The notes beneath the pieces are model-generated. The model was not told where the DNA came from and did not search any database. It was given only the letters and a program-made list of their open reading frames with translations. A stretch of DNA of 64,000 nt, from the NCBI GenBank assembly GCA_964016885.1, contig OZ024743.1, positions 230,268,001 to 230,332,000 on the forward strand, read 5' to 3'. The position numbers and the translations under genes are program-made. The DNA is from Eledone cirrhosa. Taxonomy: Eukaryota. Positions 1-64,000 of this stretch are shown in pieces. Position 1 is the stretch's first letter. Each line of letters opens with the position of its first letter.

Positions 1-1437
1 AAACAACAGAAAGTGAGGAAGAAGGAGACAAGTCCCAAATTTCTATGAATTTAAATTCGGTGAAATCGGGAACGAGAGAATAAAGACCATCAAACCTGGT
101 TGAAATGTGAGCAAGGAAGGAATTTCGCGCACGGTCTAACGGGAGGAAGCAGGGGTCTTGTCTGCGAATTTGGTAAACATAAGTTCTGTGAAATCGTAGA
201 CGAGAGAGAGAAAAAAATACCGACCAGCTTGGCCGAGCGTGCGAGAGAAAAGAATTACGCACAGGTCAAACGGGAAGAAAGAGGAGGAGGAGAGGTAGTG
301 ACCGAAATGAGTGACTGAAGGGTGAGGAAGAGGCTAACAGAGAGAGAGACTGCTAGAAAGGGTAAAGATACATAGAACGAAAAAGACGCGTAGCAGCAGA
401 GGAAAAGATATGTGTAAATATGATAATAAGGGCGCTGCGGAGTTGCAAATGGGTTACATATGAAAAAAGTTTGCCTTCATCAGTGATCTTCCAACCATCA
501 TAGGCATTTCATCGCTTTAAAGACCATATACCTCCGGTTGGTGCGAGCAACGGCTAAAAAAAGTCGTTGGGACACGTAAATAAAGGGGATGCGAGTGTAA
601 ACAAACAAAATGGCGAAGCAACAGAAAGTGAGGAAGAAGGAGTCAAGACCCAAATTTCTATTAATTAAAATTCGGTGGAATCGTGAACGAGAGAATAAAG
701 ACCATCAAACCTGGTTGAAATGTGAGCAAGGAAGGAATTTCGCACAGGTCTAACGGGAGGAAGAAGGGGTCTGGTCTGCGAATTCGGTAAACATAAGTTC
801 TGTGAAATCGTAGACGAGAGAGAGAAAAAATTCCGACCAGCTTGGCTGAGCTTGCGAGAGAAAAGAATTACGCACAGGTCAAACGGGAAGAAAGAGGAGG
901 AGGAGAGGTAGTGACCGAAAATGAGTGACTGAAGGGTGAGGAAGAGGCTAACAGAGAGAGAGACTGCTAGAAAGGGTAAAGATACATAGAACGAAAAAGA
1001 CGCGTAGCAGCAGAGGAAAAAATATGTGTAAATATGATAATAAGGGCGCTGCAGAGTTGCAAATGGGTTACATATGAAAAAAGTTTGCCTTCATCAGTGA
1101 TCTTCCAACCATCATAGGCATTTCATCGCTTTAAAGACCATATACCTCCGGTTGGTGCGAGCAACGGCTAAAAAAAGTCGTTGGGACACGTAAATAAAGG
1201 GGATGCGAGTGTAAACAAACAAAATGGCGAAGCAACAGAAAGTGAGGAAGAAGGAGACAAGTCCCAAATTTCTATGAATTTAAATTCGGTGAAATCGTGA
1301 ACGAGAGAACAAAGACCATCAAACCTGGTTGAAATGTGAGCAAGGAAGGAATTTAGCACAGGTCTAACGGGACGAAGAAGGGGTCTGGTCTGCGAATTCG
1401 GTAAACATAAGTTCTGTGAAATCGTAGACGAGAGAGA

Positions 1438-1440
<3 letters not shown>
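1..1440 (-). repeat. Family A tandem array (~614-bp period, ~2.3 units, runs off window start); probable non-autonomous PLE/retrozyme-like element
   Basis: Anchor catcagtgatcttcc recurs at 478 and 1092. Homologous copies lie at 4396, 8666, 14821 and 44101. The array ends in a (TA)n tract. Confidence 0.85.
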
Positions 1441-1753
<313 letters not shown>

Positions 1754-2213
1754 GGCAAAATGGACGTTTGTCATATAAAGAAAGGAGAATACATCAATTC
1801 TACACACATCACGGAAACAAGACGCCAACAGATGTGTCTAAGCCATAGATAGATATTGGAGGGCGGTGCTGGTCCATCAAAATGTCACCTTTTCAAATGC
1901 TGTGTACAGTAGAATTAGATGCACGCATCCTACGCGCACAATCAATAAGGGTTCTCAATGCCAGAAATAATAGTTAAATCCCATTTAAGATTTAGTAAAA
2001 ATTGCGTGACCTTTTTTGTGCTTTCCTATTTCGGACGAAACCCGGGGGTTTTCTCGGTATCAGTTAAAAGTACATAAATACCTAGGTGACGATAATTCAT
2101 TGCAAAGTAAATTCACAGCTGCCAATAATACTCATTTTTCAGCATAATGAAAAGTAACGTCTCGCCCTAGGCCAGAGCGCGCTGCAGGGAATAGAACTCA
2201 CCATCTTATGATC

Positions 2214-2263
<50 letters not shown>

Positions 2264-2505
2264 TTATATAATTCTAAACGCGCAATGGTTGTGTTAGTTT
2301 CTGAGTTCAAATTCTACCGAGGCCATTTTTTTTTCCTTTCCTTTAGTCGTAGCAAGTTTGTTGAAATACATACTACCGGTCAAGTAGTAAGGTGTCTTAA
2401 TTTGTTACACCCTCTGAATTTAACTTGCGCAATGGATAAACAGAAATAAAGTCATAGAACTAATGAAACACAAACTGAGTCACATTCTTTTAAAATCGAT
2501 ATTAA

Positions 2506-2695
2506 ATATTTGTTTCTACTTTTTGGCACAATGCCAGCAATTACCCAGTGCATTACTGGTACTTTATTTTATCGGCCCCGTAAGGATAAAAGACAAAGTT
2601 GACCTCGGTGGGATTCGAACTCAGAAACGCAAGGGCCGTAACTCTATGCGTGAAAGCATAGCGTCCGACCCTCTACTGATACTGCCTATCCACTT
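2506..2695 (-). mobile_element. tRNA-derived SINE (family S1)
   Basis: Minus strand reads an A-box-like tggcagtatc(g/a)gtag, B-box gagttcgaatccc, a central gcctttcatcc..gggg.cgataaaataaagtacc domain (Meta-SINE-like) and tail ..gtagaaacaa. Confidence 0.85.
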
Positions 2696-2934
2696 GGATA
2701 TTAAATAATGGATATTAAATAATGGTTTCTGATTTTCAATAATAAGTTCACGGTGCAATATGACTAATTTAATAAAAATGAATATGATTGTAGGTTTGCT
2801 CAATTACGGTTGAGCTCGGGCTGAATGTGTGTTAGATCGGCTTTGGTTGCGATGACGTGTTTAACATTTCTTTATCCTTTTACTTTTTAATACTCTTTTG
2901 AAGATTGAGTGGAAGGTAGCAGTTTAAAATAAAT

Positions 2935-3003
2935 TGTCTTGCTCAAGGACACGACATGCTACCAGGAATCGATTTCACGGGCATATGATAGTGAGCCGAA
3001 CTC
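2935..3003 (-). mobile_element. Degenerate second SINE family (S2) head
   Basis: cttgctcaaggacac..caggaatcga..atgatagtgag motif; related pieces at ~2150-2212, 55680-55750 and 56180-56300. Confidence 0.45.
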
Positions 3004-3361
3004 AAAATCTTTTTAAATTAAAGAATTAATCACCCATCAGTCATTAAACACCGATCCTTAATTCGGACTATTTTATCATATAATTCAATCACACAATGGT
3101 TAAACATGTGTAACGGTTATATGGAAATAGAGTCATAGGAATATCAGAGAGAAAGTCAGAATGTTTTCAAATATATATTTGAGACACAAAATACCTGAAA
3201 TGATAATAAAAATATTCATCTAGAATTTCTACGATGATAGATCTGCTCGCTCATGACTATTCTGAGACTAAGTAATCTAAACCTTTTAATCTTTGACACA
3301 ATGTCAGTTCAGTAAATTTCCGGGACTCTGATAGAAGCGAGATTAATTAATTCTAGAGCTC

Positions 3362-3510
3362 TCGTGGCAGGCCCTGTTACAGATAGCTTCATATCATTAG
3401 GGAAGATCCCCGGAGGCTCGACATCACCTTGGTGAATGCAGAGGAGCTAGCACGGAACCGCCAGCGATGTAAAGTGCAGGTGACCCTGGTCGGCACTACG
3501 CAGGACGATG
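3362..3510 (+). pseudogene. RTE-clade LINE C-terminal fragment
   Basis: Translates RGRPCYR*LHIIREDPRRLDITLVNAEELARNRQRCK, matching the RGRP..W.D.I..D....AE.LA.DR..W RTE tail motif. Confidence 0.6.
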
Positions 3511-3569
3511 CTTTAGGATTGCTGGTTTAGGATGACCCCAGCCTCGTCGAGCAAGAGCAAGAAGAATAA

Positions 3570-3705
3570 TTGATTTGTACTTTGTTTTATCGACGGCGTA
3601 AGGATGAAAGGGAAAGGTCAACATGGCGACATTCGAACTCAAATCTCAAAAAGCCGTTATAAATACCGCGGAGAATTTCATCCTGTACACTAACTCTGCC
3701 AATCC
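3570..3705 (-). mobile_element. SINE S1, partial
   Basis: tactttgttttatcgacggcgtaaggatgaaagg..attcgaactc..ctgccaatcc. Confidence 0.7.
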
Positions 3706-4349
3706 ACAACAACCGTCAGAACGGGAATAACACAACAACTCTCATGTTACAATAAAAAAAAGTGTACCGGGAGTCATGACAGGCAGGAGGGTTTCAATAA
3801 GATGTATCTTTAAAAACAAGATAGATCTCAAAAGTAGATATCGTTTATTCTTTCGTCCTCTCTCTTTTTTTTTTTTTTTTTTTCATCTATTAGTGTTTAT
3901 CTTCTTTCCAATTAAATTTTCAATGAGTTCACTTATTGTCACCCGGAGCTTGATTTTTCGTATTCAATAGTGGAAATCCTGCATTAGTAAGCTACATTGA
4001 CATTGAATATATGGGTCGGCTGAGAAGTGTAGCATCTGATATTTATATGTGTTGCTTACAGAAGAATCTTGTCTACAACAATTCTTGATTGGAGAGTCTT
4101 AACATAGTGACTAGACATTTATAGTGTATAGTGCTTCACTGGGTAAATACATGAGTGTGTAAATATTATTAGCATAGATACAGTAAGCAGTTTTAATTGG
4201 ATAAACACACGGTGTGCAGATATTGATAGGATAAAATATATTACCCAATATTAGAGAGGATACTTCAGCAAGCAAACTTAAATTTACGTTAAACTAGATT
4301 GATATCGTATGCTTATGCTGACTGCGCAGATAAGATCTTCTCCTGTTGA

Positions 4350-4395
<46 letters not shown>

Positions 4396-4398
<3 letters not shown>

Positions 4399-5029
4399 TA
4401 AAGTTAGTCCTTCATCAGTGATCTTCCAACCATCATTGGTATTTCATCGCTTTAAAGACCATATACCTCCGGTTGGTACGAGCATCGGCTAAATAAAGTC
4501 GTTGGGACACGTAAATAAAGGGGACACGAGAGTGTAAACAAACAAAGATGGTGAAGCAACGAAAAGTGAGGAAGAACGAGTCAAGTCCCAAATTTCCATG
4601 AATATGAGTTCGGTGAAATCGTGAACGAGAGAGAATAAAGACCATCAAACCTGGTTGGAATGTGAGCAAGGGAGGAATTCCGTACAGGTCTAACGTGAGG
4701 AAGAAGGAATCTAGTCTGTGAATTCGGTGAACATAAGTTCTGTGAAATCGTAGACGAGAGAGAGAAAAAAGGCGAACCAGCCTGACCAGACCAAGCGTGC
4801 GAAAGAAAAGAATTACACACAGGTCAAACGGGAAGAAGGAGGAGGAGGAGAGGTAGTAACAGAGAGTGAGTGAGTGAAGGGTGAGGAAGAAGCTAACAGA
4901 GAGAGTGACTGTTAGAGAGAGTAAAATACAGAGAAAGAGGAAGCAGTAAGAACGAAATAGACGGGTCATAGCGGGGGAAAAAAATATGTGGAAATATGAG
5001 AATAAACGTGCTGCGTGGTTGCAAATGGG

Positions 5030-5031
<2 letters not shown>
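4396..5031 (-). repeat. Family A monomer between two (TA)n tracts
   Basis: Homologous to the 1-1440 unit, including ccttcatcagtgatcttccaacc. Confidence 0.85.
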
Positions 5032-5083
<52 letters not shown>

Positions 5084-6295
5084 CTTTATAGCTGTATATA
5101 TATATATACAGTACAGAAGTAACACAGACAATTTAAATATATATAGGAATTTACATATTCAGTATATAGACACGCAGACACAACAAATATTTAATAGATT
5201 GTTTAACCTTTTGGGGTTCTCATCAGTATATATGTATATCTGAACAACCAGAAGGGCCGTCTTTGTCACTCAGTATTATGCTGAATCACAATAAGAATAG
5301 CATTAACGTTGCAGATGTCTGATAAATTCTCAGCCTCTTGTATACCAATATCACTATCAGGTTGTTCTTTCTTTCGAATAACTGCAAGACTCGTCGACAA
5401 AACTGACGGTGGTACAGCAAGCTATATGTGAATATGTGTAAAACATGAAACATTATAACATTTCATGAAAAGGTTTGAGAAACCATAATTTCGTGATTTT
5501 ACCAGGAAATTGATAATTAAACAATGGTATTTATAAATGTTCTTTTTCTTTGATTTTAGTGTCTGTCTGTTTATTGAGCTTGAATCTCCTGAGTAGTAAC
5601 GAAGAAACAAAATTCAAGTTTACGAGAACATTCATTTGTGTAATGCAAATGTTTTAAAAAAAATTGAATATATTACATCGGCAAAAAGAACCTGTAAGAT
5701 AGTGAGTCAAACTTTTTTAGGTGATAAGACTGTCACACATCATTAATAAGAAAAGGGAGTGTGAATGTAATCAATACCTGTAACGTTGGAACTTTCTTCG
5801 CCTTTTCTCTCTCATTTTCCTCGATCCTATACTCCAGCAGGTCCTTCCACAACAGGTCCTTTGGAACGTGGCTTTGCGAGGTATACGAAGCACGTATACA
5901 CCTATTGCCAATACTTCCACGATTCCCCAAGACTTGCCGCAGTGTGAATATTTGTTCGCGTCCGGGGAGAAAGCCAACTGTTCTTCAGCTAGCTTGGATA
6001 CAAACGATGTCTATCCCATATATACAAGCAGTGGGGAAGGTTATGAGTCTACACCACAGTCACTTATGGGATTGTTTCCGCCCGGTTAATGAAATTTACC
6101 GCAGGTAAGACCTGTGTTAATATAGAAATATTATCTCGCTGACTCATGTGTGCTGGGTGGCCTGGATCACTGGAAAGGCACCTAAGCTCTATATATTTGT
6201 TGTGTCTGCGTGTCTATATACTGAATATGTAAATTCCTATATATATTTAAATTGTCTGTGTTACTTCTGTACTATATATATATATACAGCTATAA

Positions 6296-6363
<68 letters not shown>

Positions 6364-6702
6364 CCCATTTGCAACCACGCAGCCCTACATCTCTCTGCTA
6401 GATACTTAGCATAGACTATACCAGGGATGCTTAACAAAGAGATCCCTCTATAGATGAAGCAATCTCTCTCGTCTTTCGTTTTGAAAATTGGGTTTATAAC
6501 TCATGATTGCTAGAGCTTAGGTGCCTTTCCAGTGATCCAGGCCACCCAGCACACATGAGTCAGCGAGATAATATTTCTATATTAACACAGGTCTTACCTG
6601 CGGTAAATTTCATTAACCGGGCGGAAACAATCCCATAAGTGACTGTGGTGTAGACTCATAACCTTCTCCACTGCTTGTATATATGGGATAGACATCGTTT
6701 GT
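5011..6702. repeat. Interleaved inverted duplications (5011-5190 / 6191-6382 and 5999-6190 / 6511-6702)
   Basis: Reverse-complement matches are readable base by base, e.g. cacgcagacacaacaaatat / atatttgttgtgtctgcgtg and ccagtgatccaggccacccagc / gctgggtggcctggatcactgg. Confidence 0.9.
5820..6010 (-). pseudogene. Decayed non-LTR (RTE-like) reverse transcriptase fragment
   Basis: Frame-shifted translation SKLAEEQ / GFLPGR EQIFTLRQVL / VYTCFVYLAK / HVPKDLLWKDLLEY matches RT QxGFRxGR..DQIF.LRQ..F.D..KA.D.V....LW..L. Confidence 0.7.
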
Positions 6703-7354
6703 TTTACTTTAGTCATGGCCGAAATGACTTGATCAACCAATAGTTTATTCATCCAGAGTTAACCTGTTACTAAATAAAAATCGAAGCTATATGCCACTGA
6801 TGGAGTCTCTATGTGGCCGCTTTGTGTGGTAGAAATATTCCTTAAAATATGCCCAAACCTAGTTGTAGTTACGATTGGAGTGCTTTAACCATATTTAAGA
6901 TAGATCGTACTTCATTGTACTAAACAACTTTGAATTGACAATATTCTGCATTTGAGAGTGTTAAGTGTCTTAACCAGTAAGCCAATGATCAAAACTTTAT
7001 CATCAACAATACACATACCATAACTGCATCCATGCATGATGTTTCTCAGACATGATTTTAAAAGATTGGTGTAGAACATCCACTCTCCTGGTCTGAACAC
7101 AGTGTATTTCTTCCAGAGAAGGAGAGAGAGAGAGAGAAAGAGAGTAAGAGAGAAAGTTAGAAAGAGAAAGAATTGAGTACAGTATTTGACTGGTACACTT
7201 GACCTCGGTGGAATTTAAACTTAGTATTCAGAGAACTAAAACAAATCCTGCAAACTATTGTAGCCGATGTCCAAATGATTGAGCATTAATACGCCATCTC
7301 TTTTAACTTCATAAAGGATTTAAATAATTAATTAGGTATTTAATGGTCACTATA

Positions 7355-7399
<45 letters not shown>

Positions 7400-7484
7400 T
7401 AAGTTATTCCGGGTTGAATCGGAGGTAACCACAGTAAGTAAGGTACACAATACACAGCAGAGTGTACAAGTTTTAATATAGATG

Positions 7485-7535
7485 AGATTCTACAGGACTA
7501 GAACTGTTTCATTCTTTAGAAATCATCAGGAATCT
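7485..7535 (-). ncRNA. Type I hammerhead ribozyme in PLE-type terminal repeat (7397-7560)
   Basis: Minus strand: agattc-CTGATGA-tttctaaagaat-GAAA-cag ttctagtc ctg-TA|gaatct. Stem I is 6 bp, stem III is ACAG/CTGT, and the site is GUA. Confidence 0.8.
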
Positions 7536-7974
7536 GATTTTCAAAAAATAAATGTAGTGGCATTTATATCTGTTCAGGTGGTAGGAGAGGGTGGGGAGTG
7601 GGATGGGTGGAGGTCATTGGTTGAAAGAAAAGGGAATTCATTAAAAGCTAATTTTTTAAGTCTATAGTTTATATTTAGAGTGACAAAGGCAGAAAGGTTC
7701 TATAAACAGGTTCAGAATGGGGGTGCCACTCCTTATTTTTAAGTTTCTTTTAAGCTAACAATGCCTATATTTCAGGTGTCTATAAGGTTGTTGTGGGTCG
7801 GTCATGGTTGATGGATTTAAAGCAAAGGGAAATTCTTTAAAAGCTAATTCTTTAAAGCTCTACTTAGAGTGACGAAGGCCAGGAGAATTCTATAAACCAG
7901 TTCAAAATATTGGGTGTCTATCATTATTGTCATATTTCTCTTAAGCTGTATTCCAGGTCTCAGCAGACACATGA

Positions 7975-8300
7975 TACACACACATGATTGCAACAACAAA
8001 AAGACTTACATTCGCATGATTTCCAATAACTTTAAGGCCCATACCCACTCCTTCAGAGGACCGGACAAATCAAACCAGACAACCCTCGCCTCCTATGTTT
8101 GGGACGTGAAAAGGAACTCCACCCCTTCACGCTTAAATGGAAAATACCCGCTCATACAACCGAGGACACAAGTGCTGCGACCTTTGTATCTCAGAGAGCT
8201 ACGAAATTTTATTCGCCAAGGGCTTGCTACTGAACAAACTCTCTGAACACTGCCCGAACTGCATACACAAACACTTTGCAACTTTCAAATACATTAAGCC
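7975..8300 (+). pseudogene. PLE GIY-YIG endonuclease C-terminal remnant (similar to element at 33978)
   Basis: KKTYIRMISNNFKAHTHSFR..TTLASYVWDVK and SYNRGHKCCDLCISESYEIL..LLNKLSEHCPNCIHKH align with RAYIGITANRFK..HTHYFR..TSLSAYIWSLK..CDLCAAEALEIL..CKHK. Confidence 0.8.
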
Positions 8301-8665
8301 AGTGTTAATGCCCGATGGCTAAAAACGGCTCCCCCCCACTTTTTTTTTAAACGCCAGCCGACAAAATAGACCCTCTACCTCCTTCCCACCCCACCCCTAC
8401 CCCTCCTCAACACGGCTCTATATTTATGTAAGTACCTCTTACCTATCTGCATTTTCTGCTTGTAGAGCTGTTTTTATGTGCCTGTGTATATGTGTATATT
8501 TATGAGTACATATGTGTATGTATTTGTATGAGTGGCCGTTCGCGTGTATGCATATCGCTATGTGTACGCGCGTTCACATGTACCTGCATTTGGGCATGTT
8601 TGTGTATGTCTGTGTGTGTATATATATATATGTATATATATATGTGTATGTATATATATATATAT

Positions 8666-9640
8666 GCTACTCCCTCTCCTACTTCCTCCCGTTTCAACTG
8701 TGCGAGATTCTTTTCTAACTCACACTTCGACCAGGTCGGATGGTCTGTATTCTCTATCGTCTACGATTTCACAGAACTTATGTTCATCGATTTCAGGGAC
8801 TTGACTCCTTCTTCCTCCCGTTTGAACTGTGCGAAATTCTTTCCTTACTCACATTTCGACCAGGTAGGATGGTCTTTATTCTCTCTCGTCCACGATTTCA
8901 CAGAACTTATGTTCCTCGATTCCAGGGACTTGACTCCTTCTTCCTAACTTTTCGTTGCATTACCATCTTTGTTTGTTTACTGTCTCGCTCGTTCCCCCTA
9001 TTTACGTGTCCCAACGACTTTCTTTAGCCGCTGCTCGCACCAACCAGAGGTATATGGTCTTTAAAGCGATGAAATACCAATGAAGGCTGGAATATCACTG
9101 ATGAAGGACTAAATTTATTCATATGTAATCCATTTGCAACCATGCAGCACGCCATGTTTTCATATTTTTCATATATATTTTCCTCCGCTGTGACCCGTCT
9201 GTTTCTTTCTTACTGCTTCCCCTTTTCTCTCTATCTCTCACTTCATTTTACCCCCTCTACCAGTCACTCTCTCTGTTAGGCTCTTCCTCACACTTTCACA
9301 CACTCACTCTCTGCTACTCCCTCTCCTACTTCCACCCGTTTGACCTGTGCGAGATTCTTTCCTCACTCAAACTTCGACCAGATCGGATGGTCATTATTCT
9401 CTCTCGTCTACGATTTCACAGAACATATGTTCATCGATTTCAGGGACTTGACTCCTTCTTTCTCAGTTTTCGTTGCATTACCATCTTTGTTTGTTTACAG
9501 TCTCGCTCGTTCCCCTTATTTACGTGTCCCAACGACTTTCTTTAGCCGTTACTCACACCAACCAGAGGTGTATGGTCTTTAAAGCGATGAAATACCAATG
9601 AAGGCTGGAAGATCACTAATGAAGGACTACATTTATTCAT
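8666..9640 (+). repeat. Family A tandem copy (~520-bp period, first unit with ~120-bp internal duplication)
   Basis: tatggtctttaaagcgatgaaataccaatgaagg at ~9052 and ~9570; flanked by TA-rich microsatellite. Confidence 0.85.
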
Positions 9641-9658
9641 ATATATATATATATATGT

Positions 9659-9736
<78 letters not shown>

Positions 9737-9737
9737 G

Positions 9738-9806
<69 letters not shown>

Positions 9807-10308
9807 ATGTGTGTGTATATGTATATATATATATATGTATATATGTATATATATATATGTGTATATGTATATGTGTATGTGTGTGTATGTGTATATGTAT
9901 GTATGTATACATCGTATACCTTCCCGCCATATGGTTGAACGTCTGAAAGTATATACTTTCCAATGCATATTAACGGCTGTGCAGCCTAATTTGCACATCG
10001 AGTGAGTACAGTCGGCCGGGCGCACGGAAAACGATAAATGGAATAGAATGAAACGAAATTTCATTTCTCACTCTTAGTACGGCACTTACTTAAATGTAAG
10101 TATGTATGTATACGTACATACATATATGTAAACAGACGTACAGTAATATGTATATATATATACATTTCGTTTCATTCTATTCCATTCATCGTTTTCGGCG
10201 CGCCCGGCCGACTGAACTCACTGGATATGCAAATTAGGCTGCTCAGCCGTTAATATGCATAAGGAAAGTATATACTTTCAGACGTTCAACCATCTGGCAG
10301 GAAGGTAT

Positions 10309-10351
10309 ACGATGCTGACGATAGCTAATAAGCTTGAAACTAGTACATCGT
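10309..10351 (+). ncRNA. Minimal type I hammerhead ribozyme
   Basis: acgatg-CTGACGA-tagctaataagctt-GAAAC-ta-GTA|catcgt. Stem I is a perfect 6 bp and helix III is the palindrome ACTAGT; predicted cleavage after 10345. Confidence 0.9.
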
Positions 10352-10748
10352 TCTTGTGTCAGTGTTGAACAAAAAGGTGACGTTGTTGCCTAAACACTGT
10401 ACGGCGTAATTCGGGCTGTTTGTTTGTTTACAAACAAACCGAGTATTATACTAAATGTTCGGTAAACCGATACGTGCATATATATATGTGTGCATGTATG
10501 TATATATATACATACTACTGTACGTCTGTATACATATATGTATGTACGTATACATACATACGTACTTACATTTAAGTAAGTGCCGTACTAAGAGTGAGAA
10601 ATGAAATTTCGTTTCATTCTATTCCATTTATCGTTTTCGCTGCGCCCGGGACTGAACTCACTCGATATGCAAGTTAGGCTGCTCAGCCGTTAATATGCAT
10701 AAGGAAAGTATATACTTTCAGACGTTCAACCATCTGGCAGGAAGGTAT

Positions 10749-10791
10749 ACGATGCTGACGATAGCTAATAATCTTGAAACTAGTACATCGT
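10749..10791 (+). ncRNA. Minimal type I hammerhead ribozyme (second tandem unit)
   Basis: Same as 10309 with one stem II change (aatctt); predicted cleavage after 10785. Confidence 0.85.
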
Positions 10792-11060
10792 TCCTGTGTC
10801 AGTGTTGAACAAAAAGGTGACGAGGTTTCCTAAATACTACGGCGTAATTCGGGCTGTTTGTTTGTTTACAAACAAACCGAGCATTATAATAAATATTCGG
10901 TAAACCGATACGTGCATATATATATATATGTGTGCATGTATGTATATATATACATACTACTGTACGTCTGTATACATATATATATGTACGTATACATACA
11001 TACATACTTACATATATATATATGTATGTATGTATATATGTATATGTATGTATGTGTATA

Positions 11061-11311
11061 GCGGGTCCGGGTATGATTTTACATTCATTTAAATTATTGA
11101 TTTATTGATTTATTGATATTTTTTATCTGATTGTCCCGAATCTTCTATTATCGATTTTTTTATCGTATGGTTGATTTTAGACTTGTTCTATGTGTGACGG
11201 TATTTTAACGATAGTTATAGCTCTGATTCATCTGAATTATTGAGCCCTCTACCGCTCATTTCGAATTTTGTTTATCGTGAACTCGTGCGCCGATTTTTCG
11301 ATACTCGATCA

Positions 11312-11318
<7 letters not shown>
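11061..11318. repeat. Dispersed repeat in (TA)n; diverged inverted copy at ~39420-39630
   Basis: gttatagctctgattcatctgaattattgagc vs reverse complement of gctcaatgattcagatgaaccagagctataac. Confidence 0.6.
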
Positions 11319-11394
<76 letters not shown>

Positions 11395-11399
11395 ATATG

Positions 11400-11430
<31 letters not shown>

Positions 11431-11592
11431 GTGTGTATATATATGTGTATATATATATGTATATATGTAGGAGGTGAGTTTTATTGTAGCACAATAAAGC
11501 AATGCAAATTTCGGATAAATAGCACTCTACAGTTTATAGGACTGGTGTATAAATAATATAAGATCAAAAGATGGTTAAAAGAGTTCCAAGTT

Positions 11593-11659
11593 TTTTATTA
11601 TGCGCATTTCAAAAACAAATATCATCATAGGATGATATCTGCGTTCTCATCAGATAAAA
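11593..11659 (-). ncRNA. Type I hammerhead ribozyme (family D)
   Basis: Minus strand: ttttat-CTGATGA-gaacgcagatatcatcctatgatgatatttgttttt-GAAA-tgcgca-TA|ataaaa, with a long stem II and palindromic helix III ATGCGCAT. Confidence 0.8.
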
Positions 11660-12342
11660 TAGGGAGACATGCTATGAAGCTTAAAAAACACTTGTGAGCA
11701 GTGAAGTTTTAAATCAACATATGGAAAAATAAAGTAAGAAGGATATATGAGATTGGGAAAAAAATGAGGGGGTGTGGAAAAGGTAAGGAAGAGGAAAGAA
11801 AGAAAATAAAGGATGGTGGGGGAGGAGTATAAGAAGGAAGGAGGAGAGAGGAGGAGAAATGAGTGATAGAGAGAGAGAGTGAAATAGGCTTTACAACTGA
11901 GAAAACATTGTCTCACAGAGATAAACTAAAAAACCGTTGGAAGATAATAGATAATTGAAAAAGATTTTGAAATTAAAAGTTAATGAGGTTTATGGATGTT
12001 GATGTTTATGATAGTATTAATTTAGATTTATGTATTGAAGTGTTTAATAATATGTGCGAAAAAAAGAGAAGTTATTAATATGTATTATTAAAATAAAAAT
12101 ATTAATGATATTAAGGATATAATGTGAAAAAAGGAGAAGAATAAATGAATTATGAACTTAGAGGAATTAGTCACGGTTTACCTTTGTTTTTATGTATTGT
12201 AATATGTAAAAGTAAATAGTAGGTTTAAAACAAGCACGGAAGGAGAGAAGAAAAAAAGGGTATTTAAGGAAGAAAAAATATCTAACGTCAGAATGTATAT
12301 ATGTTTACAAACATTTTCTAAGGGTAATATTATTATATATAA

Positions 12343-12530
12343 AAGGGCGGTGGATTGGCAGTATCGGTAGCGGGTCGGACGCCATGCTTTCCAGCATAGT
12401 TACGTCCCTTTACGATCTGAGTTCAAATCTCGCCGAGGTTGACTTTGCCTTTCATCCTTAGGGGGTCGATAAAATAAAGTACCAGTAATGTACTGGATAA
12501 TTGCTGGCCTTGTGCCTAAAGTAGAAACAA
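12343..12530 (+). mobile_element. SINE S1, full length with target-site duplication
   Basis: A/B boxes (tggcagtatcggtag; gagttcaaatctc); aatattattatatataaaa flanks both sides. Confidence 0.9.
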
Positions 12531-12574
12531 TATTATTATATATAAAAAAATATATAGTTTCTATGGCCAATAAT

Positions 12575-12760
12575 TGTTTCTACTTTTTGGCACAAGGCCA
12601 GCAATTACCCAGTGTATTACTGGTACTTTATTTTATCGACCCCGTAAGGATGAAAGGCAAAGTTAACCTCGGCGGGATTTGAACTCAGAATGGCAAGGAC
12701 CGTAACTCTATGCGTCAAAGCATGGCGTCCGACCCTCTACCGATACTGTCAATCCACCGA
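12575..12760 (-). mobile_element. SINE S1, full length with 16-bp TSD
   Basis: ttctatggccaataat at 12559-12574 and 12761-12776. Confidence 0.9.
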
Positions 12761-13535
12761 TTCTATGGCCAATAATATGAGGAAAAATGGAAAATGGAAA
12801 ATGCTGTAGCGAGTAATAATATGAATTGAGAAGTAATTGGGAATTACAAGTTACAGATTAAAGATTAGAAGATGATAGATAATTTAAAAGAATTTGAAAT
12901 TAAAAGTTGATGAAGAGAAAAAGGGGTTGAGAATAATATTAAGTTAAGGTTTGTATATGGAAGGGATTAATAATATGTGCGAGGAAAAGAAATTGTTAAT
13001 ATGTATTATTAAAATAAAAATATTAATGTTATTAAGGATATAATGTGAAAAGAAGTAGAAGAGTGGATGAGTTAAGAATTTAGAGGAATTAGTTAGCGTT
13101 TAAGTTTGTTTTTATGTAATGTAATATGTGTGCGTAATATATGTATGTAAATAGTTTGTTTAAAAATGAGCGCAGAAAGCAAAGAAGAAAAGAATGTTTA
13201 AGGAAGAAAAACATATCTAACATCAAAAAAATATATATGTTTACGAAATATTTTCTAATGGTAATAATATAATATATTAAAAGAAATTAGTTAGGGTCTA
13301 AGTTTGTTTTTATGTATTGTAATATGTAATATGTAAAAGTCAAACGAGCATGAAAGGAAGAGATAAGGAATTTAAGGAAGAAAAATCTAACGTCAAAAAA
13401 TGTTTATGTTTACGAAGGACTATTAAAGGTAATACTATAATGTATTAAAAAGATAATAATATTTTTTATGGCCAATGATATGAAGAAAGATGGAAGAAAT
13501 CATTGCTTTATTGTGCTACAATAAAACTCACCTCC

Positions 13536-13601
<66 letters not shown>

Positions 13602-13874
13602 AATTAATAAATCTGTACTCCAATGGTACTAGGTAGTCGCATTGGATGGAGTCAAACGATGTCGGAGATTGCTCAACGTATAATAAAATATGCTTTAAAA
13701 TCCGGAGAAAATATGAAGAAGAAGTTTATGAAATGGAAATGCAGGTATAAAGAATATATTAGGTAACAATTGTTTCTATAGTGTGTGGGTTACCTATACC
13801 TCGGTATTTGTATAATATAAAAATATTATTATAAATCGTAGGTACACTGTAAGAGAACACACCATGTCGACATG

Positions 13875-13942
<68 letters not shown>

Positions 13943-13943
<1 letters not shown>

Positions 13944-14742
13944 AAATTAAGATAAATTTGTGAAATATTAATTGGTGAAATATTAATATTAATTGGTGAA
14001 ATATTAATTGGTGAAATATATTTCTTTATTGGAATATATACAGGGAAGATTAATTATATTAAAAGGTATCTATTTTTGAAGTTCTAGTCAACTTTATTTA
14101 TTTGTTACCCAACTAGCTATGCGTGATTACACGCTTGTAAAAATTATCTCCTGTGATTATTCATGTATATATATGTTAATCAATTTATAGTTATTATAAA
14201 ATGCTCAGACCTACAAGATATTATTATCCGGGCGATATGGCGCACGCCGCTATGGCATGACACCCACAATTTAGATTTGGATTAAATTCATTTAATTTAT
14301 CTTAATTTTGGATATAGATATATAAATACGGCTCCTTAATTGTAGAGCTAACTCTGTTGAAAGGAATCGACTGCTGTTTCTAGTTGTCGAATACCTATTC
14401 ACGCCACTGAGACGAAGCTGCTGTGATGTGTAAACACAACACGTGGTAGCGGCCAGTTAAAGATTTGAACTCGCTGTGTAAGCATGGATTGCTGCACATT
14501 CTTCTTCCTTGTTGATAATCCAAAAATATCCACTTTCCGTGAATTACCATCTGATTAATTGGTGAAATATATTTCTTTAATGGAATATATATAGGGAAGA
14601 TTAATCATATTAAAAGGTATCTATTTTTGAAGTTCTAGTCTGCTTTATTTATTTGTTACCCAACTAGCTATGCGTGGTTAAACACTTGTAAACATTATCT
14701 CCTGTGATTATTCATGTTTATATATGTTAATCAATTTCTAGT

Positions 14743-14747
<5 letters not shown>
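13943..14747. repeat. Family E: element with ~190-bp direct repeats (14008-14197 / 14560-14747) in (TA)n
   Basis: ttggtgaaatatatttcttt..tagttattata is duplicated; the left end caaaattaagataaatt is inverted at ~14295. Confidence 0.75.
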
Positions 14748-14820
<73 letters not shown>

Positions 14821-14825
<5 letters not shown>

Positions 14826-15013
14826 TACTTGTCTCGCTCGCATTACGCGATTTACTTGTCCCAATAGCTTTATTTAGCTATTACTCGCACCAACTGGAGG
14901 TATATGATTTATAAAGCGATGAAATACCAATGAAGGTTGGAAAATCACTGATGAAGGACTATTTTTATCATATGTAACCCATATGCAACCACGCAGTATT
15001 CATTCTTCTCATG

Positions 15014-15015
<2 letters not shown>
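14821..15015 (+). repeat. Family A core fragment
   Basis: aaagcgatgaaataccaatgaaggttggaaaatcactgatgaaggac; near-identical in reverse to 44101-44290. Confidence 0.8.
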
Positions 15016-15047
<32 letters not shown>

Positions 15048-15053
<6 letters not shown>

Positions 15054-15243
15054 AAGGAATTGCGGTAAGGAACCAGATGGACCATAACGCACCAGAGTAC
15101 TCAATACTTAGGGTAGTAGAGTGGGAAATAGGAAAAAGTATGGCCCCGACGGCAGAGCTCAAGCCGTTTCGACGGCTATTTCAGTGCAGAGATAGCCGTC
15201 GAAACGGCTTGAGCTCTGCCGTCGGGGTCTTACTTTTTCCTAT
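15048..15243. mobile_element. Family F fold-back mini-element with hammerhead 3' half
   Basis: Palindrome centred at ~15185 (gacggctatttc agtgca gagatagccgtc), followed by GAAAC-ggc..gcc-GTC-gggg; in (TA)n. Confidence 0.8.
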
Positions 15244-16704
15244 ATAATATATATATATATATATATATAATTTTCTTATGTAGCATTGTCCTGTGAATCC
15301 TATATATGAATGGTAGTAGATTGCTATTTGAGGGCGGTTTGGCTGCCGGTTATTGCAAATGAAGGCAACGCAGAAATGCACTCCCAGTGACAACAACATT
15401 ATTCCTGAACAAACAATATATTGTTGCCAAACGTTTCTTATTTTGACTGCTTTATCATTTTAAATCATTTCATTGTTTTCTAACTTAGATTTCCAAGCCT
15501 AAAACGTGCTAATTTTTACCACCACCACTGAATCTGGTACTTAGTCTTGATATATGCATATATATATATATATATATGCATATATGTTCAGACTTGGAGA
15601 GTGATGGGCTGAGCAAGGTTAAACATGCTCAAGCTACGCTGTGTCAGGACGAGGCCCGTCGAATAAATAAAGGCAGTAGATTCATGTATATTAGTCTCCG
15701 TCTCTCTACTCTCTCTCTCCCCGCTCTCTCTTTCTCTCTCTCTCTCCCTCTCTCTCTTTATATATATATGTATATATACATGTATGTATATACACACACA
15801 TACGTATATATAGGTGTGCGTGTGTGCGTGAGTTTTCGTGTATAATGACATCGACCTGAAGTGGTGAAAGAGTGAAATGTTATGCAGTACAATGAGAAGA
15901 TAATCATGTTTTACCATAATCAATGTAAACATTTCAATAAACACTAAATTGTCAGTTGATAAAGCAAAGGTCAAATTACATCTCTGACATATATGTTCAT
16001 ATTCTACATTTCTATTTTTTTTTTTCTTGTAGTCGTAGTCGTGCTATTATTTTAATGTTTATATTGTAGTCTTTTGTTTGACTCCTTTGATTATGCAAAC
16101 ACATCCTTACATCTATCTAGGTGCACACACACGCGCTAACGCACACACATACACACAGTCACGTAGCCACATACACACATCACTAACAGAAAATACAAGA
16201 CAAACACTCACAAACACACACACAAACACACATGCGCACACGCACACACGCATTCACACACACACACATATATATATATATACATATATATATATATGTC
16301 TGTGTGTGTGTATGTGTGTGTGTCCGTGTGCGTATGTGCGTATGTATGTGCAATCGTGTTTCCTTTAAAAACGTTTGTTGAAATTTGATGATTGCTATGA
16401 TTTTTTTTTCTTTAGAAACGCTGCCAAAGCGCCGCCAAAATGCAATGAACTATAAATAATAGTTGAATAAGTTAGATAAATTGTTCCTGAACCGAGAGAA
16501 AAATGCATAGAAAATAACGCTTGAAGCGATTCAAAAATCTGTCTTATACTGGACGACCGAATTTAAACATTATAGCAAAGCGTTTCTAGCAGCTCAGTCC
16601 CGCCTTTTAGCATATTTAATTGTCAAGTTAGAAATGTATGTGTGTATGTATGTATGTATGTATGTATGTATGTATGTATGTATGTATGTATGTATGTATG
16701 TATG

Positions 16705-16765
<61 letters not shown>

Positions 16766-16899
16766 TTAGGTTAATAGGAGTTAGGTATTGTATACCCGTG
16801 TCCCATTAAGGTATTGGCAGCATAATAATTAGCTCTATGCTTTGGAGCAGAGCCGTATATATAATAAAGAACACAAGAGCGTCTAAAACATCAAAAGAT

Positions 16900-16959
16900 T
16901 TTTATTGGCTTACAATGTTTCTTCCTTACGTAACCGTAGGATTCGTCAGAGCTATAAAA
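16900..16959 (-). ncRNA. Type I hammerhead ribozyme (family J)
   Basis: Minus strand: ttttatagct-CTGACGA-atcctacggttacgtaaggaa-GAAAC-att-GTA|agccaataaaa. Confidence 0.8.
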
Positions 16960-17890
16960 GGGGTTTGATTGGTGTTATGGACTCTACCAACCAAACATTC
17001 AAGAACAAAGAGTAAAGAGAGTAAAGAGCAAAAGTAGGGGACGATAAGTCTAATTTTGGTGCGGGAGGGTGGGGTGTGGGTCCTTGTTTACTAGCTGCGG
17101 TCATATTCATTCCCGGGAGTCGAGTGGTTAGCTGAACCATAGATGGGGTGGCGTCGATAGCATGGTGCAGAGGGTGTGCAGAGGCTACACAAACACAAAG
17201 GGCATACAATATATATATATATATATATATAACGGAGGAGAAAGTACATGAGGTAATTAGAAATGGAAAAAGAGTAATAATAATAATCTATAATTAATAA
17301 TGTATAATAAGGCATGGGGGAGATTACACTATAATAAGGTTTAAAAGTAAGAATAAGGTAAAATATAAAGGAGGATAAAAGTGGAAATAATAAAGATAAA
17401 AAATATATATGTAAAAAAAATATATATATAGAGAATATATAAAGAAATATAAGCGAGTATTTGGAGGGGAAAACACAATGTAAAAAAACCGATTTTTTCA
17501 AATAAAAATAAAAATATTATAATTATGGGGGGAGAAAACGGGATAGAGAAATATGATCAAATGTGATTAGTTGAGAGAATATAAGATGATAATAGTTATG
17601 TCAAGTTTATACATCTTAATAATAAATAATCTGTGTATCAGAGTTACAGAACCTTCAATTCACTTACAGGTTCAAGCCACGTGGCATAGTCCATTGTTTA
17701 TCTGTGCGGTCATGCGTGTTTGTTTTTGACACCACAGCAGATGCACAAGTTCGTAAATTCCAATGCAGATAGAAATCTATTTTTGCTCACCCGGACATTG
17801 ACGGAGGATCCAATATTTTTGCTCTTTACTCTCTTTACTCTTTGTTCTTGAATGTTTGGTTGGTAGAGTCCATAACACCAATCAAAGCCC

Positions 17891-17950
17891 TTTTATAGCT
17901 CTGACGAATCCTACGGTTACGTAAGGAAGAAATATTGTAAGCCAATAAAA
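17891..17950 (+). ncRNA. Type I hammerhead ribozyme (family J, inverted copy)
   Basis: CTGACGA at 17901-17907, stem II tcctacg/cgtaagga, GAAAt-att-GTA, bulged stem I ttttat-agct / agc-ca-ataaaa. Confidence 0.75.
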
Positions 17951-17997
17951 ATATTTTGATGTTGTAGACGCTCTTGTGTTCTTTATCATATACTTTA

Positions 17998-18037
<40 letters not shown>

Positions 18038-18041
<4 letters not shown>

Positions 18042-19600
18042 TAAACGGAATAGAAAATGCTGAAAAATTGTTCACAGTTGAAAAATGGTTTAATTAGGAA
18101 TAAAAGAGTATTAGTGATTGTATGGGTTAGTATTCAGTTGTGGTTTTAAGTTTTTAAGTTTTAGGGTGATTTCCAGGTATCCCATGACTAGGTTGGCATA
18201 AGTAGGGGCTGTTTTCGTTCCCATAGCGTTTCCAGATTTCTGTCTGTAGGATTTGTTATTGAAAACGAAGTAATTGTTCTCCAAGATAAATTTGAGTCCC
18301 TCTATCACGAATTCTTTTTTGATGCGTTGTGGAGTTCATTGTGGAAATTATCCAGCCAGAATTGGATAGCTTCTAATCCTAGGTTGTGGGGATGTTGGAG
18401 TATAGGTTGACTACATCGAACGTCACTAGTAGGGTTTGTTCAGAAAGTGGCATATTAGGGAGGTGATTGAGCATATCTAGGTCGTCCCTTATATAGCTTT
18501 TGATGTGCTTGAGGAAGGGTTTGAGAAGGGTATCAATGAAGTTGCTAAGACGGTGCGTTTCGCAAGCGGGGCCTGCTATTATAGGTCTTAATTTGAGATC
18601 ATTGAGGGGACATTGATGACTATGTCTGTGGCTTCCTTGCATGCCTTACTTATTGATTCGCTTTTATGTACTTTAGGGATACCGTAGAAAAGGCTGAATT
18701 TACTTGTGAAGTCTGTGATGAAGCTGAATTCCTTGTTAGTGAGTCCTTCTTTGTATTGGTTGATTAGAGTTTTTAGGTTTCTCATAATTTTCTGTTGATT
18801 GTAGTGTTCAGCCTTTTCGTAGTATGTTTCGTTTTCCAAAGTGGAGAGCGCTAAGTTGATATAGAATTCTGTCTCCATTAGGACTACTGTACTCCCTTTA
18901 TCAGCCTCTTTAATTGTAATGGTTCTGTCGGTTTTTAATCTATTTAATTCTTCCCATTCTTTCTTGTTGAGGTTTGGCTTGTGTTTTTGTCTGTGCAAGT
19001 GTTGGTAAGGGAAGTTTGTGATGTGTTCATAGAATTCGTCCAGGATTTTATTTCTACCTTTTGAAGAGGTGTAATTGCTTCTATTTCTGGCTAATGATTG
19101 ATCCTCATTGTACTGGTCGAATAGTTGTTCACTAAGTCGTAACTTTCTACAGAAGTCTGTGATGTCTTCCTTCATTTCATAGTAGTTAGGACGTAGTAGG
19201 GTCGCTGTGAATTTAAGACCTTTGGAGAGTAAGTTGATAAGGTTGGGTGTTGGTTCTGCACTAGTAAGATTGATAATTTGTATTACTATCGGTTTCTCCT
19301 CCCTGTCTTGTGTTATTTTGTTTGCCTGTATCTGTGTGCTGTGTCTAAAAAATGGTTGGGGTAGAGGGGTTGTCTGCTGATGTTAAGTGGTCTCCTGTGT
19401 TTGTTATATTCCTTGTTGTTGTAAAATGTGGTTCGGGTTGGTGGTTGTAGATTGAATGGGGTGTTCCTGTACTGCGAGTATGGGTGTGTGTTTCTATGTG
19501 CCATGTTGTATTGTGGTGTTATAAATGGCCTACGTTGTTGGTTGTATCGTGTGGTGTGGGTTTGTTGTGTATTGTGGAAGTGAGAGTTGAGAAAATGGTA
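18038..19600 (-). mobile_element. Neptune-like Penelope element, internally deleted; RT N-terminal half with frameshifts plus upstream ORF remnant
   Basis: Motifs IINLT..LLSKGLKF, ITIKEADKGSTVVLM, FYGIPKVHK, LRPIIAG, LVTFDVVNLYSNIP, YRQKSGNAMGTKTAPTYANLVMGYLE. After these it joins a terminal repeat (18038-18162) shared with 57039-57435. Confidence 0.9.
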
Positions 19601-19919
19601 ATTAGCTTGCTGCCCCCTTGAAGCGGGGAAGTTGTTGCATCTATCATGGCAGTGGTATCTTTTCCCTATATATATATATTTACTTACTCTTGGAGCAACA
19701 GATTCGAAAAAATTCCCGATGTAAGGTTAGCATATCTTTGTTTATTTTTTTATATATGAATATTGATTGTTCCTTATATCTCATTCTGTTATTTTGCCCG
19801 AGAAAATATCTGTGTGTGTCATCAAATGTTGTACACACATAGATATTTTTTCAATTTCCAATTGAGTTCTTAGCACGTGGCCTGAATCCCTTTCAGAGTT
19901 CATTGTCAGGCACCCGTAT

Positions 19920-20228
19920 TATTGGGGCACCCACTAATGAATTATAGGAGCCCACTTGAATATATATCTATTGATGGTATAAAAGCTCCTACATAAAATG
20001 GTATAATTTCACCCAAATTGTAGGAGTCCTATAATGAAACGAGACGTCCGTCTGGGAAGAAATATATTAGATATATCTCATATGAAATAATACAGCCAAT
20101 TTTCCACGCAATACTTTTAGTTAGCACCCCGAAACGCTTAATTGGGAATATAATCACTTATTTCCTAATGTTTCTTGAGTGATTTGGAATTTGGCCGGAG
20201 TATCGCTATAAAGCTTTCTCCGATATTG
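19920..20228. repeat. Dispersed ~310-bp repeat; inverted copy at ~43423-43730
   Basis: aataatacagccaattttccacgcaatacttttagttagcacccc vs reverse complement of ggggtgctaactatagtgtattacgtggaaagtcggctgtattatt. Confidence 0.7.
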
Positions 20229-20324
<96 letters not shown>

Positions 20325-20388
20325 TGTATGTATGTATGTATGTATGTATGTATGTATGTATGTATGTATGTATGTATGTATGTATGTA

Positions 20389-20438
<50 letters not shown>

Positions 20439-20502
20439 TGAGTGTATGTATGTATGTATGTGTGTATGTATGTATGTATATATATGTCTGTGCTCTATAT
20501 AT

Positions 20503-23197
20503 CAGTGTGTTCGTGCTCTTCGTGGAGCTGAGTGCTGGACGGATCACCGCCTGGTACGCGCAAAAGTGAAACTAATCACTAAACGTAAAATCCGGGCTAC
20601 TGGTGTTGCCCTGCCCAAAAGATTGAATGCTGCTCATCTTAAGGATAAAAATGTGAAGAGGACATTGGAAGAAGAGATGCAGGCTGCAGATCTTGGTGAG
20701 GATTGGCCGACCCTTAAAAAAGTCGGTTTATGATGTAGGCAGGCGTGTTCTGGGATTGGTGCAGAGAAAACATCAGGACGGGTTTAATGAGAATGATGTA
20801 AATATAGAAGACTTGTTGGCTGATAAGAGGCGTGCTCTGTCACGCTACTTGACGGCAAAACCACAGGAGAGCAATACGTTGCATGAGGAACTCAAGGATG
20901 TAAAATCACGTGTTAGGCGGAGTCTTTCTCAGATGAAGGATCAGTGGTTGAGTGAGAAGGCTGGTGAGATACAAACTGCGTCAGATTCCAATAACACAAA
21001 GCTGTTGTACAGTCTCTTGCGTGAGGTTTATGGACCGTCTTCTTCTCTGGTGACACCGCTTCGCAGCAAGGATGGCAGAGAACTTCTTTGTGACTCACAA
21101 GGAATTCTACGAAGGTGGCGAGAGCACTTTGATGATCTTTTGAATTAGCCGTCTGTCGTCAGTGAAGATTTTCTCAGTCTCATTCCAGAAAGTCCTGTGA
21201 AAGTAGCTCTCGCAGAACCTCCGACGCTTGTGGAGGTTGCAGTGGCTATCTCGAAGCTGAACAGTGGAAGGTATCCAGGTATGGATGGCATACATGCTGA
21301 GCTCCTACAATGTAGTGGTGAGAGACTCCTGCAACATCTTCACTCTTTGTTTGGCAGGATATGGGCTAATGAATCCGTACCTGAGGACTGGAGAGATGCA
21401 GTAATGGTGGTCTTGTACAAGGGAAAGGGTAACAGGAATGATTGTGGGAACTACAGAGGTATATCATTGCTTTCTGTCGTAGGGAAAGTTTTATGTAGGG
21501 TGCTTCTGGACCGTCTGCTGACACACATTGCAAATTGTGTTCTCCCTGAAAGTCAATCCGGTTTTCATGCTGGACGCAGCACTACTGATATGATCTTCTC
21601 AGCTAGACAGCTCCAGGAGAAGTGCATGGAATAAGGTTTGGATCTGCATCAGGTTTTTGTCGATCTGACAAAAGCTTTCGATACTGTTAACAGAGATGCA
21701 TTATGGAAGGTTCTCCAGAAACTTGGTTGCCCTGATAAGTTCCTTGCTTTAGTTAGATCTTTCCATGACGACATGAAGGCTTGGGTTAATGTCTGAGGTA
21801 ACATGTCAGAGCCTATCTCAGTAAAAAATGGAGTGAAACATGGGGATATTCCGGCACCGACCCTGTTTGCCATATATTTTGCAATGGTTTTCTGTAATGC
21901 ATTCAGGAATTGCGAGCATGGTGTTTACATCCGATATCGAACATCAGGCAGCATATTTAACATCAGGCACATAGCTGCAAAGACAAAAGTATTTACATTA
22001 ATCATAAGAGACCTCTTGTATGCAGATGATTGCAATCTTGTAGCGCACACAGAGAGTGATATGCAGCACATTTTGAATGCATTTTCTGACGCTTGCACTG
22101 CCCTAGGATTGACTGTTAGTTTCAAGAAAACCGTCGTCATGTACCAACCTGCCCCTGGTAAGCAGTACACTGAACCAAATATCTATGTGTATGGTAAACG
22201 ACTTGGGGTGGTTGATCAGTTTGTCTACCTGGGAAGCACTGTCAATCGATACAGCAACCTTGACAGTGAAATCTCACTTAGGATTAGGAAAGCAAGTGAT
22301 GCATTCGGAAAGTTAGAAAGGCGACTCTGGGTTCGAAGAGACATATGCAGGAGGACAAGGCATGTGTAAAAGGCATGTGTGCTCTCTTGTCTTATTTATG
22401 CCTGCGAGACCTGGGTCACATATCGACACGACCTTAAGCAATTGGAGCGTTTCCATCAGATGTGTCTCAGACGGATCCATGGCGTTCACTGTAGGGACCA
22501 CATCAGTGATGTCGAGATTTTGGAAAGCTCTATGTGTGACAGTATAGAAGCTCTTGTGCTTAAGCAACGACTCCGTTGGAGTGGTCACCTTGCCAGGAGG
22601 AAGGATTCTAGAATACCAAAACATCTCTTTTATGGAGAGTTGGTTAAAGGAAAACGACTGCCACATAAACCAAAAAAGAGGTATAAGGATTCCTTGAAAG
22701 CCTATTTGAAAGACGCTAACATCACTGCTGATACATGGGAAAATGTTGCTGCTGATCGTAATACAGGGAGAAAGACTGTATATGAGGGAAAAGTTGCCTT
22801 TGAGGCATCTCGAATCGCATACGAGAAAGTAAAGCGGGATGAGAGGAAGAGCATTGCAGTTGCACTTCCAGACGGCGAAGGTCCTGCTATGGTGCTGACA
22901 TGCAGCGTCTGTGCGAGACTCTGCCTAAGCAAAGCTGGACTCGAAAGTCATCTTCGCAGTCATAAAGTAAGACCAGTGGTTGACTACCAGGCTGCTGTTG
23001 GAGATGCTACTCATCATGCTTGCCAAGCATGTGGTAGAGAATGTAAATCAGCAGGAGGGCTCAAACGACATGCAAACGTAGATGAACTCCAACCACAGCC
23101 GGCTATTCCCAGTGAATGTTTTGGTTGCCGACTCTGTGCAAGACATTTTAGATCATTGGCTGGGCTAAAAAGCCACATTCGATCGCAGCGTTGTTAG
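20503..23197 (+). pseudogene. 5'-truncated RTE-clade LINE ORF (AP-endonuclease tail, RT, three C2H2 fingers), with several stops and frameshifts
   Basis: Motifs AECWTDHRLVRA, PGMDGIHAELL, GNYRGISLLSVVGK, PESQSGF..GRSTTDMIF, FVDLTKAFD, GVKHGDIPAPTLF, LLYADD, QFVYLGS, LRWSGHL..YGEL, CSVC..SHLRSH. Confidence 0.95.
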
Positions 23198-23407
23198 TTG
23201 CTATCGTGTGTGTGTGTATAGATATGTTTATGTGTATGCGTGTGTGTGTATATACATATGTATATGTGTATTATTATTGTTGTTGTTGTCGTTATTATTA
23301 TTGTTGTTATTATTATCATTATTATTGTCATTAATGTATATGTGTGTATGTATATATATATGTGTGTATATATGTATATGTATGTGTGTATATGTATGTG
23401 TGTATAT

Positions 23408-24012
23408 GTCAGGTCACCAGTTGGTGCTACTGGTAACATGTATCCCGGTACAACCTGTCCCATACTCGGGTCGTTGGCGACTAAATTGGCAACCCCACCA
23501 AGGTTTCTTGGTGAGGAGGGTGACTTTGGACATCCTACAGGACTAAAAACAAAACCTGTCAAAGGGTAAAGGAGCTCTTAAGAGTCAATGGCCATCCAAA
23601 ATCACCGGGAGAGATGACCCCTTAGCCTTTGTCAAGGCAGAATTCTAGGAGAAGGAAAACTCTGATATAACACCTGCAACCCTGATGGTATACAATGATG
23701 TTGACTTGTTCTTCTTTTTGTTAAATATCATCTTGGTTAAGAGAGTGGGACTGGCTTTGTGCAGTGCCTTTGCTCACTATAAAAGCTTCACGGCACAGGC
23801 ATTGCTTTATACCTGGAGATCTCTCTGCACTTGTCACATGGTACCATGAGCCAAGCACTATGTGTCAATAATTGTCACAAGTGTAGTGTTTGTACCAGAG
23901 TTTTCAAGTCGCTGGCTGGACTAAAAAGTCACACTCGTTCAGCACATCGGTAGGGGTTCTCCTACATGGATATAAAGTAGTGGCCGTACTCGAAAACGAG
24001 TTGGCAGCCACC
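23408..24012 (+). mobile_element. Probable non-autonomous RTE derivative (5'UTR-like region joined to last zinc finger and 3' tail)
   Basis: The 3' part encodes ..KSLAGLKSHTRSAHR*, paralogous to RSLAGLKSHIRSQR at 23150. The tail gtggccgtactcgaaaacgagttggcagccacc is repeated at 24101-24137. The 5'UTR assignment is inference. Confidence 0.55.
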
Positions 24013-24149
24013 ATATATATATATATATTTCTTTTTCTTTTCTTTTCTTTTCTTTTTTATTTATTTATTAATATATATATATATATTTTTTCTCCTCGTG
24101 CAATGGCCATACTCGATAACGAGGGGGTAGCCATCATGTATATATATAT

Positions 24150-24193
<44 letters not shown>

Positions 24194-24799
24194 TTCTGGT
24201 TTTATAATTTCACAAATTGTTGCCAATAGAGAGAGAGAGTCGGTTTCTAACATAGACACAATACTTTCTCATTAGAATGTACACAACATCAACAAGGTAG
24301 ATATGTCTACATGTCAGCATGTGTAGATATGGATGTTATTGTATGTGTGGATGTTTATGTTTTGAGTTGTATGTGTGCATGTATGCATGTATGATAGTAC
24401 GTAAGAATGTATGTATGGACGTAACTTTGGATGCATTTATGTATGTTTGTATGTATGCATGTATATATGTTTAATGATATTTGTATCTGAGTTCAAAACC
24501 TGTCTACTATCCTTGTCGGTAAATAAATACCATCACCATACTGGATGTTACGTAGGACTAAAAAAGGCAATGTCCCGAGGCGTCCTTAGTCTATTTGTGA
24601 AAGCATGATAAAACAGAAAACAGAAATATAAGAAAGACTATACATTTTAAAAGAGATTTGCCGATTTTCGATTGGCTTAAACAGTAAGAAGAATCCACTT
24701 GCAAATATGAAATGTCTTTCGTGAAAACGATAACATTTGAAAACTTGTGTATATGAATCATACAGTATATACACCCCGATTAACAACTCCACTCACACC

Positions 24800-25121
<322 letters not shown>

Positions 25122-25124
<3 letters not shown>

Positions 25125-26125
25125 TTCCTGGCCCGTCCGGCTGGCGGCCGGCTAGGTATACCGGCATTTTATCTTTTCAGGAATCCTCCCTTCACTATAA
25201 TGCAAAGATACCGCATGCCCTCTCAAGTCAGCGAGGGTGGTGGTGGTGGGGATTAACCTTCTCTTATGTTGGGTTTGAATAGTTAAAAAATCAGACTCAG
25301 ATTTGCAAGGACCTGTATGGCACACTGATGCTGTAATGCAATGTAGATGCAATCAGCTTGTGAACTCACCTTCTCCAATCTGGCCTGCTCTCTCTGTGTT
25401 CCTCTCCTGCCTTCTGCACGGGACCTCAGTTGCTGAAGGTGAGACTGGCGCTGCTCTCGAGAATGAGGTGATCGAATGGCTCTCGCTGGAGTCCTCATCT
25501 GCTGAAGGCGCCGTTCATGATCATCTTCAGACTCTCTGGCTCTAGTAAAATTTTTTCTTCTGGAAAATCTGATCTTGCGGCCAGGCTGGGACATTTTAGG
25601 TGGCATATCGGCAGTAACAATGACGATAAGCCGTCTGCGCTTTCCTGAAATAAATAGGTTTGTTTATATTTTATTTTCGTGTATACAAAGATATCTGTAC
25701 ACGAATATATATATTAAAATAACAGATTAAGGTTTAAGCAAAGAATCGTTGCTTTCACCATTAACGGGATTATCTGGAACTAAAAAAAATCAACCTGTGA
25801 ACGCAGAAGTAAATATTTACAAAAACGTTCTCTAATGGAGTCAGCCAGACATACAGAGACATATTATAAGGGTGCGACGTTATAGCTATGTATCTATCTA
25901 AAAAGACAGACTAAGAAAGAGTGAGGAATGTCATATAACCGGAAGTGTTGACATTTAAAATTTTAAAGAAGTGAATATTTAAATAATGTTTTTAATCTTT
26001 TAACAAAATTCAGTAGAAAAAGATTCCATCACTTTTTACTTGGAAAAAGTTACGTCTATGATGCAAATTTGGTGGTGTTTGGCGAAGATTTCGCTACATA
26101 CATACGGCCGTCAGCTTTATATTAT
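25122..26125 (-). mobile_element. Probable non-autonomous Helitron with N-terminal ORF remnant (25283-25606)
   Basis: The minus-strand start tatataatataaagctgac..tatgtatgt resembles Helitron 5' ends. A GC hairpin lies at 25130-25150 (terminal CTAG degenerate). The ORF has STPR-like ARESEDDHERRLQQMR repeats and a tttatttcag acceptor upstream of the ATG. Confidence 0.5.
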
Positions 26126-26142
26126 ATATATATATATATATA

Positions 26143-26340
26143 TATTGTTATACTTGGGGAGGGTCATATTTGTGTAATATTGCCAGAATTAATAACAGAA
26201 CACACTCACTGTTTGTTTGGTTTTCGCTTCTCGCTGTCTTTTATATCTGCGATCTGACTTATTACACAAGTATAACAATATTTGTTTGGGCCCACGATTT
26301 CATATAAAAAAAAACCTCGCTAAACTAATTCATCGCCGCT
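26143..26340. repeat. Family H fold-back element
   Basis: attgttatacttg..gagggtcat arm and inverted caagtataacaat arm; relatives at 42061 and 45428. Confidence 0.75.
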
Positions 26341-26354
26341 ATATATATATATAT

Positions 26355-26558
26355 ATAACGAAGGAAGTGTGGTAAGGAAACAAGTAGACCATAACACACC
26401 AGAGTACTCGATAGTTAGGGTAGTAGAGTGGGTAATAGGAAAAGAGTCAGGATCCCGACGGCTGAGCTCCGGCCGTTTCGGCAGCTAGATCTGAACTCAG
26501 TTCAGATCCAGCTGTCGAAACGGCTGGAGCTCAGCCGTCGGGGACCTGACTCTTTTCC

Positions 26559-26560
<2 letters not shown>
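26355..26560. mobile_element. Family F fold-back mini-element with hammerhead 3' half
   Basis: Centre gatctgaactcagttcagatc (~26497); then GAAAC-ggctg gagct cagcc-GTC with a perfect acggctg/cagccgt helix III. Confidence 0.8.
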
Positions 26561-26650
<90 letters not shown>

Positions 26651-27148
26651 TGTGTGTGTATGTGTGTATGTGTGAATGCGTGTGTGTGTGTGAGTGTGTG
26701 TGTATGTTGTGTATGTGTTTGTATACACTTAAATATACAAAAAAAAAGAGAACTAAAGTACAACAAAACAATCAATTTTAGGGTCAGGAGTGATATGCTA
26801 CATTTCTTTCTTCTACTTCAAGACATCTCTCAACAAGATAGATAATGATGACAATCAATAGCTTCACTGGCGTGCTACGTTTTAAATGAATAGACGGCAC
26901 CATTAGGTTGAATAGGTTCCTCCACACCAAGAAACACTTTAATGTTGTTTGGATGTGTACCAATCACAACAAAGTCACTATATATATATATATATATAAA
27001 TAGTTAAATATGTGTTTGTTGGTGTGTGTGTGTGAATTCATATTTATATGTTTGAATATTTTAAAATGTATGTAAATATATTAAAACACTAACACACACA
27101 CATACATACACACACGCACACACCGACACACACATACATACACACACG

Positions 27149-27204
<56 letters not shown>

Positions 27205-27515
27205 GAGAGAGAGAGAGAGAGATAGCTATTGAGATGTTTCAGGAAGATTATATACATACGCATGCTTATAGATTTTATATATACATATATAATCAAATTC
27301 AACGGAACACATTCAGTCGCCATAACGGCACTTATTGAACAAACACAGCCATTGACTATATAGTCGCCATTTCTGTGAACTGGTTTTCTGCGGTCGTGCC
27401 TGTTGTGGGATTCAAAAGGGTTTGATGGGGATAGTGGTTGTGTTGTTTGGGGTTTTACTTTTGTTGATCGCTGTTTATGTTGTGTGTGTGTGCTTCCATG
27501 TATACTTACACACAC

Positions 27516-27664
<149 letters not shown>

Positions 27665-27703
27665 ATATATAAGATCAAAAGATGGTTAAAGGAGTTCCAT
27701 GTA

Positions 27704-27772
27704 TTTTATTATGCGCATTTCAAAAACAAAAATCATCATGCAATAATATTTGTGTTTTCATCAGATAAAACA
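27704..27772 (-). ncRNA. Type I hammerhead ribozyme (family D)
   Basis: Reverse complement of the 27913 motif with intact CTGATGA and GAAA. Confidence 0.8.
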
Positions 27773-27912
27773 GAACATGATATGAAGGCTAAAAAACACT
27801 TGTGGATAGTGCAGTTTTAAAAAACACTTGTGGATAGTGCAGTTTTAAATCAACATATGTTGATTTAAAACTGCACTATCCACAAGTGTATTTTAGCCTT
27901 CATATCATGTTC

Positions 27913-27981
27913 TGTTTTATCTGATGAAAACATAAATATTATTGCATGATGATGTTTGTTTTTGAAATGCGCATAATAAAA
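27913..27981 (+). ncRNA. Type I hammerhead ribozyme (family D)
   Basis: ttttat-CTGATGA(27921)-aaacataaatattattgcatgatgatgtttgttttt-GAAA(27964)-tgcgcaTA|ataaaa. Confidence 0.82.
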
Positions 27982-28109
27982 TACATGGAACTCCTTTAAC
28001 CATCTTTTGATCTTATATATTATGTATACTCCAGTCCTACAAACTGTAGAGTGCTTCTTATCCGATATCTGCATTGCTTTATTGTACTACAATAAAACTC
28101 ATCTCCTAC

Positions 28110-28152
<43 letters not shown>

Positions 28153-28400
28153 AATATATATATACATATATATATATGCAAAACGTAAACGGAATTAAGA
28201 AATATATTAGTTTAACACTTGAAATATTTACGATTACAGATATTTCTCTCTCTCTAAAATTGCAAACTTGACTGTCTAAACACACACAGACACCCGGATG
28301 TAACACATACGCAAACTAAGCACACAACACACAAAAACAAGATGATGTAGGACAGAACAAAGGAGAGGCACAACATCACAGAAAATAATCCCCAGTCAGT

Positions 28401-28590
28401 GATTGTTTCTACATTTGGCACAAGGCCAGCAATGATCCCAGTGCATTACTGGTACTTTATTTTATCGACCCCGTAAGGATGAAAGACAAAGCTAACCGCG
28501 GCGGGATTTGAAATCAGACCGTAAACGGCTGTAGCTCTATGCTGCAAATCATGGCGCCAGACCCTCTACCGATACTGCCAATCAACCACT
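28401..28590 (-). mobile_element. SINE S1
   Basis: Full motif series from ttgtttctac to gatactgccaatc. Confidence 0.85.
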
Positions 28591-29156
28591 CTAAATATGT
28601 ATATAGATAGATAAATAGATATAGATATAAGTATTCTTACACACGCTTACACATACACACAAATTCACACGTACACATACATATGTGTGTGCATGCATAT
28701 GCGTGTATGCTCCTTTCTATATACATGTGTGTGGCTGATTGTACGCTGTGCGTCGGTTTGTGTATGTGCGTGTGCGTATGTATGTGTCTATGTTTCATGT
28801 GTGATTTTTCGTCGAAATATGTCAATAGAATTAGACTACCTTTTGATGAATAATTATATTTCCCTTCACTTTGTCAGTTGATTTAACCTTTTATGAGCAG
28901 TTCTCTACGTTACTGTCAAACATACGCGGGTGTGGCTTGGGACTATATATACCTGTCTATCTATCTATCTAAATATCTATCTGTGTGTCAGTCTATCTGT
29001 TTTTCCTTCTCACTCTCTCTATCTCTCACTCACACGCACATATACACACACTCTCTGTGTCTCTCACACACGCACGCACTTGTCTCTCTTTGTATATATA
29101 AGTGTGTGTATGTGTGCGTGTATGTATGTATGTATGTGTATATGTGTGTATGTGTG

Positions 29157-29199
<43 letters not shown>

Positions 29200-29796
29200 T
29201 TATACATATATATATATATTGTTCGTATCAAACAGGGTTATAATGAGAACTATGCACTACTCCTCGTAGACACATTACTCTGCCAATAAACTATATTCAT
29301 ATGTATTAAAAGTTTAATATATGTACACAGAGTGCTTACCATAGGTTATTTGTAGTGAGTGAAACTCCACGTTTTTCCGGACCAGGGTTTCCACAAGATA
29401 GACTGATCAAGTTAGTGCATTAGCCACTTGCTACTCTCAGTGGTTGCACTATTCAAAAAGTGCAAACCATCATCTATATTGCTGCATCAGCCGCGCCAAA
29501 TAGATTAGTCGTTGCACATGGTTGAATAACAGGGCACAGTTTATACTTGAGATTACGTGAGAAATTTACCAGGAGAGAAATGACAGCTAATCCGAGGGAC
29601 CGGTAAAAGGCTAGTTGTCATGACAATCTGCCTGCTCCTTGAAATAAGCCCTTAATCTGGGATCCCACATGCTGCGGCACCATGTCTAGCGGCATTCACG
29701 GTGAGTTCAGGGTCAACGTCTTCTCTAATCTGCTGACATGAACAGAAACTTGGAACTCATTTTAAGAAGAAAAACAGACACGTACATTAGAGGAAA

Positions 29797-29980
29797 ATAA
29801 TTGTTTCTACTTTAAGCACAAGGCCAGCAATTACCCCAGTCTATTACTGGTACTTTATTTTATCGACCCCGTACGGTTGTAAGGCAAAGTTAACCTCGGC
29901 GGGATTTGAACTCAGATCATAAAGAGAAGTAACTCTATGCTTCAAAGCATGGCGTCCGACCCTCTACCGATACTGCCAAT
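29797..29980 (-). mobile_element. SINE S1
   Basis: Full motif series. Confidence 0.88.
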
Positions 29981-31569
29981 ATAATAACATCTGAAATATA
30001 AAACACCTAGTCATTAAAGTGAAATTTCAAAGAAATTACGATATATGAAGGAACACGACACTAAAGCATATGAAACTTGGCCTTAAAACCAAACTAGCGA
30101 CGGAACCTCATGCTACCCTTCTCGCAGACACACAGAAAAAAGAATGGAACGTCTGATGGAGTGAATTGCTGACAGTAGGTCCGTATGTTAAAAAAATGTG
30201 CTAAGAATATTTCCAAACCTCAGTCGTGTGGGATGTGAACTCAGAAACTATCATCTAAACATTCCGTCATTCAGTGTCTGTTTGGATATATATATGCGTG
30301 TGTGTTTGAATGTGTGTGTGTGGGGGGGGGGGGGGGCGCGCGCGCGTTTGTGTGAGAGAGAACGAGAGAAAGAGAGTGTGTTTGTGTATGTGTATTGCCT
30401 ATTCTGATGGAAAGTTGCTAGAAAGTAATATATTTACTATAAAGTCGTCAAATAAATCGAGTAAATTACCATTTTCCCGCCTGCAAGTTTTATTCGATTG
30501 TTTTATAGTTAATATAAGTATTGTGAGAGTCGTTTATGACAAAATTAAATAGATTTAAATGTTCACACTTGTCCATCATCTTCGTAAAAATGTAACTTTT
30601 TTATGTGTGGGGTGTGCGTTTGTGAATTACACACACACTAACAGACTCACAACACATACACATATATAGTGCATTGTGTATTGATGTGTAAAATTCACTT
30701 ACTGATGGTACTACACCGGTTTGAGCACTGAATGGTGGTTTGGTATCTAGCTGTCGATGTGGAATTTTGGGGTTGCATCATCACTGGTGTTGTTATCCAT
30801 AACCAGCAACTTGTTAATAAGACGATTGGTGTACGAAGTATCAATGTAATATCAATATATATATATATATATATATTATTTACATGTGACGCGAGTTTCG
30901 CAATCGATCCTTTCAATATATGATCGGTCATGATCAGGCCCGATTCTGGAATTGATAGGTCATCAAACTTGTGCAATTATCGCTGCAACACTGTTATATA
31001 TACTTGTAAGTTTATTGGTTGAAGGCTGGGTAGGATTGTTGTTATCTTCAGTCGCTGACGGTGGCGTATGTAGCAATTACAATGTTACCCTAGACACATA
31101 TACTTTTAACTGATTAGCAAAAATCGAATAATAAAATATTATATAAAAAAGGATAATAAAATAATGCAGAAACGTGATGAGATGAAAGTAATTAGTAAAG
31201 CATAGACAGATAAATGTAAGAAAGAAAGAAAGAAAGTAAAGAGACTGAAAGATAAAAAGGCCAGGGCAGATGATACGGTTCATTAATAGATTAACACTGA
31301 AATAAGTTTTTTTATACATGCTACAGGCACCATGGAGGTCCTTTGAATGATTCATATTGTATGGTCAAGATGTCTAGGTCGAAATTGCGCGACCATTTCA
31401 GTCTATGACATGTGTAGTGATACCATCATGAAACGTTAATGCCATAGACACTAACACCAATAAATATAATGATGTTTGTTTTTTTATTTGATCAGATGAT
31501 GTAACCACTGTACTAGCTAGGGCCTAGTTGCTAGACAATTCTTCTAATAGATATAATAATAATTATAAT

Positions 31570-31750
31570 AATACTTTCTGATTTAGGAACAAGGTCAGCA
31601 ATTTTGGGGAAGAGGAAAGTCGTGACCGGTACTTTATTTCATTGACCGCGTAAGGTTGAAAAGCAAAGCTAACCTCCGCGGGATTTGAAATCAGAACGTA
31701 AAGCGCTGCATATCTATCCACGAAACATGGCGTCAGACGTTCTACCGATA
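31570..31750 (-). mobile_element. SINE S1 (longer-tail variant)
   Basis: aggaacaaggtcagcaattttgggg..gggatttgaaatcag..tctaccgata. Confidence 0.75.
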
Positions 31751-32414
31751 ATGATTTTTGTTTTTAGCCACAGAGGGCTGATGTTCAGTAGATAATAGAG
31801 TCACAGGATGATACAGTGTGCCGTTTGTGTTTAAAAACCTATAAAAAACTATAAAGATAAACATTAAAACATCAAACAAAACGAATTCCGAAATAGGGTG
31901 GCAAGATCTCTGACTGTCACTCGGGGAGAAAACACACTAAACCTCACAGTCACTCTGACCGCTGGGTCACGCTGACCGTATGTGGCACTTACCAGTTAAC
32001 TGTCTTAAGTCTACAGGTTTAGAATCAGAACAGGATTGTTAACTCACCACTCTCATTCATCTTTTATCAAACTGCTTGGAAGGTAAGCACTCCCTCTCCA
32101 CATTGATTTTCTTTTTCAAGTGAAACCTAAAAAAGTTAATCATCCTTACTCACCCACAACCAATGAACTCCAAATATGTACGCTGCTACAACAGATTCTA
32201 TGTTGGCAATACCTTACGCATATATATATATGAGAATGCGGCAGATATAATTCCAGATATTCGAGAATCCACTAGCTTAATGCGCTATCGATTCCAGAGT
32301 CGGTCCCGATCACATAAAGTACCAATAATACATTGCGGTCAATTTAATCGACATTCCCCTCCCACCAAAATTGTGGGCCTTGTACCAAAATCAGAAACCA
32401 TTACTTATATATAT

Positions 32415-32468
<54 letters not shown>

Positions 32469-32473
32469 GTGGG

Positions 32474-32504
<31 letters not shown>

Positions 32505-32516
32505 ATTGTGTGTGTG

Positions 32517-32602
<86 letters not shown>

Positions 32603-32867
32603 CGTGCGTGTATGTGAGATTCTGTGCATGTTAACGTATGCGGCTCCATTTGTCTCTACGTACGCTTCTATGGATATAGACACAAAACATGCCGGAAGTT
32701 CAGCTTGTAATCAATCCTAATTGTGTTGTAGTCTACCGGATGTCGTCTTGTCAATCACTTACCGGCTATCACTTGGTAATGTAAATTAAAATAAATATCA
32801 CGGACATCAAATGCATGCACACACTTGCACACACAGACATAGACACACGCACACACAAACACACACG

Positions 32868-32901
<34 letters not shown>

Positions 32902-32995
32902 CATATAGTAATAATAATAAATTTGAAGACTAAAATCCAAAGAGGGCTCGATAAGGATAAATATATATCAAATATTTATTAAAATAACAGATTAA

Positions 32996-33046
32996 AGTTT
33001 AAGCAAAGAATCGCTGCTTTCACCCTTAACGGGATCTTCTGAAACT
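32996..33046 (-). ncRNA. Hammerhead-like motif with variant core CAGAAGA
   Basis: agttt-CAGAAGA-tcccgttaagggt-GAAA-gca gcgattctt tgc-TT|aaact; all three stems pair. Confidence 0.6.
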
Positions 33047-33977
33047 AACAAAGTCAATCTGTAAATGCAGAACTGGATATTTCAAAAAACGTTGCAACCG
33101 GAGGAAGACAGGAAGACGATACTTTGGTTCGTGGAAACGTTCGCTGGCTAAGAACGGGAAAAAACGAATATAATACGTCATTAATAGGAGCGGTGAAAAA
33201 CAATTACGCGCAAAGACAGAACCACGTTTATGGTATAAAAGAGGTCGTAGACTAATGTTCTCTTAGGTGGTGCATAGAGACGTTCTCTGGCAATGAACGA
33301 AAAAAACGAAGATAATACGTCATATGTGGAGCGTGGAGCACAATAGCACTCAAAGACAAAACCACGTAAATGGTATAACAGAAGTCGTAGACTAAATTCT
33401 AACTAGGAGACCGAATGAATCTCCGCTACAGAGTTAAGAACAGAGTAAATAAATACAATACAGAAGTAATAGAAATAAATAAATACATACACGCAAACAA
33501 ATACGTACATACACAAGCATACGCAAAAACTTACCATAGGTAAACAAAACCACGCACATATAAATATGTGTGTGTGTGTAAGCGTGTATACAAATAAATA
33601 AATAATTATATAAACGTATATAAATAATTAAATACGTATATAACAAGCGCACACACATACCTACATGTAAATACACGAATGTTCGGAGACGTAAGTCAAC
33701 CAAAACATGAAGTACACATATACACACGCCCTACATACGTACGAACCTGCATACTCACACAGACGCAAAACTCCCGTATACACATAGCCGAACCATATGT
33801 ACCAGAATATAGAAAAAATTATACGCCATAACAATCAAATATACGTACGAGAAGTTATATGTACCTTCACAAAACATACGGATAATATATACATACCTAT
33901 GCAAATAAGTAAAGGTATAAACAAAACATATACTTAGCTCCCACATCGAGACGTAAAATGTCCACGTATAGATCGTA

Positions 33978-35780
33978 CTATCCGTTAGGGTATAACGTGT
34001 GGCTGTAATACAGTAAAATTTTGTGCAATTTATGTTTACAAGCCGAAATTGCCTCAGATGTTTTGTTTAATATGTGGTCTGTGGCGTAGAGTATTTCCAG
34101 GGCCTCAGCGGCGCAGAGGTCACATGGTCTTTTATTTCCGTTATACGATCTAGCCCTTGCTAGGATCTCCCAGTGTAACTTATATTGGGTGTGGTTGTCT
34201 TTTAGACTCCAGATATAAGCTGAAAGTGACGTCATATTCCTTCTTAGAGGGTAACGAAAATAATGGGTATGCATGTAAAGACGCTGCTTGAATCTATTGG
34301 CAGTTATCCCTATGTAGGCCCTACGGGACGTGGGTGTTACAACCTTACATTTGTAGACAATGTTACTAGAGAGGCATTTCCCGGATAGGAGACAATCAAC
34401 CTGATTCCTACAATTACAGTTAGTACTAACTACAGGGTTGCACGTGTTCCTACGGCTAGGTAGTTTGGCTAAATTTGAAGCTGTGATGTTATGTGTAAGG
34501 TTAGGAGTCGTAGAGTAAGACATTTTAATAGTATTTCTTATGAAAAATTTACTATATTTATGTGTAGGGGGAAAATGCTTCGTAATAAGGGAAAGACAGA
34601 TCTTAGCTAATGGTGTGGCCACCTCCATATTATATGGTGGGTTATACCAACAAATGCGACGGGATCTATTTCTTCTAGGTCTATTTTCGTACTCTGTATA
34701 TGCTACCTTATCGACAAATCCACTTCGAGCAAGAGCTTCATTGTAATAAGTGGAATGGTCGTAGAAAATACGCTCGTTGGTGGAAAGACGGGAAAGCCTT
34801 AAAGAAAAGTTTCTTACCAGGTTCTTGGTTATGCTGGCAAGAAGGTTGGAATGCTTACTTATGTAATTAAGCGTATCATTCGGCTTTCTATACGGGTAAT
34901 ACAACCCATTCAATAAGTTGAGGGTAACGTCGAGGTAATTAACGACCGAGAGATTAGCCTCAACCTGTATAGAGAGGTTGAAGCCTTTAAAGAAGGCTGT
35001 GAGTTCTTTTCTGAACCTGTCGCAAGCACGAGGTCCGCACTTATTCATGGTCAAACGACCATCGTCACGGTACAAGCCACCGCCCGCGTTGGGGAATTCG
35101 TCCTTGATAGAGAAAAGAAGGAAAAGGCCGATAAGATCAGTAACCTCCGCAGAATCACTGGCGCCCATACTAACGTCGAATGGGGTACTTTTGGATTTTT
35201 TTATCCAAATAGAGTCGTCGAAATTAATCACCGACTTTCGGGCATTGAGGATGACATCAACTTCGAAATCCTTAACCACTGTGAGTGTTTTAGCGAAATT
35301 GATAGCTCTAAGGAGAAGTGGTAAAGTGATGGAGGAGTAGTAATTGCTGATGTCGAATTGGATAAAACGGCAATGTTCCTTGTTACATATGCCGTTGAAC
35401 CAATCAATCACCGCGAAAGAATTGTTCCACAGTGCAAGAGGGGAGAAACTTCTAATTTCAGGTATAATTCTATCAAGAATCGTCTTACTAAGTCTACCTA
35501 AATCGGACTTCGTAGGGTTAATAAGCCGAAAAGAGGGGTTGTTCGGAAAATTTGATTTGTGATCCTTCAGGGTAAAGTGGGGAGAAATAGGGTCCAGAGG
35601 TTCGGTCCAATCCAGGATGTTGAGATCAGATGTGATTTTAAACCCAGCATCGTTGATTTCATTGATGACGCACTGATTAGTTTTACGGTAATCCTTAGTT
35701 ACAGCATTATGTAGTAGTTGATGGTAAGTACTGCGCTCCACTTGATATAGGTTGCCAGTTTTGTCGGAATGGACGTGCAA
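33978..35780 (-). CDS. PLE reverse transcriptase + GIY-YIG endonuclease (600 aa; N-terminus continues after one frameshift in 35699-36001)
   Basis: Motifs SDKTGNLY, TLKDHK..RLINPTKS, IQFDISNYYSSI, FDVSMGASDSAEV, GLYRDDG, NYLDVTL, CNC..C....C, IVYKC..YIGIT..FKQR, CDLC..E. Confidence 0.9.
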   Translation of the reverse strand: MHVHSDKTGNLYQVERSTYHQLLHNAVTKDYRKTNQCVINEINDAGFKITSDLNILDWTEPLDPISPHFTLKDHKSNFPNNPSFRLINPTKSDLGRLSKTILDRIIPEIRSFSPLALWNNSFAVIDWFNGICNKEHCRFIQFDISNYYSSITLPLLLRAINFAKTLTVVKDFEVDVILNARKSVINFDDSIWIKKSKSTPFDVSMGASDSAEVTDLIGLFLLFSIKDEFPNAGGGLYRDDGRLTMNKCGPRACDRFRKELTAFFKGFNLSIQVEANLSVVNYLDVTLNLLNGLYYPYRKPNDTLNYISKHSNLLASITKNLVRNFSLRLSRLSTNERIFYDHSTYYNEALARSGFVDKVAYTEYENRPRRNRSRRICWYNPPYNMEVATPLAKICLSLITKHFPPTHKYSKFFIRNTIKMSYSTTPNLTHNITASNLAKLPSRRNTCNPVVSTNCNCRNQVDCLLSGKCLSSNIVYKCKVVTPTSRRAYIGITANRFKQRLYMHTHYFRYPLRRNMTSLSAYIWSLKDNHTQYKLHWEILARARSYNGNKRPCDLCAAEALEILYATDHILNKTSEAISACKHKLHKILLYYSHTLYPNG

Positions 35781-36070
35781 GGCATTAGATCCTTAATAGA
35801 ACGAATTCTATTATTCAGGTCTTGCTGGAAGGAATTGCTCCTATTCCGAAATTTGATACTTCGAATGAGTTCCAAGACATCATTTTCGAAGGGTAGCAAT
35901 GGTGGGTTACACGGGGGGTTATTATAGGTTTTAAATCCAAATTTATCCTGTTTGTTGTCTGCTTTTCGCGGATTATCGAAGTAAAAGGCCCGCCAACGCA
36001 ACCTTTTAATGAACTGTTTTCTGTATCAGGAGGTTTAGGTATTTATATATATACATGCATATATATATAC

Positions 36071-36202
36071 AGAATTAGCCGTCGAAACGGCTTGAGCTCA
36101 GCCGTCGGGGTCCTACTCGTTCCTATTACCCACTCTACTACCCTAAGTATTGAGTACTTTGGTGCGTTATGGTCCACCTGGTTCCTTACCACATTTCCTT
36201 CG

Positions 36203-36205
<3 letters not shown>
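36071..36205 (+). mobile_element. Family F single arm beginning inside hammerhead stem II
   Basis: tagccgtc-GAAAC(36084)-ggcttgagctcagcc-GTC(36104)-gggg; in TA tract. Confidence 0.8.
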
Positions 36206-36268
<63 letters not shown>

Positions 36269-36816
36269 GCAATTTCCATTTTAACCAATCAGACGATTTG
36301 CAGACGCGATATTTAGAAAAGAGGTTAAGTTATTCTACATAATTACCCGAGAAGAATGTAAACAGTTTAAAATGTATTTTCCTGTTATATTTTCTCTTCG
36401 TAAATATTCGTTTTGAAGAAAAAAGAACTGTACTAATTTATATAGTAATTACACTTAATGAATTAGTTTTCTAATCACTAACATTTTCCAATCTCTATGG
36501 CAGGGCCTAAAGTTGTTTTGCTACACATGATGAATCTATTACAAAAGGTAACACAATCTATGACAATATTCCTGTTAAATAAAGATGAGAAAACAGTAAA
36601 ACGGAGATATAAATATACTCAATGGATATGTATGCACACACGTGCACACACACATATACATACATACCTACACACACGCACACACACACATATACATAAT
36701 ACCTACACACACGCACAAACACATATATATATATAGTATATATATATATATAACAAATATTTTATCGCTCTACATTGCTGAATACAATAAATGTAATCTG
36801 AGTGTTTCGAATATTA

Positions 36817-37000
36817 ATAATTGTTTCTACTTTAGGCACAAGGCCAGCAAAAACCCAGTTCATTACTGGTACTTTATTTTATCGACCCCGTAAGGATGAA
36901 AGGCAAAGTCAACCTCGGCGGGTTTTGAACTCAGATCGTAAATGGACTAACTATGCTGGAAAACATAGCGTCCGACCCATAGTATTCGATACTGCCAATC
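36817..37000 (-). mobile_element. SINE S1
   Basis: Full motif series. Confidence 0.85.
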
Positions 37001-38383
37001 CATAGTATTCGATTCGTTTACAATTTAGCAAACAGCCACTTTAAACCATGTCAGTAGAATGACGCCGTCATTCTTGCTCTTACGTTGGCATGTAAACAGA
37101 ACTGCAGATACTAACGTGTCTGTGTGGTTAACCTTCATCAGTACAGTATACTGCTTACCTGTAAAATGTCAGAGCTAGTGAAAACAGAGAGTGAGAGAAA
37201 AAAAAAGAGAAATTAATGCGGCCTGAATACAACGAATGGGAAACATTTAAGGTTGATGAAATCGTGCAAAAAAGAAAACAATTATCTCATGAGATGGTCT
37301 AAATTTTCTTTGACAATATAATTCAATTCGGTGTGTGTGTGTGTGTGTGTGGACCTGGCCTGAGAGCCTAATTTGTCAAAGATATAGGCATATTTCGATC
37401 TTATTTGATCCCATCAGCAAAGCATATACCCATAGCTTGATATCTGGATTGAATACGGTAAAATATAACGGAAATTATATTGAAATTATTTACTGATTAC
37501 GTGTGTTAAGAAAGATTTGGGGCGAAAATATCTATATGGTAGCCTCAGCCTGAAATCTGTACGTACAAAAACACTATCTGAATGTGGTTCATAGGAAAAC
37601 CTCAATCTTATACTATCGTCGCAGCATATTTCTTATTATGGGGAGTTTCATTTTGGTCTACAAATACGTGTGCAGATTTTTTTATTTTCTGTTGGTAATT
37701 AGTTATATACAAAGATGAAATGTTTAAAGACACATATGAGGAAAAACTTAAGAATATGAGTAATGTAGTTAAAACGAGTGGAAAAATTGCCAAACTGATT
37801 ATTGCCATAGATTATAATGAAATTAGAAGTCTCTGTTTTTGAGATGTGACTGACGAGGGAAACTAAATGTCTGATATTTCCCGGTGACAAATCATGTATT
37901 GATCCATTCAATCAACTGGAGGTGTTATGTTTCTTTTTCATAAAAAAAAAATTGTTGTGAGGTGTCTATCAATGTGGTGACATTTAAAGAAGAACTTTGA
38001 GGTGACATTTGAATGTGTGCGTAATTTTTAGGTGCCACGCTCTTCTCAGCATGGCAGAATATACAAATTTATGAACCGTTTCGTCATGGTCTGAAAATTT
38101 ATTGAAACTTCCACTTTAAATTGAAATCAGTAATATGTTTAAACATCCTTAACAGAGAAGAGAATCTTTTTTTTTTTGTGTGTATTCATCATTTCTATAT
38201 GTAAAGGAAGGAGTTCGCCTGAAGTGTTCTTGTATGAATTTCCAACGATAGGTTTTGGTTATTCCAAAGTCGTTAAATCCGTTGTATGTAACTCATCCAT
38301 AAAACTGTTTACCATGCACACAATAATGGTTTCTGATTTAGGCCAAAAATTTGGGGAGAGAGGAAAAATCGATTCTCTCTCTC

Positions 38384-38539
<156 letters not shown>

Positions 38540-38685
38540 GTGAGTGTAACTTACAGTTATTGTAGGTTCACTACAGCAGAGGTCCGACGAGCATCTGATT
38601 CCAGAGTCGGGCTAGATCGATACCGATTGAACATTGAGCTAATCAATAGCGAAACACATCACTTTATTATAATATATATATATAT

Positions 38686-38836
38686 GAACAGTATGAAACA
38701 GAGATATGTCAGCTTATCTCCCTTTGTTTGTTGAAAAAAGAAGTAAGTGACATAGGCACTACTTTAAAACAATAGCGCAAGGTCTTCAAAATGCTTTTAA
38801 TTAAGCATACATTCTATTGCAAAATACCCCATATAT

Positions 38837-38925
<89 letters not shown>

Positions 38926-39330
38926 GCGTATTTTGCAATAGACTTGCAAGAAGACCTTGCGCTATCGTTTTAAAGTAGTGACTATGTCACTTACTTCTTT
39001 TTTCAACAAACAAAGGGAGATAAGCTGACAGATCTCTGTGTCATACTGTTGGTATTCCTCAAAGCTGAGCACTCCCCTTGTTTGTTGAAAATGATGAATA
39101 TTGGATTCTTATAGAATTCCAGTAATAATCCCGAACTGATTATACTGATTAATTGAGTGTTAAGCTCTGAAGAATACCAACAGTACGAAACAGAGATATG
39201 TCAGCTTATCTCCCTTTGTTTGTTGAAAAAAGAAGTAAGTGACATAGTCAGAACTTTAAAACAATAGCGTAAGGTCTTCAAAATGTTTTTTTTAATCATG
39301 CATACAGTGTATTGCAAAATACACTATTTA
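38686..39330. mobile_element. Family G: three copies (direct 38686-38830, inverted 38925-39075, direct 39155-39325) of a hammerhead-bearing unit
   Basis: gaaacagagatatgtcagcttatctccctttgtttgttgaaaaaagaagtaagtgac occurs in both orientations. Confidence 0.85.
39161..39208 (+). ncRNA. Type I hammerhead ribozyme (family G)
   Basis: taagct-CTGAAGA-ataccaacagtac-GAAAC-agagatat-GTC|agctta; perfect 6-bp stem I and GUC site after 39202. Confidence 0.88.
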
Positions 39331-39371
39331 TACATTCATATATATATCGCTATTTCAGAGCACCAATTCTA

Positions 39372-39420
<49 letters not shown>

Positions 39421-39640
39421 AATAAATTATCGAGAATCGCACTTCGGCCCACAAAATAACGTAAAACAACCTCCGAGATGTGTGGCAAGTGCTCAATGAT
39501 TCAGATGAACCAGAGCTATAACAAACGTTAAAGGCCAAACACACTGAGACGATGGTTAAACAATCATCCGCACAGCCAAAAAAACGATCAAGTAATTCGG
39601 GTCAAACAAATAAAAATATATGTGATTGAAAAAAAAAATA

Positions 39641-39694
<54 letters not shown>

Positions 39695-40149
39695 AATATA
39701 TATGTCCATTATTCTGTCCTATCCAAATTTGTCCTTTGGTGTGTAGTGTAATTTGTTGCATTTGTTGCATGTTGTAAATGCATGATCAGCTTACGAGTGA
39801 GTGTTGTAATCGTAAGATCAATACAGCAGTTACCATTTCGAAAAGATTTCTCGCTCATTATTAGCTTGCCCTCAGGCTTGTAGTTTGTGGTTGATAAAAA
39901 GGATTACAAACTACAGCTTTTTTAGAAGGATTAGCACATTAGAGCTTTTTTAGAAGGTTACCAATGTTAGTTTATGGCTTGGTGTGGTGCAATATGTGGT
40001 GTATTTTATCAGATGTTAGATTTTTATTTTTTTCTGTTCCACAGTTTGCACACATTTGATAAACTAATAAAAATCAGAGAGGGGGAGAAAGAGAGTTTAG
40101 AAGAAACTCTGTTAGAAGAAATCGGCCACATAGATTGCACCTCAAACCT

Positions 40150-40470
40150 TGCTGAAATTTTGCAGTCACTGCACTTGAGTCCCACTTACCAAGTGAATGC
40201 TTCGAAACAGCATGATCCATTCGCTTTTTCTCAAAGACATCACATCCATATGTGATGATCTTCCTCCATGATGTACGACCTTGAGCCAGTCTCTCTTAGT
40301 TCTCTATATCAATCTTCAGAGCCTTAAGATTGTCTTTTAAGATATCCTTAAACAGCTTCGTTGGTTTATGCTGTGGCCTCTTGCCTCTGGTCAGCTCGCC
40401 ATAAAACATCTGTTTAGGTAGCCTTCCTTCTTCCATCCTGACTACAAGACCAGCCCAACGCATCTGGTTC
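40150..40470 (-). pseudogene. RTE LINE C-terminal fragment
   Basis: NQMRWAGLVVRMEEGRLPKQMFYGELTRGKRPQHKP..FKDILKDNLK..*ERLAQGRTSWR. Confidence 0.85.
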
Positions 40471-41462
40471 ATAATAATAATTACATACATACACCCATAT
40501 ATGAATACACGCACAGACACGCATATCCACATCCATGCAGACAGACTATACATATATACAAATAGACAGACATAGATGTTCAGACATACGTATTATTATA
40601 ATTAAATCTAAACAATTTTAATCAAATTCCCATAATCTGTTTAGTTGAGATATTTCCCTTAACTAGTTTTATTTTTTAATCATGCAAATTATACGGGATA
40701 AACATTATTCGTTACTCGGTCAAATATGTTGAGATTTTCCGTCTACTAATTATGCCAGTTTATTTTGAGGAATATGTGTTTTCATATCCCATTTGTATTT
40801 GCTAAAAAGAGGCATGTTTCAATTACTCATTTTATAAACGTATTTCTAATGGCATACCTTTCAAATGTGTTGCTATTAATTTTGAAAAAAATAAAAATGA
40901 ATTAATATAATAACCTAAGTTTTCATTAGTTAGTTGATGTTTGGAATATTACTTAGAAAAATCACATATTTAATATCATAGAAGGTTTAAATATGAATAT
41001 GAACATCTTAAAATACCATAAAACGAGGGCGGCTCAGGTGAGGTTGATTTTGGCTTCTATGGGTTGTATTGGTTGGGTTATTATATAAATGTTCAATTAA
41101 ACATGTGTTGCATACGGCATTAAATGCACCCCACCTAAAGTCAAACAAATAGTTAGTAAGATGAAGTGATAGACATACAGAAAGAACGACGGACAAGATA
41201 GACATATTTCATGTTGTTTTGTATTTTATTGTTCTCTTGCAAAGAAATGTTAAATGAAGCAATTAAAATGTCTTTAATATATCTGCCTGTCTGTAGGTTA
41301 AAACAACTTTCAAACAACAGGCAGCTGTCTGTCAGGCTAACATATAAAAGTCTCTAGAAAGATGTGTTGTTTTAGACTTTGCATAAATAGCTATTACAAT
41401 GGTCAGAGTACGTGAAAAGGGAGAAAGATGTGGAGACGGGAAGAGTATATATATAAATATAT

Positions 41463-41576
<114 letters not shown>

Positions 41577-41651
41577 ACACTCACACACACACAGACAAAT
41601 GCATGCACTGCTACAGGCATACACAAACATATATGTATATGTATATATATA

Positions 41652-41698
<47 letters not shown>

Positions 41699-41727
41699 TA
41701 TATATATATACATATATATACGTATAT

Positions 41728-41935
41728 ATAGGAAAAGAGTCAGGACCCCGACAGCTGAGCTCCGGCCGTTTCGATAGCTACATATGAACTAAGCCAGCAG
41801 CTGGGTTATTTCGGATCTAGCTGTCGAAACGGCCGGAACTCAACCGTCGAGGTCCTGACACTTTTCCTATTACCCTAGTATCAAGTACTCTGGTGTGCTA
41901 TGGTCCACCTCGTATCTTACCACACCTTCTTTATT
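41728..41935. mobile_element. Family F fold-back mini-element
   Basis: Short inverted arm 41728-41785; long arm contains ctgtc-GAAAC-ggccggaactcaacc-GTC. Confidence 0.8.
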
Positions 41936-42060
41936 TATATATATTGAGGTCATAGACATTCAATGGCTATCATCGAAATATATATAGCAGTAAATAAAGG
42001 ATTATGAGTTCATGCAATTGACTTATGATTCGTCACTATATATATATATATATATATATA

Positions 42061-42455
42061 TAACGGCGATGAATTAGTTTTGAGAGGTTTTTGATATGAA
42101 ATCGTGTGTCGAAACAAATATTGTTATACTTGGGGAGGGTCATATTTGTGTAATATTGCCAGAATTAATAACAGAACACACTCACTGTTTGGTTGGTTTT
42201 CGCTTTTCGCTTCTGTGTCTTTTATATCAGTAATCTAATTTATTCGGTCCTCAATGTTGCCATTGACTGACCAACGGTCAAAAATGATACAGATACAATA
42301 TAGACACAAACACAAACACATTGAGGACCGAATAAATTAGATTACCGATATAAAAGACACATAAGCGAAAAGCGAAAACCAACCAAACAGTGAGTGTGTT
42401 CTGTTATTAATTCTGGCAATATTACACAAATATAACCCTCCCCAAGTATAACAAT
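42061..42455. repeat. Family H fold-back element (~140-bp arms 42118-42256 / 42319-42455)
   Basis: Reverse-complement arms visible; flanked by (TA)n. Confidence 0.85.
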
Positions 42456-42582
42456 ATATATATGTATATATATATATTAGAAATGTAAGCTATCGCCGTA
42501 TATTGACTAAAGAAATTAAATAAATTATTTAGCCTAATAGTGGGGTTAGGAACCCTCGGAGAAATGGAAAAAGATGAGTATT

Positions 42583-42646
42583 GACGTACATAGGAGTCGA
42601 ACCCACATCTTTGGTTATCCGGACCACTGTGCTATCATTTACACCA

Positions 42647-42650
<4 letters not shown>
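42583..42650 (-). other. tRNA-like head (tRNA pseudogene or third SINE family)
   Basis: Minus strand tggtgtaaatgatagcac..gatgtgggttcgactcct has A-box and B-box motifs; acceptor stem incomplete. Confidence 0.5.
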
Positions 42651-42735
<85 letters not shown>

Positions 42736-44000
42736 AACAGAGTTAGAAAAACAGTGAGACAGACAAAAAGTGAAAGCGTGTGTGGGTGCAAAAGATATAT
42801 TTATGTGTGAGTGTTTTGTTTAAGTGCGTGTGCTATTGCGTCTGTGTATATGTGTGATAGAGAGAGAGAGTGAGACAGATTTACGTGTGATCAAACATAA
42901 AATAATACAGAATATAGACTGTCAGAGTTGTAAGTGTGTGGTAGTGTGTGATTGAGGTTTATATAAGTAATTACAAATGTCCTCACAACACCGCCAGCTC
43001 GACTCCAAAACAAGAAAATTGTCGAAGTGTTTGCTTTTTATAATTCATTCTTAACTTGGAGTAGTATCGCTTTTTATAGAAGTTTACTTATTTTGAGTGA
43101 GCTAAAGCACATACATGCACACACCGATATATACATACATATATACATGCAGATGCATACATACGAACACACATGAATACTTTTTTCTCCGTAAACCCAG
43201 GAATATATGTTCTTCCATCGCAATCACGTTTGACTTGGATATATATAAAAACGAATGAACTACTTTAACATCCATGTTATATCGTCAGTTGTATTATAAG
43301 AATGCATACATTGCTGGATAATAGGATCTGTTTGATAAAATTGTCCAAGAATCACGTTTATGAATGCTTAGATAGTGAAAATAGCTGAAAAAGCTTTGTA
43401 TCTAATATATATATATACTTAATACATTAACAGAGAAAGCTAATAGCGATAATCTGACCAACTCCCATCTCACTCAACAAACATTAGGAAATACCTAAGC
43501 ATATTCCAAATTATACGTTTGGGGTGCTAACTATAGTGTATTACGTGGAAAGTCGGCTGTATTATTTTATATGGGACATAATTAAATAAATCTCACTTTC
43601 CATACGATCGTTTCTTTATAAGATTTCTACAAAGTGGGAGAAATAAGTCCAAGTTATGTAGAAGCCTGCATATAATCAACAGATTTATTTGCAGGTGGGC
43701 CCTTATAATTCTTCAGTGGAATGCCCAGGCAATATCAATATAAAAATTACATCGATATTAATATTCAGCGATATTCACCGTCATATATATATATATAGGT
43801 AACCTGTTTAGCTTGCTTCGTTTTTTTTGGCTCCGGTGCTGATGGATTCAGGACCACTGTTTTCATTTTTCTGGCCTTTATAATGTATGTTGATTGCTCT
43901 GGTCTTCTTTTAGTCCAAGTTTTGCTTTGGTTTTGCTTTTGTTTTGTGATTGGTTTTGCTTTTGGCCGCTGCCGAAATACGATCTCACTGAAATTATATT

Positions 44001-44077
<77 letters not shown>

Positions 44078-44100
44078 ATATATATATATATATATATATA

Positions 44101-44630
44101 ATGAGAAGAATGAATACTGCGTGGTTGCACATGGGTTACATATGATAAAAATAGTCCTTCATCAGTGATTTTCCAACCTTCATTGGTATTACATCGCTTT
44201 AAAAATCATATACCTCCAGTTGGTGCGAGCAATAGCTAAATAAAGCTATTGGGACAAGTAAATCGCGTAAAGCGAGCGAGACAAGTAAACAAACCGTGCG
44301 ACGCGAGTGAGGTGTTAGCAAGAAAGGAGCCCACTTCAGGCCAAACGGGAGGAAGTGAGAAGGGGAGAAGCAGAGAGTGAGTGAGTGGAAGTGCGGGGAA
44401 GAGGCCAGTCGAGAGAAAGTGTAACTAACAGAGGGGGCGAAAGAAGGTGAGAGAAACGGAGAGAGGGGGGAAGCAGTAAGAGAGAAACAGACAAACGCAG
44501 CTGGGGAAAATATATATAACAAACATGAGAAGAATGAATACTGCGTGGTAGCACATGGGTTACATATGATAAAAATAATCCTTCATCAGTGATTTTCCAA
44601 CCTTCATTGGTATTTCATCGCTTTAAAAAT
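44101..44630 (-). repeat. Family A variant, ~425-bp period partial tandem
   Basis: atgagaagaatgaatactgcgtgg at 44101 and ~44526; flanked by (TA)n. Confidence 0.85.
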
Positions 44631-45134
44631 ACATATATATATATATATATATATATAAGCTTTTGGCTTATTCTTGTGTAAAAGCTACCGATAACATATC
44701 ACAATACAGAAACACTTGTCCGGCATTTTCACCGGCTTCTAAGTTAATCGTAACACGATCTTAGCATAAAACCTTAATAGCGAGACATCTGTATGTTTAT
44801 TGTACATAAATGTATCGATTATGCCTTTACGTACACGCCTATTATGAGCCATGACATATTTCTCCTATTACTAATTAATCCAAAACAATTAAGTCCGGAC
44901 TATATGCAAATGAGAATTTGCAACCCAAGTTACCTGCGAAAAAATGCATATAAGCATTTAAGGAGTTAGAAATATCAACAATCTCAGACAAAAATACAGA
45001 AATACGCTTCTGACATTGTTACTGACAGCTGGTATATATCTGTTATAATCATCGCTTATAATATTCATAGTTATACCCATGTATTATTATTGCACATAAA
45101 TATATCGCATATATCTTCGTATTCACTCCCATTA

Positions 45135-45243
45135 TTCCTGCCGAGGTCAAATTTGCCTTTCATCCTTACGGGGTCGATAAAATAAAGTATCAGTAATGAA
45201 CTGTGTAATTTGCCGGCCTTGTGCCAAAAGTAGAAACAGTAAT
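45135..45243 (+). mobile_element. SINE S1, 5'-truncated
   Basis: ccgaggtcaaatttgcctttcatccttacggggtcgataaaataaagt..gtagaaacag. Confidence 0.8.
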
Positions 45244-45427
45244 ACACTGGGATAATTGCTTGCCTTGAGTCAAAAGTAGAATCAATTATTATCCCGCTAT
45301 GCGCTATGATAATACTACTACTAAAAAGATACATATATCCTCACACGTATATATATATATATATATATATTTCGTTTCTGAATTTATTTAGCAAGATTCT
45401 TTATCTGAAAACGTGTGTTGACACCGC

Positions 45428-45575
45428 TATTGTTATACTTTGGGAGGGTCATGTTGCCAATAAGAAACACACGCACCAGTTGCTTTCACTTCAATTTATT
45501 ATAATAAATTTATAAATTTATTATAATAAACTGGTGCGTGTGTTTCTTATTGGCAACATGACCCTCCCAAAGTAT

Positions 45576-45582
<7 letters not shown>
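45428..45582. repeat. Family H-related palindrome (~52-bp arms)
   Basis: tattgttatactttgggagggtcatgttgccaataagaaacacacgcaccagt is exactly inverted at 45530-45582. Confidence 0.85.
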
Positions 45583-45633
<51 letters not shown>

Positions 45634-45640
45634 CCCCGCC

Positions 45641-45690
<50 letters not shown>

Positions 45691-46462
45691 AATTAAAGAA
45701 AGTTGGTCGATTGAAAATTTGCCGACATTTTCTTAAAAGATTACAAAACAACATAGCTAGGCTTTTTTTTAACGCATCATGTAAATGTTTTCCTCAATCA
45801 CATACATACAGTCAAATGTTTAATCGATAAACAACTAAACTTTCTCACTCGACCACCAAAAGCATAACCCAGAATATAGCGACGATTAAGAATAGGAATC
45901 TGGGAATATCTAGGAAGAGATAACTCATAATTGCAACTCGAATAACAGGGATGACATCATTAACACAAATGAGACAAACCAACGCACACACTGATAGAGG
46001 GAGGGAACAATGAATGGTAACGTAAATAATTGCAATTGCAATTATTTACAGTTGCTCAAGGGAAAATAACTGTTTAGATAAAAATATATTTTATGAATGT
46101 GAAGTAAAAAGGAATAGAAACATTTATTGATAGTGCAACTACTACTAGATTTAAGAAAAGGTGGTACAACCATCGCCCTTATTTAAAAGGGTTGATAAAG
46201 GATCTAGCACACCCTGCCGGAACTGAGTTGGTAGCTGAAATTTAAACAAATGAAATACTCCCTTTCTTGATCAAAATTCTCACATGCTTTTCGATATATA
46301 TATATAGATTTATATCTAGTGGGTGTGACCTCTGTACTACAGAGAATTTACACATCATAAATAGTAGGCTTAAAATTATTAAAAAACGTCCTGAAATTTT
46401 TAATTCTTGTTTACGCAAAATTAGTAAGACATTCCGTAGAGTATATTGTTAAAAGTTCAGTA

Positions 46463-46650
46463 AATAATTGTTTCTACTTTTGGCAGAAGGCCAGCAATTA
46501 CCAGTGCATTACTGGAACTTTATTTTATCGACCGCGTAAGGATGAAAGGCAAAGTTAACGTCGGCGGGATTTGAAGTGAGATCATAAAGAGAGGTAACTC
46601 TATGCTTCAAAGCATGGCGTCCGTCCCTCTACCGATACTGCCAATCCACC
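46463..46650 (-). mobile_element. SINE S1
   Basis: Full motif series. Confidence 0.88.
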
Positions 46651-46815
46651 AATAATGTTAAATAGACCACCAAATAATTAATTAACCATTCATAAATATA
46701 TAGATACATTATAACATCAGCATCGAATTACAAATACCTAAAATTAAAATTAGTATCTAACTGAATAAAATCTAGTACAGAAATAAAAATATATAGGAAT
46801 ACATAAAAAACACAG

Positions 46816-46909
<94 letters not shown>

Positions 46910-46914
<5 letters not shown>

Positions 46915-47252
46915 GAGGTATCCACAGTAAGTTGTGGGGTATATTCTTCATGAAGAACTCGATGCAATCTATATGTTGAAAATGTTGTAGGTTAAGATAA
47001 ATACCGGAAAACAATAAAACATTAAAAGGAAAACAGAGTCATGATATAAGTTAAAACAATGAAATAAAAAAATCAAGTCATTAGAGATATACTTCACTGC
47101 TTTACGATCTTTTCTAGGTCATGATAATGCAGTGTAACTATACTCCGTTATACATAGATCAATAACGGAGTATAGCTACAATGTATTATCATCACCTAGA
47201 AACGATCGTAAAGCAGCGATATATATCGCTAATGACTTGAATTTTTATTTCT
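46910..47252. mobile_element. Fold-back mini-element with hammerhead 3' half
   Basis: Palindrome ~47066-47250 centred at ~47155; right arm has GAAAC-gatc-GTA|aagcag. The distal end gaggtatccacagtaag resembles gaggtaaccacagtaag at 7422. Confidence 0.7.
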
Positions 47253-49538
47253 ATATATGTGTGTGTATGTGTGTGTGTGTGAGAGAGTGTGTGTGTGTGT
47301 GTGTACACTCGCAGATTATAGATATTACTGAGGTCTACGGTAGAAAGAGTTATTTCTAAAAAAAACATCTGTTTACAATACTGTTTCAGAACAGTGATTC
47401 CTGACACGTGTGCAGTTCTTCACATAAAAAAGCTAAGAAGAATACAAAATGGTGCGTTAACAAAGTTAAGCGGGAAATCTTATTCGGCGTTACAGATTTA
47501 GTCAAAGGTTTTAAAGTAGAGGGAATGCTTTTGATTCATATCTAAACACACAAAGACATTCATATATGCACACTTACACACTCATAGACATGCACACAGA
47601 CACACACGCAAACTCACATGCATAAACGCATATATAAATGTGTGAAAGAGTGTGTATAGAGCTACGGCTGACGGTGTAGGTGATTTTGTGTCTGTGTGAA
47701 TGTAATGTGCTTTATGTATGTGAGAGAGACTGCGAGTTCCTGAGTAGGTATCTGTATGTATGTATCTGTAACAAAGTGTGTATGTGTACGCGTGTTTTTG
47801 CTTGGTTGTGTGTGCTTATTTATTTGGATGCCTATACATGCATTCTCATATTATTGCGAGTGTATATTTTCTGCCTACATACATACATTAATACATACAT
47901 ACATTGATACATACATACATTAATACATACATACTTTGATAGATACAAACACACATACATACATAAACACACATATTCATACACACATACATGTATACAT
48001 ACAAACAGACAACATCCATCAATCCATACATACATACGCACATACATACATGATGGCTGAAAACTCTGCAAAGAATATTGCAATCGCTTGTCGGATTATA
48101 GTGTTTGGTGCACTTTTAGGCTACGGCCAGCCCCACAAACCTGTAACATATCCTGAACAAGTAATGCCTGTACTTTGAAGGTTTTTTTAAGTGGGGAAAG
48201 GCCTTGCGCTCTACCAATCCCACTCTCTGAGCATCGAAAACACTACCCGAAAAGGAGATCTAGTCAACATCAGCGGGTACTTTCGAAGCCGCAAGTTCTT
48301 TTTAAAGTTTATCTCTCCTAGAAAGGTGTTGTGACAACAACTGGAGGCCTTTCACTCCCAGGTGAAAAAAATATACATACATACATGATGGCTGCTACGT
48401 GATTTCGAGAATTGCCTTCAGTTGATTCGCTGAATATAAAAAAAAGCATTTTCCGACTCCGGTCAGCCTTGTTGTCGCAACACATGTGAAATATGTTTAA
48501 ATCAAATGATGCCTGCGCTTAAAGCTATTATAAGGGAGAAAAGGCCTTGCACTTGTCCAATCCTATTCTCTGAACAACGGTGGCAAGTATGCGAAAAGAA
48601 AAATAGCTCAGCATCATTGGTTGCCATCTATTTACAGGCTTCACATCAGAGTTTTCTTTTTACCTAGAATGATGTCATAACAAAGATTAGAAGTCTCTAA
48701 CTCCCGGTGAGTTAAGCGCGTCATCTGGCACCAAATACCTAATTGCAACTAGATTTGGATCTGATCGCAGTGATGACGATGATGTATTGCTGTTTAGCTC
48801 GTTAACTTTGCCATCAACATATAATTATTCAGCCATATATATTCAATAAAGGATGTCTTGTCATTTATCTGAAGTATTATCATATGTGTTGTAGCGTCCA
48901 CACCGAGAGCAATTACTTGTGCCAATTCAGCACCACAGATTCAGACTGACCAGAGACGGTATGTCGTACAATGAGTCAAGGGGAGTGGCAAGCTGGTTGG
49001 ATCTAAACGCCACGCTCGAATGCAGAGAAACTGAGAGTAAGTGAGAGAGAATGTGTATGTGAGAGAGCGAGTGGGTGTGAGAGAAATTCAGTGTGTGAGA
49101 GCATGTGTGTGTATGAGTGTGTGTGAGAGAAATTGAGTATGTGAGAGCATGTGTGTGTGTGTATCTGTGTGTATGAGAGAGAGAGGGGGAGGGGTGATTT
49201 CTTCCGCAGTTCTCACCACTCTTGACATTGTTCACATCTGTATACATATCTATAGAATGGCATACGCTTCAATCATCACATTCTCATTAGTATTGCTAGT
49301 ATTTGTGCCCTTCTACATGAACCATGTTGTTATTGTTGTTCTAAATCTTGTTGTTGATCTTATGGTTGTGGTTATTGCTTTTTTTGTTGTTCTTGTTGTT
49401 GTTGCTGCTGTTGTTGTTCTTTTTTCTTCCCTAAGGTTTCCAAGTTCACGTCGTACACGTGTTCACGCATCTGGTGAGAGTTAGTTACACATTATACACA
49501 GACACATACGCGCGCGCGCACACACAAATATACACACA

Positions 49539-49624
<86 letters not shown>

Positions 49625-49962
49625 CATGTCTACCCTAACAGGCATCCAAATACATCACGTATATATATATATATATATGCAAAGCCCCACATATATGTTC
49701 GAATTAACCTACGCGCATACGTACACGGAAACATATATATGTAAATCTTAAACATTTACATACACAGTTTCTCTTACATATAAAAAAAAAAACATAGATT
49801 TCTACACACACACACTCACACACAAACAAGACCCTACACACTAACGCACACACACCCTCACGGGGTTACTATTTCATGCATCAACAGTAATAGCAGGAAA
49901 AATATGAAAGGAATGTTTTTCTTCAAAACTATTATATCTCCTGCCCCTCACCACAACAAATG

Positions 49963-50065
49963 TCTTCTTCTTCTTCTTCTTCTTCTTCTTCTTCTTCTTC
50001 TTCTTCTTCTTCTTCTGCTGCTGCTGCTGTTGCTGCTGCTGCTACTACTACTACTACTACTACTG

Positions 50066-50106
<41 letters not shown>

Positions 50107-50113
50107 ACTGCTG

Positions 50114-50154
<41 letters not shown>

Positions 50155-50173
50155 ACTGCTGCTACTACTACTA

Positions 50174-50208
<35 letters not shown>

Positions 50209-50224
50209 ACTGCTGCTACTGCTG

Positions 50225-50298
<74 letters not shown>
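49963..50298. repeat. Compound trinucleotide microsatellite (CTT)n(CTG/CTA)n
   Basis: Directly visible. Confidence 0.98.
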
Positions 50299-50299
<1 letters not shown>

Positions 50300-51848
50300 A
50301 TGTTGTTGTTTCTGCTTATATTATTAATTATATCATTATATCTGAGAGAGGCACACGATCTCAAAGGTTGGTTGAAGGCGCGTTCAATATAAATCTTCCA
50401 AAATTTTACTGGTACAAGATTTCCCGCTCCAAGATACATGTACGACAATGCTTATATTGGTGATATATAAGAACAGAAATAAAAAAAATAATAATAATTA
50501 AATACTGCTTGCTATTTTACACTAATGTCTGTGCTATTCACTGACATATTGTTAAGGTCTTATGAAGGGTTGAGTATAGTCGATTATATTGAAATCAGTA
50601 ATCAACTGATACTTCTGGATCAAGAAGAATAGAAAGCAGTCGACTTAGAAAGTATTTGATCTCAGGATACGCTTAGATATACGAATATATACGACATTCT
50701 AACCAGTAAAGAATCGCTGGACAGATTGTACCGGCAAAACCAACCGGCAGGAGACGCAGTGTTTAGACTACGAGCAAATGTTTGGATAACATCCATGAAC
50801 TTGTCTGGTCTCGCTTGGGTTGCTTCTAACGGGACCCACTGGAAGGAGAATGTGAGGACTCTACACCCTCGACCCTCTCATGAATAAGAGGGCGAAGATA
50901 CAAAATATATACCAGTGAAATTGTATTCGCTTCGTTACTCAATTAATCAATCCATTATATTTTCTTCATTAATTTAAAAGAGCCATCACGAAACTTTGCC
51001 GCGTAGGAATAGTGATTAATACATTCTATAATATACTAAATCATTGAATTCTTATGAAAATATAGGTGGCCTTTGTCGGTAAATGCTTATATAATGAGCT
51101 CAAAGAGTGGAAGAAATTGGCATGACATTTAGTCTACAGTTTGAACTTATTAGATTAAATTCATATGTTGATATCGGTGTATCTGTGTTCATGTACTTCG
51201 TTTTGTATATCAGTGAATTATTAGTAATATTTGCAGTTTAAAATAACTGATCATTGAATCCGGGCACGATTCCATTATGTAGACTGGGCAATATTTTTGC
51301 AGCCTTGGCAAGAGCAAAACTTTGTGAATATAATTTATCTTTACTTCAAATGGAAACATAGCCATTAGACAAATAGAAATAGATATGAAAACCAAGATTG
51401 AAATAAATACCGCAGTCGATATATTGAAAGCAGTGCCCCAGTATAGCCGTAGTGCTATAGTTTTTTTTATTATTTTCAGTAATTACTGAAACTAACAAAA
51501 AATTAAAAGGAAATAAAACAATGGTAGTATAGCCTCTCTCTTGATAAACATCAATGAGATATTTGAAGACGACACGCTATTCACGCTAATTTCAACAGCC
51601 TTTCAGTCATTGCTGTTGTTTGATCTGTAACAGATGCCTTCCGCCATTCCTACTGATGTACACAATTTTCTCAATCCCTATCGAATTGTCATTTCGCCTG
51701 AGAGAATTAGGATATATTCCATTTAATTTTGAACTAAACAGGCATTTTTTTAAATATATACGTTTGTAAGTGAGAGTATATATGTGTGTGAGTCTGTATA
51801 TGTGTGTGTATGCGTACATATAAATACCTTCGCCAATATATATATATA

Positions 51849-52439
51849 TATAAGATATATTTTCTTTAGGTCGTTTTGGAAGCCTCAACAATGCAGATGG
51901 GTAATTCTCCGGGTAACAAGATCCGGTGGTGAAGAGAGAGATGTAAGTGAATGTAGAATGAGATGTATAGTGTGTAGAAGAACGTAGGAAAGAGCGTAAA
52001 AAATAATAATAATAACACGAGATAGATTTACCTTGGGTGAGATTTAATTGTCCCTATATCTTTCGGATTCACATCCATCACCTGGGTTTTTTTTATCTGT
52101 CGGATAGGTGCGAAACGTATCCTCCACTGTCCGTTGTTTAAACAATGAACAGCGGAGGACAGGTATCGCACCTATCCGACAGAACCCCCCCCCCCTCCGG
52201 ACCCCCCACCCCAGGTGATGGATGTGAATCCGAAATATATAGGGACAATTAAATCTCTCCCAAGGTAACTCTATCTCGTGTTATTATTTTTATTTTTTAC
52301 GCTCTTTCCTACGTTCTTCTACACACTATACATTCACTCACATCTCTCTCTTCACCACCGGATCTTTCTTGTTACTCCGAGAACTACACATCTGCATTGT
52401 TGAGGCTTCCAAAACGCCCTAAAATAATATATATCTTAT
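51849..52439. mobile_element. Family K ~590-bp fold-back element with degenerate hammerhead-like motif (52209-52244)
   Basis: Palindrome centred on ttgtttaaacaa (~52139); ccc-CAGGTGA-tggatgtgaatcc-GAAA-tata-TA|ggg. Confidence 0.8.
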
Positions 52440-52475
52440 TATTCCACAATGCTTCAAGCAAACTTCAATACTCTC

Positions 52476-52507
<32 letters not shown>

Positions 52508-52519
52508 GGGGGAGAGAGA

Positions 52520-52564
<45 letters not shown>

Positions 52565-54313
52565 TAGGGATAAATATGTGTAAATATATATGCGTTTGTG
52601 TGTTGTATAATAACATACTTTCCCATTATGTAATCGTGTGAATAGGTATATAGAATTCAAGTACACCTTGGATATATGCAGGATTACGTCTGTTTATATG
52701 TGAGGTTTCTAATCATTTTGCATTTTAACCTGAAATACGGAGAAAAATATTTATCGTAAGGCGCGACGTGTTAATCGCAGTAAGTATACCATGTGGAAGA
52801 GCATTGCGGGTATTTAGAGAAGCTTTGAGTTAATGGTAGCCATATCGCATATTCAGAAAAGCAACCTGCACATACATTTCACTATAGTCAAGTATAGGAA
52901 CGTTTAATTAGGACTGTCTATGACCATAATATTACAAACAGAAGCAAGCAAGCATGATTAACTATCTGAATATAAAATTAGACCTAAAGACCGGAAAATG
53001 TAATGCATAGAGAAGACCGAATAAAAAGGGACCAGTATCCCAGTATCCCTACCATTAAAGTAAATTTATCAGTTAGCAATACATTTAGAAGACTAGAAAA
53101 ATACATTTAGAAGACTAGATATTTTATATAAACCTTTTGGAACAGGTGGTCTGAAACAATGAGTACATATATTACTAAAGTAGAATCAGTGATACAACAA
53201 ATAAAACACACCCATCAATAAAACTTTAAACATTAATATGTCTATATATTTCTTTATCCGATTTCGAAAACACATAACCAGAAATTGTCAGTACTACAGG
53301 TTGATTCACAAAACTCACATTTGGTGGAGTTTTATGAAAACGTTAGCCAGCACAGTATTTTGTAAAGCTCTATGTTCTAGCCTTGATACGTTCCCAGAAA
53401 CTAACTATTACAATTTAAAGTATTGTTCTTATTTATAGATCCCCATTTACGAATAAGAAAATAGGAATGCCACGTATTATTCCGGGTATGTATGTTATTT
53501 GAAAGAATAATGTGTTGAAAATTTGGAGAAAAGAAAATAGCCATCTCTAAAGTTTTCATTACCAAAATACTGTGACCTGTTAAAGCTACATTTTATGTCA
53601 TTTTACGAAGGAATATAGCTTAATTTAGAGCTAAGGAAACTTGTAATTTATGGATGCATTTTCCCCATGTTAATATATTCTTAATAAAAAAAACAACAAC
53701 TTTGGTTCTGTTATCATGTAATAGGATATCACTCGGCAAACAGCAATTGTTTGACCAGAAGGAATATTTTCAATGGATTTAGCTTTTGGAACCTTCCTGC
53801 TCATGCATTTTAACGTATTTTTCTGAGTTAATTCATTTGAAGGTTTCTACTATTGAAATTTTCTCATGTTGAGAAGCCACCATAGATACTGTTACAGCAT
53901 TGTTAACATGTTTTATATATCATGAATGGAGGATTTTGATGTCGCTGATATTATCTGTGTTTCTATTAGAGAAGTACATTTATACATCTTCGATCTTCAC
54001 CACAGGGGTTAGATTCTTAAAGTGTTCAACCTTTCCCCATGGTTTAGCTGACAAATAGAAGCAATTTTCTTTGTGTAAGGCCGTTGGCTCGATTTTAATT
54101 TAGTAGTGAGATATGAAATATGTATTTATACTTATGCACATATGTACATAGAATGACACACCCAAACACACACACACATGTATATATGCATATATATTTA
54201 TATATATATATATACACACATACGCACACACACATACACAAGCACACACACACACATAAACACATATATACATACACATTTGCAAATATATATATATACC
54301 TATATACATGTTC

Positions 54314-54366
<53 letters not shown>

Positions 54367-54382
54367 ACTATATACATGTTCT

Positions 54383-54442
<60 letters not shown>

Positions 54443-54470
54443 TAGATAGATAGATATTTCATATATATAC

Positions 54471-54502
<32 letters not shown>

Positions 54503-54599
54503 GTATGTATGTATTACGCGGGAACTAATGAGTTGGCTGTACAATCCTATCGGTGTGATTAACTACGACTGGCATATTAGTCCAGGGATATAAAAGTTC

Positions 54600-54790
54600 A
54601 ATATAGATAATACTATCTACAGTCCTCCCCCATTTCAACATGCCATCAATAAACCACAGCAGCTTTAAAACGCTAACAAAGGATAGAATCTTATCTGGAA
54701 TCCAATCTGCACAGAACATTGAACCTTTTCCATTGATCTTTGTGGCCATTAAGTTTTTACGAAATTCTTTACAATATCCGCTTAATTAGT
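54600..54790 (-). pseudogene. Possible hAT (Buster/Charlie-like) transposase remnant
   Basis: ADIV..KINGK..DKILSFVSVLKLLW resembles LADIF..LQGK..DKI.AF..KL.LW. A second weak piece (KSIENIP..) lies at ~53720-53800. Confidence 0.3.
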
Positions 54791-55224
54791 CTTGAATTTA
54801 ATATTCTCCACAAAATATCTTCTACTAATAATGTTCATCGAGAAAATATTTGATGTAATAATATATTTATTACAATTCGTATCAAAGTCAGGGTAAAATG
54901 CAATGCGTTATATTATCTACTTAGTTCTACGTTCATTGGATATATTTTCTCTTCGCTAAAGCAGACAGAGACTGTTGGGTGAACGTCCATTTACGTCCAG
55001 TGTTCAAACCCCATAGAAGTCACCTTAGATTTCATTTTTGTTTTTTTAACTTCCTTTCCTAATATTTTGACACTACTCATACGCCTATCTATTTCTGCTC
55101 TCCGTAATCGAACATTTTTAAGAAGGCATTCAGTCCAAAACGTGGAAATCTCCACCATTTCCTCCAAACTTGAACCTCATATAACTGTGTAATTTTGCCT
55201 CCTGTATTTTGTTTTGTTTCATTG

Positions 55225-55314
<90 letters not shown>

Positions 55315-55316
55315 TA

Positions 55317-55530
55317 TTAGAAAGTGAGGTTTTTTTTACAAAATGAAATATAACCGAGGTGTCCTACACGAGTGAAAGTGTAAAGAAAAAAAGATGAAAT
55401 CGAAAATGCAACTGGAGTCTTATTTTAAAAAAAAATATATATATTTATTTGGTTCCTTTACCGGTTTCGCAGTTCTTCTGCTTTTCAAAAGTAGAGTTGA
55501 GATGGAGGGTCTGTGGTTTTTCTCATCTAT
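55317..55530 (-). repeat. Family I mini-element with degenerate hammerhead (55455-55493)
   Basis: Minus strand: ctt-TTGAAAA-gcag aagaa ctgc-GAAAC-cg-GTA|aag. Confidence 0.7.
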
Positions 55531-55548
55531 ATATATATATATATATAC

Positions 55549-55658
<110 letters not shown>

Positions 55659-56847
55659 GTGTGTGTGTGTCTATTCAAAGTGGTTAAGGAACTGAGATCA
55701 TGAGGGAGAGGTAATGGGTTTGATTCCTGGGAGGGTGATGCTTTGTGTGTGTTCGTGTGCGAGGTGGCTGGTAACAAATGGGGCGAAATAATATTCAATA
55801 CTGTATTAGAATATAGCAATATTACTTCGAATCTAGTTACATGGACTTGTTTGTTACTTTCACTTGAGCGACTAACTCTCTTTTATATAGAGATACTTCA
55901 AAAGGTAGGGTGTGATAGCTAGCCGAGAAGAGTGACGTGACTGGATTTCTGCATCTTCCCCTCAAACACAAAGAAGAAGTATGACGAAATCCTAATATCT
56001 ATACTTCACAGGACACCTAAAATTTTCCATTCTTCTTAAATTTATGTCCTGTTTCAAGCCTAGATGCTCATAATACTGCTGCCTGTCACGGTTTTCTTGG
56101 CGTTGAGTACCAGAGAAAAAAAAGAGCTCATCCTGGACATGACACCAATCCGTAGCAGATATATGCCAACAGCTACTGTTGGTACTCATTTTCAGCTAGT
56201 GCCACGGGAAATGAAGTATTTTCTTCAAGAACACAACACACGTCCAGTTTCACAAATCGAATTCACAGAACTGTGATGGTAAATCCTGCAACTTAACCTC
56301 TTCTCCATGCCATGTGTGATTCGAATATTGAATTGATTGTGAGCCTATTTCTTTAAGTAGTGTATATCATTCTCTTAATACGATCTAGTAGATTCATTAT
56401 CACATGCATTCAAATATCATATTGTGAACACAAGGGAATTTGATAGTACTGCTAATCCCCATGCAAACACACACACACACACACTTACACACGCTTAAAC
56501 GCGCGCACACACATTCATACACACACAATGTAATGCGATTTAACTTTTCTTTACGAGTCGAATAAAAAATGTAAGCAGATCAATAAGAGAATAGAAGAGC
56601 AATTAAATGGCTAAATTCATAGATGAGCGGTAATGGAACAATGACAGATGTGGGTATAGTGTTAGTGATGGTGCTTTTGAAAATATTCCTTTTACCATAC
56701 TTTTCTCTTATTCTGTCAAAGTATTAAACTGCTGCCTTTCTGGAGCACCACCATCATATAATCGGTCACATTAATTATGTTTCCGAGTCTGCTTCTATTG
56801 TCAAACCGTTAGGACATGGGACATATTATAGACGCAAACGCAAGAAC

Positions 56848-57030
<183 letters not shown>

Positions 57031-57038
57031 TGTATATA

Positions 57039-57471
57039 TATTGGTAAACGGAATAGAAAATGCTGACAAATTGTTCACAGTTGAAAAATAGTTTAATTAG
57101 GAATAAAAGAGTATTAGTAATTGTATGGGTTAGTATTCAGTTGTGGTTTTAAGTTTTTAAGTTTTTACCGGTTGCGCATTTCTAAATGCTTTTCAAAAAT
57201 AATTTTGAGATAGAGTGTCCGTGTTGTTTGCTCAGATCAGAGCAAACAGCACGGACACTCTATCTCAAAATTATTTTTGAAAAGCATTTAGAAATGCGCA
57301 ACCGGTAAAAACTTAAAAACTTAAAACCACAACTGAATACTAACCCATACAATTACTAATACTCTTTTATTCCTAATTAAACTATTTTTCAACTGTGAAC
57401 AATTTGTCAGCATTTTCTATTCCATTTACCAATATATAATAACTTGTGTACTACACCTCTATTCTTTTAAC

Positions 57472-57472
<1 letters not shown>
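57039..57472. mobile_element. Near-perfect ~195-bp-arm fold-back made of the Neptune-like PLE terminal repeat
   Basis: Centre ctcagatcagag (~57236); arm sequence matches 18038-18162; right arm extends ~35 bp further. Confidence 0.9.
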
Positions 57473-57502
<30 letters not shown>

Positions 57503-57510
57503 TATAATAT

Positions 57511-57701
57511 ATAATTGTTTCTACTTTAGGCACAAGGCCAGCAATTACCCAGTACATTACTGGTACTTTATTTTATCGTCCCCGTAAGGATTAAAGGCAA
57601 AGTTAACATCGACGGGATTTGAACTCAGACTGTAAAGGGACGTAACTATGCTAGAAAGCATGGCGTCCAACCCTCTCCCGATACTGCCAATTCACCGCCC
57701 T
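57511..57701 (-). mobile_element. SINE S1, full length
   Basis: Full motif series ending ccgccct. Confidence 0.9.
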
Positions 57702-58725
57702 TATATATATATAATCATCCTTATATAGTCCTCTTCGGATTTTAACTTCACATTTATTATTACTACATATATATAAATATATATACGGTAGGTTGGTGCA
57801 GTTTACGTCAACCAAATTTCATTCTCAATGCATTAGCCTGCGCAAGACTATTGTCGCAGAAATTTACCGGAGGTGATTCTTAGCGAAACTAACTCACAGC
57901 CAAGGGACAGCGCAACGTAATCTTTAACAGCACAGTCAGCGGCTTCGTGAACAATGATGTTCTTTAAATATCTATCTACATCTTTGATTTTTGTTCTTAA
58001 ATTAAATATAAATTTTATTACGTTTTATAATAAACAACATTTTTGAATTGCCTGTTCTCGGCATAGATTATTTCAGAACATAATTTCAAATATATTAATC
58101 TGTATGAGGCAGATATAAACGATGAGCACACACACGTGTCATACACAAACAAACATATATATAAATATATATATATATAAATATATATATATATAAATAT
58201 ATATATATATGTGTGTGTGTGCGTGTGTGTGTGTGTGTGTGTTTACATTACAGAAGGTAAGTGTACTTATGAGAAATGTATTCAAAGAACAAATATATTT
58301 AATGATTACTTTGGTGTTTCCTAATTAAATTGGTACGCAAATATCCGATTTTGACAATTTTGAATCAATGCCGATATTTATTTCCGAAATCGGATTTTGT
58401 TTTTAAACAGAAACACGGATGTTTAAATTACCACAGCCTGGCGAACAGGCTGTAAACATTTTAGAAAACATCTAAGTGCTCAGTTGATGTATTAAGTCAT
58501 AGCTTATACAACTTATTGTATGTTCATGTGAGGGCATGAGACGTAGTAATTATGATGTTCGGCTGACGATCGGTAACTCATGGTTGAAACCTCAGTGTTA
58601 CCTTCTTTTCGCCAGGGAGCATTTTATTTCATTCTGCTCCAATGAAGCTGGAAAAACGTTTTGCCTGTCGTGATGAATCTCCCTGAGAATTACACTAATT
58701 TCACGAGCAAGCTTTTCTGTTAATC

Positions 58726-59083
58726 AACAGGTTCTCAAACTTTTGGGGCTACCATCCCCCTTCATGGCCACGTAATAACCTCTGCACCCCACCCCTATTT
58801 CCAGAGGGACTTAGCTACACGCAAATAGTAAATAATATATAATAAATAAAATCGTTATGTTATATATAATAAATAACATATAAACTATGTATAGATATAT
58901 ATTATATATATTTTTTATTTTACTATATTTATATATAATATGTATCATTTGATATTTAATATTTTAATATACTATTATATCATCTCTACCCGCACCACTT
59001 CCACTGCCCTTTAGTCCCCAGCACCCCTTGCACCTTCTCAATATCCTCCCCGGGGGCTGTAGCGCCAACTTTGAGAACCTCTG
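58726..59083. mobile_element. hAT-type MITE
   Basis: TIRs aacaggttctcaaactt / aactttgagaacctctg; imperfect 8-bp TSD tgttaatc / ttttaatt; AT-rich interior. Confidence 0.7.
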
Positions 59084-59819
59084 TTTTAATTGAACAACCA
59101 CAAAACTCGTCGTCGTAATCGACGGAAGTCCAACACTCAGATATACGAACGTATCACTCCTAGCATATGAGGAAACAACTGGCTTGGGCCTTCATCAAAA
59201 GCCACAGGTTTGATGGATTGACGTAATATTCATTACAAAAATCAATGTATTTACATAATATCCAATATTTAAGATATGAAGATATCGAGAGGTCACGTCA
59301 CTCATTTCTCATAGACGACTGTGAGATTCCGTATACTTCATGCGTCCGACCACAGCCGTTGATGCTCTTTTCCGATGATTTCCTCTAACAGGCGTTGATA
59401 TGACAGAGTTGTTAGAACATCGACTAGAATGCTTTGTTTGTATTTTTTCCGGCTGTCTGAGCTCGAAAACGGACGATAAATAAACTCTTGTACTCTTTCG
59501 ATATTTTTGTCTTTATTTCTTTTCTAATTTCTCTTCTAATTTCTTTCTCATTTCCTCTTGATAGAAATCGGTTGTTTTAAGATCTGGAGTGATATAGGCA
59601 TCATTGCGTTTAAGTATCACCAGTGTAGCCATTCAGCAACTCAACAGATCAGTCAAGACCAATGGCATGGATTTTATAATGGCATTACTATAAAACAAAG
59701 CGATGGTTAATATAAGGATGTATGTACTCGTTTTGTTCTTGTAAAATTTGGATAAATTTGAGTGCGTATACAGAAGATAGTACTACTAGGTACTGTATAT
59801 ATATTACATAGAGTACCAC

Positions 59820-60796
59820 AGGACTTACACCCATCTCTCCAATTCACAAAAGAGATGAGTAGGACCAAATTACCATTCCGAGATATAATGATAATCAAAA
59901 ACGACACCACCATTACCACGGATATATATTATAAACACACAGACACCCATCAATATCTGAAATTTAAGTCGTGCCATCCACCTCATACAAAACGCAACAT
60001 CCCATACTGCCTAGCCAGAAGAATTTGTACCATTGTAGAAGATACGAATACCAGGTACAAACGCCTAACAGAACTAAGAGAATTTTTGCTCAAACAAAAA
60101 TACCCATCTCTACTTATAGAAAATGGCATACAGCGGGCTATAAAAATACCTATACAACAACTTAGGACAACCCAAGGAAGAAGAAACCAAGAACTGGTCA
60201 TACCATTTATAATGACACACAACCCATGTCACCAGAATATCTTCAACACTGCCAAAGCAAACATACCGATCATTGCTCAAAGTAATGAATTAAAAAGCTT
60301 AATCACAGATCGATCTTTGACTCTTAGTAAAAGACAGCTGAAAAATTTGAAGCAATTACTAACAAAAGCAAAGTTTGACCTTAACAACAAAGACCAATCA
60401 TTCACTGTATCTAAATGCAATGATAGTCGATGCGGCACATGTCAATCCATACACGCCGGCCAATATATGAAAACAAAAACTGGAAAAATATTCCCAAATG
60501 CAAATATGAACTGCAAAAGCAGAAATCTAATTTACTGCATTAAATGCCCGAATTGTGAAGAACTATATGTCGGTCAAACTGGAAATGCACTATCGGAACG
60601 TGCACGGGTACATGGTCAGCAAATCAGAGACCCAATTGTCCGTCAGATACCCCTAAGTAACCATCTAGCAACATGTGGTCAGGGAATATTTATAATATTC
60701 CCATTCTACAAATTACACAGCCCAAGTGAAATCAAGAGAAAAATCAAAGAAAATAATTTTATTGATAAATTCAAACCCAAGCTAAATGAACAATAA
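59820..60796 (+). pseudogene. 5'-truncated Neptune-like PLE: RT thumb, Cys linker and GIY-YIG endonuclease (open frame)
   Basis: Motifs LHPSLQFT.E..LPFRDI, TDIYYKHTDTHQYL..SCHP, CNDSRCGTC, NCKSRNLIYCIKCPNC..YVGQT..L.ER..H, FKPKLN. Confidence 0.92.
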
Positions 60797-61244
60797 TAAC
60801 GCTTAGGGGTATTACTTCTACTATGACTATGACTACGACCATGTCGACTACGACCACTAACAACAACAACAGCAACAACAACAACAATAATAATAATAAT
60901 AAAAGTGATGTTGATGGTGATGATTACTAGAAAATGCTATTTTCATCATTTCTAAAAATAGCAAACAATTGACGCTTTGGATAGGATTAATTATTGGTCG
61001 TTAGACATGCTCAACCAGATATATATATATATATATACTTCTCAAATAAAAAGTATACACATCCAGGGTCTTTCAATAATGAACTTTGTTCTTTCACACT
61101 CACTCAATATATATATCTGGGAGTGTGTGTATGTGTTTATATAGATGTTTTCTTACATGCTTTCAACTTGGACAAACATTATTTGACTCATTCTTTAAGG
61201 ACTTTAGACTGAAGAACTGACCACTAATATGGCAGCTTGTGTGC

Positions 61245-61752
<508 letters not shown>

Positions 61753-61774
61753 GTATATATATATATATATTTGT

Positions 61775-61825
<51 letters not shown>

Positions 61826-62481
61826 AGATGGCTAGCAACTTCCATACCATTGCTTTAACATCATATGGCGCAGCTCTTTCAATACGCATCTGTTTCTAAA
61901 TGTAAATGTAAGACAATCTGTTGAAAACATGATTATAGATTTTTCAGTTGAAGCATATATTATAAGAATAACAATCAAGTATAACCAGCCGGCTATGCGT
62001 TCGCTTTGCATTTTCATATATATTTTTATCTAGTAAAATCTTATATAAATCCCATTTTTACTTATATTTGCTTCTTTCTGTTGTTCTTTCCCTCACAGTT
62101 TTATATTGATTTTATTTTTACACATTTATATAACGTTCATTTACGGATGTTTATCACATGCAATCTTTACTTTTATCGTATGTAATTTCGTTCTCTTATC
62201 ACATGCTATATTTTGTTTTATATCATACTTACATATATATATTTAGGTATATATATGTACATATGTATGCGTTGATATATCTATATATAGTAGTATATAC
62301 ATGTTTATCTATAGATATTTATATAGATATACAGTATATGTGCATGTATGTATATATTAATATATATTTTATACATTAATATATGTATATAAATATATTT
62401 TCACTCACACACACTAAATTCATATATATATAAATATACTTACATACATGCATACACACACAGAGACATATATTTATATAT

Positions 62482-62544
<63 letters not shown>

Positions 62545-62772
62545 TCTGTTATCCTATGCAATCTGGGTGTAGTGTATAGTTATTACCATCAGTTATATCC
62601 TTTTTGGCTGGCACTTTCTGCTATACCTTCCCAGGCAATATCATTCTATTCGCGAAATGAATGTGTCTTATATCAAGGCGTTGCAGTTTTCCATTTTAAA
62701 CTTGGCATCCGTTATTTTATCTTTCTTTAACATTATCACGTTTATCACTGGCTATTTTACACGTGGTGATCC

Positions 62773-62825
<53 letters not shown>

Positions 62826-62947
62826 GGAGGTGAGTTTTATTGTAGTACAATAAAGCAATGCAGATATCGGATAAGAAGCACTCTACAGTTTGTAGGACTG
62901 GAGTATACATAATATAAGATCAAAAGATGGTTAAAGGAGTTCCATGT

Positions 62948-63017
62948 ATTTTATTATGCGCATTTCAGAAACAAACATCATCATGCAATAATATTTGTGT
63001 TTTCATCAGATAAAACA
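62948..63017 (-). ncRNA. Type I hammerhead ribozyme (family D)
   Basis: Reverse complement of the 63144 motif. Confidence 0.82.
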
Positions 63018-63143
63018 GGAGAACATGATATGAACGCTAAAAAACACTTGTGGATAGTGCAGTTTTAAATCAACATATGTTGATATGTTGATTTAAAACT
63101 GCACTATCCACAAGTGTTTTTTAGCCTTCATATCATGTTCTCC

Positions 63144-63213
63144 TGTTTTATCTGATGAAAACACAAATATTATTGCATGATGATGTTTGTTTCTGAAATG
63201 CGCATAATAAAAT
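63144..63213 (+). ncRNA. Type I hammerhead ribozyme (family D)
   Basis: ttttat-CTGATGA(63152)-long stem II-GAAA(63195)-tgcgcaTA|ataaaa. Confidence 0.85.
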
Positions 63214-63732
63214 ACATGGAACTCCTTTAACCATCTTTTGATCTTATATATATATATGCTTGTGTGTATGTGTATGTATATATATATATATATATATAAC
63301 TGTATGGATATATTGTAGGAATTCATCGGACATGTCGGTATTTCCATCTTTATACTATCTATATCTACTAACTTCGCTTTATATATATATATATATATAT
63401 ATATACCCCCGCATCGTGTGTCTGGTGATGGAAAATGATGAAAAAGTAGGGGCGGAAACTTTTCGCGCATATCTAGCAATGAGTGTTAGTGGGCATATGT
63501 GTTATTGTAGATTTTTGTAGCTGTTTTAGAACAATGAATTTCATCTGCTTCAGGATAATTTGAATGTAGACATGTTGTCTTGAGTATATAATAGATACAA
63601 TGACGAAGATAAAATTAAAGATTATCTTGAATAAAAGAAGCCTAAGTGAAACGGGAAGAAGATAATGAAATAGAAGGAGTAAATGAAGAAGAAATTGATG
63701 ATGACGATGATCAAGAAGATAATAATAATAAT

Positions 63733-63925
63733 AATGGTTTCTACTGTAGACACAAGGCCAGCAATTTTGGAGGATCGAAAAGTCGATTAAATCGCCCCCA
63801 GTGCGTTACTGGTACTTTATTTTATCGACCACGTAAGAATGAAAGGCAAAGCTAATTCAGCGTTACTAGAAATTAGAACACGCAAAGGGACGTAATTATA
63901 AGCTTTGAAGCATGGTGCGCCGTAC
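63733..63925 (-). mobile_element. SINE S1 (longer-tail variant)
   Basis: cacaaggccagcaattttgg..ggtactttattttatcgacc..gaaaggcaaag. Confidence 0.8.
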
Positions 63926-64000
63926 TTGGCCACAAGGCCATATGACACTGGGGACAGTGCAAGCACAAAGATTGGTGAAAATCGAATATACATATGTGGT

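What the first reader, a model, noticed from the sequence alone, without database searches (positions are those of the whole stretch)
9906..11020. Retrozyme-like dimer predicting a 440-nt self-excised (circular) RNA, with inversion at stem I
Seen: two hammerheads whose cleavage sites (10345, 10785) are 440 nt apart in a non-coding tandem. The inverted copy ends exactly at acgatg, the 5' strand of stem I, immediately before CTGACGA. Established: tandem hammerhead repeats give monomer and circular RNAs in non-LTR retrozymes, and a palindromic helix III (ACTAGT) allows dimeric folding. Inference: this is an active or recently active retrozyme family with a template switch at stem I.
Basis: partly seen in the sequence, partly recalled or inferred. 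Interest (0 to 1): 0.75.

Follow-up and report, generated by a model that had tools for sequence, protein, structure and literature searches.

The report
Aged copy of Penelope-moved hammerhead retrozyme
This is one aged, partly damaged copy of a very abundant non-coding repeat that carries a self-cutting RNA motif and was likely pasted around this animal genome by a Penelope-type jumping-gene enzyme; its mirror-image arm is the family's normal insertion shape, and its stop at the ribozyme stem is a one-off.

Summary
The anatomy is real: two type I hammerheads cut after 10345 and 10785, the 440-nt unit folds strongly (z -7.4), helix III is palindromic, and the inverted arm ends at the 5' strand of stem I. 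The hammerhead core has 23,229 exact matches in this 3.0-Gb genome. Copies have ragged 5' ends, end at two fixed sites 57 nt apart before (TA)n, and are often two-armed; 74 of 80 two-armed insertions use one site per arm. That is the Penelope-like footprint, so this is a non-LTR retrozyme likely moved by a Penelope-type enzyme. The strand switch lies at 10164-10165, not at stem I, and a stem-I end is a one-off (2 exact matches, one of them not an end, against 1,467 for the long site). The second hammerhead has a private G>T at 10772 that is predicted to unfold stem II (0.03 against 0.96), so this copy is a poor circle source. Young sister subfamilies are recently active. No RNA data and no partner element were found. 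The scan reported sister families in this genome before.

The parts
9640..9909 (.). (TA)n/(TATG)n microsatellite, left target; shared with a neighbouring 518-bp repeat
   Evidence: sequence; 209 of 268 canonical family ends abut TA-rich sequence
9910..10165 (-). Inverted arm: unit positions 149-409 (unit position 1 = 10346); non-canonical outer end at the 5' strand of stem I
   Evidence: 11 mismatches in 254 aligned bases and 4 gaps against 10494-10754
10164..10165 (.). Head-to-head joint of the two arms (the strand switch), 2-nt overlap
   Evidence: (D11); 103 such joints in 99 of 177 loci
10164..11013 (+). Direct arm, 1.9 tandem units (unit positions 261-440, 1-440, 1-about 226), ending at the short fixed site
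   Evidence: units differ at 16 of 404 aligned bases plus 3 gaps
10309..10351 (+). Type I hammerhead 1, intact family form; predicted cut after 10345
   Evidence: stem I 0.88, stem II 0.96 mean pair probability; 1,810 exact matches of the core
10346..10785 (+). Unit-length 440-nt RNA between the two predicted cuts
   Evidence: -139.2 kcal/mol, z -7.37, 0 of 100 shuffles (part of the signal is the TA-rich hairpin)
10470..10575 (+). TA-rich long hairpin inside the unit; short fixed end site at about 10571-10574 (unit 226-229)
10575..10631 (+). 57-nt 'tail' between the short and the long fixed end site (unit 286 = 10631)
   Evidence: 1,467 exact matches of the long end running into TA
10749..10791 (+). 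Type I hammerhead 2, damaged: G>T at 10772 turns a C-G pair of stem II into C.U; predicted cut after 10785
   Evidence: 0 of 174 other units carry T there; stem II 0.03; isolated stem II unfolded
11014..11059 (.). (TA)n/(TATG)n microsatellite, right target
   Evidence: no target-site duplication can be told in microsatellite

Best explanation
This is an aged, two-armed copy of a non-coding hammerhead repeat with over 23,000 core matches in the genome, likely inserted by a Penelope-type reverse transcriptase-endonuclease working in trans. Shown: fixed 3' ends at two sites 57 nt apart, (TA)n targets, ragged 5' ends, head-to-head arms with one site per arm, and arms that run through the cut site. 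Inferred: the enzyme nicks both strands of a (TA)n tract, starts reverse transcription at the two internal sites on unit RNA, and the two copies join at their truncated ends. The template was continuous across the cut site, so it was a ligated circle or an uncut multimer, not the cut linear monomer; I put the circle at about 55%. The hammerhead has a one-pair helix III and a U.U at the base of stem II, so it would cut well mainly as a double hammerhead. In this copy the inverted arm should have ended at the long site (10631-equivalent); its end at stem I is most likely a later deletion or a polymerase jump. The change at 10772 likely cripples one of the two cuts, so this locus is probably not a present source of circles.
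For: Copy number. Ends: 268 of 319 arm 3' ends at unit 279-286 or 206-233, and 209 of those 268 followed by TA-rich sequence against 4 of 51 other ends. Head-to-head joints in 49 of 86 hammerhead-anchored loci. One long and one short end in 74 of 80 pairs with two canonical ends, binomial p 3e-16 against one half; the same pattern at homologous sites in a distant 463-465-nt family. The two arms of a locus are usually closer than other loci (median fraction closer 0.095 over 84 pairs). About 4 of 68 passes stop in unit positions 1-20, near the mean rate of about 0.05 per bin. Autonomous Penelope-like elements are abundant (10,596 GIY-YIG candidates) and two of their families also end at two sites before (TA)n. 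The published footprint matches: inverted 5'-truncated copy, tail at one end, (TA)n targets (PMC8557442); two start sites and extension of both strands in vitro (PMC11167929).
Against: No autonomous partner with this unit as its terminal repeat among 50 GIY-YIG loci, 208 family loci or 30 variant-hammerhead loci. The tail (57 nt) is longer than the 30-40 bp in print. 35 of 116 two-armed pairs with both ends in view have one non-canonical end, so rearrangement is common and this locus's history cannot be read uniquely: the 16 bases beyond the arm also match the unit just before the short site. Some arrays grew or changed at DNA level (L269, L278, L267). Samples L033-L182 come mostly from one chromosome and were anchored on exact matches.
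Confidence: 0.85

Rival explanations
1. One reading: this locus is an active dimer that releases a 440-nt RNA which circularises, and the inversion was made by a template switch at stem I.
For: Two hammerhead cores with all core bases present, 440 nt apart; strong fold; analogous repeats give circles in coral, mussel and axolotl (PMC7229834); stem I is self-complementary and could guide a jump.
Against: The switch is at 10164-10165. Stem I running into TATA has 2 exact matches, the other being a 9-nt internal duplication; 2 of 317 arm ends fall in unit 400-415, about what an even spread of the non-canonical ends gives. Hammerhead 2 stem II 0.03, and 0.05 in the circle. A read-through RNA that includes the inverted arm traps one stem I in duplex (0.98-0.99). 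The 2 matches to this copy's circle junction are 84-94% alike and not daughters. Only 1 of 9 Xenopus dimers cut in vitro (10.64898/2026.07.22.740005).
Confidence: 0.07
2. The family is moved by Penelope-type enzymes but only from uncut linear multimer transcripts; the hammerhead trims transcripts or is nearly idle and no circle serves as template. (A variant of the best explanation in the template step; about 45% within it.)
For: For the anole element, hammerhead cutting was not needed and unprocessed RNA was the main substrate in vitro (PMC11167929). Weak helix III and stem II base. Single-haplotype arrays also follow from homogeneous source arrays. Shared 'private' variants of array L265 proved to be a young subfamily.
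Against: Arms of up to 9 units with intact hammerheads and both canonical ends; stems kept by two-sided changes between families and all common variants inside the ribozyme at tolerated or paired positions, which points to selection for cutting.
Confidence: 0.38
3. A satellite-like repeat spread by DNA-level events, the hammerhead being a relic and the inversion a repair fold-back in a TA hairpin.
For: The joint lies in the TA-rich hairpin; L269 has an A-B-A-B pattern that fits unequal exchange.
Against: Dispersed copies with two fixed ends and ragged starts, one site per arm in 74 of 80, only 15 of 86 hammerhead-anchored loci with two or more tandem hammerheads.
Confidence: 0.04
4. A SINE-like element moved by a LINE enzyme, with inversions made by twin priming as in L1 (recalled mechanism).
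For: LINE-type reverse transcriptase fragments occur in the window; twin priming gives 5' inversions (recalled).
Against: No A-tail; the two arms overlap in sequence and each has its own fixed outer end, whereas twin priming gives adjacent, non-overlapping pieces with a variable inner start (recalled).
Confidence: 0.04

Closest known systems
Metazoan non-LTR retrozymes (Cervera and de la Pena 2020, PMC7229834, parts 2-4 of 6 read; Li, Clavereau and Pollet 2026, 10.64898/2026.07.22.740005, parts 1-3 of 5 read)
   Same: Non-coding tandem units of 150-450 bp with one type I hammerhead each, low GC, highly self-paired unit, very high copy number, coexisting with Penelope-like elements. Helix III of one pair with a palindromic tetraloop as in axolotl HHR_Amex1; U.U at the base of helix II as in HHR_Amex2.
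   Different: Both weak features sit in one ribozyme. Two-armed insertions with two fixed ends are not described in the parts read. No RNA or circle shown here. No terminal-repeat match to a named autonomous element.
Penelope-like elements with endonuclease: insertion footprint (Craig et al. 2021, PMC8557442, passages read; Frangieh et al. 2024, PMC11167929, parts 1-2 of 4 read)
   Same: 5' truncation, partial tandems, an inverted 5'-truncated copy, a tail at one end set by two start sites, AT-rich or (TA)n targets, a hammerhead upstream of the start sites.
   Different: No ORF; tail of 57 nt rather than 30-40; the whole element is one terminal-repeat-sized unit.
Non-autonomous Chlamys elements such as MRC1 (PMC8557442, passage read)
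   Same: Non-coding Penelope-like derivatives with multicopy head-to-tail insertions.
   Different: Those resemble an autonomous family at the 3' end and their clade lacks canonical hammerheads; here the hammerhead is present and the partner unknown.
Plant LTR retrozymes (as described in PMC7229834 and the 2026 preprint; PMC4918200 seen as listing only)
   Same: Two hammerheads framing a unit-length RNA.
   Different: Type III hammerheads in LTRs with primer site, purine tract and 4-bp duplications; this has type I motifs in tandem units.

Membership tests
Metazoan non-LTR retrozyme | Type I hammerhead with conserved core in each unit | tested here: met
   hammerhead 2 keeps the core but has a broken stem II pair; Rfam models do not match
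Metazoan non-LTR retrozyme | Short (about 150-450 bp) non-coding tandem units, low GC, many copies | tested here: met
   440-nt unit, no ORF; sister units 422-538 nt; 23,229 core matches
Metazoan non-LTR retrozyme | Highly self-paired unit RNA | tested here: met
   z -7.37; circular fold -132.8 kcal/mol
Metazoan non-LTR retrozyme | Self-cleavage of the transcript | not testable with these tools
   needs in vitro transcription
Metazoan non-LTR retrozyme | Linear and circular unit RNAs in cells | not testable with these tools
   no RNA holder listed; runs laid were contigs of unknown kind
Non-autonomous Penelope-like element | Fixed 3' ends at two sites (tail) with ragged 5' ends | tested here: met
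   268 of 319 arm ends; 1,467 exact long ends; this copy's direct arm ends at the short site
Non-autonomous Penelope-like element | Inverted 5'-truncated copy adjacent to the 5' end, tail at one end only | tested here: met
   49 of 86 loci; 74 of 80 pairs; in this copy the inverted arm's end is non-canonical
Non-autonomous Penelope-like element | (TA)n or AT-rich targets | tested here: met
   209 of 268 canonical ends
Non-autonomous Penelope-like element | Shared terminal repeat with an autonomous RT + GIY-YIG element | tested here: inconclusive
   not found in 50 of 10,596 GIY-YIG candidates nor beside family copies; one 13-of-14-base resemblance at an end
Autonomous Penelope-like element | ORF with reverse transcriptase and GIY-YIG | tested here: not met
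   no ORF in the element
Plant LTR retrozyme | Type III hammerhead in LTRs around a different internal region | tested here: not met
   type I topology, tandem units

The most novel reading that the evidence does not exclude
The family's insertions record one small circular RNA being copied from both sides of a single DNA break by a dimeric Penelope-type enzyme, each half starting at its own fixed site and able to run round the circle many times; 74 of 80 two-armed insertions with one start site per arm, and single-haplotype two-armed arrays of up to 9 units per arm, would then be a genomic record of the proposed but unshown circular-RNA route of retrotransposition.
Probability: 0.45. Interest if true: 0.7.

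Novelty: new member of a known kind. Interest (0 to 1): 0.4.

Why it matters
The locus itself is an ordinary aged copy. The family matters modestly: it ties animal retrozymes to Penelope-type enzymes by insertion footprint rather than by co-occurrence, and its strict one-site-per-arm rule links the two start sites and two-strand extension seen in vitro for one element to real insertions. If the template is a circle, young members offer a direct test of circular-RNA retrotransposition. Young intact arrays, not this copy, are the material for that test.

Tried and rejected
Rfam: no match at gathering score; at E up to 10 only TA-repeat-driven matches far below cut-off, no hammerhead model. RNA: no RNA holder listed; three contig sets of unknown kind were laid and say nothing on expression. 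Stem I as a recurrent switch point: rejected. Pile-up of 5' ends at the cut site, expected for cut linear templates: not seen. Daughters of this copy's circle: 2 pattern matches, neither a daughter. Array-private variants as proof of a circle: one search suggested them for L265, but the genome search found 99-100% relatives at other loci, so the argument was dropped. A-B-A-B array L269 as a dimeric circle: its end units fit unequal exchange better. Partner search: 30 best and 20 long-ORF GIY-YIG loci; the look-alike end beside L253 proved to be a separate 463-465-nt non-coding relative; 30 of 76 variant-hammerhead matches had no adjoining ORF in place. Target-site duplication: unreadable in microsatellite. 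The bacterial promoter scan does not apply to an animal and was not used. Look-ups of earlier notes by sequence and near place were empty. The host's taxon was not tested; 'cephalopod' comes only from earlier notes. Rows dropped before counts: 5 duplicate loci, 24 overlapping loci, alignments confined to the TA tract or under 70-75% identity, arms cut by a locus edge (6 pairs).

Full report
What is there. The region holds an inverted arm (9910-10165) joined head to head to a direct arm (10164 to about 11013) of 1.9 units of 440 nt, between two TA-rich microsatellites. Below, unit position 1 is window 10346, the base after the first predicted cut. The direct arm has two type I hammerheads: a six-pair stem I, CTGACGA, a stem II of four pairs on a U.U, GAAA, the palindrome ACTAGT and the cut after A10345 or A10785. 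The unit folds at -139.2 kcal/mol, z -7.37, 0 of 100 shuffles. No ORF of 150 aa lies in it. Rfam does not recognise the motif. The fold is supported by relatives: across 9 sequences, 5 of 12 pairs change on both sides, 0 of 500 shuffles as high, though most of these changes come from one distant family. In an unselected contig set, variants above 5% inside the ribozyme fall at the variable core base, loop II and one stem I pair whose two sides both vary.

The family. The window's 40-nt core has 1,810 exact matches in the 3.0-Gb genome, and the core with two free positions has 23,229; reversed controls give 0. The 40 best matches to 10180-10470 are the window itself and 39 others at 96-98%, so this copy belongs to an older subfamily. 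Its two units differ at 16 of 404 aligned bases plus 3 gaps. Sister subfamilies of 422 to 484 nt are younger: a 466-468-nt one has arrays 99-100% alike at dispersed places, and 7 of 7 such loci examined carry a single haplotype in all units and both arms, with 4 haplotypes among them and arms of up to 9 units. A second coded organism holds a 226-nt piece with 15 differences.

How copies are built. In 177 non-redundant loci (325 arms), 268 of 319 readable 3' ends fall at unit 279-286 or 206-233, and 209 of these 268 run into TA-rich sequence, against 4 of 51 other ends; 5' ends are scattered. The long end running into TA has 1,467 exact matches. Head-to-head joints occur in 49 of 86 hammerhead-anchored loci; only 15 of 86 have two or more hammerheads in tandem. 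Of 80 two-armed insertions with both ends canonical, 74 have one long and one short end. A distant 463-465-nt family aligns along the whole unit and shows the same rule at homologous sites. The two arms of a locus are usually close relatives (median fraction of other units closer 0.095, 84 pairs). This matches the Penelope-like footprint in print: an inverted 5'-truncated copy, a tail often at one end, (TA)n targets (PMC8557442, passages), and two internal start sites with cutting and extension of both strands in vitro (PMC11167929, parts 1-2 of 4). Penelope-like elements abound here (10,596 GIY-YIG candidates; fragments in the window), and two of their families also end at two sites before (TA)n. 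The partner was not found.

The inversion and stem I. The strand switch is the joint at 10164-10165, in the TA hairpin. Stem I is the arm's outer end. As the direct arm ends at the short site, the rule predicts a long-site end for the inverted arm; the observed end at 409 is one of 35 non-canonical ends among 116 pairs with both ends in view, and these are scattered. Only 2 of 317 arm ends lie in 400-415. The exact junction has 2 matches genome-wide, and the other is a short internal duplication; this test sees only junctions into TATA. The 16 bases beyond the arm also match the unit just before the short site, so a deletion or a jump at a short homology is as possible as a true end. A rule tied to stem I is not supported.

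Would this copy make a circle? Hammerhead 1 folds (stem I 0.88, stem II 0.96). Hammerhead 2 has T at 10772 where 0 of 174 other units do; its stem II probability is 0.03, and 0.05 in the circle. By hammerhead geometry (established knowledge), in a double hammerhead each core cuts the other's site, so one of the two cuts still depends on the damaged core. A transcript that includes the inverted arm traps one stem I in duplex. The two matches to this copy's circle junction are unrelated copies. No RNA run was on offer. The helix III and stem II features resemble axolotl motifs that cut poorly alone and well as dimers (PMC7229834, parts 2-4 of 6), and only 1 of 9 Xenopus dimers cut in vitro (10.64898/2026.07.22.740005, parts 1-3 of 5).

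Circle or multimer, at family level. About 4 of 68 passes stop within 20 nt of the cut site, no more than elsewhere, so the template was continuous there: a cut linear monomer is excluded as the usual template. Long single-haplotype two-armed arrays and conserved stems favour a circle. Against: homogeneous source arrays give the same picture, an apparent private-variant signal vanished on a genome search, some arrays show DNA-level exchange, and the anole enzyme used uncut RNA in vitro. I put the circle at about 55%.

Novelty. Animal non-LTR retrozymes, their circles and their proposed Penelope origin are in print. Five searches of the held library listed no paper on this family, on a cephalopod retrozyme or on a one-site-per-arm count; I saw most hits as listings only, and subscription papers are missing. 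Earlier notes of this scan describe sister families in this genome with the same reading; they are unchecked AI notes, and I tested the overlapping claims on my own loci. Verdict: a new member of a known kind; this copy is aged and damaged; interest 0.4.

Noticed in passing
L315-L344, e.g. G000:C3:267.526-267.533 Mb: A very young 463-465-nt relative, collinear with this unit, with the same helix III palindrome but re-paired stems I and II, and ends at homologous sites (227-232 and 301), one per arm.
   Followed up: partly
   Followed up: no
window 18591-19382 (-), 33981-35792 (-), 59762-60793 (+): Fragments of three Penelope-like ORFs; the last has a GIY-YIG domain and is 95-96% alike to long ORFs elsewhere.
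   Followed up: partly
window 20657-23194 (+): Broken LINE-type reverse transcriptase with C2H2 zinc fingers at its end.
   Followed up: no
L249 and L255, 1.15-1.35 kb past the ORF end: The end of this Penelope-like family matches 13 of 14 bases just before the retrozyme's long site and has a second end about 47 nt on: a weak lead to the partner.
   Followed up: partly
L269 (G000:C1:19.315-19.317 Mb): An array of alternating units about 5% apart (A-B-A-B), best explained by unequal exchange at DNA level.
   Followed up: yes
L243 2809-5622 (-), L245 275-3562 (+): Open frames of 938 and 1096 aa with reverse transcriptase and GIY-YIG motifs: possibly intact autonomous Penelope-like copies.
   Followed up: partly
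L246, L252 (about 375 nt past the ORF), L245 7321, L252 6479: Further hammerhead motifs unlike this family's, one in the terminal repeat of a Penelope-like family.
   Followed up: no
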